In this document: positions 1-64,000 of the stretch, in pieces
Position numbering within the stretch: position 1 is the first letter of the stretch
Layout: the number at the start of each line of letters is the position of its first letter
Source: Vitrella brassicaformis CCMP3155
Lineage: Eukaryota > Protista > Chromerida
Assembly: GCA_001179505.1 (NCBI GenBank)
Contig: CDMY01000467.1
Span: 7,041-71,040, forward strand
Reading direction: 5' to 3'
Length of the DNA stretch: 64,000 nt
The notes under the pieces: model-generated
Seen by the model: only the letters and a program-made list of their open reading frames with translations
The model's database searches: none
Told to the model about the DNA's origin: nothing
Position numbers and translations under genes: made by a program

Positions 1-360
1 CTTCCTTCACCTTCTCAACGAAAGCTTCGGGAAAGGCCAACTCCCGTGGCGTGACGGGCGGTGTGTACAAGGCTCGGGAACGTATTCACCGCCGTATTGC
101 TGACCGGCGATTACTAGCGATTCCGGCTTCACGTGGGCGAGTTGCAGCCCACGATCCGAAGTGGGGCCGGGTTTAGGGAAACCTTCCCTCGCGGAAAGGC
201 ACAGGTGACGTGTTTCCTGCCAACCATTGACCCGACCATTGTAGCACGTGTGTAGCCCAGGGCATAAGGGGCATGATGACTTGACGTCATCCCCACCTTC
301 CTCCAGCTCCGAACCGAAGTTCGGTATTTGGCAGTCTCTGCAGCCTAGCGGCTCCAGATG

Positions 361-393
<33 letters not shown>

Positions 394-486
394 CCTCACG
401 ACACGAGCTGACGACAGCCGTGCACCACCTGTGTGTGCCCGTAGTGCGGAACCCCGTTAGGAGCGCGCAGGCACCATGTCAAGCCC

Positions 487-541
<55 letters not shown>

Positions 542-1083
542 AGCCCCCGTCAATTCCTTTGAGTTTCACCCTTGCAAGCGTACTCCTCAGGCGGGGCACT
601 TATCGCGTTAGCTGGGATACTGCGCGTCCCACGCGCAGCATCGAGTGCCCATCGTTTACGGCTAGGACTACTGGGGTCTCTAATCCCATTCGCTCCCCTA
701 GCTTTCGTCTCTCAGTGTCAGGCGCGGCCCAGTGGGGAGCTTTCGCCTCCGGCCTTCTCCCACGTATCTAAGCATTTCACTGCTCCTCGAGGGATTCCCC
801 CCACCTCTACCGGCCTCCAGTCTGATAGTCTCCACATGCCCCACAGAGTTAAGCCCTGCGTTTGGACAGCAGACACACCAAACCACCTACAGACGCTTTA
901 CGCCCAATAAATCCGGATAACGCTTGCATCCCCCGTCTTACCGCGGCTGCTGGCACGGAGTTAGCCGATACTTGCTTCCCGGGCGGTCAGTCTTCCTGTG
1001 CCCGTGCAAAGAAGTTTACGACCGAAAGTGGCCTTCTTCCTTCACGCGGCGTCGCACTGTCAGGCTTGCGCCCATTGCAGAAG

Positions 1084-1132
<49 letters not shown>

Positions 1133-1436
1133 ATGTGGCCGGCCGCCCTCTCAGGCCAGCTACTGATCCTCGCCTTGGTAGGCCATTACCCGCACCAACT
1201 AGCTAATCAGCCGCAGGCCCATCCCCAGACACTCTAGCTAGCAGCTAGAACTTTCCAAAGCACTTCCTGCGCCTATAGGGGATTACCGAAGGTTTCCCTC
1301 CATTATACCCGTATCTGGGGGCAGGTGCCCACGTGTTACTCACCCGTACGCCATGGGGCCGAAGCCCCATACGACTTGCATGTGTTAGGCACGCCGACTC
1401 GCGTTCATCCTGAGCCAGGATCAAACTCGCACTAAA
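1..1436 (-). rRNA. rrs: Plastid 16S rRNA (3' end lies outside the window; 5' end approximate)
   Basis: Reverse complement contains GAGTTTGATCCTGGCTCAG, GTGCCAGCAGCCGCGGTAA, AAACTCAAAGGAATTGACGG and TGTACACACCGCCCGTCAC. Confidence 0.97.
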
Positions 1437-1532
1437 ACTTTCCCGAAACAGGCTAGAACCGTCTGAAGCCGGAACTTCTCTTTTCATCTCTACCATCTAT
1501 ACGCTGTAGCAATACGTCGTCGTGTTGTTTTT

Positions 1533-1608
1533 GAGCGGGGAGTGGGGTCGAACCACTGACCTCCGGGTCATGAGCCCGATGAGCTGTACCGCGCTGCTCT
1601 ACCCCGCC
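1533..1608 (-). tRNA. trnfM: tRNA-fMet (CAU)
   Basis: Cloverleaf; anticodon stem TCGGG/CCCGG with initiator-type G-C pairs; CAT anticodon. Confidence 0.88.
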
Positions 1609-1844
1609 GGAAAGCCGCGAGGGGGCACTACTAACCTGCGTTAGTTTGTCCCTTTACCCTAATCTGGGACAGGTAGGGCGAGAGGGAGGGTTGGGCCCCA
1701 GGTGGGATTTCAACCCCAACTGCAACTATAGAAACCATGGGCTCTAACCTCATGGCTGTTCTTCTTACACCCTCCTTCACCATGCAGAACTTTTTCCATC
1801 GTTTGGCTAGCAAGCTAACGGCCTTTGAGGCAACTAGACCCGAA

Positions 1845-1917
1845 GGGGGCATAGCTCAGTTGGTAGAGCGCGGCCTTTGCAAGGCTGAGGTCAGGGGTTC
1901 GAATCCCCTTGCCTCCA
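1845..1917 (+). tRNA. trnA: tRNA-Ala (UGC)
   Basis: GGGGGCA acceptor stem, TGC anticodon, TTCGAAT T-loop. Confidence 0.95.
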
Positions 1918-1926
1918 CACTTACAG

Positions 1927-1998
1927 GGGTTGGTAACTCAACGGCAGAGTACTCGGCTTTTAACCGAACGGTTCTGGGTTCGAATCCCAGCCAACTCA
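1927..1998 (+). tRNA. trnK: tRNA-Lys (UUU)
   Basis: Cloverleaf; CTTTTAA anticodon loop. Confidence 0.93.
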
Positions 1999-2088
1999 AA
2001 CCCAACACTTAAACACTTAGGGGCACCGAAGACAAAACGGAGGGCAAGGGGGTTTGGTTTAGCAAGGTTCTATTCTAGCCTCTAGCCA

Positions 2089-2382
2089 ATGGCGCATAAA
2101 AAAGGTGCAGGAAGCACTAAGAACGGCCGCGACTCCAACCCCAAGAGACTGGGAGTGAAGCGCTTCGCTGGGCAGTGGGTTTTTCCAGGCCAAGTTTTGG
2201 TTCGACAGCGAGGCGCCGTGTTTAAGCCTAGCCTGCCGCAAACCCAGCGGGGGCGCGACTTTACTATTTACTCTAACAGGCCCGGCTTTCTTTCCTTTAA
2301 GGGCCGAAGACTGGAGGTGAGTTGTGCCCCAAGACCGTCTCTCTTGGTGTGTAAGTTCGCCCATCTGTGGGCTATGGAGTAA
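2089..2382 (+). CDS. rpl27: 50S ribosomal protein L27
   Basis: MAHKKGAGSTKNGRDSNPKRLGVK N-terminus. Confidence 0.95.
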   Translation: MAHKKGAGSTKNGRDSNPKRLGVKRFAGQWVFPGQVLVRQRGAVFKPSLPQTQRGRDFTIYSNRPGFLSFKGRRLEVSCAPRPSLLVCKFAHLWAME

Positions 2383-2427
2383 ACTAACTAGCTAGGCTAC
2401 ATTACTGATCAGAAGCCACACAAGCAC

Positions 2428-3261
2428 ATGAAACTAGCTGTCTACGGGAAAGGGGGCATTGGGAAGTCTACGACCAGCTGCAATATCTCAGTAGCTCTGG
2501 CCCGACGAGGCAAGCGAGTGCTTCAGATTGGGTGTGACCCAAAACACGACAGCACCTTTACCCTCACTGGATTCCTAATCCCCACTATTATAGACACACT
2601 GCAGGCCAAAGACTACCATTATGAGGATGTATGGCCAGAGGATGTCATACACCGCGGATACGGCGGGGTAGACTGCGTGGAGGCGGGAGGACCCCCAGCG
2701 GGAGCCGGTTGCGGAGGCTATGTGGTGGGAGAAACGGTTAAACTCCTGAAGGAGCTCAATGCTTTTGACGAGTACGACGTTATTCTGTTCGATGTGTTGG
2801 GTGATGTGGTCTGCGGGGGATTCGCTGCTCCCCTTAACTACGCAGACTATTGCCTCATTGTCACGGACAACGGGTTTGATGCTCTATTTGCGGCCAATCG
2901 TATTGTGGCCTCTGTCCGGGAAAAAGCACGTACCCACGCTCTGCGCCTGGCCGGGCTTATAGGAAACCGGACTGCTAAACGGGACTTGATTGACAAGTAC
3001 CTTGAGACTGTTCCGGTGCCCGTTTTAGAAGTCCTACCTCTCATAGAAGATATCAGAATCTCTAGGGTCAAAGGAAAAACCATCTTCGAGATCTGCGAGC
3101 AAGAGCCAGCCCTGGTTTCGGTCTGCGGCTACTACCTTAATATAGCCGACCAGCTTCTAGCCCAGCCTGAGGGGGTAGTGCCGCGCGAAGCGGCAGACCG
3201 CGACCTTTTCAGTTTACTGTCCGATTTTTACCTAGCCCCTTCCTCTGTTTCTCGTCCATAG
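2428..3261 (+). CDS. chlL: Light-independent protochlorophyllide reductase Fe protein
   Basis: [13 protein letters not shown]-loop; GCGGY and DVVCGGF Fe-S cysteines. Confidence 0.98.
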
Positions 3262-3284
3262 CCTGGGGCAGAGGGTGTCGATGA

Positions 3285-4616
<1,332 letters not shown>

Positions 4617-4632
4617 ATAATTAAAAAGGGAT

Positions 4633-4705
4633 GGGCAGTTAGCTCAGGTGGTAGAGCACCTGCCTTACAAGCAGGGGGCCACTGGTTCGAATCCGGTACT
4701 GCCCA
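4633..4705 (+). tRNA. trnV: tRNA-Val (UAC)
   Basis: Cloverleaf; CTTACAA loop. Confidence 0.95.
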
Positions 4706-4709
4706 CCTC

Positions 4710-4782
4710 GGGCCCATCGTCTAAGGGAAGAAGACAGAAACCTTCTAAGTTTCCAATGTAGGTTCGAGTCCTACTGGGCCCA
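4710..4782 (+). tRNA. trnR: tRNA-Arg (UCU)
   Basis: Cloverleaf; CTTCTAA loop. Confidence 0.94.
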
Positions 4783-4784
4783 AG

Positions 4785-4866
4785 ACGGACGTGGCGGAAT
4801 TGGTAGACGCGCCAGATTTAGGTCCTGGTAGGGATCCCTGTGAGAGTTCGAGTCTCTCCGTCCGTA
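4785..4866 (+). tRNA. trnL: tRNA-Leu (UAG)
   Basis: Long variable arm; TTTAGGT loop. Confidence 0.92.
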
Positions 4867-4914
4867 TGCCCTCCCGCCATCGTGCAGGGGTTGAGGTCAA
4901 AGAGGGGGGCCTTG

Positions 4915-4987
4915 GCTGGTGTAGCTCAACCGGTAGAGCGACTGATTTGTAATCAGTCGGTTGGGGGTTCAAGTCCCTTCACCAGCT
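4915..4987 (+). tRNA. trnT: tRNA-Thr (UGU)
   Basis: Cloverleaf; TTTGTAA loop. Confidence 0.94.
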
Positions 4988-5084
4988 CGGCTTCCACATG
5001 GAAAGCTGCCTGTACTTTCTCCGCGCTGCTCTGGTTGTTAGTGCATACGGTAGCGGGGAATCAAAGAAGTGTTTGCTAGCTCAG

Positions 5085-5204
5085 ATGGTAGAAGGAGGTC
5101 GCGTGCCTTTATGGTTAATTGCTTGTATAGGGGGTATGGCCGTTTTAACGCTTTTGGGCTTGTTTATCTATGGTTCTTACTCGGGGCTAGGGTCATCGAT
5201 CTAA
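5085..5204 (+). CDS. psbJ: Photosystem II protein J
   Basis: [39 protein letters not shown] (39 aa). Confidence 0.93.
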
Positions 5205-5320
5205 CCTGGAGAACCACAGCGGGTCCAAAAAAAGATTTTACCAAAAAATAGAAAAAGATAGACCGACATTAGGGGTCCGGTGAGAAGCCAAGCTCGATAC
5301 ACTTAGACAAATAAACACAG

Positions 5321-5419
5321 ATGGAGGCTGCAGTCTATAGCTTGTTACTACTGAGCACCCTTCTGGTGCTTTTCTTAGCCGTGTTCTTCAGAGAGCCGCC
5401 ACGCATCTTAGGTCAATAA
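5321..5419 (+). CDS. psbT: Photosystem II protein T
   Basis: Hand translation MEAAVYSLLLLSTLLVLFLAVFFREPPRILGQ; FFREPPRI motif. Confidence 0.93.
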   Translation: MEAAVYSLLLLSTLLVLFLAVFFREPPRILGQ

Positions 5420-5439
5420 AGTGAAGCACGGCAGTAAAC

Positions 5440-5988
5440 ATGATTACTAGAAATAACTTTTACACGCCTTCCCGGGTGTCCATAAAGATTCGTGGTTCTC
5501 GTGAGTGGGCAACTCTTCTTTGGGCCCTTGGGCTGTGTGCGGGGGGAATCTTCTTTTTTAACAAGGGCTTAGCCTCTTATTTCGGCGACGAATATCTAGT
5601 TTACGTTCCTCAAGGTATTTTTCTTGTTTTTTACGGAACTCTGGCGTTGATTCTGTCCGGATTCTTTCTGGCGAGCGTTCTGTGGGACGTAGGATCAGGA
5701 ACTTGCACGATGGACAGAAACCGTGACTTGTGTAGATTGTTGCGATTAAACTTTCCTGGCAAATATCGCTTTTTCGAGATGACATTTCTTCCTTCCGGAG
5801 TCCAAAGCGTTAACTTGGATGTACAATCAGGACTTTTCCCGAGGCGAGTCTTGGCTTTGACTATAAGCTCTAACAGCATTCCCCTTAACTCAAATCAAGA
5901 GCTAGTGAAGATAACCACCATGGAGACACTAGCGCTAGCTTTAGCAAAATGGTTAGACGTGGGTTTTGAATGGCGAGAGTCAGGCTAG
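5440..5988 (+). CDS. ycf4: PSI assembly protein Ycf4 (divergent)
   Basis: GSR...GLASY, YVPQGIFLVFYG, WDVGSG, FPGKYR motifs. Confidence 0.88.
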   Translation: MITRNNFYTPSRVSIKIRGSREWATLLWALGLCAGGIFFFNKGLASYFGDEYLVYVPQGIFLVFYGTLALILSGFFLASVLWDVGSGTCTMDRNRDLCRLLRLNFPGKYRFFEMTFLPSGVQSVNLDVQSGLFPRRVLALTISSNSIPLNSNQELVKITTMETLALALAKWLDVGFEWRESG

Positions 5989-6170
5989 TTTCACTGAACA
6001 AAGAGATTCCAAAATGTGGACAGAAGTCTCCCGTCTTGCGTTTGTCCCAAAGCAACGACCTCACTAAAATTAAGAAGTGACCGGTTTTAACTATGTTAAA
6101 ATGATGAACGTAGTCCATTCAAGCTCTGGAGCTAAGTTTGGTGTGAGGCCCTAGACGATTCCATAACGTT

Positions 6171-6425
6171 ATGTCAGGAGGATCCACAGGAGAGCGACCA
6201 TTCTCAGAAATCATCACTAGTACTAGATACTGGATTATTCACAGTGTCACTATTCCATCGCTATTTTTGTCTGGCTGGATTTTTATCAGAACGGGACTGG
6301 CGTACGACTTGTTCGGCACCCCTCGCTCCACTGACTATTTCTTACCAGAAAGACAACAAGTTCCCCTAGTAAACGATAGATTTAGTGCAAAACAGGAACT
6401 AGAGGATTTAACTAGAGATCTTTAG
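6171..6425 (+). CDS. psbE: Cytochrome b559 alpha
   Basis: [32 protein letters not shown]. Confidence 0.97.
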
Positions 6426-6512
6426 AAGATCCCCAGTCGACTCATAGAAAACCACTAATAGTGCAAGAGCTTTCTACCTGTGTGGGTTATTACATTTAAG
6501 CGATACATCTCA

Positions 6513-6659
6513 ATGGTTAACGGATCTACCACTCCAGCTAAAAATCTTCCTATCTCTTATCCAATCATAACGGTCCGATGGCTGGCAGTACACGCTTTAG
6601 CTATTCCTACCGTATTCTTTTTTGGTGCTCTCACCGCCATGCAGTTTATTCAGAGATAG
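6513..6659 (+). CDS. psbF: Cytochrome b559 beta
   Basis: Hand translation ...[34 protein letters not shown]. Confidence 0.95.
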
Positions 6660-6732
6660 TCAAGTAGCCGTCCATATAGAAGGTGACAGTAGTGTTTTAT
6701 TTGTTATTGTACTGAAAAGTTCTATTTAACCT

Positions 6733-6882
6733 ATGAAAGAGAGCATTTTGTTTGGTATTGTAATTGGCATGTCTAGCGTTTCGTTAGCTGGGCTATTAGC
6801 TACAGCTTTAGCTCAGTACGTTCGTGGGAAACAACTGCAGACAGCATACGAGCAACCAGAAAGGCCCAATGCTTCCCCCTAG
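6733..6882 (+). CDS. petG: Cytochrome b6f subunit V, with ~12-aa C-terminal extension
   Basis: MKESILFGIVIGMSSVSLAGLLATALAQYVRGKQL... matches the PetG pattern (E..L.GIV.G...V.LAGL...A..QY.RG.QL). Confidence 0.85.
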   Translation: MKESILFGIVIGMSSVSLAGLLATALAQYVRGKQLQTAYEQPERPNASP

Positions 6883-6939
6883 TACGCGAACGTAAGGTGT
6901 ATCTTTGCATATCTTGTTTATCTAGCAGCTATCTTTCAT

Positions 6940-7071
6940 TTAATCCTCGTGTTCCTCAAACGGATCTTTTAAATATGCCGAACCTGGTCCAAAAGCGGCG
7001 TAGCCGGCATATAAAACAACCCCTAAAAGAGTTCCACAGGTAAAACACACTAAGATTTTAGTTGTATCCAT
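6940..7071 (-). CDS. psbN: PsbN
   Basis: MDTTKILVCFTCGTLLGVVLYAGYAAFGPGSAYLKDPFEEHED; GGAGG directly before the ATG. Confidence 0.93.
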   Translation of the reverse strand: MDTTKILVCFTCGTLLGVVLYAGYAAFGPGSAYLKDPFEEHED

Positions 7072-7168
7072 CCTCCAATTTTCAGGCATTGAAGCGACGA
7101 TTCATATCTTAACTCAGAGTGTAGTGCTGTAAATAGACCAGCTTCTTCCTTAACGACCTCATTTATAT

Positions 7169-7372
7169 ATGGCCAAGAGCACGCGTCTAACGGAAATTTT
7201 AAAATCCTTCAATTTTAATCAGGCCGCGGGAGAAGTAGAGCCTGGATGGGGGCCTGCCCCTTTAATGCTAGTACTGATTTTGTTGTTTGTGGTGTTTTTG
7301 TTTATTCTGCTGCAAATCTACAACTCAACTCTATTGCTAGACGGTGTGGAAGTAGAGTGGAAAACCATTTAG
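7169..7372 (+). CDS. psbH: Photosystem II protein H
   Basis: GEVEPGWGPAPLM...ILLQIYNSTLLLDGV; divergent from psbN. Confidence 0.94.
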   Translation: MAKSTRLTEILKSFNFNQAAGEVEPGWGPAPLMLVLILLFVVFLFILLQIYNSTLLLDGVEVEWKTI

Positions 7373-7472
7373 TTCTAGTTTCCTTAGGATTTAGCATGAG
7401 ACTGTAAAGGGCAATGGAGAGCCGACCAAAGAAAAGGGTGAGAAGGACATAGAAATCGATCTTTGTTGATAT

Positions 7473-8978
7473 ATGGCAACAACAAAATCTAGACGAAGAA
7501 GACTTCGTTTCGGCGGGGGAGAAGTCGAAACTTTGGGAGACGGAATCGCTCGCGTAAAAGGCATCAAAAACGTTCAGGCTGGGGAAATAGTCATTTTTCA
7601 AGATGGGACCAGAGGCCTGGCCTTAAATCTTGAAGAAAACAATGTAGGAGTGGTTCTTCTAGGAACTTCTTATAGGTTATCCCAAGGCAGCAAAGTCTTT
7701 TGCACCGCGGAGATTGCTCGAGTACCGGTAGGAGAAGACCTTCTTGGTCGAGTCGTCAACCCTCTCGGCAAACCTATAGATGGTCAAGCTGACTATAGAA
7801 GTGCGGGCATGAGTGAAAAAAGACTACTACTAAGACGCATCGAGTCGTCTGCGCCTGGAATTGTAGTTAGAAGATCGGTCGAGCAACCGATGCAAACTGG
7901 CGTAATCGCAATAGACTCCATGATACCTGTAGGTAGGGGGCAGAGAGAATTAATTATTGGTGACAGACAAACCGGAAAAACGTCGATAGCCCTGGACGCC
8001 ATTATTAATCAAGTTGGCTCGAAAGTGATTTGTGTGTATGTAGCGGTAGGTCAAAGAGCATACACAGTGGGGCAAATTAAAGAAGCTCTAGAAACTACCG
8101 GAGCGCTTGCTCAAACAGTCATTGTAGCAGCGTGCGCCAACGAGTCTGCGGCTCTGCAGTACATCTCACCTTACGTTGGAGCTACTGTAGCAGAGCATTT
8201 TATGTATGAGGGTTGTGATACACTAGTTATTTACGATGATTTATCAAAGCAAGCCCAGGCCTATAGAGAGATATCTTTAATATTGCGTCGTCCGCCGGGA
8301 CGAGAGGCCTACCCTGGGGACGTTTTCTATTTACATTCTCGCTTGTTAGAAAGAGCTGCGAAACTTGGAGCAGCGGCTGGAGGAGGCAGCATGACGGCAT
8401 TGCCTATTGTCGAAACTCAGGCCGGAGACGTCTCAGCTTATATTCCAACTAATGTGATCAGCATTACGGATGGTCAAATCTTCTTGTCCAAAGACTTATT
8501 TAACGCGGGTGTCCGTCCAGCTATTGACGTTGGCCTGTCTGTCTCTCGCGTAGGGTCAGCAGCACAAATCAAAGCCTTGAAACAGGTAGCAGGAAAATTA
8601 AAGCTAGAATTAGCGCAGTTTGCTGAGCTGCAAGCCTTTTCGAAATTTGCCTCTGAACTAGACAATGTAACGAAGTTTCGACTGGACCGTGGAATGCGGC
8701 TTCGCGAAATGTTGAAACAGCCAAGGACAGCTCCTATACCTGTCGAAGAGCAGATAGCTATTATCTATGCAGGCACTAATGGCTATTTGGACGATTTATC
8801 TCTCGATCAAGTCGGTCCTTATCTAAAAGATTACAGAGAACGGGTTAGGCAAGCCTCTACATCTGATAAACGTCCGTACATCGACACGGTTCGAACTACC
8901 AAGGTCTTAGATGATGGCCTTCAAAGACTTTTGGCCGAGACGGCGCAAGAGGTATTGAAAAATTACGTGCGTAAATAA
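7473..8978 (+). CDS. atpA: ATP synthase CF1 alpha
   Basis: [48 protein letters not shown]. Confidence 0.98.
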
Positions 8979-9054
8979 AAAATGAATGACTAACGAATAA
9001 AAAGCTTTTATATTGGAGACAGTAAGCGCGAAGCCATGGCGCTATCTTTCCGAG

Positions 9055-9561
9055 CTAGTTCCTAATCATTCCGTTCCGGTGCTGCTTCAGCCAATTCTCG
9101 GCTTTTGTGTAGTTTCCTGGAACTAGTTTTATAGCTCTTTTCCAAAAAACAGACGCTAATTCAAACCATTCGTTGGCTAATAGATAATGTCCCCGATCGC
9201 TGCACTCTGTGCCCAAATAGTGACATAACACAGCCACATTATTCCATGCCTGGGGTAAAAGGCCATTAATGGCAAGAGCTGCCTTGAAGTATTTCATGGC
9301 TTTTTTGTAGGCACCATTATTTTGCAAAATAAGTCCTATGTTGTACCATATGTAACTCCTTTGAATAGGGTCTTCCTCTTCGCAAATAGCGTTATAATAG
9401 TTCTGAAGCGCCTCCAAGTAAGAGCCTCGAGTTTGGGCTTCCATGGCAGTCCTATAGTAAAAGAAAGATTTTTTGGCCTCGCTACTCGTTGGCAGGGAAC
9501 CCAGCAAAACATCTGCTAAAGACACGAAAGTCTTGTCTATAAAATTGTCACTCCCAAGCAT
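9055..9561 (-). CDS. ycf3: PSI assembly TPR protein Ycf3
   Basis: NFIDKTF..LAD, YYR..M.AQ..G.Y.EALQNY, SYIWYNIGLI, LPQAWNN. Confidence 0.92.
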   Translation of the reverse strand: MLGSDNFIDKTFVSLADVLLGSLPTSSEAKKSFFYYRTAMEAQTRGSYLEALQNYYNAICEEEDPIQRSYIWYNIGLILQNNGAYKKAMKYFKAALAINGLLPQAWNNVAVLCHYLGTECSDRGHYLLANEWFELASVFWKRAIKLVPGNYTKAENWLKQHRNGMIRN

Positions 9562-9629
9562 CAGTTCGCCTTTTTCCAAACACCTTGCCTAAACATCCAT
9601 TACATTGTTGCACCTGATAGAAGTTATTG

Positions 9630-9893
<264 letters not shown>

Positions 9894-9955
9894 TTAGTGC
9901 TTGAACATTAGAATACTGGGTCTCAATAAACCACCACTTAAGCAATGAACCGGTT

Positions 9956-10672
9956 TTATTCCTGGGCTTCTTCTATGTAGCCGGCAGCCAGAGTGGTAAA
10001 GATTACTGCCTGCACGCTTCCGGCGAATACTCCCAGTGCAATGATCGGCAAAGGAATGATCAGAGGCACCAACAGTGAAAAGACTGCCACAGTCAAGTCA
10101 TCTGCCAACACGTTCCCAAAAAGTCGGAAACTTAAGGAAAGTGGCTTGGCAAAATCCTCGAGCAAATTAATAGGTAACAAAATAGGTGTCGGCTTAATGT
10201 AACGTCTAAATGCCCCTAGACCTTTGCGTCGTATTCCAGCGTAGAAGTAAGCAATCGACACCATCAAGGCCAGCGCAACGGTTACATTGATGTCCGTACT
10301 AGGAGAAACAAACTCAGCACCCGGCAAAGTAATTAATTTTAAAGGCAAAATAATGTTCCAGTTCCAGAGAAGAATTTGAATGTAGACAATGATGAAAAAC
10401 GGTCTCCAGGGGCGTACATATTTTCTTCCCAAACAAGAGACCAAAATATTGTTAACAGTTTTGAAAGAAATTTGAAAAGGTGACCACAGAGTTTCCAGAG
10501 CATTCAAAAAGCCTTTTCCTCCAACCCTGGCCAATCCAGTCAAAACAAGCAAAGGAGCTATGGTAATTAAAATCGACAAAATTACCGTTCCGTGCAATTT
10601 GAGCCCTGAAATGAACCAGTAGTACTGACCCCCCACTGCTATCCCTTCAGATATAAGTTGGTTCAAAAGCAT
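9956..10672 (-). CDS. atpI: ATP synthase CF0 subunit a
   Basis: PSTDINVTVALAL, KPLSLSFRLFGNVLAD. Confidence 0.95.
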   Translation of the reverse strand: MLLNQLISEGIAVGGQYYWFISGLKLHGTVILSILITIAPLLVLTGLARVGGKGFLNALETLWSPFQISFKTVNNILVSCLGRKYVRPWRPFFIIVYIQILLWNWNIILPLKLITLPGAEFVSPSTDINVTVALALMVSIAYFYAGIRRKGLGAFRRYIKPTPILLPINLLEDFAKPLSLSFRLFGNVLADDLTVAVFSLLVPLIIPLPIIALGVFAGSVQAVIFTTLAAGYIEEAQE

Positions 10673-10727
10673 ATCTTTTATAAGCGCGTGTTTAGCTTAC
10701 GAATTAACCACTATAGTGACTTTAAAC

Positions 10728-11444
10728 TTAGAGAGAACCGACGTAATAGCGAACTAATTTGCCTCGAAGAATAGCAGTACTAAGAATTTGAAGCACTGTT
10801 TTCACCGAAAGACTACTGTCGTCGTTGGCAGGCACCGGCATGTGTATGGAGTTCACATGGCTCGCGGAATCTGTTATACCCACGAGAATTCGTCTCAGTT
10901 TGATACTTTCTAGGATAGCCTGCTTTTCGTGTTCCGGATCCACAATAATAATTATGTTGGGGACAGAGTGCAGCCCAACCAGACCGCTCATCTCTAAACT
11001 CAGTTTTGTGTATCTCCTTTCTAAAGAAAGAACGAGTCCCTTTGGTAAAGCCTTGAGAGAATCCCGCTTTTGCAGCCAGAGAAACACCCGGTTAAACCAT
11101 GATAGAAGCCTGACTCGCCCGCGCAAAAACGTCCAGTTGGTCAATAAACCGCTTCTCCAAACTTGATTCACATAAAAGGAGCCACAGCAGACAGCTGCTC
11201 TTTTAGTCCAGGGAGAGGCAACTGCCTTTGTCCCAACAAACAGAAACTTGTGGCCTCTCTTGGCCATTTTGAACAAATAAGTATATGCCGTTGACAACAG
11301 TTTAGCTGTTTGGACAAGGTCGATTAAGTAATGGCTTCTCACTACAGCGCGCGTGAAGAATGCAATGCGTGGGTGCCACTTTGATTTACTGTGCCCCAAA
11401 TACACCTTGTTTTTTATTAAAGACTCTAAACTGACTAAAGACAT
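10728..11444 (-). CDS. rps2: 30S ribosomal protein S2
   Basis: LGH...WHPR, FLFVGTK, GLLTNW, IPVPAND-like motif; follows rpoC2. Confidence 0.9.
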   Translation of the reverse strand: MSLVSLESLIKNKVYLGHSKSKWHPRIAFFTRAVVRSHYLIDLVQTAKLLSTAYTYLFKMAKRGHKFLFVGTKAVASPWTKRAAVCCGSFYVNQVWRSGLLTNWTFLRGRVRLLSWFNRVFLWLQKRDSLKALPKGLVLSLERRYTKLSLEMSGLVGLHSVPNIIIIVDPEHEKQAILESIKLRRILVGITDSASHVNSIHMPVPANDDSSLSVKTVLQILSTAILRGKLVRYYVGSL

Positions 11445-14400
11445 CTTTAAAATGAAAAGAAGACTTCCAACCTTCTCTACGCACGCTTGTTTCTGGACTC
11501 ACTCGCGACCCAGTCCCCACAGGAATTAGCTGGCCCAAGATAACTCTCGCTTTTAAGTCAGTGCACCAGTCGGCACTAGATCGAACGGATGTTTGTGCCA
11601 GAACTCTGACTGTCTCTTGGAAACTTGAAGCTGACAAAAATCCAGTATTTAAAAGAATGCATTTGGAGATACCTAGAACTAATGGCTTGTAAAAACAATG
11701 CTGATAACCATGATTAATGGCCGCCGTGTTCATAATATGAGCTAATCCCAAGGGAAGAATATCCCCTACATTACAATGAAGCTGTCCGGGCGCCCAGACT
11801 CGAACACATGAAGCCATGCGCCTAGCAATTAACTCAAAGTGAACGGTAGGTAAACTAATGCCTTGGAATCTATACTGCTCAAATAAAGACCTTGAAACAA
11901 GTTGTTGAGCCACTAATAGAGCTAGTTTACTAGCAATGAAAACGCCGTGGAAGACAAAGTGATGATCGTAAATTCGACGGATAAAAGCATTGGTTGAAAC
12001 AACACCTGTGTGTGCCGGTTGACCTCCGTAGCACACGGTAAAGATTTTCGAGCGCCTCGCAGTCTGGTTGGATATATACAGAGTCCTCGGCTGCCAGCCT
12101 ACTGACAAGAACCGTGGCGCGGGAGCTGAAAGCAGGTACGTCTGGCCACAGGAACGCGTCTTTACGTGCTCCACGGATTGCAAGGCTTGGGACTGTCTAG
12201 ATAGCACGCTTTCGTCGTGCCCATGCCAGTAAGAGCCAATTAACCCGCTAGTGTCAGCCAAGCACATGTTGTCCCCAGGCTCTCGAATTTCTAAAATGCC
12301 TTCTATAGTCTGAATACCCAAAATAATGTCGCGGGCCGAGCCAAGGCTCTGTTTAGTCATATATTGAAACATCTGCAAAGTTTGGGCCCAAGGAAGCCAA
12401 TCAGGACAGGGAGGGTTGTTACCGTACAATAACTTGTTTTTTTGCAGCTCAATAAGAAAGTTCACATGTCCCCGCATTCGTGGAGCCCGACCTACTTTTC
12501 TAGGTTCCTTGTAAGATAGAGAACTCAAGGTGGTCACCGGCTCGCCTGGCCACCGAAACACACTCGAGGCTCTGTCTAGCAAGAACCCAGTGACTTTCCT
12601 GACTTCTCTGGTCACACCGGATAAGACGCAACTTGACTTGTAGTGATTACTAACTGCAGCGCTCAGGATTTTAAAAGATTTATAAGATTGACATTTTAAT
12701 TTTTTTAGTCGCCCGAGGAAGAGCAGCTGGGAAGGCAAGACGCTAACCACGCTTTGAGCATCCTTAAGAAAGAGACTAGAAGTACGCTCATTTAGCCTCA
12801 CAAAGTTTCTGTCATACGAGGTGAGACGCGTCAATACACGGCATCCCCAGGCTATCACGACCCTGTCAGTGTAAAAATGGGAAAAAGTGTGCAATAAGTT
12901 ACTTGCCAGCGCGTCCTCATGTTCTATAGCGCTGCTGCTAGCTTCTACTTTGGCGCGAGAGTTAGGAAGAAAAAAATAGTCAACATTTAATTTTGAACAG
13001 GCGTCGTCTTGAACAGAAGACATAGAAAACATGCAGCCCAACCACTGGTTAAATTGATGTCCCGCCAGCACGGGATTCCATAGTTGTGTGCGCACGCTGT
13101 TTAATTTAGAAGCTTTACTTAAATGGCTGGATTCGCAGATGGATAGATTTCCGGGATGACCAAAAACCATTCGTCCAGAGAAAGTGAAGACCGAAGACGC
13201 ATCTTTAGTTTTCCACGTCCAGCTCAAGTCATTTTGATCCGCACTTCTAATCGCCATTAAGTTGCGAAACGCTTCGAAAGAAAACATGCTGTTAAACCGA
13301 GGCCTTACGTTCAAAAAACTCAGAAACCATTTAATCCTATTCTGGCTTGTTGCAGAGCCTGAAAAAAGCAGACAACCAAGCCCGGGATCTGCATTAAGAT
13401 ATTGGTTACGGCGATGATCCGAATCTAATGCTGCCCATTCTCCTTTTACAGAGAGTAGGCCAGTAAAAAAATCTATAACAAACATCCTATAGCTTTTAAC
13501 GTTTGACACTTGAGGTATAGCGTTAAAGGCTGTCGCGGACCTGAGTCCTTTCTCGAAGCTTTCTAGAGAAACTAGTTTCTGAAAAGCCAAGGAGCTGGGC
13601 CGACCAAAGCCACTAACGTGAGACTTAAGACATAAACCGAACGAGCCGGGGAAACTGGAAACTAAACTGGTCTTAGTCTGTCCTAAACTAGGGTTAATTA
13701 AAAGAGGTTGCCAGCCTGTTTGTTTTCTGTGAGCTAGTGTAAAGTGCATTTCCGGAACCTTTAGCTCCCCCGCCGACGTTGAGAAGGCGCTTTCTATGTT
13801 AGCCCATTTTTTCCAGTCGCCGTGCCTTATAAAAGACCGAAGAGGCGGACTCGCGCAAACCCACGCAGATGTCTGAAGAGATGTGTGTTCAGTGAAATGG
13901 CTGCTTAGGCCGGGTTGATACAAGATAGACAACAAAGCTTTCTCTGTAGATAACATTAACTTAGAACTTAAGTCTTTCAGACCCACGTAGCTTGTGGCGG
14001 CTAATGAGTGACGAGTGGGTAGTCCGGATTGCCTTCCTATAGCCACCTGATCTAAAGTGTGCAGACAGTTTAAATGACTCAAGCGCGTTTTCTGCCGCAC
14101 TCCGCGCATTCCATTCGGGCCCACCTGCACAAAACACATCATGCGATGCAACGTATTCTCCGGACGAAAAAGATGAGAAGAAACACTTGCCTGAGTTTTA
14201 TGCTTTTGGGGCGTAAACAGGTCGTTGGAACTGCCGTAAGACTCGAATACTCCGCCCGTGTGAAATGTGCGTAACACGAGCTGCGTTCCAGGTTCCCCCA
14301 CAGCCTGACCCGCTAAGGTCCCGACCGACTCTCCCAACCTAATTTTTTGCCCGGAACTTCGGTCTAAACCGTAGCATCTTTGACAGACTAGTCCGTCACA

Positions 14401-15276
14401 CGAAAAAGGAGACAAAAACTTTAAACGATGAATCTTTTTCTGTATCAAGAACTGGAGCGCGTGGCTGTTGATAACTTCTCCCTTGGATACGACTACAGCT
14501 TGGGTTCCTGGTAAACACAAGTCTTCGCTAGTGTAGCGACCTTCTATAGACAGAGCATCATACACTTGCAATTGGCCTGTTACGGATACATTGATACCCA
14601 CAGGCTGTTCTATGGGCACGGGGCTAGTGCACTGGCGTTCTCTAATAGTTAATTTCTGTGTAGCCTCTACCATTTTTCGTGTCAAGTGTCCCGACTCGGC
14701 GGTTCTAAGAGCAGTGTCGATTATTCCTTTTCGAGCTCCATAACAAGACAAAAAATATTCATGAACCCTTAAACCATAACCTAATCCCTCAGTAATGGGC
14801 AAACTGCAAAGCTGCCCCTGTGAATTGGATACGAAACCTCGAAAGCCTACCAGTTGTCGAACCTGTGACCAATTTCCCCTTGCTCCAGTGCTGGCCAAAA
14901 GGTAAAGAGGATTGGGAACGGGGATTAGTGGAGAAAAACTTCTCATGAAAAAATTAAAGGAAGAGCAGGCACGATTTGTGGAAAGGCCCCCAGAGGAACT
15001 CCGCATTCCAGGCCCCGAGCTATATCCTTCCAAGCCGCCAGGCAACAGGTACCGAATATGTGACTGGCGTGTTTTCGTAAGCGGCAGAACGTAATTGAAG
15101 CCCTTAAAGTCTTCTAGATTTAAAGAGATGCCCAGTCGAGAGCCATAGTCGAACCCTAAGTTCATAAGTTCTTGCAAAAAATACGAAGCACTTTTAATCT
15201 TGGCGTGCCAAAAAAACTTTTTCACTGCCGCTGCACAGCGTGACTTATCCAAGGGCACATTGATTAGTACCTGCAT
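11386..15276 (-). CDS. rpoC2: RNA polymerase beta'' subunit (divergent)
   Basis: TGARGN, GARKGIIDTALRTAESGHLTRKMV, GEPGTQLVLRTFHTGG, ASSFQETVRVL, LKARVILGQLIPVGTG. Confidence 0.95.
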   Translation of the reverse strand: MQVLINVPLDKSRCAAAVKKFFWHAKIKSASYFLQELMNLGFDYGSRLGISLNLEDFKGFNYVLPLTKTRQSHIRYLLPGGLEGYSSGPGMRSSSGGLSTNRACSSFNFFMRSFSPLIPVPNPLYLLASTGARGNWSQVRQLVGFRGFVSNSQGQLCSLPITEGLGYGLRVHEYFLSCYGARKGIIDTALRTAESGHLTRKMVEATQKLTIRERQCTSPVPIEQPVGINVSVTGQLQVYDALSIEGRYTSEDLCLPGTQAVVVSKGEVINSHALQFLIQKKIHRLKFLSPFSCDGLVCQRCYGLDRSSGQKIRLGESVGTLAGQAVGEPGTQLVLRTFHTGGVFESYGSSNDLFTPQKHKTQASVSSHLFRPENTLHRMMCFVQVGPNGMRGVRQKTRLSHLNCLHTLDQVAIGRQSGLPTRHSLAATSYVGLKDLSSKLMLSTEKALLSILYQPGLSSHFTEHTSLQTSAWVCASPPLRSFIRHGDWKKWANIESAFSTSAGELKVPEMHFTLAHRKQTGWQPLLINPSLGQTKTSLVSSFPGSFGLCLKSHVSGFGRPSSLAFQKLVSLESFEKGLRSATAFNAIPQVSNVKSYRMFVIDFFTGLLSVKGEWAALDSDHRRNQYLNADPGLGCLLFSGSATSQNRIKWFLSFLNVRPRFNSMFSFEAFRNLMAIRSADQNDLSWTWKTKDASSVFTFSGRMVFGHPGNLSICESSHLSKASKLNSVRTQLWNPVLAGHQFNQWLGCMFSMSSVQDDACSKLNVDYFFLPNSRAKVEASSSAIEHEDALASNLLHTFSHFYTDRVVIAWGCRVLTRLTSYDRNFVRLNERTSSLFLKDAQSVVSVLPSQLLFLGRLKKLKCQSYKSFKILSAAVSNHYKSSCVLSGVTREVRKVTGFLLDRASSVFRWPGEPVTTLSSLSYKEPRKVGRAPRMRGHVNFLIELQKNKLLYGNNPPCPDWLPWAQTLQMFQYMTKQSLGSARDIILGIQTIEGILEIREPGDNMCLADTSGLIGSYWHGHDESVLSRQSQALQSVEHVKTRSCGQTYLLSAPAPRFLSVGWQPRTLYISNQTARRSKIFTVCYGGQPAHTGVVSTNAFIRRIYDHHFVFHGVFIASKLALLVAQQLVSRSLFEQYRFQGISLPTVHFELIARRMASCVRVWAPGQLHCNVGDILPLGLAHIMNTAAINHGYQHCFYKPLVLGISKCILLNTGFLSASSFQETVRVLAQTSVRSSADWCTDLKARVILGQLIPVGTGSRVSPETSVRREGWKSSFHFKDVFSQFRVFNKKQGVFGAQ

Positions 15277-15303
15277 GGTAACTCTTTTGAAAGAAAATCC
15301 TGG

Positions 15304-17127
15304 CTATATTTGCCTGAAAGGTCTATTTAATTCACTACCTTCCAATAGAGTTATCAGGCTTAACATTAATCTTCCTACTGTGGACACCACAAAGTGGAAG
15401 GAGGGGTTCTTTAGAGACAGGCTGTGTCTAAACCATACCATGGACTGTCTATTCAGAAGATTAGCGTCCAAGCTAGTCCAGAGGTCATCCACAGAGGCGA
15501 AATAATGATGGTTAGAGGCATGAACGTAAGGGGCATCACTTCGAAGCACATGAAGCCCCGTTATCATGTCTTGGGACGGGCTAAGCACTAACTTTCCGTT
15601 AGAAATGGAGAAGGATTGATGGTAGGTGTAGAGACGGGACTTAGCTTCTCGTCTGGCTTGCTTACTTAAAGGAAGAAAAATGCCCATCTGGTCGCCATCA
15701 AAATCAGCGTTAAACCCGCTACAGGCCAAGGGGAAAAATTTTATCACTTGTCCCTCGTCCACACGGGGAATAAACGCCTGAATATTCATTCTATGAAGAG
15801 TAGGAGCTCGATTAAGATAGATGTAAGAGGAGCTACAAAAATGCTGTAACCACTCACGAAAGTTTCGGGTATGCTGATATTTGCCTTGTGCACTGTCAAA
15901 CTGTGCTGCATCGGACCATCGACTTTCTCTGCTGAGCCTGCTCGATACGAAAGGGTGAAACATTTCAGCCACCACTTCAAAAGGCAGGCCACACGTACCG
16001 AAAGATAGATGAGGGGCCCCTACCACCACAGACCTCCCCGAAAAGTCTACTCTTTTGCCTAATAAATTTTGCCTAAACAAGCCACGTTTCCCTTGAAGGA
16101 TTGTGACTAAAGAAGTTCGTTTCGGCGCGGGGCTGACGTTGACTAAACGCGCCATTTCTTCTAAATTTCCAGGGGTAGGAACATGAAGCAAGTTATCAAT
16201 GCAGCACTGAGCATTGGCCGCTTGAACGGCGTACAAAATCTTAGCAGATTCAGGAAAAAGTGGTTTTACCACTTTTTCAGATTCAGAGTAATAAGTTCTA
16301 TAGTGAAGCAATCGATTATTGCGCATGAGGACAGTTCGATAGAGATCATTTAGTTCGGAAAAGGTCCATTGGTTTTTAATTCTTAGGAATGGGCGTAGTC
16401 GTGGTGGTAGCACTGGTAACGTCTGCAAGATCATCCAAGATAACTGGGCGGAACCTACTATGAAAAAGTGTAAATTTTTTACGCGACTTAAAGTAGTTTG
16501 GCGCTTGCTGGGCGTTTCTCTGGTGAGCAGGGCGTCTCGCAATTCTTTATAGTCATGAATCAGATGGGACTGCCCTTCTTTTAGCAAAAAATATAAATGC
16601 CGGCCTCCGAAAAGACTCAGCTCTAGCTCTGTGGACTTAGTTCTATGTGTATAGCTAGTAAAGTCCGTAAAAAATATAAGCCGCTTCAGCTGCTGGGCAG
16701 TGAGATTCAGAACGGATCTAATGTAGGTTAAGTATAGTATGTTGGTGGCAGGCTCTACCAGACAAATGGCCCCCATACGGTACCTTCTAACCCAAGGAGA
16801 AGTTACTTCAACTCCGCATACGGAACATAAGGTTGCCTGTCTCGACATCTCAGCGAATTCTTCGTAGATAAAAACTTTTTCACCGCTCAAGCTCACGTCC
16901 CGAGGGGGGCTGCACATGCAACTGTAGGCAGAGACTGGGCCAAAAATACGTTGACAAAAGAGGCCTCCTAACACTGGCTGGCCCGAATCATCTAGAAGTT
17001 TCGGATTGGTTACTTCTCGTAGCCAAAAAGTATAATCTTTAAAACCATAAGAAGCCCAGGCTTCTACAGTTTTTGGAGAAGCCAGTCCAATTTTTAAGTG
17101 AGAACGGGCCTCCATAAGACCTGCCAT
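15304..17127 (-). CDS. rpoC1: RNA polymerase beta' subunit
   Basis: GLFCQRIFGP, NLLGKRVDFSGRSV, LNRAPTLHR, catalytic FNADFDGDQM. Confidence 0.96.
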   Translation of the reverse strand: MAGLMEARSHLKIGLASPKTVEAWASYGFKDYTFWLREVTNPKLLDDSGQPVLGGLFCQRIFGPVSAYSCMCSPPRDVSLSGEKVFIYEEFAEMSRQATLCSVCGVEVTSPWVRRYRMGAICLVEPATNILYLTYIRSVLNLTAQQLKRLIFFTDFTSYTHRTKSTELELSLFGGRHLYFLLKEGQSHLIHDYKELRDALLTRETPSKRQTTLSRVKNLHFFIVGSAQLSWMILQTLPVLPPRLRPFLRIKNQWTFSELNDLYRTVLMRNNRLLHYRTYYSESEKVVKPLFPESAKILYAVQAANAQCCIDNLLHVPTPGNLEEMARLVNVSPAPKRTSLVTILQGKRGLFRQNLLGKRVDFSGRSVVVGAPHLSFGTCGLPFEVVAEMFHPFVSSRLSRESRWSDAAQFDSAQGKYQHTRNFREWLQHFCSSSYIYLNRAPTLHRMNIQAFIPRVDEGQVIKFFPLACSGFNADFDGDQMGIFLPLSKQARREAKSRLYTYHQSFSISNGKLVLSPSQDMITGLHVLRSDAPYVHASNHHYFASVDDLWTSLDANLLNRQSMVWFRHSLSLKNPSFHFVVSTVGRLMLSLITLLEGSELNRPFRQI

Positions 17128-17167
17128 CTAATTCTTTTCCTGTTGACCCAGCTGTAACCTGAACAAA

Positions 17168-20100
17168 CTAGGTAGAAGTTTCGATGCCCAGAGAATTTAA
17201 ATGTTTAACTAAAACGTGCCAGCACTCGGGAAACCCCATTTCGGAGGAACGAGGATTTAGTTGGTCGAAAAAGATGGTCTCGTAGGCAATGTCCCGATAC
17301 CCAGTGGCATCGGATTTCAACGTTAGCAAATCTCTCAATTCGTAGGCTGCCCCAAACGCCTCCATAGCCCAAGCTTCCATCTCTCCAAACCTTTGGCCAC
17401 CCAGTTTCCATTTTCCTCTAACCGGTTGCTGCGTGATCTCGGCATACACTCCTTGCGATCGAGCGGTAATTTTGTCCTGAACCATGTGAGTCAATTTAAA
17501 AATGTAGGATAGTCCCAGCACTGATCCTCCGAATACAGCCCTGCTTGTTCGGCCGTCTCGGAGCAGGACTTTCCCAGGCACAAAAGGATTAAAGAGGGTC
17601 TTATAGTTGCTATATTCCTGTACGCTGTTTAGCTTGTGATAAAGAACATTTCGTTTATGTCTGATCTCATAGTCGTTCTCCGCGGACACATTGACTTTAC
17701 ACCTAGAGTCTGAAAAAAATCCTGTGAGACCAAACAGAGTCTCCAGAATTTGTCCTACATTCATCCTAGACGGCACACCTAAAGGACTCACCAAAATATC
17801 TGGAATAAGACCATCTGCCGTATAAGGAAAATCAGCCTGAGGCCAAATTGCAGAGACTACCCCTTTATTTCCATGGCGCCCACAAAGCTTATCGCCAGCT
17901 TCAATATGCCTGAACTTACCTAAGACACATCGAAACACGGGAAGATCATCCAGACCTAACTGCGCGTCCTTCACTAATAACAAAGCAAAATAGAGCAACG
18001 ATCCGGAGAAAGACCGATCCCCTACAACAGAAGCATTAGAGAACATTAGTTTCGGGTCATAACCTAATAAAACAGTCAATAAGGCAGTTAGTGGCTTGCT
18101 TAGGAGAGACGGTGTTTCATACTGTGCAATAGAGCGATAGTTGAACCCGACTTTACCAATGATCGCCATTTCCCGTTCAACCAAAGATCCTAAAGGAGCT
18201 ATTCCCACTTGATTCAACAAACAAAGATCTTTAAAATCCACACCAGGTAAAAAACTAGTTATCTCTTCGTGCTCTTCAAGCATGACGTCTTTCTGCGCCA
18301 TGCTCACAGACGTCAGAGTACGCTCATATACTAATCGCTCATTGAGTAATATAGCGTCTTCATAGGTGTAGCCATACCAAGAGGCATAAGCCACAAACAG
18401 ATTTTGCCCCAAACAAAGCTCTCCTTCATGCACCCCTTGGTTCTGGGCCAGAAGTTGGCCAGGAAAAACTCTCTCGCCCTCCCAAACCACTGGATAGTAG
18501 TGGCGAATTTGCTTCTGGTTGCTGATAGTAAATGGAAACAAATACCGCAGCTCCCGATTGAAGCTGTCTCGCATGTAAATAGCATTCTGCGTCACACAAG
18601 TAACCACCCCTTCCGTTAAACTGTGTAAGCCATTTCCGTTTAAGCTAGAAAGAAGTGTGTCCATACCGGTACTAACCACACTTTTTTGAGCCGAAAGAAG
18701 TGATACGGCCTGGCGTTGCATGTTAGCTCCCATTAAACATCGTGTTGGATCATCGTGCCACAAGAACGGAATAAGATTTACTTGTGGAGCCAGAAAACTA
18801 GTTGAGTCAGGACAAAAAAGGCTCACCTTGGTGATCTCCCGAGTTTTGAATTCGTTTCGCTCTTGCACCACAGCTCGTGGTAAAACTGAAACTTCCGAAC
18901 GCCGCCATATTAGTGGATGAATAGAAACGGGAGTTTCTTCTAACTCTATCGTATTCACAAGAGCCACTCGGTCCGTATGACAAGAGCCGCGAGGAGCTAG
19001 CCTTACAATGGTTTTGAGCTCGCCTCCCTGACTTCCCCGCGCTAAGGACGCGTATTGGTTAACGGTGCCCGCGTTTTCGCCATCGATGGTATATAAAGAG
19101 CATAATTTCCCGAAGGAACTAGGAGCTACGTCTCTCAATAGGGCGGTTGGGCTAGACCCTCCGAGAGCTTTCGAGCTGAGCTTATGCAAGTGTACATACT
19201 CGGCCAAGACATTGGTTTGATCTAAATACTGTGATAAAGGGTTGACGGTAAGAATCTCATAAATTCCATCCATTACCTTTTGGTTCATGGTTTTAAAGGC
19301 TTTAGTTAAACTTTCAGGAAGTTCCTCGTCTGTGTCGCAGGTGGTTCGGGAACCTGATGGATCTGGTTCAGAGACTAGCAAGTCCCCCGTGCTGAAAACC
19401 TGGCTCAAGACAGACTGGATACACTCTAACAAAGCAAAGTTCCAAGTGGAAACGATTCGATGGCCCATGTGGTCCGTATTGATGGAGGAACGGCCCCCCA
19501 CTATGCTATCAAAAAAAACATCCAAAACATGTAGCAAGTCGTACTTGGAGCAGTAGAGTGCTGTACTATTTTTATCCGAGCTAAGTCGACTCTGGATTTG
19601 ATTGGTAGGCTGAGCGGGTAAGGTGGCTTTAAGCGGAATGGCTTGACCTCTGACGCCTTTCGACCTTGAGCGGCTAGCCCGTGTGGTTAAGGAGCCCCGA
19701 AAAGGGTAAACAAAGCTATTAGGGCTGAAAATACAATGAACAAAGTAGTGCGCATATTTAGAGTGATAGGCGATTTGGTTTACATGGATGCCTTGCAGCC
19801 TTAGAAACTCCGAAAGGCCAAGCTGGCATCGTTGCAATTTTTGAGTGCTTTTATTCAAACTGGTTAACGCAACTCCAGTCCAAACAGTTCCTAAAGTATC
19901 TAGCAAGTCATAAAAGAAAACCATCTCACCTAAGCCTGGAAATTTCAAGCGTAAACGATGATTGTTCTCTAGATCTGTTTTATAGTCAAACCCCATTCGC
20001 TTCATAGACTTTAAAATAAAGGCTCTAGGAATATGGCTGTAGACGATAGACCCTGTCGATAACGGAAGTGGGAAACTACCCACACAGTCAGTCAAAGTAC

Positions 20101-20377
20101 GAGAATGTTCAGTGAGTTCGTCGACAACCCTGACAGGTACAAAGACAGAAGCTAGCTGGCTTCGAGTAAGCCCCGCTGACTGACTGGGGTCCCATACGCT
20201 AGATGATTCCCAACAAACGCGTACATGGAAATTAGCTGGCATAAAACAAATATTCAATTCGCCGAATTGAAGCTGTGAGGGAAAAACATTAGCGAAACAT
20301 TCCGATAAAGAGTCTTTAAACCAAAGATTGGGAAGATTATCGGACGTCTCATTCACTCTAGCATGTTTATACCACAT
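17168..20377 (-). CDS. rpoB: RNA polymerase beta subunit
   Basis: DDPTRCLMGANMQRQAV, GDKLCGRHGNKG, GVPSRMNVGQ, GGQRFGEMEAWA. Confidence 0.96.
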   Translation of the reverse strand: MWYKHARVNETSDNLPNLWFKDSLSECFANVFPSQLQFGELNICFMPANFHVRVCWESSSVWDPSQSAGLTRSQLASVFVPVRVVDELTEHSRTLTDCVGSFPLPLSTGSIVYSHIPRAFILKSMKRMGFDYKTDLENNHRLRLKFPGLGEMVFFYDLLDTLGTVWTGVALTSLNKSTQKLQRCQLGLSEFLRLQGIHVNQIAYHSKYAHYFVHCIFSPNSFVYPFRGSLTTRASRSRSKGVRGQAIPLKATLPAQPTNQIQSRLSSDKNSTALYCSKYDLLHVLDVFFDSIVGGRSSINTDHMGHRIVSTWNFALLECIQSVLSQVFSTGDLLVSEPDPSGSRTTCDTDEELPESLTKAFKTMNQKVMDGIYEILTVNPLSQYLDQTNVLAEYVHLHKLSSKALGGSSPTALLRDVAPSSFGKLCSLYTIDGENAGTVNQYASLARGSQGGELKTIVRLAPRGSCHTDRVALVNTIELEETPVSIHPLIWRRSEVSVLPRAVVQERNEFKTREITKVSLFCPDSTSFLAPQVNLIPFLWHDDPTRCLMGANMQRQAVSLLSAQKSVVSTGMDTLLSSLNGNGLHSLTEGVVTCVTQNAIYMRDSFNRELRYLFPFTISNQKQIRHYYPVVWEGERVFPGQLLAQNQGVHEGELCLGQNLFVAYASWYGYTYEDAILLNERLVYERTLTSVSMAQKDVMLEEHEEITSFLPGVDFKDLCLLNQVGIAPLGSLVEREMAIIGKVGFNYRSIAQYETPSLLSKPLTALLTVLLGYDPKLMFSNASVVGDRSFSGSLLYFALLLVKDAQLGLDDLPVFRCVLGKFRHIEAGDKLCGRHGNKGVVSAIWPQADFPYTADGLIPDILVSPLGVPSRMNVGQILETLFGLTGFFSDSRCKVNVSAENDYEIRHKRNVLYHKLNSVQEYSNYKTLFNPFVPGKVLLRDGRTSRAVFGGSVLGLSYIFKLTHMVQDKITARSQGVYAEITQQPVRGKWKLGGQRFGEMEAWAMEAFGAAYELRDLLTLKSDATGYRDIAYETIFFDQLNPRSSEMGFPECWHVLVKHLNSLGIETST

Positions 20378-20416
20378 TAGCTTGATGGTCCCACAGAGCT
20401 GGAAAGCAAGGAAAAG

Positions 20417-20680
20417 CTATGACTCCTCTTTTTTAGGCGCCTGAAATTCCCACATTTTTAAGGCTGTGGAAAAAACTTTCTCATAGCTCTGGCGTCTGTA
20501 AACGTTTATCTTCTGTCGTCTAGCTTCACGAGTAAAAGTTCTGTTGTTCGTGTGTTGTCTTAACGAGGAGTGTGTTAATGACTGGGTCCAGTCTGCTCCC
20601 ATCCCGTGGGAATCGTTCAAGGATTGATAGTGACGTTTAATCATAGCCTTAATGTTTTTAGTATCCAATTTATTTTTCAT
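20417..20680 (-). CDS. ORF87, unknown basic protein
   Basis: ATG-initiated 87-aa ORF filling the gap between rpl20 and rpoB on the same strand. Confidence 0.55.
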   Translation of the reverse strand: MKNKLDTKNIKAMIKRHYQSLNDSHGMGADWTQSLTHSSLRQHTNNRTFTREARRQKINVYRRQSYEKVFSTALKMWEFQAPKKEES

Positions 20681-20777
20681 GGACCAGAAAGCGAGCTCAG
20701 AGAAAGGTATGTGGTAAATACACTACTAGTTAACTTTTCTAGCTTTGTATCTTTAAGCCCAGACAGCCCGTAGCCAG

Positions 20778-21122
20778 CTATCTCCGCGAGCCCAGGGTTT
20801 TATAAATGTAAGAGTTAGCATGAAAATTCAAAACCATGTCTAAGACTGTTTGGTCATTAAGAGCGATCCCTTGCCTTTTCTGCTGGCTTTTGAATCGAGA
20901 GTAATAAATTCCTTTGGTGCGCAAAAACAAATTTAGAAGCTTAGTACGAGATTTCTTGGTAACGCGCTTTTTAAGCTTCAAAGCTACGTAAGCAGCCTGG
21001 CCTGCGTGGAGCCACTGCTGCCGGATGTTCCGACGCAGCCTGGACCTGGCCAAAACGAATCCGCGAGCTGTAGCTAAACGTTTCTTGTGTTTTTCTAACC
21101 TTGGAGTAGGAGACTTAACCAT
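20778..21122 (-). CDS. rpl20: 50S ribosomal protein L20 (divergent)
   Basis: ARGF..ARSRL, AY...K.KKR, YSRF...K...I.LN pattern. Confidence 0.85.
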   Translation of the reverse strand: MVKSPTPRLEKHKKRLATARGFVLARSRLRRNIRQQWLHAGQAAYVALKLKKRVTKKSRTKLLNLFLRTKGIYYSRFKSQQKRQGIALNDQTVLDMVLNFHANSYIYKTLGSRR

Positions 21123-21235
21123 GGCTTAGAGTTAAATTAAAGCAGTCCAGCGTCTTTTAGGGTAAACCCTTCTGTTGTGGCGTCTATCCTTGAACAAGCG
21201 CAGCCTATATAAAACAACATTGATGTAATCATGGT

Positions 21236-21323
21236 AGGAGAGAGTGGGATTCGAACCCACGGAACCTGTTAAAGTTCTTCTGATTTCAAGTCAGACACGA
21301 TCGACCACCTCCGCCATCTCTCC
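21236..21323 (-). tRNA. trnS: tRNA-Ser (UGA)
   Basis: GGAGAGA acceptor, CTTGAAA loop, long variable arm. Confidence 0.94.
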
Positions 21324-21351
21324 ACAACGCCCGCCACCAAGGAGACAGACC

Positions 21352-21609
21352 TTAGTTTTTCACCAGCTGGCTTTTAAATTTCAGGTATTGAAGTACGGGA
21401 CGCAAGCTGTTTGAGCTAAACTGAGAGCCTAGTTTGAGATACTTAAGAGTTTGGTTCATGTGGACAGAAATAGTTGTGCCGTGCATGGGTTGATAATTAC
21501 CCAGAAAGGCCCTCCCGGCCGAAGATCGAGGATATCTAGACGCTATAGCAACTAAACGATAGGCTGGAGAATAGGTTCGGCCCAATCGTTGAAATCTGAG
21601 TTTGTGCAT
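21352..21609 (-). CDS. rps16: 30S ribosomal protein S16
   Basis: MHKLRFQRLGRTYSPAYRLVAI..R..R...FLGNYQP. Confidence 0.88.
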   Translation of the reverse strand: MHKLRFQRLGRTYSPAYRLVAIASRYPRSSAGRAFLGNYQPMHGTTISVHMNQTLKYLKLGSQFSSNSLRPVLQYLKFKSQLVKN

Positions 21610-21700
21610 GCTAGAAACAGACAGATTAATTGTACTCGAGATATAATTATACGACATCTTGAATGGGACAGACAAAAAAGCCTTCGAAAGTTAAATGACC

Positions 21701-21771
21701 AGCGGACAGCGGGAATCGAACCCGCACCATCAGCTTGGAAGGCTGAGGTTCTACCACTAAACTACGCCCGC
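21701..21771 (-). tRNA. trnG: tRNA-Gly (UCC)
   Basis: Cloverleaf; CTTCCAA loop. Confidence 0.94.
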
Positions 21772-21801
21772 GACTTCCTGTCACTTTACAGCCTAGAGGA
21801 T

Positions 21802-22284
21802 CTAAAGAATGCCTAAACTCAGCGCCTTGTCAATAGGCATCACAGCTCCCATAGCTAATAACAGAGATAACCAGAACCCGAAAACAAAAGTCAAAAGACC
21901 AACGGGACGTCGCCAAGGGTTTTGACGACTGTTTGCTTCTAGGAACGGTACTAAAATTAGGCCGGCTGGCACAGCAGCCATAGCTAGAACCCCCAGTAGC
22001 TTGTCTGGCAGCACTCGAAGCAGATTAAATGTTGGGAAAAAGTACCACTCCGGAAGAATTTCTAGTGGAGTCGCGAAAGGATCCGCTCGTTCGCCAATTT
22101 CAGAAGGCTCTAAAACTGCTAAACATACACATACTCCTAACGTGCCTAAGATAACAACAGGGAACATATAAAGCAGGTCATTAGGCCACGCAGGCTCCCC
22201 AAAACTGCTATACCCCATGCCTTTAGAAAGTTTGCGCAGAAACTTTACATCCGTGAAATCTGGTTGCTTGTTAAGTTTTTTCAT
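21802..22284 (-). CDS. petD: Cytochrome b6f subunit IV
   Basis: [34 protein letters not shown]. Confidence 0.96.
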
Positions 22285-22332
22285 AGACTCTTCGAGACAT
22301 ACTTCACTGAGTAGCAATCTGAACTTTCCGTG

Positions 22333-22743
22333 CTAACTATTTTTAACCTCTAGATCCACTGCAGAAGACAGAAATAGATGTGAACTGAAGCTCTGTTCGC
22401 CCAGTAGCCTAACGGCCTGGCTAGATAAAGAGGCATGCACTAAGATAGCCTTCAGACCATACCTAAACTTGCTAGCCACAAAAGCAGAAATCTCGTCCCA
22501 CCCATCTTTAAGCGCCAACAAAGATCTGTTGTAAGGAGTAAACATCAAAGTTCGAACAAAAGACTGGTTTCTAGTGAAAGAGGCTTTGCTGATTAAAACC
22601 ACTTTCCCATATATAAATTCTCCCAGCAACAAAGTTAGAGCAGTTCCTAGCAAGGTGCAATCAAAATCGAACAGCCCCAAGGTCGAAGTGTCTAGAACAG
22701 CCAGAAAATGCCCCATGGCAAGCCGTTGCCTTGTGAAGACCAT
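22333..22743 (-). CDS. atpG: ORF136, probable highly divergent ATP synthase CF0 subunit b' (AtpG)
   Basis: GLFDFDCTLLGTALTLLL resembles the AtpG signature GGLFDF(D/N)ATLPLMA.QFL; single N-terminal hydrophobic segment; similar length. Confidence 0.6.
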   Translation of the reverse strand: MVFTRQRLAMGHFLAVLDTSTLGLFDFDCTLLGTALTLLLGEFIYGKVVLISKASFTRNQSFVRTLMFTPYNRSLLALKDGWDEISAFVASKFRYGLKAILVHASLSSQAVRLLGEQSFSSHLFLSSAVDLEVKNS

Positions 22744-22778
22744 GTTCTTCTCACCAAAACAGGACTGTTATTCAGGAC

Positions 22779-23642
22779 TTACATGCTCCAAAGCTGAACG
22801 CGCTCGTACTGTTTTTTCTTCAAAACCAGAAAAATTTGGGCCAAGGTTATGCCCACACAAAATATGAACAGCCCCACTAAACGATTTTTCTTCTGGAGCA
22901 CGATACCAGCTTCTGATTGCCCAAAGCCTCCTATATTCGGATCTAGTGTAAGAGGCTGGTCAACTTTCACTAGCTGTCCCTTAGACACTGCTAGATCGAT
23001 GCCCCGAGGCACCTTTTGTGTCAACGTATCTCCACTGCCAGTTTTTAAGCTTATGACACACTCACCGTTAGGCTTTCGCTGAACATCAGTAATCTCCCCA
23101 TTGGCTGGAGCAGTAACCAAGTTGTTGTTGGTTTTGTCCCCGTTAGGATTCACTTGACCACGACCGCGATTGGCTCCTACGTAAATGGTGTATTTTTGCC
23201 CCAGTGCGTCGTCTGAAGGCGACACAACAGGGAAGTAGAGTTCACGGTTGGCTTCTCCGTAGACCGGCCCCACAACTAAAATGTTATCCGCCTCTGGCCC
23301 ATATGGAATGACAGAGTTTGAAAAACGTGCATCCTTTGGTGTACGGTCGGCGGGCGCCAGCTTAAAACCTTCCGGCAAAATAACCACGGCACCTACGCCT
23401 ACAGGCCCTTTCGACCCATCGCCCAACAGCTGTTCTGCGTTTTGGGGATAAGGAACCGTAACTTTCACTGCGAAGCTAGAGTCTGGAAAAACCGCCTGTA
23501 CAGTCTCCACTTCTACGGGCTTGGCAGCTAGGTGACAGTTGGCGCACACGATTCGTCCATTAGCTTCGCGTGGATTGGCGTAAGCTTGTTGTGCATAAAT
23601 AGGAAATGACAAGTCAAAGTTCACACTCATGGTCATAGCCAA
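22779..23642 (-). CDS. petA: Cytochrome f (leader very short)
   Basis: FPIYAQQ..NPREANGRIVCANCHLA, GNRGRGQ-like motif, PNIGGFGQ, C-terminal KKKQYERVQ. Confidence 0.96.
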   Translation of the reverse strand: MAMTMSVNFDLSFPIYAQQAYANPREANGRIVCANCHLAAKPVEVETVQAVFPDSSFAVKVTVPYPQNAEQLLGDGSKGPVGVGAVVILPEGFKLAPADRTPKDARFSNSVIPYGPEADNILVVGPVYGEANRELYFPVVSPSDDALGQKYTIYVGANRGRGQVNPNGDKTNNNLVTAPANGEITDVQRKPNGECVISLKTGSGDTLTQKVPRGIDLAVSKGQLVKVDQPLTLDPNIGGFGQSEAGIVLQKKNRLVGLFIFCVGITLAQIFLVLKKKQYERVQLWSM

Positions 23643-23716
23643 ACTGACATTTTCTTCTCGCCTTCAATCTAGTTTACAAAATGGTTGTCCGCTAACTAGT
23701 AAGCAAAAATTTAGAT

Positions 23717-25159
23717 TTAGTCGATGGGCTTCATAGATAAAACTGGTTCATTCGCTCTGTCAATTCCTTTTTCAAAGCCTGCAGCCTGAGCTCGAGCTCG
23801 GCCTGCGTGCCACCAGTGTCCTACTAGTAAGAAAAATCCTAGGAAGAAGTGAGCGCAAGTTAGCCATGAGCGAGGAGAAACATAGTTTACAGAATTTATT
23901 TCTGTAGCTACGCCTCCGACAGAATTTAGCGCCCCTAAAGGAGCATGTGTCATATACTCAGCGGCACGACGTTCCTGCCAAGGTTGGATATCAGAACGGA
24001 TTTTATTGATATCTAAACCATTAGGTCCTCTTAGAGGCTCGATCCATGGCGCTCGAACATCCCAGAAGCGCATGGTTTCGCCACCAAAAATAACCTCGCC
24101 GCTCGGAGAACGCATCAAGTATTTTCCTAGACCTGTGGGACCTTGTGCAGTAGCCACATTTTCGCCTAATTTTTGGTCACGAACCAAAAACGAAAAAGCT
24201 TGAGCTTGAGAAGCTTCCGCGCCTGTAGGACCATAGAATTCACTTGGGTAAGCCGTGTTATTGAACCACACATAAATAGACGCAGTCAGTCCCATAACAG
24301 ATAGGGCGCCCAAACTGTATGATAAGTATGCTTCACCAGACCAGATAAAGGCACGACGAACCCATGGAGCCGGGTCACTAAAATAGTGGAAGAAGCCCCC
24401 TACTATACACAAAACGCCCACGTAGATATGACCACCAATAAGGTCCTCCATATTATTGATAGAAATAATCCACCCATCCCCTCCAAAAGGAGCTTTTAGT
24501 GTGTACGCAAAGATGGTTGCGGGATCAAGCGTCGGCGTATCTATCACACGCACATCTCCGCCTCCTGGGGCCCACGTATCGTAAACGCCATGCGTTTGCG
24601 CCCAGAAAACTAAAGACAGTGATCCTAAGCCTAACAAAACCAGGTGGTAACCAAGAATAGTAGTCATCTTATCTTTGTCACGCCAGTCGTACTCAAAGAT
24701 AGGAAACTTTTTCAAGCTAGCTGGTCCAAACAGAGAGTGAAACACTCCACCATAACCAAGCACAGCCGACGATATAAGATGCACCACTCCTACCACAAAA
24801 TATGGGTAAGTGTCTACAATCTCTCCACCTGGACCTACTCCTAGGCCAAGCGTAGCTAAATGAGGTAAGAGGATAGCTCCTTGTTCGTAGAGAGGCTTTT
24901 CAGGAATGTAATGTGACACCTCGAACAAAGTCATAGCCCCGGCCCAAAAGACAATCAAGCCAGCGTGGGCCACATGAGCACCCAGAAGTCTATTAGCGTA
25001 CCTCTCATCAATTAAACGAGCATTGCCAGCCCACCAAGCAAAGCCGGTGCTTTCAATGTTTAGAGTTGCTGCATAAGGTAGGTTTTTAATGTAAGGAATG
25101 CGGGGTGACTTATATAGACCAGCGCTATTTTTAAATATATCCATGGGTGCAAGAGACAT
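23717..25159 (-). CDS. psbC: PSII CP43
   Basis: [54 protein letters not shown]. Confidence 0.98.
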
Positions 25160-25219
25160 ATACTGAAAGCTGATTAAATTGAAAATTACTCATCACATGT
25201 TTATTTAGCAGCATATACG

Positions 25220-26761
25220 TTATGAACCAGTCCCAGTTAGTCGCCCCGCTGCGGAGAACGAAGGGGCTCGCTCTTTAGCTTCGTACATTAGTTCGAGGGT
25301 AATTTGGTTTTGGTTAACGCTTGAAGCATAAGCTTCAACTTGCTGCTTAATTTTAGATCGTACGAAGGCCGGAATCTTTTGTAAGTGTAGTTTAGCCGGT
25401 TCTGACCATTCATGCATGGAGTCTGAATTCTGCGGCGTTGCTGCGGCGGGTGAGTCGTGGCCCCCAAAAATATCTAGCAGATGATCCTCCATCCCCAAAA
25501 CAAAAGAATTGTAGATTAGGTCAGCAATCTGGTTCACCCCCTCGTATCCAACAAAAGGCCTGTAGCCGATTGGAAAGTTTTGAATGTGAATAGGGGCTGA
25601 AATCACCGCACAAGGGATTCCAAGTTTTTTTCCAATGTGACGTTCCATTTGCGTTCCAAAGATGGCATCGGGCTGAGCTTTGACAATAAAATCAGACACC
25701 AGGCTCGAGTGGTCGGTTAAAAGGACTTGATCGCAAAAATTCTCTACAAAAGCCTTGAACCATAAATGGTCGTGTTGGCAATATGTCCCACAAACTAGAA
25801 CTCTTACGTCTAGTTCAGAGTGTAACACTCTAGCAAAAGCAGACGCGTGACTCGAGTCTGCAAACACGAACGCTTTTTTTCCCGTTAAATTTTGACAGTC
25901 AATGGAACGAGCAAACCAAGCGGCTTGAGACTGAAATTTGGTCTGTCTGCCAATATAGCCTTGGAAGTCAACGTCATAGTTCAGCTTTTTAAGCTGCTGC
26001 TCCAACTCAGCAACCCAATCGGTCAAATTGGAAATCCCAATAGGAGAAATTGAAATATAAGGAATTCCTGTCTCAGCCTGCAGCCATTCGGCTGCTAAAA
26101 GTCCAATTTCCCTGTACAAGACTATGTTCAGAGATGCATTAGACATCTTCGTTAAGTCGGTTACTGCAAGGTTTCCCGGAACAACAAGATTAATCTGTAT
26201 CTGCAAGTCTTGCAGGAGCCGTTTGATTTCAATAATGTCGTGTTGGTTGTGAAAAGCTAGGCTAAATGATCCGATGATGTTAACTGTCGGGGCGTCTGGA
26301 ACTCCTTGGAATTTTGGTTGGACATAGAGTTTAATAATTTGTTGAAGAGTCTTATCTGCCGCCTCCAACTCGTTCACACGATAGTGGTTGATGTCTGCCA
26401 GTAACACGTCACAATTGGTTTCTAGCGAGGCTCGGTGAACAAAGTTGTGCAAATCTTCTTGCAAAATGCTGGATGTGCAGGTGGGAGTCACCACAATTAA
26501 GTCAGATTTGTTTTCTCGACGCTGACGAGCTATGTTACTTACCACCTTATCTTTAGACCCTCTAGCCAGCACATGACGGTCCACCACACTAGCCGTGACT
26601 TTGGTAAAGTCCCTCTGTCGTTCCATCATGGACCTCATGACATTAAAATAATCGTCACCCAAGGGTGCGTGCATGATCGCATGAACCCCCTTGAACGAGG
26701 TAGCGATTCGAAGCGTGCCGATGTGAGCTGGTCCAGAATACATCCAGTACGCCAGTTTCAT
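25220..26761 (-). CDS. chlB: DPOR subunit B
   Basis: MKLAYWMYSGPAHIGTLR, HAPLGDDYFNVMRSM, FGTQMERHIGK. Confidence 0.97.
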   Translation of the reverse strand: MKLAYWMYSGPAHIGTLRIATSFKGVHAIMHAPLGDDYFNVMRSMMERQRDFTKVTASVVDRHVLARGSKDKVVSNIARQRRENKSDLIVVTPTCTSSILQEDLHNFVHRASLETNCDVLLADINHYRVNELEAADKTLQQIIKLYVQPKFQGVPDAPTVNIIGSFSLAFHNQHDIIEIKRLLQDLQIQINLVVPGNLAVTDLTKMSNASLNIVLYREIGLLAAEWLQAETGIPYISISPIGISNLTDWVAELEQQLKKLNYDVDFQGYIGRQTKFQSQAAWFARSIDCQNLTGKKAFVFADSSHASAFARVLHSELDVRVLVCGTYCQHDHLWFKAFVENFCDQVLLTDHSSLVSDFIVKAQPDAIFGTQMERHIGKKLGIPCAVISAPIHIQNFPIGYRPFVGYEGVNQIADLIYNSFVLGMEDHLLDIFGGHDSPAAATPQNSDSMHEWSEPAKLHLQKIPAFVRSKIKQQVEAYASSVNQNQITLELMYEAKERAPSFSAAGRLTGTGS

Positions 26762-26835
26762 TCGAGTGGGGATTGAGGACTGAAGAGACAATCTTAAATG
26801 TACAGTATCCTCGCAATATGTAGTGAAAAGTCAAA

Positions 26836-29397
26836 CTAAGCTTCCTGCGGGCTGAGGTTTAATGCACTCACAGTCAAGGTCAAGTCCTTGGTCAGTCTGT
26901 CTGTGGAAAACCTAGCTAATAGAGGCTGCTTGAGTGAATACTTGAACAACAAATTACTCAGTGGAATTTCCACCATCCGACTAAGAGCTCTGGCTAGAGG
27001 ACGGGCTCCGTAACCTGGCTGATAGCCCGCTTTCACTATTAGTTCTTTGGCTTCGTTTGTAACATTAAGGACTACTGGTTGTTTCGCGGCATTAAGTTTC
27101 TGTCTCAGTTCATTGATGTATTTGTCCAAGATAGAGGTTAGTTCATTAAAAGACAGGTTGTTAAAAACTACCATTCTATCGATACGGTTAATAAACTCTG
27201 GCCTGAAGTATTTTTCCAAGGCAGCTTGAACACGTCCAGAAATATAACGATAGGTTTTTTCTTCATGAAGAGACTCTTCTTGAACGTCTTTTGGATAGCC
27301 TAGGTTCGATGTGAATATAAGAATAGTATTAGTAAAGTCAACTTTCTGACCAGTGGAATCCGTGAGTCGCCCGTCATCCAATATTTGCAGCATAACATTC
27401 GATACATCCTCATGCGCCTTCTCGATCTCATCGAATAAAACGACGCTATAGGGCTGTTTTTTTACTGCCTCGGTAAGCTGCCCTCCCTCCCCATAACCCA
27501 CATATCCAGGGGGAGAGCCTATTAATCTGGATGTCGAGTGTTTCTCCATGAATTCGCTCATGTCGAATCTAACCAGATTAGCATCCGAGCCAAAAAGACT
27601 TTCAGATAAAGCTTTGGCAAGCTCGGTTTTTCCTACTCCCGTCGGCCCTGCAAAGAAGAAGCTGGCCAAAGGTCGCCCTATATTTTGAAACCCTAGTCGA
27701 GCTCGCCGCACGGCATCAGCCACAATGGACACGGCTCTGTTTTGTCCTATGACGCGTTTTTGTAAGCTAGACTCTAACGTGGTCATTTTAGCCTCTTCAT
27801 CACTAGAAATCTCAGCCGTGGGAACTCCACTCCACAGTGACAGAACGTTGGCTAAATGCGATGCAGACACTGCGGGATACTGAAGGGCTGCCAGGTAATC
27901 TTTATCAGTTTGTTGACGCAGAAGGAATTGTTCAAATTTTTTCCACGGCAAGATTAATTCGTACTCTTCTCTTCTTAGATACGACTCAATGGCCTGTTTG
28001 CTGGTTTCTAGCAATTGTTCCACATAGCCATCACTTTGTGATAAGGGCAACTGGTATTTCTGCTCGTGCTCCAGTCTAGCCTCCAGGCACGCAAAATCAA
28101 GTAAATCAATAGCTTTGTCTGGGAATGGTCTGGCAGTCAGATAGCGCTGACTTAGCTCCAAGCACTTTTCAAGCATAGTATTAGGTATGATGACCTTGTG
28201 ATACTTTTCAAAATCATCTCTAAAGCCGACTAGAATGTCTCTAGTCTGGTTAAGCGAAGGCTCTTGAATAAATATAACCTCGAACCATCGCACGAAAGCC
28301 TGGTCTTTCTCCAGCTGTTTTTTGTACTCAGCGTAAGTTGTTGTGCCTATTAACTTTAATCTATTATTGGACAAGGCTTCTCTCAAAATGCTTCCAGCCG
28401 ATAGCCCACCCTCTGATGCGCCCATGCCTACTAAAGCATGGATGTCTTCTATGCACAGAACCACTTCCGGTTGCTTCTCTAGTTCTGCAATCAGAGAGTT
28501 TACTTTTTGCTCAAGGTCTCCTCTGAACTGGGCTTCGCTTACTAATGATGAAGTGTTCAAATTCCACAAAACCGTTTGCTGAAGATCAGCCGGTACTTGT
28601 TTTGACTCAATTCTCTTGGCTAGAAGCTCTAGAATAGTGGTTTTTCCCACTCCAGGATCTCCTACTAAAATAGCGTTGCGTTTTTGCTTGCGCGATAACA
28701 CCTTAACTAAACGTGTTACTTCTTCAGATCTTCCTATAATCCATTTGTCTTCGAGTACACTTATTTGATTACCCCACAAGTCTAGTTTGCCCCGAGAAGG
28801 GGTCGGAACTGGAGCATAATTTAAACTAAAGTAAGAAAGAAGTTGATGTTTAGAAATATTAAGAAAAGGGAGAGCCTGTCGTACATCGGGATACTTTTCA
28901 CTTTCCTTTAACAGTATCCCCATGAGATCGAAACAGTTCACGTACTGTGTTTTCGTGCCGTCTCTGTCCACTGCAAAGGTAGTTCGGCGCAACAAATCAC
29001 TGGCTCCAGAGGATAGTCTCCATTCCAAATCAAAATATAAATTCCATCCAGTCATGTAATCCTCACTCCTCCCATGCCTTGCCCTCTCCATTTCTTCGCT
29101 AATCACATGTCTCACTTCAGCAAAGAATGGGTTTGGCTCATAAACACGAAAAGGCACTTGGGCAAAGTACGACCGTTGAACTGCAAAAAGGACATCTTCT
29201 ACACTGTTAACGTTTGATCGACGCAAAAGGTTGTCTTGGTTCCAAAGAGCAGCACCAAGGAGGTGTGAGGGATATATGAGATCTGCATATGTGTAGTCCG
29301 CAATGAGGCTAGCATCATAAATAAGCCACAATAATTCCTGACTAAATGGGGCGATGTGGTATGTTAGGTCATCGTTTTGCTTCGCTTTTTGAGTCAT
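26836..29397 (-). CDS. clpC: Clp ATPase ClpC
   Basis: Two AAA modules (GDPGVGKT; GPTGVGKTE), RFDMSEFME, GSPPGYVGYGEGGQLTE. Confidence 0.95.
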   Translation of the reverse strand: MTQKAKQNDDLTYHIAPFSQELLWLIYDASLIADYTYADLIYPSHLLGAALWNQDNLLRRSNVNSVEDVLFAVQRSYFAQVPFRVYEPNPFFAEVRHVISEEMERARHGRSEDYMTGWNLYFDLEWRLSSGASDLLRRTTFAVDRDGTKTQYVNCFDLMGILLKESEKYPDVRQALPFLNISKHQLLSYFSLNYAPVPTPSRGKLDLWGNQISVLEDKWIIGRSEEVTRLVKVLSRKQKRNAILVGDPGVGKTTILELLAKRIESKQVPADLQQTVLWNLNTSSLVSEAQFRGDLEQKVNSLIAELEKQPEVVLCIEDIHALVGMGASEGGLSAGSILREALSNNRLKLIGTTTYAEYKKQLEKDQAFVRWFEVIFIQEPSLNQTRDILVGFRDDFEKYHKVIIPNTMLEKCLELSQRYLTARPFPDKAIDLLDFACLEARLEHEQKYQLPLSQSDGYVEQLLETSKQAIESYLRREEYELILPWKKFEQFLLRQQTDKDYLAALQYPAVSASHLANVLSLWSGVPTAEISSDEEAKMTTLESSLQKRVIGQNRAVSIVADAVRRARLGFQNIGRPLASFFFAGPTGVGKTELAKALSESLFGSDANLVRFDMSEFMEKHSTSRLIGSPPGYVGYGEGGQLTEAVKKQPYSVVLFDEIEKAHEDVSNVMLQILDDGRLTDSTGQKVDFTNTILIFTSNLGYPKDVQEESLHEEKTYRYISGRVQAALEKYFRPEFINRIDRMVVFNNLSFNELTSILDKYINELRQKLNAAKQPVVLNVTNEAKELIVKAGYQPGYGARPLARALSRMVEIPLSNLLFKYSLKQPLLARFSTDRLTKDLTLTVSALNLSPQEA

Positions 29398-29438
29398 ATT
29401 GTTTAACGTTCTACTGTGCTTGAAAACACCTGGCCCTG

Positions 29439-29681
29439 CTAATAGGCCAATCCCATGCTTCGAGTAGTTTCATCACCTAAATAAACGCGTATACTAAGAA
29501 AATCCGTCGGACAGGCAGACTCGCACCTTTTACAGCCCACACAGTCCTCGAGCCTTGGAGCAGAGGCCATTTGTCCAGCCTTGCATCCCGGCCAAGGAGC
29601 CATTTCCAGCACATCTGTTGGGCACGCTCGGACACATTGAGTGCAGCCGATGCAGGTGTCGTAAATCAAAACCTGGTGCAT
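29439..29681 (-). CDS. psaC: PSI iron-sulfur centre
   Basis: [12 protein letters not shown] and [12 protein letters not shown]. Confidence 0.98.
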
Positions 29682-29764
29682 AAACAACCCATAACGTTCC
29701 AAACCACACCTAGCTTAATATGTCTTTTCGGCTAATCAAACGCCCATTGAGATGCTTTCACGCA

Positions 29765-30199
29765 CTAATCAGTGGCCGGCATAGCTGAAACCCCCATGTT
29801 GCGAGCAGTGCCTGAAACAATCTTTTTGGCTACTTCTAAATTTTCCGTGTTCAAATCTGGCAACTTTTGTCTAGCTATTTCCTCCAGTTGCTGTTGAGTT
29901 AAGCGTCCCGCTGGGCTTTGTTTCGGATTAGCAGACCCTTTCTTAATTGAAACGGCTTGAAGAATCAAAAGAGAGGTTGGAGGAGTCTTTAGCACAAAAG
30001 TGAAGCTGCGGTCATCATATATAGTGATCTCCGCAGGCACAATCGTGTTTGTCATAGAACTAGTCTGATCGTTATATTGTTTACAAAAAGAAGCAAGATT
30101 AACTCCGAAAGACCCAAGAGCCGGCCCGACAGGGGGCGAAGGCGTGGCTTTCCCCGCCGATAAAGCTAGTTTGACCTTACCTATGAGTTTTTTGGACAT
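29765..30199 (-). CDS. rpl11: 50S ribosomal protein L11
   Basis: AGKATPSPPVGPALG..GVN...FCK.YN, FTFVLKTPP, GTARNMGV. Confidence 0.96.
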   Translation of the reverse strand: MSKKLIGKVKLALSAGKATPSPPVGPALGSFGVNLASFCKQYNDQTSSMTNTIVPAEITIYDDRSFTFVLKTPPTSLLILQAVSIKKGSANPKQSPAGRLTQQQLEEIARQKLPDLNTENLEVAKKIVSGTARNMGVSAMPATD

Positions 30200-30358
30200 G
30201 TTGTTTTTGACAGGTCGACACACTTAACCAAATGTGCTAGAAAGGAGAAGAAGAGACGAAATGCACTAGACTTTAAACTTGCTCCAAAGCGGTTACTTCA
30301 GGCACAACTGATTAAAGGTGCTTAGACTGGTGTGAAGAATCAAAACTCTTCCTAAAAA

Positions 30359-30982
30359 ATGAAAATTCAGCTCAAAAAAAAGACTTTGCGGAAACTCCAA
30401 CTTACTTCTCACCCACGCTTCCAAGAGAAGCCGCGGTCTCGGTCTCTAGACTTGACGAAGGACTCCAAAATATCGGTGCGTCGACTCATAGAGAAACAGC
30501 GCCTGCGCTATCATCACAGCCTGACACAGTCTCAGGTTAAACGTTATGTCGCGGAGACACGCAAATACCCGGGACCGTCTGGCTTAGCTCTTCTCTGTGA
30601 GTTGGCCATGCGCTTGGATAGCTTTTTGTTTCAAGTAGGGTTTGCTGTATCTATAAGAAGTTCACGACAGTTAATTCGTCACGGCCACGTTTTTGTAAAT
30701 GGACGTGTTGTCTCGTTACCTGGGTACCGGTGCAAGCAGGGTGACCTTATTTGTATTGCTCCTAGAGTGGAAAGTCGAAGATTGGTAAGCCGTCACGTCC
30801 TAGCAACTCGAACCAAACGAGCAGCCAACACTTTCAACAAAAGCTTCTCTGCTTTGACCCCAGTCTCGGAATATGCAAAAGTTTGTCCCCGAAATCTGAA
30901 AATCTTGGTGCTCCGAAACATCAAGCCGCGAGAATTGCTTCTCAAAGTAGACCCCATGCTGGTTCTGGAATCTTTTGCATAG
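30359..30982 (+). CDS. rps4: 30S ribosomal protein S4
   Basis: EKQRLRYH, MRLDSFLFQVGF, RQLIRHGHVFVNG. Confidence 0.92.
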   Translation: MKIQLKKKTLRKLQLTSHPRFQEKPRSRSLDLTKDSKISVRRLIEKQRLRYHHSLTQSQVKRYVAETRKYPGPSGLALLCELAMRLDSFLFQVGFAVSIRSSRQLIRHGHVFVNGRVVSLPGYRCKQGDLICIAPRVESRRLVSRHVLATRTKRAANTFNKSFSALTPVSEYAKVCPRNLKILVLRNIKPRELLLKVDPMLVLESFA

Positions 30983-31009
30983 CGATTTGCTCTGACCAAA
31001 CAACAAAAA

Positions 31010-31083
31010 GGCGTTTGTAGCCAAGTGGTTAAGGCGCTGGTCTGTGGATCCAGTACTCGCGGGTTCGAATCCCGTCATTCGCC
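31010..31083 (+). tRNA. trnH: tRNA-His (GUG)
   Basis: G-1, GTG anticodon; several U-U mismatches in stems. Confidence 0.88.
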
Positions 31084-31118
31084 CTTCTCTCGCGCACATA
31101 GACAAATCCTGATGTTTC

Positions 31119-31190
31119 GGCGGCATAGCCAAGCGGTAAGGCAAAGGATTGCAAATCCTCTATTCCCCAGTTCGAGTCTGGGTGCCGCCT
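31119..31190 (+). tRNA. trnC: tRNA-Cys (GCA)
   Basis: Cloverleaf; TTGCAAA loop. Confidence 0.94.
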
Positions 31191-31191
31191 G

Positions 31192-31443
31192 GGGGGTATG
31201 GTGAAATAGGTAAACACGACGGACTTTGAAGGGACCTTTAGGTCACCTCTGTAAATGCACTGAATTCACACAGCTGGCCATAAAACAGTGCCTCCACGTT
31301 TTCGAGTTAAATGTTAAGTGGTGCAGAGACTTCTCCAGAGTATAGATTTGTAAATGGCGAGTCCTCATTTGCCCTCTTAATGACTATGTAGTGAAAATCC
31401 GTTGACTATTGCAGTCTTGAGGGTTCAAGTCCCTCTACCCCCA
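31192..31443 (+). tRNA. trnL: tRNA-Leu (UAA), split by an intron (exons 31192-31226 and 31394-31443)
   Basis: Joining ...ACGGACTT to AAAATCCGT... rebuilds anticodon arm ACGGA-CTTAAAA-TCCGT; acceptor GGGGGTA/TACCCCC. Confidence 0.9.
31227..31393 (+). mobile_element. Group I intron in trnL(UAA), 167 nt
   Basis: Canonical insertion site after the anticodon U; terminal G; R element GTGCAGAGACT (31321-31331); S-like GGCGAGTCC. Confidence 0.85.
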
Positions 31444-31512
31444 GAATCTAGCAACTCTACTTCTTTTCCAAGACCTATTCTTAGAAGCAGCTTCACAAAC
31501 TTATTGGCTCTT

Positions 31513-31584
31513 CACGCCCTGAAGGATTTGAACCCTCGTCATCGGGTTTTGGAGACCCGCGTTCTACCCCTGAACTAAGGACGC
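31513..31584 (-). tRNA. trnW: tRNA-Trp (CCA)
   Basis: Cloverleaf; CTCCAAA loop. Confidence 0.93.
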
Positions 31585-31611
31585 TCCTTTATTTGTCAGA
31601 GAGGGTGAAAC

Positions 31612-31755
31612 TTATCTGAAGGAGAAGGCTGCTTGCCAAAGAAAAGCCAGTAGTAGGAACAAAACAGGGACCGCAGGCAAGACATCGATGACCGGAGCCA
31701 TGAATTGGTAAGTTTCTGGAAGTTTGCACAAAACTTCAAAAAGGCTTGAATTCAT
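31612..31755 (-). CDS. psbK: Photosystem II protein K
   Basis: Hand translation ...[37 protein letters not shown]. Confidence 0.95.
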
Positions 31756-31857
31756 AAGATCATGAAGGTGTTTAAAAATATGTCACAAATTTACATAACT
31801 TCTAATAAAGTCTAACTCCAGAAAGTGGTCAGCCTGACCATACCGAGAAAATCTATT

Positions 31858-31965
31858 TTACAGCCCGTTGCGCCCCCATACGGTGAGAGCGATTGACATA
31901 GCGGTAACCGCACACAGCAAAGCCCACCCAAGCATAACTTCAGAAGGCATTCCAAGATCCTCCAT
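31858..31965 (-). CDS. petN: Cytochrome b6f subunit VIII
   Basis: Hand translation ...MLGWALLCAVTAMSIALTVWGRNGL. Confidence 0.92.
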   Translation of the reverse strand: MEDLGMPSEVMLGWALLCAVTAMSIALTVWGRNGL

Positions 31966-32032
31966 TTGCCTAAAATTAAAAGCCGTTAGAGGTTCTTCGC
32001 ACCGAGACTAGTGGCGTCTGGACCTGTTACTG

Positions 32033-32605
32033 TTAGTTAAGAAAATTAAAAACTTTGGTCGATTCCGAAGAATTGGGCCTGGTTTTTAGAACATATCGAA
32101 TGGCGTAGATTCCTCCTAGAACAGCGAGTGAGCCGGTGGTTAAAAAGGCGTAGCTTACAATCATCATGCTCACATGGACACTTAGCCAAGGAGCTCGGAG
32201 ACTTTGAGGAGGCCCATTTGACTGTTGCATAGCCACAGGAAGAGCCGAGTCTACGAACAGTAAAACTCCTCCTAACAAAATCGTGATTCCCAGAGCCAGC
32301 CAAGGGCTAATTCTTTTGAGGCGTGACGTCGGTCCTAACACTAGCAAGTTCAGCGCACAAATAAGCAGAGCTAGTACACAAAACGATTCGTAGAGACTAG
32401 CCAGAGGGACAGTGTGGTACCACACGCACCTTAAAAGAAACCAAACCAAAAAACATTCCAAAAGAACCCACAGGCAAAAACGGCTAGTCACAGAAAAGAC
32501 TTTAGAACATTTTAGCCAGGGCGCCAGGGTAAACCCGGCTAGTTGTGCCAGAAACGACATGTTGGTAAAAGCTAGCCAAGACTGTGTCATCCAACTGTAG
32601 CCCAT
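32033..32605 (-). CDS. ccsA: Cytochrome c biogenesis protein CcsA, N-terminal half only
   Basis: HTVPLASLYES (cf. H.PLSNLYES), LRAPWLSVHVSMMIVSY (cf. LQS.WLMMHVS.M..SY); no WWD domain. Confidence 0.82.
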   Translation of the reverse strand: MGYSWMTQSWLAFTNMSFLAQLAGFTLAPWLKCSKVFSVTSRFCLWVLLECFLVWFLLRCVWYHTVPLASLYESFCVLALLICALNLLVLGPTSRLKRISPWLALGITILLGGVLLFVDSALPVAMQQSNGPPQSLRAPWLSVHVSMMIVSYAFLTTGSLAVLGGIYAIRYVLKTRPNSSESTKVFNFLN

Positions 32606-32678
32606 AAAAACTTGTTTAGCCCGTCATTCTATTCATGAATGCACTCAAAATCACAAACAAAAACAGAAGCAGCTTATC

Positions 32679-33152
32679 TTAATAATAAACCTTCCCCCCT
32701 CCCCACTTTTCTGAAACTAACTTCGGCTGTAACAAGATATGCCCGGCTATAGCAAACAAGTCGTCTTCTGTCAGATTACGCATTTTTGGAAATATATCAG
32801 CGTTCGTGACGTTGGGATGAAGTTCTGATAAAGATTCCACTCCATCATAGCTTTTAGGGTCCTTCATATAATTAATCAAGGCTTCAATATTGTCTCTACG
32901 TGGCTGAGCGCCTTTTAGAGCTGTGAGGTCTAGACCAACGTTTTGGTTGGTCTTCGTTACGCCTCCGGTATGGCAAGTGCTGCAAGAAGCGTTAAATAAG
33001 CGCTTCCCCCGTTTGACCTGCTCTAGAGTAAGGGTAACGGAACGTCCCGCCTCATTTAAGGGTATGGTTAAAGCCTCGGAGTCAAGCTCTTTACTTAGTT
33101 TCCATTGATAGTCGAATACCTGGGGCCCGTTTAGTAAGACGTTCTCTAACAT
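32679..33152 (-). CDS. psbV: Cytochrome c550
   Basis: GKRLFNASCSTCHTGGVTKTN, EKWGGGKVYY. Confidence 0.96.
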   Translation of the reverse strand: MLENVLLNGPQVFDYQWKLSKELDSEALTIPLNEAGRSVTLTLEQVKRGKRLFNASCSTCHTGGVTKTNQNVGLDLTALKGAQPRRDNIEALINYMKDPKSYDGVESLSELHPNVTNADIFPKMRNLTEDDLFAIAGHILLQPKLVSEKWGGGKVYY

Positions 33153-33211
33153 TGGAGGAGTCCGATGGATCTGTAGATGTTTCTCCTGATTAAACCTAAA
33201 TGTATTATCTG

Positions 33212-33514
33212 CTACCAGGTAGCTTTGAAAAGACCCGGTATCAAGGATTGATGTCCCAGTTCTCGCAACTGGTGTCGTGAGAGGCCTGTCAAACGATTAT
33301 ACGATTTAGACGTGCCTGTAACACCACAGCGGTTAGACTGACGGACGGCACTGCTGTCCCGCGGCAAAGTATCGAAAGCCGTTAGGACTTCCAGCTGTTG
33401 AGAAAAACTGCACACTCTCGTCCGAGCGTTCAAGAGGTAGTTTCGCCTTTTGTTAAATGTGTCACGCGCGTTTTGTTTTTTTAATTCTCTTTGTCTCACG
33501 GATATTTTTGGCAT
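33212..33514 (-). CDS. rps14: 30S ribosomal protein S14
   Basis: LPRDSSAVRQSNRCGVTG, LSRHQLREL, IPGLFKATW. Confidence 0.92.
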   Translation of the reverse strand: MPKISVRQRELKKQNARDTFNKRRNYLLNARTRVCSFSQQLEVLTAFDTLPRDSSAVRQSNRCGVTGTSKSYNRLTGLSRHQLRELGHQSLIPGLFKATW

Positions 33515-33559
33515 TTGAACATGCTAAATAACATGAGGTTCTTCCCGCCAAATGTCGAA

Positions 33560-35158
33560 TTATCGACTCAACTCTGTTGTTTCGTCACCAAGTTTTTGGA
33601 AAGCTCCAAACTCCACTTGTTTCACCACATCCGCTCCAATACCAGTTAAAACATCTCGGAATAGTGTACGGCCGCCATGCCACAAATGTCCAAAATAGAA
33701 CAATAAAGCCAGGTTCAGGTGCCCGAACGTGTACCACCCTCTAGGGCTGCTTCTAAACACCCCGTCAGACTGTAAGGTCACGCGGTCAAACTGGAACATC
33801 TCTCCTAATTGAGCTTTACGTGCGAACTTTTTGACCGTTGTCGGATCATCAAATTTCTGTCCGTTTAGTTTTCCGCCTAAAAACTGCACCGAAACTCCTA
33901 CTTGTTCGATACTGTACTTCGACTCAGCTCGTCTGAAGGGAATGTCAGCCTGGACTACACCATCCTTGTCTACTAGGATGACTGGGAAGGTTTCAAAAAA
34001 CGAAGGCATTCTTCTAACAGTAAGTTCATTGCCGTCTTTAGTACGGAAAATTGGGTGACCTAGCCAGGCTTGAGCGATTCCATCGCCCTTGTTCATAGGG
34101 CCTGCTCTAAACAGACCGCCCTTGGCTGGGTTATTTCCTACATAATCGTAAAAAGCCAGTTTGTCTGGGACCAACGACCACGCCTCCGTCAAAGAATAGC
34201 CTCTGCGAAGATTATTTTCAACTTGTCGTTCCACCTCTTGTTGGAAATAACCACTATCCCATTGGTAACGGGTAGGGCCGAACAGGTCAACTGGCGTTGT
34301 CGCGCTACCATACCACATAGTTCCCGATGTGACGAAGGCCGCAAAGAATACGGCCGCTATACTGCTCGAAAGCACGGTCTCGATGTTTCCCATTCGTAGA
34401 AGTTTGAACAAACGTTCTGAAGGGCGCACGGACAGGTGGAATACCGAAGCAATGATCCCTAAAATTCCGGCGGCGATATGATGAGCAGCTACCCCACCCG
34501 GATTGAATGGGTTAAACCCATCGGGACCCCACTCCGGTTGGACAGGTTTTACAGCAGCGGATAGACCGTACGCGTCGGACACCCAAATGCCCGGCCCAAA
34601 AAGACCCGCAACATGGAACCCACCAAATCCTAGACAAAGGAAACTTGCCAGTGCTAGATGGATACCAAAGACAAGAGGCAAGTCCAGCACTAACTGATTA
34701 CTCTCGGGATCTCTGAAAATGTCTAGATCCCAAAAGGTCCAGTGCCATATGGCAGCCAAGAACAATAGGCCAGATAAAATGATATGAGACACTGCTACGC
34801 CTTCCACACTCCATATGCCGGGTCCTCGAGACACTAAGAATTGGAAAATTTGGTCGACGACGCCAGTGGATTCATCCACAGCATAAATTGGAACGGCCTC
34901 GAGGTCCGTGTCCCCAAGTAAGCTCCATCCGTTCCAAGATTCTGTGACACCAAGTCTAGCCATAAAGGGTAACACAAACATTCCTTGTCGCCACATAGGA
35001 TTAAGTACCGGGTCTGAAGGATCAAACACAGAGAGTTCGTAAAGTGCCATGGAACCAGCCCAACCCGCCACTAAAGCTGTATGCATGATGTGCACAGCGA
35101 TTAAACGGCCCGGGTCGTTTAAGACAACAGTATGTACTCTATACCAGGGTAATGCCAT
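33560..35158 (-). CDS. psbB: PSII CP47
   Basis: [36 protein letters not shown]-like [11 protein letters not shown]. Confidence 0.98.
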
Positions 35159-35209
35159 AGTTTTGAGGGGAGTTAAGTGAAGCGGCATGAATACTGAAAA
35201 ATCAATAAT

Positions 35210-36274
35210 TTAAGCATAACGAGCGCTGAAAGGCGTGCGCTTGCGGTGGCGTGGCTTTAAAAGGAATAGGCGCACAAACTGCCAAGCTATGTTGCATTGA
35301 AGAAAAGTCTTGTAAACACTTGCAGAAACAACTGGGGATGGCAGGATACTAGGAGGACTGACTTTACCTGCCTCAATATCCATGAGTTTTTGATAATAGC
35401 TCGAGCACCTCTCCAAATGCTCGATAAAAAAAGGATTGTACAGATTTAAGGAAATGGGAAATATCTTGGATGCTGTGTAGTTAGTTCGCTCCATGACATG
35501 AAGATCAAACGAAGCTGTGTTTAGGCCCAGCGCTTCATAGAAACCGGATCGCTGAGCGTCGTTTAAATACATGGTTACAAAAACTGACAGCAAGAAAAAC
35601 CGCGACCATAGGCGCGCTAAAGGCCCTGACAACAGGTGGGGCTGCGCTCTTAGCACCGCCGCGAAAAAATCCCCGTGCCTATTTTCATCTTGGCACCAAC
35701 CTTCAAAATATCTAAAAATAGGATAGATTCGATAGTGGGGATTAGCTTGCAAGTGCCTATATATAGTTATGTAGCGCCAATATCCAATTTTCTCAGATAA
35801 GTAAGTTGCATACAAGATAAACCGAGGGGAAAAATATGTGTACTTCCTTGCCTTGGTTAAAAAGCCTAAGTCCAAAACCACATTAAAGTCTCCCAAGCAT
35901 TTGTTTAAGAACCCTGCGTGGCGCGCTTCGTCTCGAGCCAATAAGGCAAAGCCTTCTGCGAGCAACGAGTTTTTTGATTCCAATTTCCTGGACAGTTCCT
36001 TGTAGAGTAGAAATCCAGAAAACTCTGCTGTGCAAGAACGTTCAAGAAATTCCACCATAAGCTGCTTGGTCTCCTCGGGCATGGTTGACCAGGACTGTTT
36101 GAATTCATTATCTCGTATAAAATGAAAACGGTTGTAGTCGCCCCGCAACTCTTTGAGAATACTTTCAATTTCTAACAAGTTTCTGTTCACTTGGTAGTTA
36201 GCCATCGAATCAAAGTCTGTCGTGTAAAAGCGTGGAGTTAGCAGTGTTTCTTTAATGGCGGTCTGTTGCTTCAT
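35210..36274 (-). CDS. acsF: Mg-protoporphyrin IX monomethyl ester oxidative cyclase (AcsF/Ycf59)
   Basis: [57 protein letters not shown] di-iron motifs. Confidence 0.96.
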
Positions 36275-36371
36275 AAAATTTATCTAGTCCTGTAGGTTAC
36301 TCTTCGTTGCCCTTGACTCACTCTGCAGCTTGGAACTGTACAAATTTGGAAGCCAGGCCAGCTGTTTGCGT

Positions 36372-36479
36372 TTAGGTGTTGTAAGGGTTGCGTGATGGAT
36401 CAGAGGATAGTAGACCAAAAACAAATAAAGATATAAAGAAACTGATGGTTGCATACACCACTAGCTTTAAAGCTGCCAT
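36372..36479 (-). CDS. psbI: Photosystem II protein I
   Basis: Hand translation [35 protein letters not shown]. Confidence 0.93.
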
Positions 36480-36556
36480 AAGTAGCAAAGGTCTTGTCTC
36501 ATGAGCTTCCCGCCGAGCTGGTAATTAGAAAACTGCTGCTGACAAACTAATTAGTT

Positions 36557-38875
36557 TTAAGGGCGTTCTGTGGAAGCAATGACGAAGGCAGCGTAAGTGA
36601 GTATATACCCTACGGTAAAGTGCGCTAGCCCTACCAGACGCGCCTGAACGATCGATAACGCCACTGGCTTATCTCTCCAACGAATTAGATTAGCAATAGG
36701 GGTGCGCTCGTGCGCCCACACTAGCGTCTCTATTAACTCTTGCCAGTACCCTCGCCATGAAATCAAAAACATGAAGCCGGTTGCCCACACCAAGTGACCA
36801 AATAAGAACATCCATGCCCAGACTGCATTGCTGTTAACCCCAAGAGGGTTGTACCCATTGATCAATTTAGATGAATTTAGCCACAAATAGTCTCTGAGCC
36901 ATCCCATTAAGTAGTTGGACGATTCGTCGAAAAAGGCTGGGTTTCCTTGCCATACTGCTAAATGCTTCCAATGCCAATAAAAAGTCACCCAACCAATAGT
37001 ATTTAACATCCAAAACATGGCTAGATAGAACGCATCCCATGCGGAAATGTCACAGGTACCTCCTCGTCCGGGCCCATCACACGGAAAACTATAGCCAAAC
37101 TGATTCTTGTCAGGCATAAGTTTGGAACCCCGAGCATCTAATGCCCCTTTGACCAAAATTAAAGTCGTCGTATGGAGTCCTAATGCGATAGCATGATGCA
37201 CTAAAAAATCACCAGGCCCTATCTCTAAGAATATGGAATTGGCGTTGCTGTTAACTTGTTTTAGCCAGCCATCTATCCAAGGAGCGCTAGAAATAGGAGT
37301 TAAAAGGCTGTCCCCGGCTGCAAGAGTAGGGTCTGACAACCACCACTGCAAATTATATACTAACTTTCCAGAAGACGCCTGAATAAGTTGGGCAAATACA
37401 GGCTCTACAAGAATCTGCTTTTCCGCTTGGCCGAAAGCTACCACAACATCATTGTGAACATACAGTCCCAGTGTGTGGAATCCCAAGAATAAAGAGACCC
37501 AACTCAAGTGAGAGATAATTGTCTCCTTATGAGCTAAGACGCGAGCAAGCACATTCCCCCGATTGGTTACTGGGTTGTAATCTTGAACTAAGAAAATGGC
37601 TCCATGCGCAAAAGCACCTACCATCAAAAATCCTGCAATATACTGATGATGCGTGTAGAGAGCTGATTGGGTCACTAAGTCCTTGTCCAAAAACGCGTAA
37701 GCTGGAAGAGCATAAATATGTTGGGCTGCTAGGGAAGTAGCTACTCCCAGGGCGGCCAAAGCAAAGCAGAGCTGCAAGTGAAGCGAATCAGTAATAGTTT
37801 CAAATAACCCCTTATGACCTTCTCCCAGCATTCCACTTGGGGGGACATGAGCTTCTAAAATGGCCTTTAAACTATGCCCTTTTTGCCAGTTAGTGCGATA
37901 CATGTGCCCGGCAACCACTAGCACGACTCCTAAAGCTAAGTGGTGGTGAGCTATGTCGCTTAACCACAAAGACTGAGTGTATGGGTCAAAGCCTCCCAAG
38001 AAGGTTAGGATGGCAGTGCCCGAGCCGATATCGCTGTTGAATATGTGGCCAGGGGCGTCTGGATTTAGAGCATATTGTGTCCAGGACAGGCCAAAGTTTC
38101 CCGGTACCGGTACAACACCACCACCACCATTAAAGCCAAAGACTTTAAATAAGGGACCTAAACCATCTGGGTGGGGCGGTGTAAATAAGAAATTGTCCCA
38201 TCCTACGTGTTGACCACGAGATTCGGGAAGAGCCACATGTACTAGATGTCCGGCCCAGGCAATCGAACTAAAGCCGAATAGCCCTGCAATATGATGGTTA
38301 AGACGAGATTCATTATTTTCGAAAAAGCTTTGGGGCGGCCTAAACTTAGGCTGAAGCTTCAAGGTTCCTGCAAAAAGCATTAGTCCCGCCAATAACACTA
38401 AGCCTAATGCAGAGGCATACAGGTCTGTATCCGTACGTAGCCCAATCGTGTACCACCAGTTGTACACTCCCGAATAAGAAATGTTTACCGGATACGGAGC
38501 CCCCTGTGGAGTAAACGCTTTAGTAGCTGCCTCGCCAAAGTGGGGATCCCAAATACGATGAGCAATAGGGCGAGTGTTGGTGGGGTCAGCGACCCACGCC
38601 TCAAAATTACCCTGCCAAGCCACATGAAATAGGTTGCCTGAGGTCCACAAGAAAATTACTGCCAAGTGTCCAAAGTGCGAAGCGAAAATGGCTTGGTAAG
38701 TCTTTTCTTTTGTGGCCCCATCGTAAGACTCTAAGTCGTGAACTGTGGCAAGACCGTACCATAATCGTCGTGTGGTAGGGTCTTTCGCTAGGCCCTCGCT
38801 AAAAGCAGGCCAACGTACGGATCTGGATGGAGAGAAAGAGGCAGTGTATGATGGTGTGGCCCTCTGCGCTACCAT
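36557..38875 (-). CDS. psaB: PSI P700 apoprotein A2
   Basis: [49 protein letters not shown]. Confidence 0.98.
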
Positions 38876-38969
38876 TAAAAAGTTAAACTAACCCAAATCT
38901 GATCTTCACGCCCTGCTCAACAATGGTTATGTTTTTTCCAGACCGTTTGCAAAATATACTCGTCTAAGC

Positions 38970-41216
38970 TTAAAGCGACACAGACCTAGCTAAAAAGAAG
39001 GCCCAGGTGGTGCCAATACCACCCAGTAGATAATGAGCTAGTCCCACAGCTCGTCCTTGAGTGATACTAAGAGCTCGAGGTTGAATCACTGGCATAACAC
39101 TGACTTTTTCGTGCGCCCATACAATGGATTCTATGAGCTCTTGCCAGTAGCCCCGACCACTGAACAAGAACATCAAACTAAACGCCCAAACGAAATGAGC
39201 CCCTAAGAAAATCAATCCGTATGCAGAGCTCGCACTTCCATAAGACTGTACAACTTGAGCAGCCTGAGCCCATAAAAAGTCTCTTAGCCAGCCGTTGATA
39301 GTTATGGCACTCTGGGCAAAATTCCCTCCAGTAACATGAGAAACGACCCCGTCAGACGATACAGATCCCCACACATCAGATTGCATTTTCCAGAAGAAGT
39401 GGAAAATAACGATAGAGAGAGAATTATACATCCAAAAAGAACCTAAGAATACATGGTCCCAGCTGGAAACTTGACAAGTTCCCCCGCGCCCTGGCCCATC
39501 GCAAGGAAAGCGGAACCCCAAGCGAGCTTTATCAGGGATGAGTTTAGAGCTGCGAGCGTACAAGACTCCTTTCAGTAGAATAAGTGCGGTCACATGAATT
39601 GTGAAGGCATGGATATGGTGGACCAAGAAATCGGCTGTGCCTAGTGTCATTGGCATGACAGCCACTTTTCCGGCCAAGGCAATTGTTTCTCCTCCAAAGA
39701 TATAGCTAGGAGTTGACAGGGTGTTAGGAGCTGTGGCACTAGCCGCACTACTGTGCAAATGCTGAACCCACTGTGCAAAAATAGGCTGAAGTGAGATAGC
39801 TGAGTCAGAAAACATGTCTCTAGAACGACCGAGCGCACGCATTGTATCGTTGTGAATATATAAGCCAAAACTATGAAAGCCCAGGAAAATACATACCCAG
39901 TTTAAATGAGAAATAATGGTATCACGGTGCTTAAGCACACGATCCAACACGTTGTCATAGTTTTCAATAGAAATTGGATTAAAGTCGCGAATCAAGCAGA
40001 TAGCAGCATGCGCCCCAGCACCAACTATACAGAAACCGCCAATCCAGACATGATGAGTAAATAAAGAAAGCTGTGTGGCATAGTCTACCGCAATGTAAGG
40101 GTAAGGAGGCATAGCATACATATGGTGAGCCACAATTATGCTTAAAGACCCCAGCATAGCCAAATTAATCGCCAGTTGAGCGTGCCAAGACGTTGTCAAC
40201 AGTTCGTACAGACCAGCGTGGCCTTTACCTGTTAATGGTCCCTTGTGGGCTTCTAGAATATCCTTAATTTTGTGGCCGATTCCCCAACTGGTTTTATACA
40301 TATGGCCGGCTACAATAAACAGAACCGCCAGGGCCAAGTGGTGATGAGCACAATCAGTTAGCCACAAAGCTCCTGTAGTTGGGTTTAGCCCTCCTTTAAA
40401 GGTTAAAAAATCAGCGTAGTCGCCCCACTGCAGGGTGAAGAACGGTAGCAGCCCTTTCTCAAAGCTAGGATAGAGCTGAGCCATCAGTGATCTATTAGTA
40501 ATGAACTCGAAAGGATAGGGCAATTCTTTTCCAGTAAACCCTAGATCTAAGAGCATGTTGATAGGTGCAGCAACATGAATTTGATGACCCGCCCAAGAAA
40601 GGCAGCCAAGTCCTAACAATCCGGCTAAATGGTGGTTTAACATTGACTCCACGTTCTGAAACCAGCTTAAGCGAGGCGCAGAAATGTGGAAGTGGTACCA
40701 TCCTGCTAGCACCATCAAAGCTGCCATATGAGCGGCTCCGAAAGATGTGAAGTAGAGCTCAAATTCATTAGTAATCCCTTCTGAGCGCCAGAGCTGAAAA
40801 AAGCCCGAGGTGATCTGGAGCCCAGTAGTATTACCTCCAAGGTCGGCATTCAAAATGTCTTGGCCCACTGAAGGCCAAACTACTTGCGCACTAGGCTTCA
40901 CGCGAAGAGGATCGGCCATCCAGGCGCTGTAGTTAGAAAAATAAGCTCCATGAAAGTGCATCCCACTCAACCACAAGAAAATGACTGCTAGTTGGCCGAA
41001 ATGGGCTCCGAACACCTTGCGTGACACTTCTTCCAGATCACCAAATTGTGTGTCAAAGTCATGTGCATCGGCGTGGAGATTCCAAATCCACGTGGTGGAT
41101 TTGGGTCCCTTGGACAGGGTTCGAGAAAAATGTCCGGGTTGGGCCCAACGATCCAGAGTGGCTGGTGTGTGACGTTCAGTAAGAGACTTCATGTCTGGGA
41201 GTGGTGATTGACCCAT
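38970..41216 (-). CDS. psaA: PSI P700 apoprotein A1 (intact, not split)
   Basis: [44 protein letters not shown]. Confidence 0.98.
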
Positions 41217-41455
41217 GACCTAAAGAGTGCACTGCTTTCTAGAGAGACATTGTATAGTATGCTCGGTTGCTTCCAGGTCAAGACACAGCACCGCAAACAT
41301 GTTAAGTATTTTTTACTCTATTTTTAGTCTAGCCAAAGATAGGGCAGGGGGATCACTGGCAAAAGCGTTCTGTCTTCCATATCGCTAATCTCATGGGTAC
41401 AAAAAGTTAAGAGTGTAAGCGCTTAAAGCATATATCCTAGTATATCGATTATATA

Positions 41456-41528
41456 GCTCCCATCGTCTAGAGGCCTAGGACGTCTCTCTTTCACGGAGAC
41501 AACAGGGGTTCGAACCCCCTTGGGAGCG
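41456..41528 (+). tRNA. trnE: tRNA-Glu (UUC)
   Basis: Cloverleaf; CTTTCAC loop. Confidence 0.93.
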
Positions 41529-41556
41529 GTTATTTTTTTGCATTTCCTGATGAGGC

Positions 41557-41630
41557 CGGGGCGTAGCGCAGTTTGGTAGCGTATCTGCTTTGGGAGCAGA
41601 GGGTCACAGGTTCAAATCCTGTCGCTCCGA
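41557..41630 (+). tRNA. trnP: tRNA-Pro (UGG)
   Basis: Cloverleaf; TTTGGGA loop. Confidence 0.94.
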
Positions 41631-41667
41631 TTAAGGTGTTACGGTTGGTCTGGTGTCTTCAAATATT

Positions 41668-42393
41668 ATGCTGAGTAACCATATGTCTGCAGAAAAAGCC
41701 ATTAGGAAACGAAAGCCCGCAAGTGTCTGGCAGATGAATTATTGTCAAAAATACCGATTTCCTCGAGGCACCATGATTTATTTCAAAATCTTATCTTCTG
41801 GCGGACGTGTGGAAACGAGCATGGTTAGGAAAGCTTTAAGCCAAGAAATTTCTCCCGCAGGGCAGCCCGGGCATACGTTAGGGCGATCGAGTATTTCTGG
41901 GTCCAAACGCAAGCTATGGCGGCAAAAAGGAACCGGAAGGGCCCGAGCCGGGTCCAAGACAGGCCCTCTCTGGAAGGGAGGAGGAGTAGTGTTTGGGCCA
42001 CGAGGTGAACGGACTTCCGGTACTCAAAAGCGTAATAAAAAGTTGTGGAAAGCCGCTTTAAACTACGTTCTCTATGATAAGCTCAAGCATGAGAACTTAG
42101 TGTTGATGCTTGCTCCTTGGGCTTGGGAGATTAACCCTAACCCTTTGCCTTCACGGAAAGTTTTACTAAAAGGTCTAAGACATATATTACAAGACAAAAG
42201 CTGGCTTTTTGTCGTCCCCAATGGAACTTGTTTAGATACCTATCGGAGAGCCTTTTTTGAAGACGACATGAAAGTAACTGTACGTTCTCGGTCTACTGTA
42301 AAATGTATAGACATCCTACGTGCAGAAAAAGTTGCATTAATAGTTGGCCCTCAACATTATTTAAATGCCCTAAAGCTAAGAGGTAGTGTTTAG
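41668..42393 (+). CDS. rpl4: 50S ribosomal protein L4 (divergent; start uncertain)
   Basis: [32 protein letters not shown]. Confidence 0.9.
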
Positions 42394-42428
42394 ATTACAA
42401 GGCAAGCAAAACACTAAAAGCTAGCCCA

Positions 42429-42740
42429 ATGGTACATGACATCTATGTGACGTCTTTTCTCGAATCATTCAAGGGACTGAAGCTAACCTCTAAGTCGGTA
42501 ATGCTAGCCACCAAAAATAGCTACACCTTCACTGTCGATCGCCACTTGGACAAACCTTTAATAAAAGCTGTGTTGGAGTTTCTCATGGACACACCTGTGG
42601 AAAGCGTACAAACACGTTCACTGCTAAAAACTCAGCGCACGCGTGGTAATACCAGAAAGATGGCTGCTAGAAGCAAACTAAAGATAGTTCAGGTGACATT
42701 TAAGAATAAGACGCGCTTAAAAGAGTGGGTATCATACTAG
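42429..42740 (+). CDS. rpl23: 50S ribosomal protein L23
   Basis: TSKS...NSYTFTVD..L.K..IK..LE; position between rpl4 and rpl2. Confidence 0.8.
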   Translation: MVHDIYVTSFLESFKGLKLTSKSVMLATKNSYTFTVDRHLDKPLIKAVLEFLMDTPVESVQTRSLLKTQRTRGNTRKMAARSKLKIVQVTFKNKTRLKEWVSY

Positions 42741-42817
42741 GCCCTGCATCGGATCAGCTTTTTTGTGTTCAGTAGTGTTAACAGACAATTCGTTACTAAT
42801 ATTATTTATTACAGAAG

Positions 42818-43663
42818 ATGCGTTCTCACAAAGCAACTACTCCTTCTAAACGCCACTTAAAAAGCATCAAAATGGGATTCCTTAGCCCTGGAAAAACAGA
42901 GAAAGCTTTAATCCTTCCCAAAGTCTCAAAGCAGGGACGCTCTAATTCAGGTCGCATAACCTCTAGGTTCCGTGGAGGCAGGGGCAAACTGCTGTGCAGG
43001 AACATCGACTTTTGGTTCGCCAAGCGTGGCACGTTAGCTACTCGCGGAGCCGTTGTCGAGTTAGAGTATGACCCCGCCCGAACAGCTTATTTAGCTGTCA
43101 TTTTGTTTTTAGACGGCAAACTTTCCACCGAGAGGCGTTACATGATTCCAACGGACAACCTTCAGGTTGGGGATGTAGTCGAAATCGGGGACAGCGCAAG
43201 CCTCAAGCCTGGTAACATCTTACCCCTATGGAAAATCTCCCCGGGGTCAGAAATTTGCTGCATCGAGCTCATGCCCGGAAGAGGCGCTCAGTTGGTTCGA
43301 GCTGCCGGGACGAAGGCTCAACTGCTTTTGGTAGATGAAAAACATGCGGCTATCCGACTTCCCTCACAGGAAGTGCGGTTAGTCCCTAAGGAGTGCTACG
43401 CAGTTATAGGCTGTATTAACACACCCTCGCACAATAAAACAACTAAGGGTAAAGCGGGGCGTAACCGCTGGCTGGGTCGAAGACCCAGAGTTCGAGGCTC
43501 AGCTATGAATCCGACCGATCACCCACATGGAGGTGGAGAAGGGCGGTGTCCGGTTGGTCGAAAGGTCCCTTCGACGCCATGGGGTAAATCAGCTTTCGGA
43601 GGGAGAACTCGAAAAACTAGCCGGCCTGCTAGTAAACTCATTTTAAAACCGCGTTATCGATAA
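42818..43663 (+). CDS. rpl2: 50S ribosomal protein L2
   Basis: LEYDPART, GKAGRNRWLGRRPRVRGSAMNPTDHPHGGGEG. Confidence 0.97.
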   Translation: MRSHKATTPSKRHLKSIKMGFLSPGKTEKALILPKVSKQGRSNSGRITSRFRGGRGKLLCRNIDFWFAKRGTLATRGAVVELEYDPARTAYLAVILFLDGKLSTERRYMIPTDNLQVGDVVEIGDSASLKPGNILPLWKISPGSEICCIELMPGRGAQLVRAAGTKAQLLLVDEKHAAIRLPSQEVRLVPKECYAVIGCINTPSHNKTTKGKAGRNRWLGRRPRVRGSAMNPTDHPHGGGEGRCPVGRKVPSTPWGKSAFGGRTRKTSRPASKLILKPRYR

Positions 43664-43717
43664 ACGCCTTGACCGGTATCCACATAATCATGAGGTTAAA
43701 ACCATCACAGATGTATC

Positions 43718-43999
43718 ATGGCCAGATCACGTTGGAAAGCCACTCATTTAAGTTTGGGTTCGATACGAACTCTAGCGCACCTGCAATTCAGCAGAAAAAA
43801 GCAGAGCTCAGTATTAGTGTGGTCCAGACAGGCAATTGTTACTCCCGGGATGCTGGGCTTAACCATTGAGGTGCACGATGGACAGAAGCATGTTCCAGTC
43901 TATATAACGGACAATAAAGTCGGATATAGACTGGGTCAATTTGTGCCTACAAGAACGTTTCGCTCTCATCTGAAAAAAGACAAACGCGGGAAGCGTTAA
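43718..43999 (+). CDS. rps19: 30S ribosomal protein S19
   Basis: WSRQA...P.MLGLTIEVHDG..HVPVYIT...VGYRLGQFVPTRTF. Confidence 0.92.
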   Translation: MARSRWKATHLSLGSIRTLAHLQFSRKKQSSVLVWSRQAIVTPGMLGLTIEVHDGQKHVPVYITDNKVGYRLGQFVPTRTFRSHLKKDKRGKR

Positions 44000-44066
44000 T
44001 AGTTAATACCAACAGTTTTGCTCTGTGTAGTGTTCGATGTCCAAGAATCGCCTTGTTGATATAAAC

Positions 44067-44810
44067 ATGGGACAAAAAATTAATCCTGTTGGCCTGAGAG
44101 CCAAGCTAGTAAACCGGTCAGGTGGATGGTATGCTCCACTTTCGTCAAAATTTAAACTTAGCTCCGATTATGCTAACAAACTCCATACAGACTTTGCTCT
44201 TCGCCAGGCTGTTCAGTCTTTGGCAACCTCATTGGATTTGGTCCAGGTCAAAGTGTTCTTAACACAGTCTAACAGACTCATTCTTACGCTGTTTCTTCCT
44301 TATCCGGACTATTTATACATGAATTTGAGTCCGCGCGTACACCCCACTATTACTCAGACATTCAAGATAAGTCATGCCAGCAATTTGAAAGAGTCCTTAA
44401 AGACCTTGCTGGATTGGCCACGAAACCTACAAGTAAGGCTGCGGGCTCGAAAAATCTTTCTTTCGCAGCCTGTTAGTGTACAGATAAAACTTGTAAAAGC
44501 ATCTTATCACCGTCCGGATTTTTTAGCTACCGCTATTCAGGCCAGCCTTCAGAAACGCGTTGCTATTCGCAGAGCCGTCAAGCTGTGGGCTCAGACTGCT
44601 TTAAATCAAAAGGTAGGTAGTTTTCGCGTTCAGGGAGTCCGAGTCCGGCTGTCGGGAAGATTAAATAACGCCGAAATGGCTAGCAGTGAGCAGTTAAGTT
44701 TTGGTAAGGTCTCTTTACATACTATTTCGGCTCCAGTTGACTATTGTTGCCGTCATTACCGCACTTCGTCTGGTGTTCTGGGGATAAAGGTTTGGGTAGC
44801 TCGATACTAA
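44067..44810 (+). CDS. rps3: 30S ribosomal protein S3
   Basis: MGQKINPVGLR, SGRLNNAEMA, LHTISAPVDY, GVLGIKVWV. Confidence 0.92.
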   Translation: MGQKINPVGLRAKLVNRSGGWYAPLSSKFKLSSDYANKLHTDFALRQAVQSLATSLDLVQVKVFLTQSNRLILTLFLPYPDYLYMNLSPRVHPTITQTFKISHASNLKESLKTLLDWPRNLQVRLRARKIFLSQPVSVQIKLVKASYHRPDFLATAIQASLQKRVAIRRAVKLWAQTALNQKVGSFRVQGVRVRLSGRLNNAEMASSEQLSFGKVSLHTISAPVDYCCRHYRTSSGVLGIKVWVARY

Positions 44811-44877
44811 AAGAAACAAAATATTTCAGAATTGGCGTAGTGTTTAATGTGGGAAAGCTCAAAATAAAACTAAGAAA

Positions 44878-45288
44878 ATGCTGCAACCCAAAAACGCGAA
44901 GTTTCCAAAACAACAAAGAGGTAGGTTGAGAGGTAAGGCTTCTTCGGGCCAGTTTTTAGAATTCGGTGTCTGGGGGCTACAAGCTAGAGAATCGGGGCAC
45001 CTAACTGCCAAACAAATAGAATCTGCTCGACGAGTAATAGTCAGGAGAACTCGTCGTGTAGGAAAGCTGTGGATCAGAGTTTTTCCCGACAAGCCTATCA
45101 CTGCTCGAGTAGCCGAGTCCAGGATGGGCTCAGGAAAAGGCGCGGTGGACCACTGGGCGGCTGTGGTCAAAAAAAATGACGTCCTGTTTGAGTTGACCGA
45201 CGTAGGCTTTGATTTGGCCTTGGAAGCGTTTCGTGCTGCGGCATTCAAGTTCGGAATCTCAACAAAAATTATCTATCGTTCTCTTTGA
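44878..45288 (+). CDS. rpl16: 50S ribosomal protein L16
   Basis: MLQPKNAKFPKQQRGR, WIRVFPDKPIT, RMGSGKG. Confidence 0.96.
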   Translation: MLQPKNAKFPKQQRGRLRGKASSGQFLEFGVWGLQARESGHLTAKQIESARRVIVRRTRRVGKLWIRVFPDKPITARVAESRMGSGKGAVDHWAAVVKKNDVLFELTDVGFDLALEAFRAAAFKFGISTKIIYRSL

Positions 45289-45377
45289 GGACCCCGATCC
45301 TGTGTGAAAACAAAGTATACCGTAGTGTGTTTTGAAATGAGCAACAATTTTACTGTGGGTATCATTTCGGCCCAAAC

Positions 45378-45629
45378 ATGGTTAGCGAGTTAGTAGGTTT
45401 TGTGACCAGTGTGTCAATGAATAAGACTATTACGGTCCTTATACCGATTAAGGCTAAGGACCCAGAATATGAAAACGAAACATTGAGAAGCAAAAGTGTT
45501 TTAGTGCATGACGAACGTCAAGAGGCTGAATTAGGGGACTGTGTGTTGGTTGAAGTGACTCGCCCTCAAAGTCGAAGGAAAAACTGGAAATTAATAAGAT
45601 TGTTACCCCGAACCTCACTTAAAACATAG
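45378..45629 (+). CDS. rps17: 30S ribosomal protein S17
   Basis: GFVTSVSMNKTITV, VHDE..EAELGDCVLV...RPQSRRKNW. Confidence 0.9.
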   Translation: MVSELVGFVTSVSMNKTITVLIPIKAKDPEYENETLRSKSVLVHDERQEAELGDCVLVEVTRPQSRRKNWKLIRLLPRTSLKT

Positions 45630-45698
45630 TAGTGTTTGACGCAACCTCGAGTGGAGTTGAATCCAGAACGGTGAAGTTACATAAAAGCTAAGATTGAA

Positions 45699-46064
45699 AT
45701 GGTCCAAAAACAAACTAGGCTCCTAGTGACAGATAATAGCGGCGCAAAGCAAATACTTTGCATCGGTATTATAAGCAGCAAAGGGAAGACAGCCACTGTT
45801 GGAGACGTAATTCTGGGTGTCGTAAAAAATTCTTATCCTGATATGCCAGTTAAGAAGTCAGACCTTGTTAAAGCCGTAGTGGTGCGAACCAAAAAGCCCA
45901 TTAACAGACCAGATGGATCCCAGCTCTACTTCAGTGACAACGCCGCTGTAGTGGTGAACAACAATTATGATCCCGTAGGGTCACGTATTTTCGGGCCTGT
46001 GGCACGAGAGGTGAGAGACAAAAAAATGCTGAAGTTAATTTCTCTGGCTGAGGAAGTTCTGTGA
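45699..46064 (+). CDS. rpl14: 50S ribosomal protein L14
   Basis: DNSGAK, DNAAVVV, GSRIFGPVARE. Confidence 0.97.
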   Translation: MVQKQTRLLVTDNSGAKQILCIGIISSKGKTATVGDVILGVVKNSYPDMPVKKSDLVKAVVVRTKKPINRPDGSQLYFSDNAAVVVNNNYDPVGSRIFGPVAREVRDKKMLKLISLAEEVL

Positions 46065-46115
46065 AGGTAAATTTTACCGACTTTTTAGTTAGAAAACCGC
46101 TGCTTTTCATACTCG

Positions 46116-46655
46116 ATGCTTACCCAATCTATAAGAGACATACAAAAACCACGTATCCAGGGAAAGGGCTCCTTCAGGGAACGTGTGTGCACACCCAAGC
46201 TCACGAAAGTAATTGTGCACAGAAGTCTAGGAATAAAAGCTCAAGATAGTAAAGTGTTAAAACAAAGCATAGAGGAATTCCGATCAATTACGGGACAGCA
46301 ACCAGTTTTAACCCGGGCAAAAAAGTCCATAGCCGCCTTCAAAGTGAGAAAAAATATGGTCACAGGTATGAAAGTCACCCTGCGCGGACAAAAAATGTAT
46401 GCCTTCGTCGATAAACTAATTCACCTGGTTCTTCCTCAAGTTAAAGATTTCCAAGGATTGAACTTACGGCAATTCGATGAATTTGGCAACTATCATTTAG
46501 GATTCACAGACCAAGGTGTGTTCCCCGAGCTAGAGGTTGATTTTCAAGAACTCAAGCTTGGCTTGGAAGTCAGTTTTATAACCAGTGTTGTAAATAGCGA
46601 CAAAGCGCGTCAATTGTTTACCGATATGGGCTTTGTTTTCCAGACAAAAAGATAA
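46116..46655 (+). CDS. rpl5: 50S ribosomal protein L5
   Basis: ITGQQPVLTRAKKSIAAFKVR, GMKVTLRGQKMY, FDEFGNY. Confidence 0.95.
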   Translation: MLTQSIRDIQKPRIQGKGSFRERVCTPKLTKVIVHRSLGIKAQDSKVLKQSIEEFRSITGQQPVLTRAKKSIAAFKVRKNMVTGMKVTLRGQKMYAFVDKLIHLVLPQVKDFQGLNLRQFDEFGNYHLGFTDQGVFPELEVDFQELKLGLEVSFITSVVNSDKARQLFTDMGFVFQTKR

Positions 46656-46704
46656 GTCCTTGTTGTTGTTTCGAAAGGAATTCGGGTCATCTAAAAAAGC
46701 CTAG

Positions 46705-47106
46705 ATGGATCTTGTCTCAGACGCTTTGTGCCGAATAAAAAACGCTTATCGAGCTAAACATACTTTGACGTTACTGCCTGCCTCTTTAGTGGTTTTTAGA
46801 ATCTGTACAGTGATGGCGGCCAGAGGGTTTGTAGACTCGGTGCGATGGCTTTCGTTACGCTCTACGGGAATGCAAGATAAAATAGTGGTAACTTTTAAAT
46901 ACTCGGGAGTGCGCCGCGTCTCTGCTATAAAGGGCCTCAAGCGCATAAGTAAACCTGGAGCAAGGTTATATTTACCCAGCCGCCGGCTCCCTCGGCTTTT
47001 AGGCGGTTTGGGCTTAGTGATAGTCTCCACTAGTTCGGGAATAATGTCGGTTTCCAGAGCCAAAAGCTTAGGCATAGGGGGTGAAGTGGTCTGTTATGTT
47101 TGGTAG
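46705..47106 (+). CDS. rps8: 30S ribosomal protein S8
   Basis: D.LCRIKNA, KRISKPGARLY, IVSTSSGIMS, IGGEVVCYVW. Confidence 0.95.
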   Translation: MDLVSDALCRIKNAYRAKHTLTLLPASLVVFRICTVMAARGFVDSVRWLSLRSTGMQDKIVVTFKYSGVRRVSAIKGLKRISKPGARLYLPSRRLPRLLGGLGLVIVSTSSGIMSVSRAKSLGIGGEVVCYVW

Positions 47107-47148
47107 ACGAGTGGGATATTAAGATAGTGCTTAAAGAATTTCATTGAC

Positions 47149-47724
47149 ATGCCCAGAAAAGCCAATATTATTAATCGCCGTAGCCTTAATTTGGTTTCTA
47201 AAGCGGAGGCTGTGTCGTGCGCTTGGATATTAGATCGGTACGCAGGACGGGCTCGGGTAAAAATAGAAAACCAAGTCCATGCTTTGCAGCGAGATATCCC
47301 GGATCTAGTGACCTGCTGCAACGGTAGGTGTTTTATATACTTTTCTAAAAAAGATGAGTCGAAAAAAGCCCGACAACTTCAAGGTACTTTGTCTAAAGTG
47401 CTAGCGAATATAATACAAGGTATAGCTGTAGGTGCAGAAGTTAAGCTCCGATTAAATGGCGTCGGCTATAAGGCGAAAGTTGAACAGCAAAAACTAATTT
47501 TAGATGTGGGCTTTAGTCACTCTGTAAACATACCGATTCCACCGGACATAACAGCTTCTTTGCCAGACACTACCAGTATTACTTTGTCGGCTACAAATAA
47601 AGAAAAGTTGGGTGCGTTTGCAGCCAAGTTAAGGCAAGTACGTCCTCCCGAACCATATAAAGGTAAGGGAATTCAGTATGTTACGGAAAGTGTTAGTCTG
47701 AAGTCCGGTAAATCGAAGCGTTAG
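47149..47724 (+). CDS. rpl6: 50S ribosomal protein L6
   Basis: LNGVGYKA, LDVGFSH, RPPEPYKGKGI. Confidence 0.94.
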   Translation: MPRKANIINRRSLNLVSKAEAVSCAWILDRYAGRARVKIENQVHALQRDIPDLVTCCNGRCFIYFSKKDESKKARQLQGTLSKVLANIIQGIAVGAEVKLRLNGVGYKAKVEQQKLILDVGFSHSVNIPIPPDITASLPDTTSITLSATNKEKLGAFAAKLRQVRPPEPYKGKGIQYVTESVSLKSGKSKR

Positions 47725-47762
47725 ATTATTAAGTTAGTTCCCTGCACAGTTCTCATAGGTAA

Positions 47763-48950
47763 GTGAGAAACTATTCGTTGTCGGTTGATCAGAGGCTAGC
47801 CGATCGTTTTTTTTACTTGGGGTTAATACTATTTTTTTATAAGTGGTTGTCCCAAGTCCCGATTCCTTTTTTTTCCTTGAACTTACTTTTAGACCAGCTC
47901 GGCTCTTTGCCACAATTGAATTCAACTCAGTTGAGTCCGGTGTTATCGGTGAGCGCAGCGGGAATTGCACCTTACCTGTACGCCTCCAGCATTTTAGAGT
48001 TTGCAACATTGAGTATTCCCAGTCTAAAAAAAAACAGGGAGCTCGGCGGCTCTGCTTGGGTCAAGCAATTAAATTTGTGGAAGCGTTATCTAGCCACAGG
48101 ATTCATAGTAGCTAGCTCTTGGCAAAAATGTTATGGGTTGAGCTACGGTCTATTTAGCATTAACACGTTGGATTTTATGATCTTGATGTCGGTTTTTGTA
48201 TCGGGCGGGTTATTCGTCATATGGATGGCAGAAACGTTGAGCATTTACACGCTGAGCATCGGGTCTAATATATTGATTATGTTTGATATTTTAAGTGATT
48301 TAGGCAGGCTATCTCTATCGCAGTTATTTAGTTTCAAAGCCGGAATTTTATTATTTGTTGTTCTCTGGGGAAGTCTTGTGCTAACCGAAGCCCAGCGAAA
48401 ACTACCTTTGGTAGTCTCTCGTCTGACCGGAGAGAGCTCAAGCGAGTTACCTAGAGCCAGGGAGGACCGGCCTGCAATTGATGATTATCTATCAATTTCC
48501 ATTGTTCCGGGAGGCTCGACTCTGTCCATTCTGACCTTAGCTCTGTGCTTGTTTGTGGTAGGTTTTTTAAAGTCGTCTTCATCGCTAGTGCTACAACTAG
48601 CTGCGACTGCGGCCACTTTGCTCGTTTACTACCTAGTATCAAAAGCTTTCGTTGACTTTGCCTTGAATACGGAAGAAATAACAAAATCTCTAAGAAAAAT
48701 GTCTGTCAGTCTTTACGGGATCAAGTCAGGTCCCTCAACTCTCAAGTATCTTAATGATGTCAAAGCAGTACTATTTTTGATCCCATTCCTAAGCACGGCC
48801 TTTTTTATTTTGGCTCCGTTTTTAAGTAGCATCTACATAAAAAATTCGGAAAATCCCGTCTTTTCGTTTGTCCCTTCCCTGTTTCTGATTTACAGTATTT
48901 ACAATGACCTTTTTTATAAAGTATCCGCTTATCTAAAACTAGACGATTGA
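47763..48950 (+). CDS. secY: Preprotein translocase SecY (very divergent; GTG start)
   Basis: SVSAAGIAPYLYASSILE (cf. SIFALGIMPYITASII), KQLNLWKRY, GGLFVIWMAE, GIKSGPST; multiple hydrophobic helices. Confidence 0.82.
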   Translation: MRNYSLSVDQRLADRFFYLGLILFFYKWLSQVPIPFFSLNLLLDQLGSLPQLNSTQLSPVLSVSAAGIAPYLYASSILEFATLSIPSLKKNRELGGSAWVKQLNLWKRYLATGFIVASSWQKCYGLSYGLFSINTLDFMILMSVFVSGGLFVIWMAETLSIYTLSIGSNILIMFDILSDLGRLSLSQLFSFKAGILLFVVLWGSLVLTEAQRKLPLVVSRLTGESSSELPRAREDRPAIDDYLSISIVPGGSTLSILTLALCLFVVGFLKSSSSLVLQLAATAATLLVYYLVSKAFVDFALNTEEITKSLRKMSVSLYGIKSGPSTLKYLNDVKAVLFLIPFLSTAFFILAPFLSSIYIKNSENPVFSFVPSLFLIYSIYNDLFYKVSAYLKLDD

Positions 48951-49031
48951 TCCTACAAAAGCCTGTAGTGTTGGAAGTTTATTGGAACACATAGAAAAGG
49001 CTCCTCAGAGCAAAAGTTAACCTCCGACTAC

Positions 49032-50726
49032 ATGACAGTGAGATTCACAAAGAAACCCAAGACAGGCCTTAGATTTTCAGCTGTTTTGTCTAGAAAACTT
49101 TCGCGTTACAAAACTCCTACTCTCAATCCTGAGGCGAGGCCGACGAGTGGCCCTGCTCGGCCTTTACCAAGTCATTCTAGAAGCCCTTCGACCTCGACAA
49201 GCTACTGCACTTTTACACGCACGAAAAGGATTTTAAGGCATCTGTCCCAGCCTTCTGCAAACATCGAAAACAAGGCCCTGCTGCACGATTATATTCAGAT
49301 GCTCTCGGGGACGAACATGTGTTACTCCGTTCCTGATTCGAGCCGAGAGCTCTTTGGCGTAAAACGTTTGTCTATGTGCCGATTGAAGGAAGCTAAGTTG
49401 CACAGAAAGCTTACCGCAAAGTTGAGCTACGCTTTATCCGGTGACTCTGGTCTTTCGCGGGATGCTTTACAGTATAAGAAGCTATTTGAGCATCGTCTAT
49501 ATTCTAAGCTTATGGATAAGCTTCGTACACGAGGAGCTGCCTTCTCTGCAATTACTGAGTCTCACTTAGACGACACCGTTCAAAGAACGGATCTCAGAGA
49601 ACAGTATTTGTTTTCAGGACTTACTTACCTGAGCGCCACTGGCCGTAGATCGGAGTTTGTGACAAATCTTCCGCGTCTTAAAGAACTGATTCGTCAAAGC
49701 AGAGAGAACATCCAATTTATTTTACTCGAACTTGGCCTCACTCAAGCTGCACGGACACGAAAGCTTTATCCGTCTACCTCTGCTGTGACATCGGACAGAC
49801 GAATAAGAGCCTTGCGAAAAGTTCTGCGTATCCTTAAAAAAGTGGGCCGCTCCGAGTCGCCTCTGACCGCTTTAATTGCTAACGCATCTGGAGTGAGAGT
49901 GTCCCGACTGTCTGAACTTTTGGCAAACAGAATGTTTTCTTTGGCTGCTTTATCTACTATATCAACCAAGCCTGGCAAGACGTCAGAAAAACCGCACAAA
50001 TCACTCTTTAAACTCCTTAGTCCGATGAGTCTGCAGCCGCTCACAGCGGCCCAGTCGTCATCCACGGAAAAGGAAAGAAGCTTAATAAATTCTTTAACAT
50101 TCAAAGATATTACTAGACGCGGCGAGTTGGAAGTACGTCAAGGTGACTTGGCGAGCACATCCTTTGGTCAGCAAAGGGCCCAGCGAGAGCTGCCACAAAA
50201 GCATCCTATTCTGCAGGAAGTTCTGGAATACCGGGGAGTCTCACGAACGAGGGCTGGAGGGCGGTCTAGGAGATTTAGGGTCTTACTGGTCATAGGTCGG
50301 AAGACGGGCTGGGTAGGTGTGGGCTTGGGAAAACATAAATACATTCCCGAGGCCATACAGAAAGCCAAGCGAGACGCCGCTAGAAACATATCTTTTCTAA
50401 GACGAACTGCAGTAGGAAGTATTTCTAATACAGTGAAAGGCAAATTCAAGAAGGCCCACGTCCTCTTGAAGCCCCTGCCCGTAGGATCAGGGATGATGAC
50501 TGGTTCTTGTTTAAAGAACGTCCTCGTCTTAGCAGGATATAGTAACGTTTGGGGACTCCAGATGGGCACGCCCAATAAAATATGCAATGTGAAAGCAGTT
50601 TTAGACGCATTAGGTCAATTGCGTTCAGATGTGGAGATTATAGGTGCGCGACAGAGTAAGCGTGACGACACGAAACCACAGGAGAGTCTTGTGTGCGCCC
50701 TAAAATTATATGCGGAAACCCGGTAG
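49032..50726 (+). CDS. rps5: Ribosomal protein S5 (C-terminal ~170 aa) fused to a ~390-aa N-terminal domain with sigma-70-like motifs
   Basis: C-terminal VSRTRAGGRSRRFRVLLVIG...VGVGLGK...AIQKA, LKPLPVGSG, VLVLAG. Confidence 0.88.
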   Translation: MTVRFTKKPKTGLRFSAVLSRKLSRYKTPTLNPEARPTSGPARPLPSHSRSPSTSTSYCTFTRTKRILRHLSQPSANIENKALLHDYIQMLSGTNMCYSVPDSSRELFGVKRLSMCRLKEAKLHRKLTAKLSYALSGDSGLSRDALQYKKLFEHRLYSKLMDKLRTRGAAFSAITESHLDDTVQRTDLREQYLFSGLTYLSATGRRSEFVTNLPRLKELIRQSRENIQFILLELGLTQAARTRKLYPSTSAVTSDRRIRALRKVLRILKKVGRSESPLTALIANASGVRVSRLSELLANRMFSLAALSTISTKPGKTSEKPHKSLFKLLSPMSLQPLTAAQSSSTEKERSLINSLTFKDITRRGELEVRQGDLASTSFGQQRAQRELPQKHPILQEVLEYRGVSRTRAGGRSRRFRVLLVIGRKTGWVGVGLGKHKYIPEAIQKAKRDAARNISFLRRTAVGSISNTVKGKFKKAHVLLKPLPVGSGMMTGSCLKNVLVLAGYSNVWGLQMGTPNKICNVKAVLDALGQLRSDVEIIGARQSKRDDTKPQESLVCALKLYAETR

Positions 50727-50773
50727 CGTTAAGTTAGAATTTAAGGTATATTCCGGTGATACTATTTAATCTC

Positions 50774-51166
50774 ATGCGTTTTATGGCCAGCCCTAAGGGA
50801 GCTCTGACAATTACGTCTTCTCGATTACGATTGGAAGGAGTCCTGCTTCCTTCTAGTCAACATATTAAACACGCGCTCACAAACCTCAAAGGGATACAGC
50901 ACGGCAGGGCTTCCATATTGTTATTACGAGCCAGGCTAAATCCTAAGAGGCGTGTAGGATTGTTGACGAACGAGCAAGTAAAGCAGCTGCGAACTTCTTT
51001 TTCTAACGCCAGTTTTTCCACTGAAAACGTACTTATGCGAAGCTTTTTTCTGTCAAAACAAAGGCTATACGAGGCGCGTTTAATTCGAGGGGTGCGGCTT
51101 CGAAGACGACTTACTAATAGAGGACAAAGAACTAAAAACAACAACAAAACTATAAAAAGATTTTAA
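50774..51166 (+). CDS. rps13: 30S ribosomal protein S13 (divergent; start uncertain)
   Basis: RLEGVLLP....I..ALT...GI; [19 protein letters not shown]. Confidence 0.85.
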
Positions 51167-51231
51167 AGTATCAAAGTGGCCTCTGTTCCTTGTCTTTGCA
51201 CATAATAGGAAGCGTTAAATTGAAGACAATG

Positions 51232-51345
51232 ATGAAAGTACGATCTTCGTTAAAGCTGAGATGCGCCAAGTGTAAAGTCGTTCGCCGTTCGAACAAGATA
51301 TATGTCTTGTGTCAAAACCCGAAACACAAGCAAAGGCAAGGATAG
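51232..51345 (+). CDS. rpl36: 50S ribosomal protein L36
   Basis: Hand translation [37 protein letters not shown]. Confidence 0.96.
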
Positions 51346-51389
51346 CTCTTGTGGTATTTTACCATATAAAAAAGAACGCTTTATGTGAA

Positions 51390-51899
51390 ATGAGACGTTA
51401 CCCAATGCTGCGTGACAAGGGAGGAGCTTCTAAACCCTTTGTGCCCCAACCGTTTAAGTCTAACCTGATGGCCCGTTTCGGAAAAACAACTAGCAAGATA
51501 GCAGTTGTATATGTTTACGTCACCCGTCAAAATGTGATTCTGACGTTAGTGGATTTGAAAAGTCGAAAAGGATGGCTAGACACTATTGATCGAAAACGCA
51601 GTTTTCTTGTTCGAACTGTAGCGTGTGTTTCTTCGGGACAATGTGGATTTCGAGGAAAGAGAAAAACGGCACCCTTTGCCATAAATTTGACTACCAAAAA
51701 ACTGTTGAAATCGGCCTCGGATCTGGGCTATACGCACTTACGCTTGGTTCTTAGGGGGAATGGGTATAATCGAGAAACCATTTTGAAGACATTTCTGCGC
51801 GCAAAAACCAAACAACATAGAATTCCCATTTTGTCTGTGACAGACGTGACTTTAGCTCCGCACAATGGGTGCCGGCCTAAGAATAGAAAAAGAAGGTAG
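51390..51899 (+). CDS. rps11: 30S ribosomal protein S11, N-terminally extended
   Basis: NVILTL, SSGQCGFRGKRKTAPFA, GNGYNRE, DVTLAPHNGCRPKNRKR. Confidence 0.92.
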   Translation: MRRYPMLRDKGGASKPFVPQPFKSNLMARFGKTTSKIAVVYVYVTRQNVILTLVDLKSRKGWLDTIDRKRSFLVRTVACVSSGQCGFRGKRKTAPFAINLTTKKLLKSASDLGYTHLRLVLRGNGYNRETILKTFLRAKTKQHRIPILSVTDVTLAPHNGCRPKNRKRR

Positions 51900-51950
51900 T
51901 TGAAACGAATGCAAGCTAGCTTTAAAAAACAAACCTTTAGATAGCTTACT

Positions 51951-52160
51951 GTGGCAAAACGAAATCTTCACCCCCAATGGTTTCCTCAAACGCAAGTATT
52001 TTGCGATGGCGTGCTGGTTATGGTGACTGCAGCAACCAAGGAAAGGCTAACTGTAGACACCTGGTCTGGCAACCATCCCGCATACAAAAGTCAGGATGGT
52101 ATTAGTGTGCAAAAAAATCCTAACGTTCAGAGCTTTTTGAATCGGAGAGCCGGATACTAA
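51951..52160 (+). CDS. rpl31: 50S ribosomal protein L31 (GTG start)
   Basis: MAKRNLHPQWF...VFCDG.LVM...T...L.VDTWSGNHP. Confidence 0.9.
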   Translation: MAKRNLHPQWFPQTQVFCDGVLVMVTAATKERLTVDTWSGNHPAYKSQDGISVQKNPNVQSFLNRRAGY

Positions 52161-52166
52161 TGGTTA

Positions 52167-52916
52167 TTGTGTCTAAAGGACTTCCACTTAGCGCTTCTAC
52201 TTGGCCCAGCACACATGTTGCGTATCCACCCGCAGGCCGTCACGTCCCACCACCAGGGAGGCTGTCTTTCTGTTCTCTATTGTCACGCTCCTGAAATTAG
52301 TTTTGTCCCTCTCTGCCTAAATGCTGTTCGTCGAACTCTGCTGAGCTTTTCAACACAATTAAAACTTGTTGGGGTAAAAATAAATAGCTCTAGAAACACT
52401 TACCCCTGGTGCATGTTCTCGGGGTGCCGGGATAGTTATTTAGATTTAATAAGCCGACTTCAACGACTATCGGTCCGCATTCGAGAAACTTCTCTGTGCT
52501 ACGTTCTTCAGTTAAAAAGTTCAGGGCCTCTAGTGGTGGTAGCCGGTCATATGATCACGCCCCCCACTCTGGAAATCCTTACACCTAACAAATACCTGAC
52601 TAGTTTGGCTGCTAAGTGCGCGCTAGACATGGAGCTAATTTTTTCTAGCTACGTTTTAGCTGTCCCGGTCTCTTATTGGGAAAAAACTACAGATTCCCAC
52701 GCGTCACCTTGTGGGCCTTTTTCTAGTTCTCACGTAACTTGCTCTTTTTACGGGTTTCGTCTAAATCTGCTGCCACGAAAAGAGTCTCACGAGCTGGCTA
52801 TATTTGAAGTTCTTGGCCCTGCCGCTTATGGATCCTGGAGTGTATTAGCAACTATTTGTTTAAAGCTTTTTCGTAACTTTAAAGGGATATCCAGAGTAGT
52901 GTTGACTGACACTTAG
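52167..52916 (+). CDS. rpoA: RNA polymerase alpha subunit, highly divergent, N-terminal domain only
   Basis: LNAVRRTLLS, VGVKI, GCRDSYLDLI..L, GPLVVVAGHM..PP..EI; position in the alpha operon. Confidence 0.75.
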   Translation: MCLKDFHLALLLGPAHMLRIHPQAVTSHHQGGCLSVLYCHAPEISFVPLCLNAVRRTLLSFSTQLKLVGVKINSSRNTYPWCMFSGCRDSYLDLISRLQRLSVRIRETSLCYVLQLKSSGPLVVVAGHMITPPTLEILTPNKYLTSLAAKCALDMELIFSSYVLAVPVSYWEKTTDSHASPCGPFSSSHVTCSFYGFRLNLLPRKESHELAIFEVLGPAAYGSWSVLATICLKLFRNFKGISRVVLTDT

Positions 52917-52924
52917 GTATAGTA

Positions 52925-53338
52925 TTGAGTTCGCTAATTATTTTGAAAATTTATCACATAGATGCGGAAGGGATGAAATTAGGCCGCTTAGCTAGCGTAA
53001 TAAAAAAAACTGTTCTCTTTCATATAACGACTGCGACCGACCGCCCCTACAAATCTGTTCCCAACTACTTGATAGTTGTAAGCAACTGTTCGAAGATTTT
53101 GACTTCTCCAAACAGAATACGAAATAAGAAGTATTTTTTCCATTCCGGCTGCCCTGGGGGACTCAGAACTTTATCGTGGGGAGCGCTTAACTTGACCAAC
53201 CCAGAAAAAGTAGTAGAACTAGCTTTGCGCCGAATGTTGCCTAGCACAGTTCACTCTAAGAACATTTTGAGAAAGGTCCGCTTTCATCGCCATGAGTACA
53301 TGGAAAGAGAATCTTTGCGTATTATCAGACTACGCTAA
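52925..53338 (+). CDS. rpl13: 50S ribosomal protein L13 (divergent; TTG start)
   Basis: IDAEG..LGRLAS, K.YF.HSGCPGGL, PEKVVE.A.R.MLP. Confidence 0.88.
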   Translation: MSSLIILKIYHIDAEGMKLGRLASVIKKTVLFHITTATDRPYKSVPNYLIVVSNCSKILTSPNRIRNKKYFFHSGCPGGLRTLSWGALNLTNPEKVVELALRRMLPSTVHSKNILRKVRFHRHEYMERESLRIIRLR

Positions 53339-53419
53339 GTTTTCGTACTCTGGTTGTGGGCCAAGAGAAATACTTGTGATTTTGTGGTATTTTACTTGTT
53401 TCCGGAGACGTCAGAATGT

Positions 53420-53791
53420 ATGCCCACTCTACGACAAATCATTAGGAACGGGCGAGTCAAAATTCCTAAGCGACGACGCACCTTAGCCTTAGTTGAATCT
53501 CCTCAAAGGCAAGGAGTTTGCTTCAAAGTTTATACTATGACTCCTAAGAAACCTAACTCCGCTTTAAGAAAAGTGGTGCGCGTCCGATTATCCTCGAGAT
53601 ACGATGTTATTGCTCACATACCAGGGGAGGGCTACGCTGTACAGGACCACAATCTAGTCTTAGTCCGAGGGGGTCGAGTAAAGGATCTGCCTGGAGTAAG
53701 ATTCAAAATTGTCAGGGGAGCACGAGAGGCTGTAGGAGTGACGAATAGAAAAAATGGCAGATCAAAGTACGGTGTGAAGAAATCTTTTTAG
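53420..53791 (+). CDS. rps12: 30S ribosomal protein S12
   Basis: [38 protein letters not shown]. Confidence 0.97.
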
Positions 53792-53800
53792 CATATACAA

Positions 53801-54451
53801 ATGACTCGAGTCTCTAAACCAAAACAGCACCCTATTTTCAAAAGTGCGCTGGTGGCTATGCTGGTGGCACGCATACAAAAATCAGGGAAAAGAAGCGTAG
53901 CAGAGGGCTTAATCCTACGTACTATGAATTACGTCGAACAGAAAGCAAACAAGCCGGCTCTGATGGTTCTGGAGCTAGCTGTAAAGAAGCTCATGCCGGA
54001 AGTGTCTTTAGTTTCGCAGCGGGTCGGTGCCTCAGTGTATCAAATTCCGCGTTCTATTCTGACTAGTGCGTCCATTCCACAGGCCATAAAATGGCTAGTC
54101 GACTCGGCGAAGGCTAAGAAAACGAACCGAATCTCCGAGGCCTTGGCATTAGAGATTCTAGACGCTTTTAATGGCCAGGGAACGGCCGTTGCTAAGCTTC
54201 AGCAAAATAAACGTATGGCTGCAGCCAATTTGGTTTATGCACATTTAGACAGAGGTCAGCAAAAACGCACCAGCCGTGTGGGACGGAAAATATTTCGATC
54301 ACGCGCCGAGTCTAAGAAAAAACGGGCGATGAACGCTTTGTCTAGATTACAGAGACACTACCGACAAGTAGATCGGTCAGTAAACAAGAGCCATGCCTTC
54401 CAAGCTGAATACCAAAGTCACCTATGGTATGCCAATCCAGAACGCTTATAA
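53801..54451 (+). CDS. rps7: 30S ribosomal protein S7, C-terminally extended
   Basis: GKRSVAE, RVGASVYQIP, AIKWLV, LA.EILDA..G.G.AV, MAAAN. Confidence 0.9.
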   Translation: MTRVSKPKQHPIFKSALVAMLVARIQKSGKRSVAEGLILRTMNYVEQKANKPALMVLELAVKKLMPEVSLVSQRVGASVYQIPRSILTSASIPQAIKWLVDSAKAKKTNRISEALALEILDAFNGQGTAVAKLQQNKRMAAANLVYAHLDRGQQKRTSRVGRKIFRSRAESKKKRAMNALSRLQRHYRQVDRSVNKSHAFQAEYQSHLWYANPERL

Positions 54452-54501
54452 GGCTAGCTTTCTAGGTAAAAAGTATCTGATATCAATTAACTAACACTTT
54501 C

Positions 54502-55743
54502 ATGGCGAGAGAAATTTTTGAAAGAGGCAAGCCTCACGTGAACGTGGGAACTATTGGCCATGTAGACCATGGTAAAACCACACTAACTGCGGCTATCACA
54601 TCTGTACTGGCGGTCACCTCAGGCGGAAAAGCTAAAAAGTACGACGAGATTGATGCGGCGCCGGAAGAAAAGGCCCGAGGAATTACCATTAATAGTGCCC
54701 ACGTCGAGTACGAGACATCTAAGAGACATTATGCTCATGTAGACTGTCCTGGTCACGCTGATTATGTCAAAAACATGATTACGGGCGCAGCTCAAATGGA
54801 TGGAGCGATCTTGGTAGTTTCGGCGGCAGACGGCCCGATGCCCCAGACCAGAGAGCATATTCTACTCTCTCGTCAGGTCGGTGTTCCCAATATTGTTGTT
54901 TTCTTAAACAAAGAGGATCAAGTAGATGATCCTGAGCTTTTAGAATTAGTGGAATTAGAGGTTAGAGAGATGCTAAGTAGCTATGGATTTCCAGGCGATG
55001 ATATACCGTGTATTTCAGGATCTGCGCTTCAGGCTTTAGAGACGGTCCAAAAGAACCCCGGCATTAAACGAGGGGACAATGACTGGGTGGATAAGATTTT
55101 AGCTTTGATGGACGCTGTAGATGATTATATTCCAACACCAGAAAGAGAGGTAGACAAACCGTTCTTGATGGCCGTGGAAGATGTTTTCTCTATTACAGGT
55201 CGAGGAACGGTCGCTACGGGTCGAGTAGAACGAGGCAAAGTGAAGGTTGGTGAAACGATTGAAATTGTCGGGTTGAAACCTACACGCTCTTCAACTGTAA
55301 CGGGTATAGAGATGTTTCAGAAAACTTTAGAAGAAGGAGTGGCAGGTGATAATATTGGCGTCCTTCTTCGGGGAATTCAAAAGACTGACATCTTAAGGGG
55401 AATGGTGCTAGCAGCGCCAGGGAGCATTACTCCTCATACAGAGTTTCAGGCGGAAGTTTACATTTTAACACCAGATGAAGGTGGGCGCCACAAGCCTTTT
55501 TTTGCAGGATACCGACCACAGTTCTACGTAAGAACTACAGACGTTACTGGTTCTATCACTGCCATTAAAAATGTTTCTGAAGACGGGACGGAGGAAGATA
55601 TTTCTATGGTTATGCCAGGAGACAAAGTGACCATTGAAGCTAGCTTAATTTATCCAATCGCGGTAGAAGAAGGTATGAGATTTGCCATCCGTGAAGGCGG
55701 GAGGACCGTTGGAGCTGGATTGGTAGTCAAAATAGTTAAGTAG
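54502..55743 (+). CDS. tufA: Elongation factor Tu
   Basis: [35 protein letters not shown]. Confidence 0.98.
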
Positions 55744-55772
55744 TTGAAAAATCGGCTAAGAGGTGGTATAAA
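55744..55772 (+). promoter_or_regulatory. Putative sigma-70-type promoter upstream of psaD
   Basis: TTGAAA (55744-55749), 17-nt spacer, TATAAA (55767-55772). Confidence 0.5.
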
Positions 55773-55820
55773 AGAGGTTGTGTCTCAAGACGGAACGAAT
55801 AGGAGACGGCTCCCAAACTT

Positions 55821-56186
55821 ATGAAAGAAACCATTATTAAAACTCAGGGAACTGGAGGATGGCTGAGGACAGGGGGTGAAGAAGAGCGCTACGTCATAAC
55901 TTGGGCTAGCCCGAGGACGCAACTTTTCGAGTTGCCCACGGGAGGATGTGAATTTATGCGACAGGGCAAAAATCTTATTACATTTGCCCGAAAAGAACAG
56001 TGCATTTCTATAGGAAAACAGTTAAGGACTAATTTTAAGATAAATGACTACAAGATTTTTCGGGTGCTTCCCAACGGTCAGGTTGTTCTGCTTCATCCAA
56101 AAGACGGGGTCTTCCCGGAAAAGGTTAACACTGGGCGAGTTTTAGTTGGTGCCATGGAAGCAAACATAGGCAAATTTAAGGACTAA
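55821..56186 (+). CDS. psaD: PSI subunit II
   Basis: STGGLL-like [42 protein letters not shown]. Confidence 0.95.
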
Positions 56187-56200
56187 TAAAAATGCAAATT

Positions 56201-56282
56201 GGGCAGGTGGCGAAACGGTAAACGCACCACATTCAAAATGTGGCGAGCAACGCTCTTAAGGGTTCGATTCCCTTCCTGCCTA
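56201..56282 (+). tRNA. trnL: tRNA-Leu (CAA)
   Basis: TTCAAAA loop, long variable arm. Confidence 0.92.
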
Positions 56283-56305
56283 GTTGGTTTAGATTTAATG
56301 TCAAC

Positions 56306-56377
56306 CTGGGGCGGAAGGGATCGAACCTTCGCATAACGGAGTCAAAGTCCGTTGCCTTACCACTTGGCTACGCCCCA
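56306..56377 (-). tRNA. trnQ: tRNA-Gln (UUG)
   Basis: TGGGGCG acceptor; CTTTGAC loop. Confidence 0.94.
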
Positions 56378-56443
56378 TATCCTGTTACATATCCCGTCTA
56401 TTCTATAACTAGTGTTTTCTGCTGGTCTGGCAACTGCAAGCGC

Positions 56444-56516
56444 GCCGAGATAGCTCAGTTGGTAGAGCAGTGGATTGAAGATCCTCGAGTCACCAGTTCA
56501 AGTCTGGTTCTCGGCA
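56444..56516 (+). tRNA. trnF: tRNA-Phe (GAA)
   Basis: GCCGAGA acceptor; TTGAAGA loop. Confidence 0.93.
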
Positions 56517-56526
56517 AAAAGTACAT

Positions 56527-57234
56527 TTAAACAGGGCTTATTTGTATAATGTTTCCTGTCTTACCGGGGACGCTACCTTGTAGCCACAATAGACTATGAC
56601 GCACATCTAGCTTAAGTGGTCGCACTCTATTGTATTTTCGTCGAGAGGTTTTCCACCTTCCGGGCATCTTCTTTCTTGGATAGACACGAGACGGGAAGGT
56701 TCCTGCCCCTGCCGATCCAGGTGCTCGGTGGTGTTTAGATCCTCTAGTCATAGGTCCTCTACTAAATCCATAGCGGGATACTACACCTGCAAATCCGTGG
56801 CCTTTGCCTACTCCTCGTATACACACTAGGCGAGGTCCTGTGGGAAGCAGAGCAGATTCCGAAGAAGGTGTCCAGACGGGTACTTGCTCGCTTGACCGCA
56901 GAGGCTCCTGACGAGAGGCTCCCTCTCTGGGAACTTGAAAGACAGGGCCAGACTCTTGAAAGCGCCTAGGCACGAGCTCTGTGATGTCTGAGATCTGACC
57001 CAGAAGCATAGGCTCATTCTTTCTAGTAGCGAGGGTTAGCGATTGGACCGTTTCGCTGGGTTTAGAACAAAATTGTGTGTGTTTCCGGCGCCTCGACGCA
57101 GCCAGGCCAGTCTGCAAATTGATGGTAACTTGAACTGAAGGTCGTAGACTGACCATACTTACTAATTTCTGCGTAGAGCCCAGGGTATCTAAGCTCAACA
57201 CTGAAACTTTTGTTCCCAGAAAATTTCTTGCCAT
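56527..57234 (-). CDS. rpl3: 50S ribosomal protein L3 (divergent, detached from the S10 operon)
   Basis: FLGTK, GVGKGHGFAGVVSRYGFSRGPMTRGSKHHRAPGS, RVYPRKKMPGR, LLWLQGSVPG. Confidence 0.92.
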   Translation of the reverse strand: MARNFLGTKVSVLSLDTLGSTQKLVSMVSLRPSVQVTINLQTGLAASRRRKHTQFCSKPSETVQSLTLATRKNEPMLLGQISDITELVPRRFQESGPVFQVPREGASRQEPLRSSEQVPVWTPSSESALLPTGPRLVCIRGVGKGHGFAGVVSRYGFSRGPMTRGSKHHRAPGSAGAGTFPSRVYPRKKMPGRWKTSRRKYNRVRPLKLDVRHSLLWLQGSVPGKTGNIIQISPV

Positions 57235-57289
57235 ATGGCTCTATAAAATGTCTAAGACTTTCCATTAATCACCAGACACTGCATAAGTC

Positions 57290-57610
57290 TTAAACTAATA
57301 TCCAATTTTTGCTTTCCAAAAAACCGAGAGTCGAGTTACTCAGGCGCAGGGAAATAGTAGCAGATATTTGTCGGGAGGCGTCGCGCCGTACCTTAATTAA
57401 GTAACTCGTTTTAGGCTTTTTAAAGGAAGTAATCGCTCCCGATAGCGCTTGGACTCTAGCTTTGTTGTTTTCCTGAACGACTGAAGCCAGAACAACATTC
57501 CTGTTTAATAGTTTTTCTGGTAAGGGCTTCAAATGGAGCGAAAGCGACTTTCCTGCCCTGACTTTAGATTCTTTAAATGGTCGAGTTTTTCTGTATTGGT
57601 TGAGAGCCAT
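57290..57610 (-). CDS. rpl19: 50S ribosomal protein L19 (divergent)
   Basis: VVQENNKARVQALSGAITS...IKVRR resembles IQEGNKERVQPYEG.VIA...TVRR. Confidence 0.72.
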   Translation of the reverse strand: MALNQYRKTRPFKESKVRAGKSLSLHLKPLPEKLLNRNVVLASVVQENNKARVQALSGAITSFKKPKTSYLIKVRRDASRQISATISLRLSNSTLGFLESKNWILV

Positions 57611-57666
57611 ATATGGCGTGCTAGGCCTCAAAAAAGTCTCACCGTACAATTAAATCATGATAAAGC

Positions 57667-58161
57667 CTAAAAAACTCTTCTTTGTGCAGCAGTTTTTCTT
57701 CTTCTGGCGTAAGCAGCGCGTGAAACCCTTCTGCGCCTTGGTTTTACTGCTTGTAAAGCTTTACTTTGATTGGTCAAGATTAGTAACTGTCGAAGGCGCT
57801 TCGCGTGTCTAGTTAGAATTTTTTGTTCTTTAATCCTTAGCCGAGTTAAACGTCTTGGTCTGATTCTTTGATAGCGGTCTAGAAACCACGAGGAAAAAAC
57901 GACATTCGTCGCGTCTGAATCTAATATTTGATACAGAACGCGTGCGTCTCTAACAGGAGAAACTTTACCTATCACTGGCGAGCGTTGTCTTTCCTCTCTA
58001 AAGCTAAAGCGCGGACGATTCTGGTCGAATAACGACTTTATCGAATCCATCAGGGACTGCGAAGAGCTTTGTTTGTCATCTTTCAGGCTGTTCGATTCGT
58101 CCGCGGTAGTCACGTAACTATGGAAACTTCGTTTGGAGCTCTCGGAAACTTTATAAGTCAT
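57667..58161 (-). CDS. rps18: 30S ribosomal protein S18 (divergent, extended at both ends)
   Basis: DATNVVFSSWFLDRYQRIRPRRLTRLRIKEQKILTRHAKRLRQL resembles DYKN..L...F..E.GKIL.RR.T.L..KQQR..T.AIK.AR.L. Confidence 0.72.
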   Translation of the reverse strand: MTYKVSESSKRSFHSYVTTADESNSLKDDKQSSSQSLMDSIKSLFDQNRPRFSFREERQRSPVIGKVSPVRDARVLYQILDSDATNVVFSSWFLDRYQRIRPRRLTRLRIKEQKILTRHAKRLRQLLILTNQSKALQAVKPRRRRVSRAAYARRRKTAAQRRVF

Positions 58162-58219
58162 TTTTTGAGAAAAGTAACTTCATAGTAATTTTGACGACTC
58201 TGCGAGTTATGGGTCAATC

Positions 58220-59695
58220 TTAGCCCAGACTTTCCTCTACCTTTAAGGCTAGTAAAAAACTAGTCTCTACCCCAAACTCAAGGGGCAGCTGTTCACACAC
58301 TTCCTCGCAAAACCCACTTACCAGCAGGCCAATGCAGTACTCCTCGGGCAAGCCACGTTGACGCAGGTAAAATAGTTGATCTTGATTAATAGGCTGAACA
58401 GTTGCTTCGTGTTCCACATGGCACTTATTGGTCGAAGCGATGATGTACGGAAAGGTACAAGTCAATGAATCTGGGCCCAGTAAAATAGAATCACATTTCG
58501 TGAAATTTTGAGCCTGATAGGCGCGAGGCCCGATTTCCACGCTTCCCCGGTAGATGTTTTTTGATAAGCCTGTAGAAATACTTTTGGATATAATTCTACT
58601 TTTACTTCCGGTTCCAATATGGATCATTTTAGTTCCTGTATCAGCTTGCTGGAGGCTGTTAGTAAAACTAACGGAGTAGAACTCCCCTTGAGAGTTTTCT
58701 CCCATAAGTATGCAACTTGGATATTTCCATGTAATAGCAGAGCCCATTTCAACTTGAGCCCAAGAGATTTTGGCTTGTGATCCTACGCACATCCCTCTTT
58801 TAGTGACCAAATTGTAAAGCCCGCCCTCTCCGTTTTCATCTCCTGTGTACCAATTTTGAACCGTGGAATATTTAATCTCGGCTCCCGCTTCAGCTAGGAG
58901 TTCTACTACCGCTGCATGGAATTGATTATCGTCGTACTTAATAGCTGTGCAACCCTCGAGATAACTGACATAGGAGCCCGTCTCAGCGACGACTAAAGTG
59001 CGCTCGAACTGCCCTGAAGTTTCATCTTCTATGCGAAAATAGGTGGATAACTCTACATCGCACTTAGTGTCTTTGGGAATAAAACAAAACGAGCCGTCGC
59101 TGAAGATAGCGGAGTTAAGAGCTGCGTAGAAGTTGTCAGCTACTGGAACCACTTTTCCCAAGTACTTTTGCACAAGCCACGGATATTGAACAATAGCCTG
59201 TGTCAGTGAACAGAAAATGATGCCGGATTTCATAAGCTGAAGCTTTAGCGTAGCTAAGACCGACACACTGCCCACTACGGTATCAACGGCTACGGGTTTC
59301 CTATCTCCTTGAGTAGCTGCCGGTAGATTCAGTTGATTCACCGTATCTTCTAGTTTAGATCTAGTTAAGGAGTCTTGTGATGGAACAGAGTAAAAAATCT
59401 GTAGGTTACATTCTGGTGCCGGAGGGGCGAACAGGCTCCATTTTGGGATGTTTAATTTCTGCCACCACGTGAAGGCTCGCTCTCTAAACAGCCTGATTTG
59501 GATGGGTTCCCGCCTTAAGCGAGAAACGCGACGGATCAAGTCTGTGCTCAGTCCCTGGTGTAACCGCGAATGGCTTGACAGTCCATTGAGGCTAGTTCCG
59601 TACTCATATTGAACATATTGAAAAGGAGCATTAAGGGCTTGAGTTAGAGATTGTGTGGGACTTGGCAGAGTATAGGGAGCAAAAGAGCTGTTCAT
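58220..59695 (-). CDS. sufB: Fe-S cluster assembly protein SufB (Ycf24); start may be TTG at 59740
   Basis: FYAALNSAIFSDGSF, GQFERTL, KYSTVQNWY, GSAITWKYPSC, QQADTGTKM, CDS, EHEAT. Confidence 0.96.
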   Translation of the reverse strand: MNSSFAPYTLPSPTQSLTQALNAPFQYVQYEYGTSLNGLSSHSRLHQGLSTDLIRRVSRLRREPIQIRLFRERAFTWWQKLNIPKWSLFAPPAPECNLQIFYSVPSQDSLTRSKLEDTVNQLNLPAATQGDRKPVAVDTVVGSVSVLATLKLQLMKSGIIFCSLTQAIVQYPWLVQKYLGKVVPVADNFYAALNSAIFSDGSFCFIPKDTKCDVELSTYFRIEDETSGQFERTLVVAETGSYVSYLEGCTAIKYDDNQFHAAVVELLAEAGAEIKYSTVQNWYTGDENGEGGLYNLVTKRGMCVGSQAKISWAQVEMGSAITWKYPSCILMGENSQGEFYSVSFTNSLQQADTGTKMIHIGTGSKSRIISKSISTGLSKNIYRGSVEIGPRAYQAQNFTKCDSILLGPDSLTCTFPYIIASTNKCHVEHEATVQPINQDQLFYLRQRGLPEEYCIGLLVSGFCEEVCEQLPLEFGVETSFLLALKVEESLG

Positions 59696-59838
59696 GTTCC
59701 TCTTGGCCTTAATAGGAACGCTCTTTCCCAAGCTAGCCAACAGCTTTCTCTCTTACAAACATAGATTGGGTAAGAATAATTCAAGCCTAGGTGTTTAAGT
59801 CATATAGTCCTTAGTTAGTTTCTAGATAATAATAAAAA

Positions 59839-60909
59839 TTATGCTAAATCTACAGAAGCTAGATCTAGAGGGAAGTTGTGCGCGTTACGCTCATGCATTA
59901 CTTCCATACCAAGGTCAGCACGGTTTAGTACATCAGCCCATGTGTTAATTACACGTCCTTCACTATCCACAACTGACTGGTTGAAGTTGAATCCGTTTAG
60001 GTTGAATGCCATAGTGCTAATTCCCATAGCAGTTAGCCAAATACCTACAACTGGCCATACAGCAAGGAAGAAGTGTAGGGCACGAGAGTTGTTGAAGCTA
60101 GCGTATTGGAAGATTAGACGTCCAAAGTATCCGTGAGCCGCAACGATGTTGTACGTTTCTTCTTCTTGTCCTAGACGGTATCCGTAGTTTGTTGACTCTT
60201 CTTCAGTTGTTTCACGGATTAAGCTAGAAGTTACTAGAGACCCGTGCATTGCGCTGAATAGAGATCCTCCGAATACACCTGCTACACCAGCCATATGGAA
60301 TGGGTGCATTAGGATGTTGTGCTCAGCTTGGAAAACAAGCATGAAGTTGAATGTTCCAGAAATTCCAAGAGGCATTCCGTCCGAGAAGCTTCCTTGTCCA
60401 ATAGGGTAAACTAGGAACACCGCTGAAGCAGCAGCAACTGGAGCTGAGAACGCCACGAAGATCCATGGACGCATACCTAGACGGTAGCTTAGTTCCCACT
60501 CACGCCCCATGTATGAAGCTACACCTAGTAGGAAGTGTAGAACTACTAGTTGGTAAGGACCACCGTTGTATAGCCACTCCTCGATAGAAGCCGCTTCCCA
60601 AATTGGGTATAGGTGAACACCAATTGCGTTTGAGCTTGGGATAACAGCACCAGAGATGATGTTGTTTCCGTAAAGAAGTGATCCAGCAACTGGCTCACGA
60701 ATTCCATCGATGTCCACTGGAGGAGCTGCGATGAAAGCAACGATGAAGCAAGTTGTAGCAGTTAATAGACAAGGAATCATTACTACACCAAACCATCCAA
60801 TGTATAGACGATTCTCAGTGCTAGTTACCCATGCCGCGAAACGATTCCAAAGCATAGAAGCACCAGACAGTTTTTGGTTGTTAACGCTTACTGAATTACG
60901 AGTAGCCAT
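59839..60909 (-). CDS. psbA: PSII D1 protein
   Basis: [50 protein letters not shown]. Confidence 0.99.
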
Positions 60910-61095
60910 TAGGATTGACCTATGGAGCTTTGTCATACCAGCGGGTGCCTCAAGCGCAAAAACTCATATTTACTCTGAAAAAAAAGCTCTTTACTCGACA
61001 GGAGAGTTTGTCTACTCCCCATCCGCGATATTTTAAGTCGCAGGTCCCTGGAGCTTTGCTACCTGCAAGCGGGATCGTTCGTGCCAGCACGTCTC

Positions 61096-61167
61096 AGCGG
61101 GTAACGCGGCTCGAACGCGCGACCCCAACCTTGGCAAGGTTGTGCTCTACCACTGAGCTATACCCGC
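61096..61167 (-). tRNA. trnG: tRNA-Gly (GCC)
   Basis: Cloverleaf; TTGCCAA loop. Confidence 0.94.
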
Positions 61168-61217
61168 AGCTTCTTGAGAATCTGCTCTTTCACGCCCTAC
61201 AAACGCTAATAAGAACT

Positions 61218-61290
61218 CGAGACTGACGGGACTCGAACCCGCAACCTCCACCGTGACAGGGTGGCATTCTAACCATTGAACTACAGTCCC
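61218..61290 (-). tRNA. trnD: tRNA-Asp (GUC)
   Basis: Cloverleaf; CTGTCAC loop. Confidence 0.94.
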
Positions 61291-61293
61291 CTG

Positions 61294-61380
61294 AGGAGAG
61301 AGGGGGATTTGAACCCCCGGCACGTGAATACGTGCTACAGATTAGCAATCTGCCGCTTTCGACCACTCAGCCATCTCTCC
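61294..61380 (-). tRNA. trnS: tRNA-Ser (GCU)
   Basis: TTGCTAA loop; long variable arm. Confidence 0.94.
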
Positions 61381-61387
61381 ACCCTCG

Positions 61388-61461
61388 TGACTCTGGCAGG
61401 ATTTGAACCTGCGGCCTTGGGCTTATGAGTCCCGCGCTCTGACCTACTGAGCTACAGAGCC
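61388..61461 (-). tRNA. trnM: tRNA-Met (CAU), probably elongator
   Basis: GGCTCTG acceptor; CGGGACTCATAAGCC anticodon arm. Confidence 0.8.
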
Positions 61462-61479
61462 AACTATGTACGAGTTTTC

Positions 61480-61561
61480 TGAGCCGAATCGGATTTGAAC
61501 CGATGAAGGCGTAGCCAACGGATTTACAATCCGCCCCCATTGACCACTCGGGCACCGACTC
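61480..61561 (-). tRNA. trnY: tRNA-Tyr (GUA)
   Basis: TTGTAAA loop; long variable arm. Confidence 0.94.
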
Positions 61562-61597
61562 ATCTCAAAGATGTATGTTCAGAAAATAGCCGTTTCG

Positions 61598-61693
61598 TTA
61601 GATGAACCCAAACCGCCTCATGCCAACGTATAAAATTAAAGCCAATGCTGTAGATAAAATAACCAGGATTAGTGTATACAGAAGAATAACCAT
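61598..61693 (-). CDS. petL: Cytochrome b6f subunit VI
   Basis: Hand translation MVILLYTLILVILSTALALILYVGMRRFGFI (31 aa, single TM helix, LY.G.+..I end). Confidence 0.75.
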   Translation of the reverse strand: MVILLYTLILVILSTALALILYVGMRRFGFI

Positions 61694-61744
61694 ACGACCT
61701 TCCTAGAGAGTTCTTGGACTTCACGCCGAAGTAGGGCTTAGGCT

Positions 61745-61780
61745 GGGACCGGGAGCTATTTCCGTTCCCGAGATAGTCCC
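61745..61780 (-). terminator. GC-rich bulged stem-loop downstream of atpB
   Basis: GGGAC/GTCCC and CGGGA/TCCCG nested stems. Confidence 0.4.
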
Positions 61781-61824
61781 TATTTTATAGACACGCGGTT
61801 TTGGATCTGTTCACGTTGTTAAGC

Positions 61825-63498
<1,674 letters not shown>

Positions 63499-63574
63499 TT
63501 ATCTGGCTACCTTTTATTAATCACATACTGGAGGCCCTGAAGGCCAAAGGGAGTCACCAACTTATTCATATTTC

Positions 63575-63658
63575 TGTACCCGAGTGGGTTCGAACCACTG
63601 ATGCTTATAAGAGAATGGATTATGAGTCCATCGCTTTCGACCGCTCAGCCACGGGTAC
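63575..63658 (-). tRNA. trnI: tRNA with CAU anticodon and long variable arm, probably tRNA-Ile2 (lysidine type)
   Basis: GTACCCG/CGGGTAC acceptor, ATGGA-CTCATAA-TCCAT, 15-nt variable region; third CAU tRNA in the window. Confidence 0.7.
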
Positions 63659-63690
63659 TCTAGTAGTCATGTTTACTGCCGTGCTTCACT

Positions 63691-63789
63691 TTATTGACCT
63701 AAGATGCGTGGCGGCTCTCTGAAGAACACGGCTAAGAAAAGCACCAGAAGGGTGCTCAGTAGTAACAAGCTATAGACTGCAGCCTCCAT
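63691..63789 (-). CDS. psbT: Photosystem II protein T, repeat copy
   Basis: Reverse-complement copy of 5321..5419. Confidence 0.9.
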   Translation of the reverse strand: MEAAVYSLLLLSTLLVLFLAVFFREPPRILGQ

Positions 63790-63905
63790 CTGTGTTTATT
63801 TGTCTAAGTGTATCGAGCTTGGCTTCTCACCGGACCCCTAATGTCGGTCTATCTTTTTCTATTTTTTGGTAAAATCTTTTTTTGGACCCGCTGTGGTTCT
63901 CCAGG

Positions 63906-64000
63906 TTAGATCGATGACCCTAGCCCCGAGTAAGAACCATAGATAAACAAGCCCAAAAGCGTTAAAACGGCCATACCCCCTATACAAGCAATTAACCATA
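63906..64000 (-). CDS. psbJ: Photosystem II protein J, repeat copy (5' end outside window)
   Basis: Reverse-complement copy of 5110..5204. Confidence 0.88.

What the first reader, a model, noticed from the sequence alone, without database searches (positions are those of the whole stretch)
31966..32605. ccsA encodes only the N-terminal half: split gene or remodelled heme-attachment system
Seen: the ORF stops after 190 aa (TAA CAG TAA), and petN begins 67 nt later, so there is no room for the rest. No WGxxWxWDxKE (WWD) motif was recognised anywhere in the window. Established: CcsA (~300-320 aa) needs the WWD domain and its flanking His to present heme. Both substrates (PetA CANCH, PsbV CSTCH) are intact here. 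Inference: the C-terminal half is a separate gene elsewhere (plastid or nucleus), like split ccmF in plant mitochondria or split psaA/atpB in Chromera.
Basis: partly seen in the sequence, partly recalled or inferred. Interest (0 to 1): 0.72.

Follow-up and report, generated by a model that had tools for sequence, protein, structure and literature searches.

The report
CcsA split between plastid and nucleus
In the alga Vitrella brassicaformis, the chloroplast protein that attaches heme to c-type cytochromes is encoded in two pieces, the front half in the chloroplast genome and the back half in an intron-bearing nuclear gene, a rare case of an organelle gene moved to the nucleus only in part.

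Summary
Window 32033-32605 (-) is a 190-aa ORF that matches only the N-terminal half of CcsA. It ends in TAA CAG TAA, and petN starts 67 nt later. No WWD-coding sequence exists in any frame of the plastid DNA.

The missing half is a nuclear gene on contig C404 of the same assembly (Vitrella brassicaformis CCMP3155).
- It has four exons and three GT..AG introns, which are spliced out in transcript contigs of three runs but kept in a DNA run.
- Its 227-aa product has a signal-peptide-plus-transit-like leader, the WWD motif, and the two C-terminal conserved histidines.

The two products cover positions 4-126 and 141-252 of the 252-position CcsA model without overlap. The break lies in the variable stromal loop.

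The half-size plastid ORF is old and under selection. Nine relatives (52-94% identity) are all 177-190 aa, eight in the same gene order, with dN/dS 0.09-0.34.

Chromera velia expresses the same kind of nuclear C-half-only protein (Cvel_17213).

I found no paper describing this. The scan had already noted the nuclear half (s1-199335), and this report adds the plastid half.

The parts
32033..32605 (-). ccsA-N: plastid ORF for the N-terminal half of CcsA (190 aa plus stop). It has five predicted membrane helices, the PLASLYES motif, and the P-His1 motif PWLSVHVSMM (His144).
   Evidence: PF01578 positions 2-97/212; TIGR03144 positions 4-126/252. His144 and its flanks are invariant in 10 sequences; five helices; best Foldseek rank is CcsBA 7s9z, which is weak.
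32027..32035 (-). Double in-frame stop, TAA CAG TAA, that ends ccsA-N.
   Evidence: Relatives end at different codons (TAA, TAG or TGA) within the same loop.
31966..32032 (-). 67-nt spacer between ccsA-N and petN, which leaves no room for a C-terminal half.
   Evidence: In eight relatives the petN C-terminal motif lies 132-174 nt after the stop.
31858..31965 (-). petN (35 aa), next gene in the same transcription unit.
   Evidence: C-terminal ...TVWGRNGL; synteny.
31612..31755 (-). psbK (47 aa), 3' end of the reported rps14-psbV-ccsA-psbK transcript.
   Evidence: PMC3894158.
32679..33152 (-). psbV (cytochrome c550), a substrate of the heme-attachment system, with CSTCH at 32984.
22779..23642 (-). 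petA (cytochrome f), a substrate, with CANCH at 23546.

Best explanation
CcsA, the WWD-domain subunit of the System II cytochrome c synthase, is made in Vitrella brassicaformis as two separate polypeptides encoded in two genomes.

The plastid gene (window 32033-32605, minus strand) makes CcsA-N. This piece has five membrane helices and carries the first lumenal heme-ligand histidine (P-His1, His144).

A nuclear four-exon gene (G000:C404:82748-83762, product P0001, 227 aa) makes CcsA-C. It starts with a signal peptide followed by Phe and a basic, Ser/Pro/Arg-rich transit-like stretch. An acidic linker follows that corresponds to the variable stromal loop. The rest is three membrane helices carrying the WWD heme-binding motif, TM-His2 (His181) and P-His2 (His219).

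Shown here: both genes exist, each holds exactly the part the other lacks, the nuclear one is spliced and expressed, and the plastid one is conserved under purifying selection.

Inferred: CcsA-C is imported across the plastid membranes and inserts into the thylakoid from the stroma. There it pairs with CcsA-N and the plastid-encoded Ccs1. The external heme site is then formed with one axial histidine from each chain, and it attaches heme to cytochrome f, c550 and other lumenal c-type cytochromes.

The break sits in a stromal loop whose length varies widely among CcsA proteins, so both new ends face the stroma. Chromera velia has the same nuclear C-half-only gene, so the fission and partial transfer probably predate the split of the two chromerid lineages.
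For: Complementarity:
- TIGR03144 (252 positions) is covered 4-126 by the plastid ORF and 141-252 by P0001.
- Pfam PF01578 is covered 2-97 and 124-212.
- In alignment A2 with seven full-length CcsA proteins, the plastid ORF aligns up to the helix after WLxxHV. P0001:100-227 aligns from the LDxxSYR region to the C-terminus.

Conserved residues:
- P0001 aligns to CcsBA 7s9y residues 809-900 with both histidines conserved.
- The histidine roles are described in PMC6299221.

Nuclear nature and expression:
- Three GT..AG joints appear in contigs of runs X1, X2 and X8 (two studies). DNA run X4 keeps the introns.
- The public 227-aa model is identical to the spliced product.
- There is an in-frame stop upstream of the ATG. 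CDS GC is 0.615, against 0.461 for the plastid ORF.

No other copy: the whole-assembly six-frame HMM search gave only these two loci.

Selection on the half-size ORF:
- Nine relatives (52-94% identity) are all 177-190 aa.
- The eight relatives whose contigs were fetched keep psbV upstream and petN downstream.
- dN/dS is 0.09-0.34 in unsaturated pairs, and pN is 0.2-0.3 against pS 0.75-0.9 in the rest.
- The plastid ccsA is transcribed, and no RNA editing was seen in chromerid plastids (PMC3894158).

Partner: ccs1 sits on a small plastid contig followed by trnN.

Chromera: P0155 (Cvel_17213, 255 aa) has a leader with signal peptide plus Phe and covers only TIGR03144 165-252. It is 43% identical to P0001. 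Its transcripts have upstream in-frame stops.
Against:
- The leader was judged by eye against the known rule for red-lineage complex plastids, not by a predictor.
- The N-half is very divergent. It has no sequence hit to solved structures even as a profile. Its AlphaFold model has low confidence (pLDDT 60.7), and the CcsBA match ranks first but is not significant (E 0.24).
- No nuclear C-half was found for the nine environmental relatives.
- The tree cannot place the C-half because of long branches. An origin from the plastid gene rather than from a foreign CcsA is therefore only the parsimonious reading.
- I could not read the Chromera plastid ccsA.
Confidence: 0.84

Rival explanations
1. The plastid ORF is a decaying remnant (pseudogene), and the nuclear protein does the job alone or with an unrelated partner.
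For: The ORF is highly divergent from canonical CcsA: Pfam scores only 32 bits and there is no PDB sequence hit.
Against: Ten lineages keep an intact 177-190 aa ORF at up to about 48% protein divergence, with saturated synonymous sites and dN/dS 0.09-0.34. P-His1 and its flanks are invariant. The gene is transcribed. The nuclear protein lacks P-His1 and five of the eight helices.
Confidence: 0.04
2. Both halves are functional but no longer work together. For example, the N-half has taken on another membrane role, and the C-half pairs with Ccs1 only.
For: No interaction evidence was obtained. Both halves are fast-evolving.
Against: The external heme site of System II needs P-His1 and P-His2 on opposite faces of the heme (PMC6299221). 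Here they sit on different chains and both are strictly kept. The two pieces cover the family model end to end without overlap.
Confidence: 0.08
3. The truncation is an assembly artefact or mis-join at the ccsA-petN junction.
For: I could not lay reads on window 32033, because the single read-laying run went to the nuclear locus.
Against: Eight independent contigs from other assemblies and runs show the same short ORF followed directly by petN. No WWD-coding DNA exists in any plastid piece. The nuclear gene encodes exactly the missing part.
Confidence: 0.01
4. The two halves are joined at the RNA level (trans-splicing) into one CcsA.
For: None here.
Against: The C-half mRNA is a nuclear, spliceosomally spliced transcript with its own start codon, an upstream in-frame stop and an import leader. 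The N-half ORF ends in a double stop inside a polycistronic plastid transcript.
Confidence: 0.01

Closest known systems
Canonical plastid and cyanobacterial CcsA (System II cytochrome c synthase subunit; Pfam PF01578, TIGR03144)
   Same: Same family and same conserved elements: PxxNLYES-like motif, WLxxHV (P-His1), WWD motif, TM-His2 and GxHSYG (P-His2). Eight predicted helices in total, with a Ccs1 partner in the plastid.
   Different: One polypeptide of about 300-350 aa in all described plastids and cyanobacteria. Here there are two polypeptides (190 aa, and about 130 aa mature), and the second is nuclear-encoded and imported.
Helicobacter hepaticus CcsBA (PDB 7s9y/7s9z)
   Same: P0001 residues 132-222 align to residues 809-900 with the WWD and both histidines conserved. 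The N-half model's best fold rank is 7s9z (weak).
   Different: CcsBA is the opposite extreme: CcsB and CcsA fused into one chain.
ccmF split into ccmFN/ccmFC in plant mitochondria (System I WWD protein; from my own knowledge)
   Same: A WWD-family heme lyase subunit encoded as separate pieces that are assumed to assemble.
   Different: All ccmF pieces stay in the mitochondrial genome, and the system is System I, not System II.
Organelle genes transferred 'in pieces': cox2a/cox2b in chlorophycean algae (Scenedesmus: cox2a mitochondrial, cox2b nuclear) and in apicomplexans and dinoflagellates; rpl2 in flowering plants (from my own knowledge)
   Same: Fission of an organelle gene, with one half moved to the nucleus and imported to rejoin its partner.
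   Different: Those are mitochondrial genes. Here it is a plastid gene for a polytopic thylakoid protein, imported into a four-membrane plastid.
Split psaA and atpB of the Chromera velia plastid (PMC3894158, citing Janouskovec 2013)
   Same: The same algal group tolerates plastid genes broken into separately translated fragments.
   Different: Both fragments of psaA and atpB remain in the plastid genome.

Membership tests
CcsA (System II cytochrome c synthase subunit, PF01578 / TIGR03144) | Match to the family model over its whole length | tested here: met
   Met only by the two products together: TIGR03144 positions 4-126 (plastid, 52.9 bits) plus 141-252 (P0001, 130 bits). The sum of about 183 bits is just under the single-chain cut-off of 187.6. 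PF01578 covers 2-97 plus 124-212.
CcsA (System II) | WWD heme-handling motif WGxxWxWDxKE | tested here: met
   WGAFWSWDPKE lies in nuclear exon 3. It is absent from all plastid DNA.
CcsA (System II) | P-His1 upstream of the WWD (WLxxHV) | tested here: met
   His144 of the plastid ORF, in PWLSVHVSMM, is invariant in 10 sequences and aligns with WLxMHV of seven full-length CcsA proteins.
CcsA (System II) | TM-His2 and P-His2 downstream of the WWD | tested here: met
   His181 and His219 of P0001 align with the two histidines of CcsBA 7s9y. The roles come from PMC6299221.
CcsA (System II) | Single polytopic polypeptide | tested here: not met
   There are two genes on different contigs and in different genomes. 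This is the variant feature.
CcsA (System II) | Ccs1/CcsB partner present | tested here: met
   A 370-aa ORF on the 4.3-kb plastid contig C14 matches PF05140 ResB (35.4 bits, cut-off 24.6) and is followed by trnN(GUU), as published.
CcsA (System II) | Heme attachment activity and physical assembly of the parts | not testable with these tools
No biochemical data.
Organelle gene fission with partial transfer to the nucleus | The transferred piece has nuclear gene features and is expressed | tested here: met
   Three GT..AG introns are removed in contigs of three runs and kept in a DNA run. GC is 0.615 against 0.461. The contig is 85,560 bases.
Organelle gene fission with partial transfer to the nucleus | The transferred piece carries an organelle-targeting leader | tested here: inconclusive
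   There is a hydrophobic N-terminus (residues 1-20), then Phe and a basic Ser/Pro/Arg-rich stretch. Chromera's P0155 has the same layout. It fits the known signal-peptide-plus-Phe rule, but no predictor or localisation test was run.
Organelle gene fission with partial transfer to the nucleus | The retained piece stays functional | tested here: met
   dN/dS is 0.09-0.34, and ORF length is conserved in 10 lineages. It is transcribed.

The most novel reading that the evidence does not exclude
The split is only one part of a wider rebuilding of lumenal c-type cytochrome maturation in vitrellid plastids. The synthase is bigenomic, and both plastid-encoded substrates (cytochrome f and c550) lack a recognisable hydrophobic thylakoid signal peptide. 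Substrate delivery to the heme-attachment site, and not only the gene layout, would then differ from all described chloroplasts. The fission itself would be an ancestral trait of the chromerid-apicomplexan lineage, and the first documented plastid gene transferred to the nucleus in pieces.
Probability: 0.15. Interest if true: 0.85.

Novelty: new variant of a known kind. Interest (0 to 1): 0.66.

Why it matters
- **Gene retention in organelles.** This case bears on why some genes stay in organelles. A polytopic thylakoid protein was cut in a loop, and its three-helix half was moved to the nucleus while the five-helix half stayed. That allows a within-protein test of the hydrophobicity/import and redox-control explanations for gene retention.
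- **A natural cut site.** It shows a split site that CcsA tolerates, which places the two axial heme ligands of the external site on different chains. This is useful for dissecting heme hand-over in System II.
- **Annotation.** The plastid 'ccsA' of Vitrella, and probably of Chromera, is a half gene. The nuclear 'unnamed protein product' and Cvel_17213 are its other half.
- **Dating.** If Chromera's plastid gene is likewise half-size, the event dates to before the chromerid radiation, on the line leading to apicomplexan parasites.

Tried and rejected
This gives no verdict, and I did not try to pair the chains with any other tool.
- **PDB sequence search for the N-half**, alone and as a 10-sequence profile: no CcsBA hit.
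- **AlphaFold on the N-half family:** low confidence (pLDDT 60.7). Foldseek ranks CcsBA 7s9z first and CcmF third, but at E 0.24-0.5, so this is weak support only.
- **Origin of the C-half:** a tree of 172 WWD domains left P0001 on a 2.3-unit branch joined to Chromera's 5.6-unit branch (SH-aLRT 91, long-branch warning). Its placement relative to the cyanobacterial/plastid type is unresolved. The best full-length phmmer hits are of that type, but the WWD core resembles some other bacteria.
- **Nuclear C-half of the environmental vitrellid relatives:** none found, by word search with exon 3 in two length windows or by the exhaustive search. Short C-half-like hits there (P0042, P0043 and others) are canonical CcsA fragments.
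- **Chromera plastid ccsA:** The metagenome scan with the N-half profile gave two vitrellid contigs and one ordinary full-length bacterial CcsA.
- **Spliced model:** searched exon by exon by reference. After that I used the public protein P0001, which is identical to the joined exons.
- **Literature:** seven searches found no description of a split ccsA. The 2010 PNAS plastid-genome paper is not held.

Full report
**1. The observation**

The window is G000:C467:7041-71040 of a 72.7-Mb, 1064-contig assembly. A protein search later identified the organism as Vitrella brassicaformis CCMP3155. C467 is plastid DNA: it carries the rRNA operon, tRNAs and photosystem genes, and its GC is about 0.45.

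- The ORF at 32033..32605 (-) is 190 aa.
- On the minus strand it ends TAA-CAG-TAA. The petN ATG is at 31965, so the spacer is 67 nt.
- Pfam PF01578 matches only model positions 2-97 of 212 (32 bits, cut-off 29.9).
- The CcsA equivalog model TIGR03144 matches positions 4-126 of 252 (E 4e-14).
- A six-frame regex and a six-frame HMM search found no WWD-coding sequence in the window or in the other plastid pieces.
- PetA (CANCH) and PsbV (CSTCH) are intact.

**2. Where the other half is**

The whole-assembly search with PF01578 gave only two loci. One is the plastid ORF. The other is on contig C404, at 83330-83494 (model 126-177, E 5e-18) and 83637-83735 (model 180-212).

Reading that locus (L001 = C404:81830-84994) shows the following:
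- an ATG at L001 919;
- a frame containing WGAFWSWDPKE followed by ...AAYIH;
- in another frame, ...QWGMHSYGFIIPE followed by a stop.

**3. Splicing and expression of the nuclear gene**

I laid contigs of four public runs on L001:600-2400.
- Three runs from two studies (X1, X2, X8) carry GT..AG joints that skip 1066-1131 and 1669-1816.
- They have only 9 letters where the genome has 126 (1383-1508), which fits a third intron at 1390-1506.
- The DNA run X4 runs unspliced through these places.

The exons are L001 919-1065, 1132-1389, 1507-1668 and 1817-1933. On C404 these are 82748-82894, 82961-83218, 83336-83497 and 83646-83762. Together they give 227 aa.

The public model P0001 ('unnamed protein product [Vitrella brassicaformis CCMP3155]', 227 aa, on an 85,560-base contig) is identical to this product. 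There is an in-frame stop upstream of the ATG. CDS GC is 0.615, against 0.461 for the plastid ORF. This is therefore a genuine expressed nuclear gene, not a stray copy of plastid DNA.

**4. The two products are complementary**

- P0001 matches TIGR03144 positions 141-252 (130 bits) and PF01578 positions 124-212. The plastid product covers 4-126 and 2-97.
- In an alignment with seven full-length CcsA proteins (A2), the plastid product aligns from the N-terminus through the WLxxHV motif and the helix after it.
- In the same alignment, P0001:100-227 aligns from the LDxxSYR region to the C-terminus.
- The gap between them is the loop whose length varies from about 10 to more than 100 residues among the references.
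- P0001 residues 132-222 align to H. hepaticus CcsBA (7s9y residues 809-900), with the WWD and both downstream histidines conserved.

According to PMC6299221, P-His1 and P-His2 flank the WWD and ligate the externally bound heme from opposite faces, and TM-His2 belongs to the membrane heme site. Here P-His1 (His144) is plastid-encoded, while TM-His2 (His181) and P-His2 (His219) are nuclear-encoded.

Hydropathy and the AlphaFold secondary structure give five helices in CcsA-N. Hydropathy alone gives two clear helices plus one weaker one in CcsA-C. The charge distribution puts the C-terminal tail of CcsA-N and the mature N-terminus of CcsA-C on the stromal side (topology is inference). A stroma-imported C-half could therefore insert without any unusual step.

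**5. The leader**

P0001 begins with a hydrophobic stretch (residues 1-20) ending ...MVGA. Phe follows, then a stretch rich in Pro, Ser and Arg with no acidic residues. This is the layout known for proteins sent to red-lineage complex plastids (established knowledge; no predictor was run). An acidic, low-complexity linker follows, up to the first helix.

**6. The half-size plastid gene is old and selected**

- A word-based search found nine relatives at 52-94% identity, all 177-190 aa (alignment A1).
- The eight relatives whose contigs were fetched, from NCBI assemblies, ENA and Logan, keep psbV upstream. The longer of these contigs also show psbB and rps14.
- In all eight, the petN motif lies 132-174 nt after the stop, and there is no WWD or GxHSY motif in any frame.
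- The stop codons differ and the tails vary, but every ORF ends in the same loop.
- Nei-Gojobori dN/dS is 0.09-0.34 where synonymous sites are not saturated. Elsewhere pN is 0.2-0.3 against pS 0.75-0.9.
- PLASLYESFC, PPQSLRAPWL and HVSMMI are invariant.
- PMC3894158 reports the plastid ccsA inside a polyuridylylated rps14-psbV-ccsA-psbK transcript, and found no RNA editing in chromerid plastids.

These results exclude an assembly artefact and a decaying pseudogene.

**7. Chromera**

The exhaustive phmmer search with P0001 found only itself below 1e-30. The next hits are ordinary CcsA C-halves at about 42-46% identity.

One hit, P0155, is Chromera velia Cvel_17213 (UniRef A0A0G4FJ33, 255 aa).
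- It has a signal peptide ending ...VSDA, then Phe and a basic transit-like stretch.
- It covers only TIGR03144 positions 165-252.
- It is 43% identical to P0001 over 115 residues.
- It is encoded without interruption on 16 transcript-like contigs that have in-frame stops upstream.
- In the WWD-domain tree it pairs with P0001 (SH-aLRT 91), but both branches are long.

Table S2 of PMC3894158 lists a polyuridylylated plastid ccsA for C. velia as well. I could not read that gene, so whether it is also a half gene remains the key open point for dating the event.

**8. The partner**

ccs1 is a 370-aa ORF on the 4.3-kb plastid contig C14. It matches ResB (35.4 bits) and is followed by trnN(GUU), as published.

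**9. Mechanism and its limits**

The best reading is a bigenomic, two-chain CcsA that assembles with Ccs1 in the thylakoid.

- *Shown:* the two genes exist, they are exactly complementary, the nuclear half is spliced and expressed, the plastid half is under selection, and the same arrangement of the nuclear half occurs in Chromera.
- *Inferred:* import, topology, assembly and activity.

The evolutionary source of the C-half is not resolved by the tree. Transfer of a piece of the plastid gene is only the parsimonious reading.

**10. Novelty**

The proteins and the plastid 'ccsA' annotation are public, but seven full-text searches found no description of the split. Non-open papers could not be checked.

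This scan had already noted the nuclear half on its own contig (s1-199335), and that report could not read the plastid half. I found the nuclear locus independently before seeing that note. This report supplies the plastid half, its conservation and the exact fit.

Mitochondrial precedents exist for transfer in pieces (cox2, rpl2; my own knowledge). I know of none for a plastid gene.

Noticed in passing
L005 5907-6725 (-) = G000:C467:5907-6725, just before the window start: A 272-aa ORF for a truncated phosphonopyruvate decarboxylase (TIGR03297, 308.8 bits, model positions 21-262/360). It lies in the 23S-16S spacer of the plastid rRNA operon, on the same strand, in a high-GC stretch. That spacer normally holds trnI and trnA. 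The scan also noted this as s1-235873.
   Followed up: partly
window 23585-23642 (-), 5' end of petA: Upstream of the mature-type cytochrome f N-terminus (FPIYAQQ...) the frame offers only about 10-12 residues (MTMSVNFDLS) after a stop. None of them forms a hydrophobic core, so there is no recognisable thylakoid signal peptide.
   Followed up: partly
window 33075-33152 (-), 5' end of psbV: The PsbV ORF has about 27 non-hydrophobic residues before the conserved LTIPLNEAG start of the mature-type protein, again with no obvious signal peptide. With petA, this means both plastid-encoded substrates of the heme-attachment system look unusual.
   Followed up: no
L005 149-628 (+) and L004 1366-2478 (+): A SecA wing/scaffold-domain ORF on C467 and the ccs1 ORF on C14 both end with the same residues (...KDVSLCLD), directly before trnN(GUU). 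The inverted-repeat border seems to lie inside the 3' ends of two different genes.
   Followed up: partly
L006, L008, L009, L010, L013 (NCBI assemblies GCA_029976185.1, GCA_029980125.1, GCA_029979655.1, GCA_013332595.1): Several public assemblies hold Vitrella-like plastid contigs of up to 40 kb with the same gene order as the window. One assembly holds two different lineages (P0034 at 78% and P0040 at 61% identity). There is unsampled vitrellid diversity in these samples.
   Followed up: partly
L001 600-858: A separate transcript contig ends at about L001 856-858, roughly 60 nt upstream of where the CcsA-C transcript contigs start (917). It is probably a close neighbouring gene.
   Followed up: no
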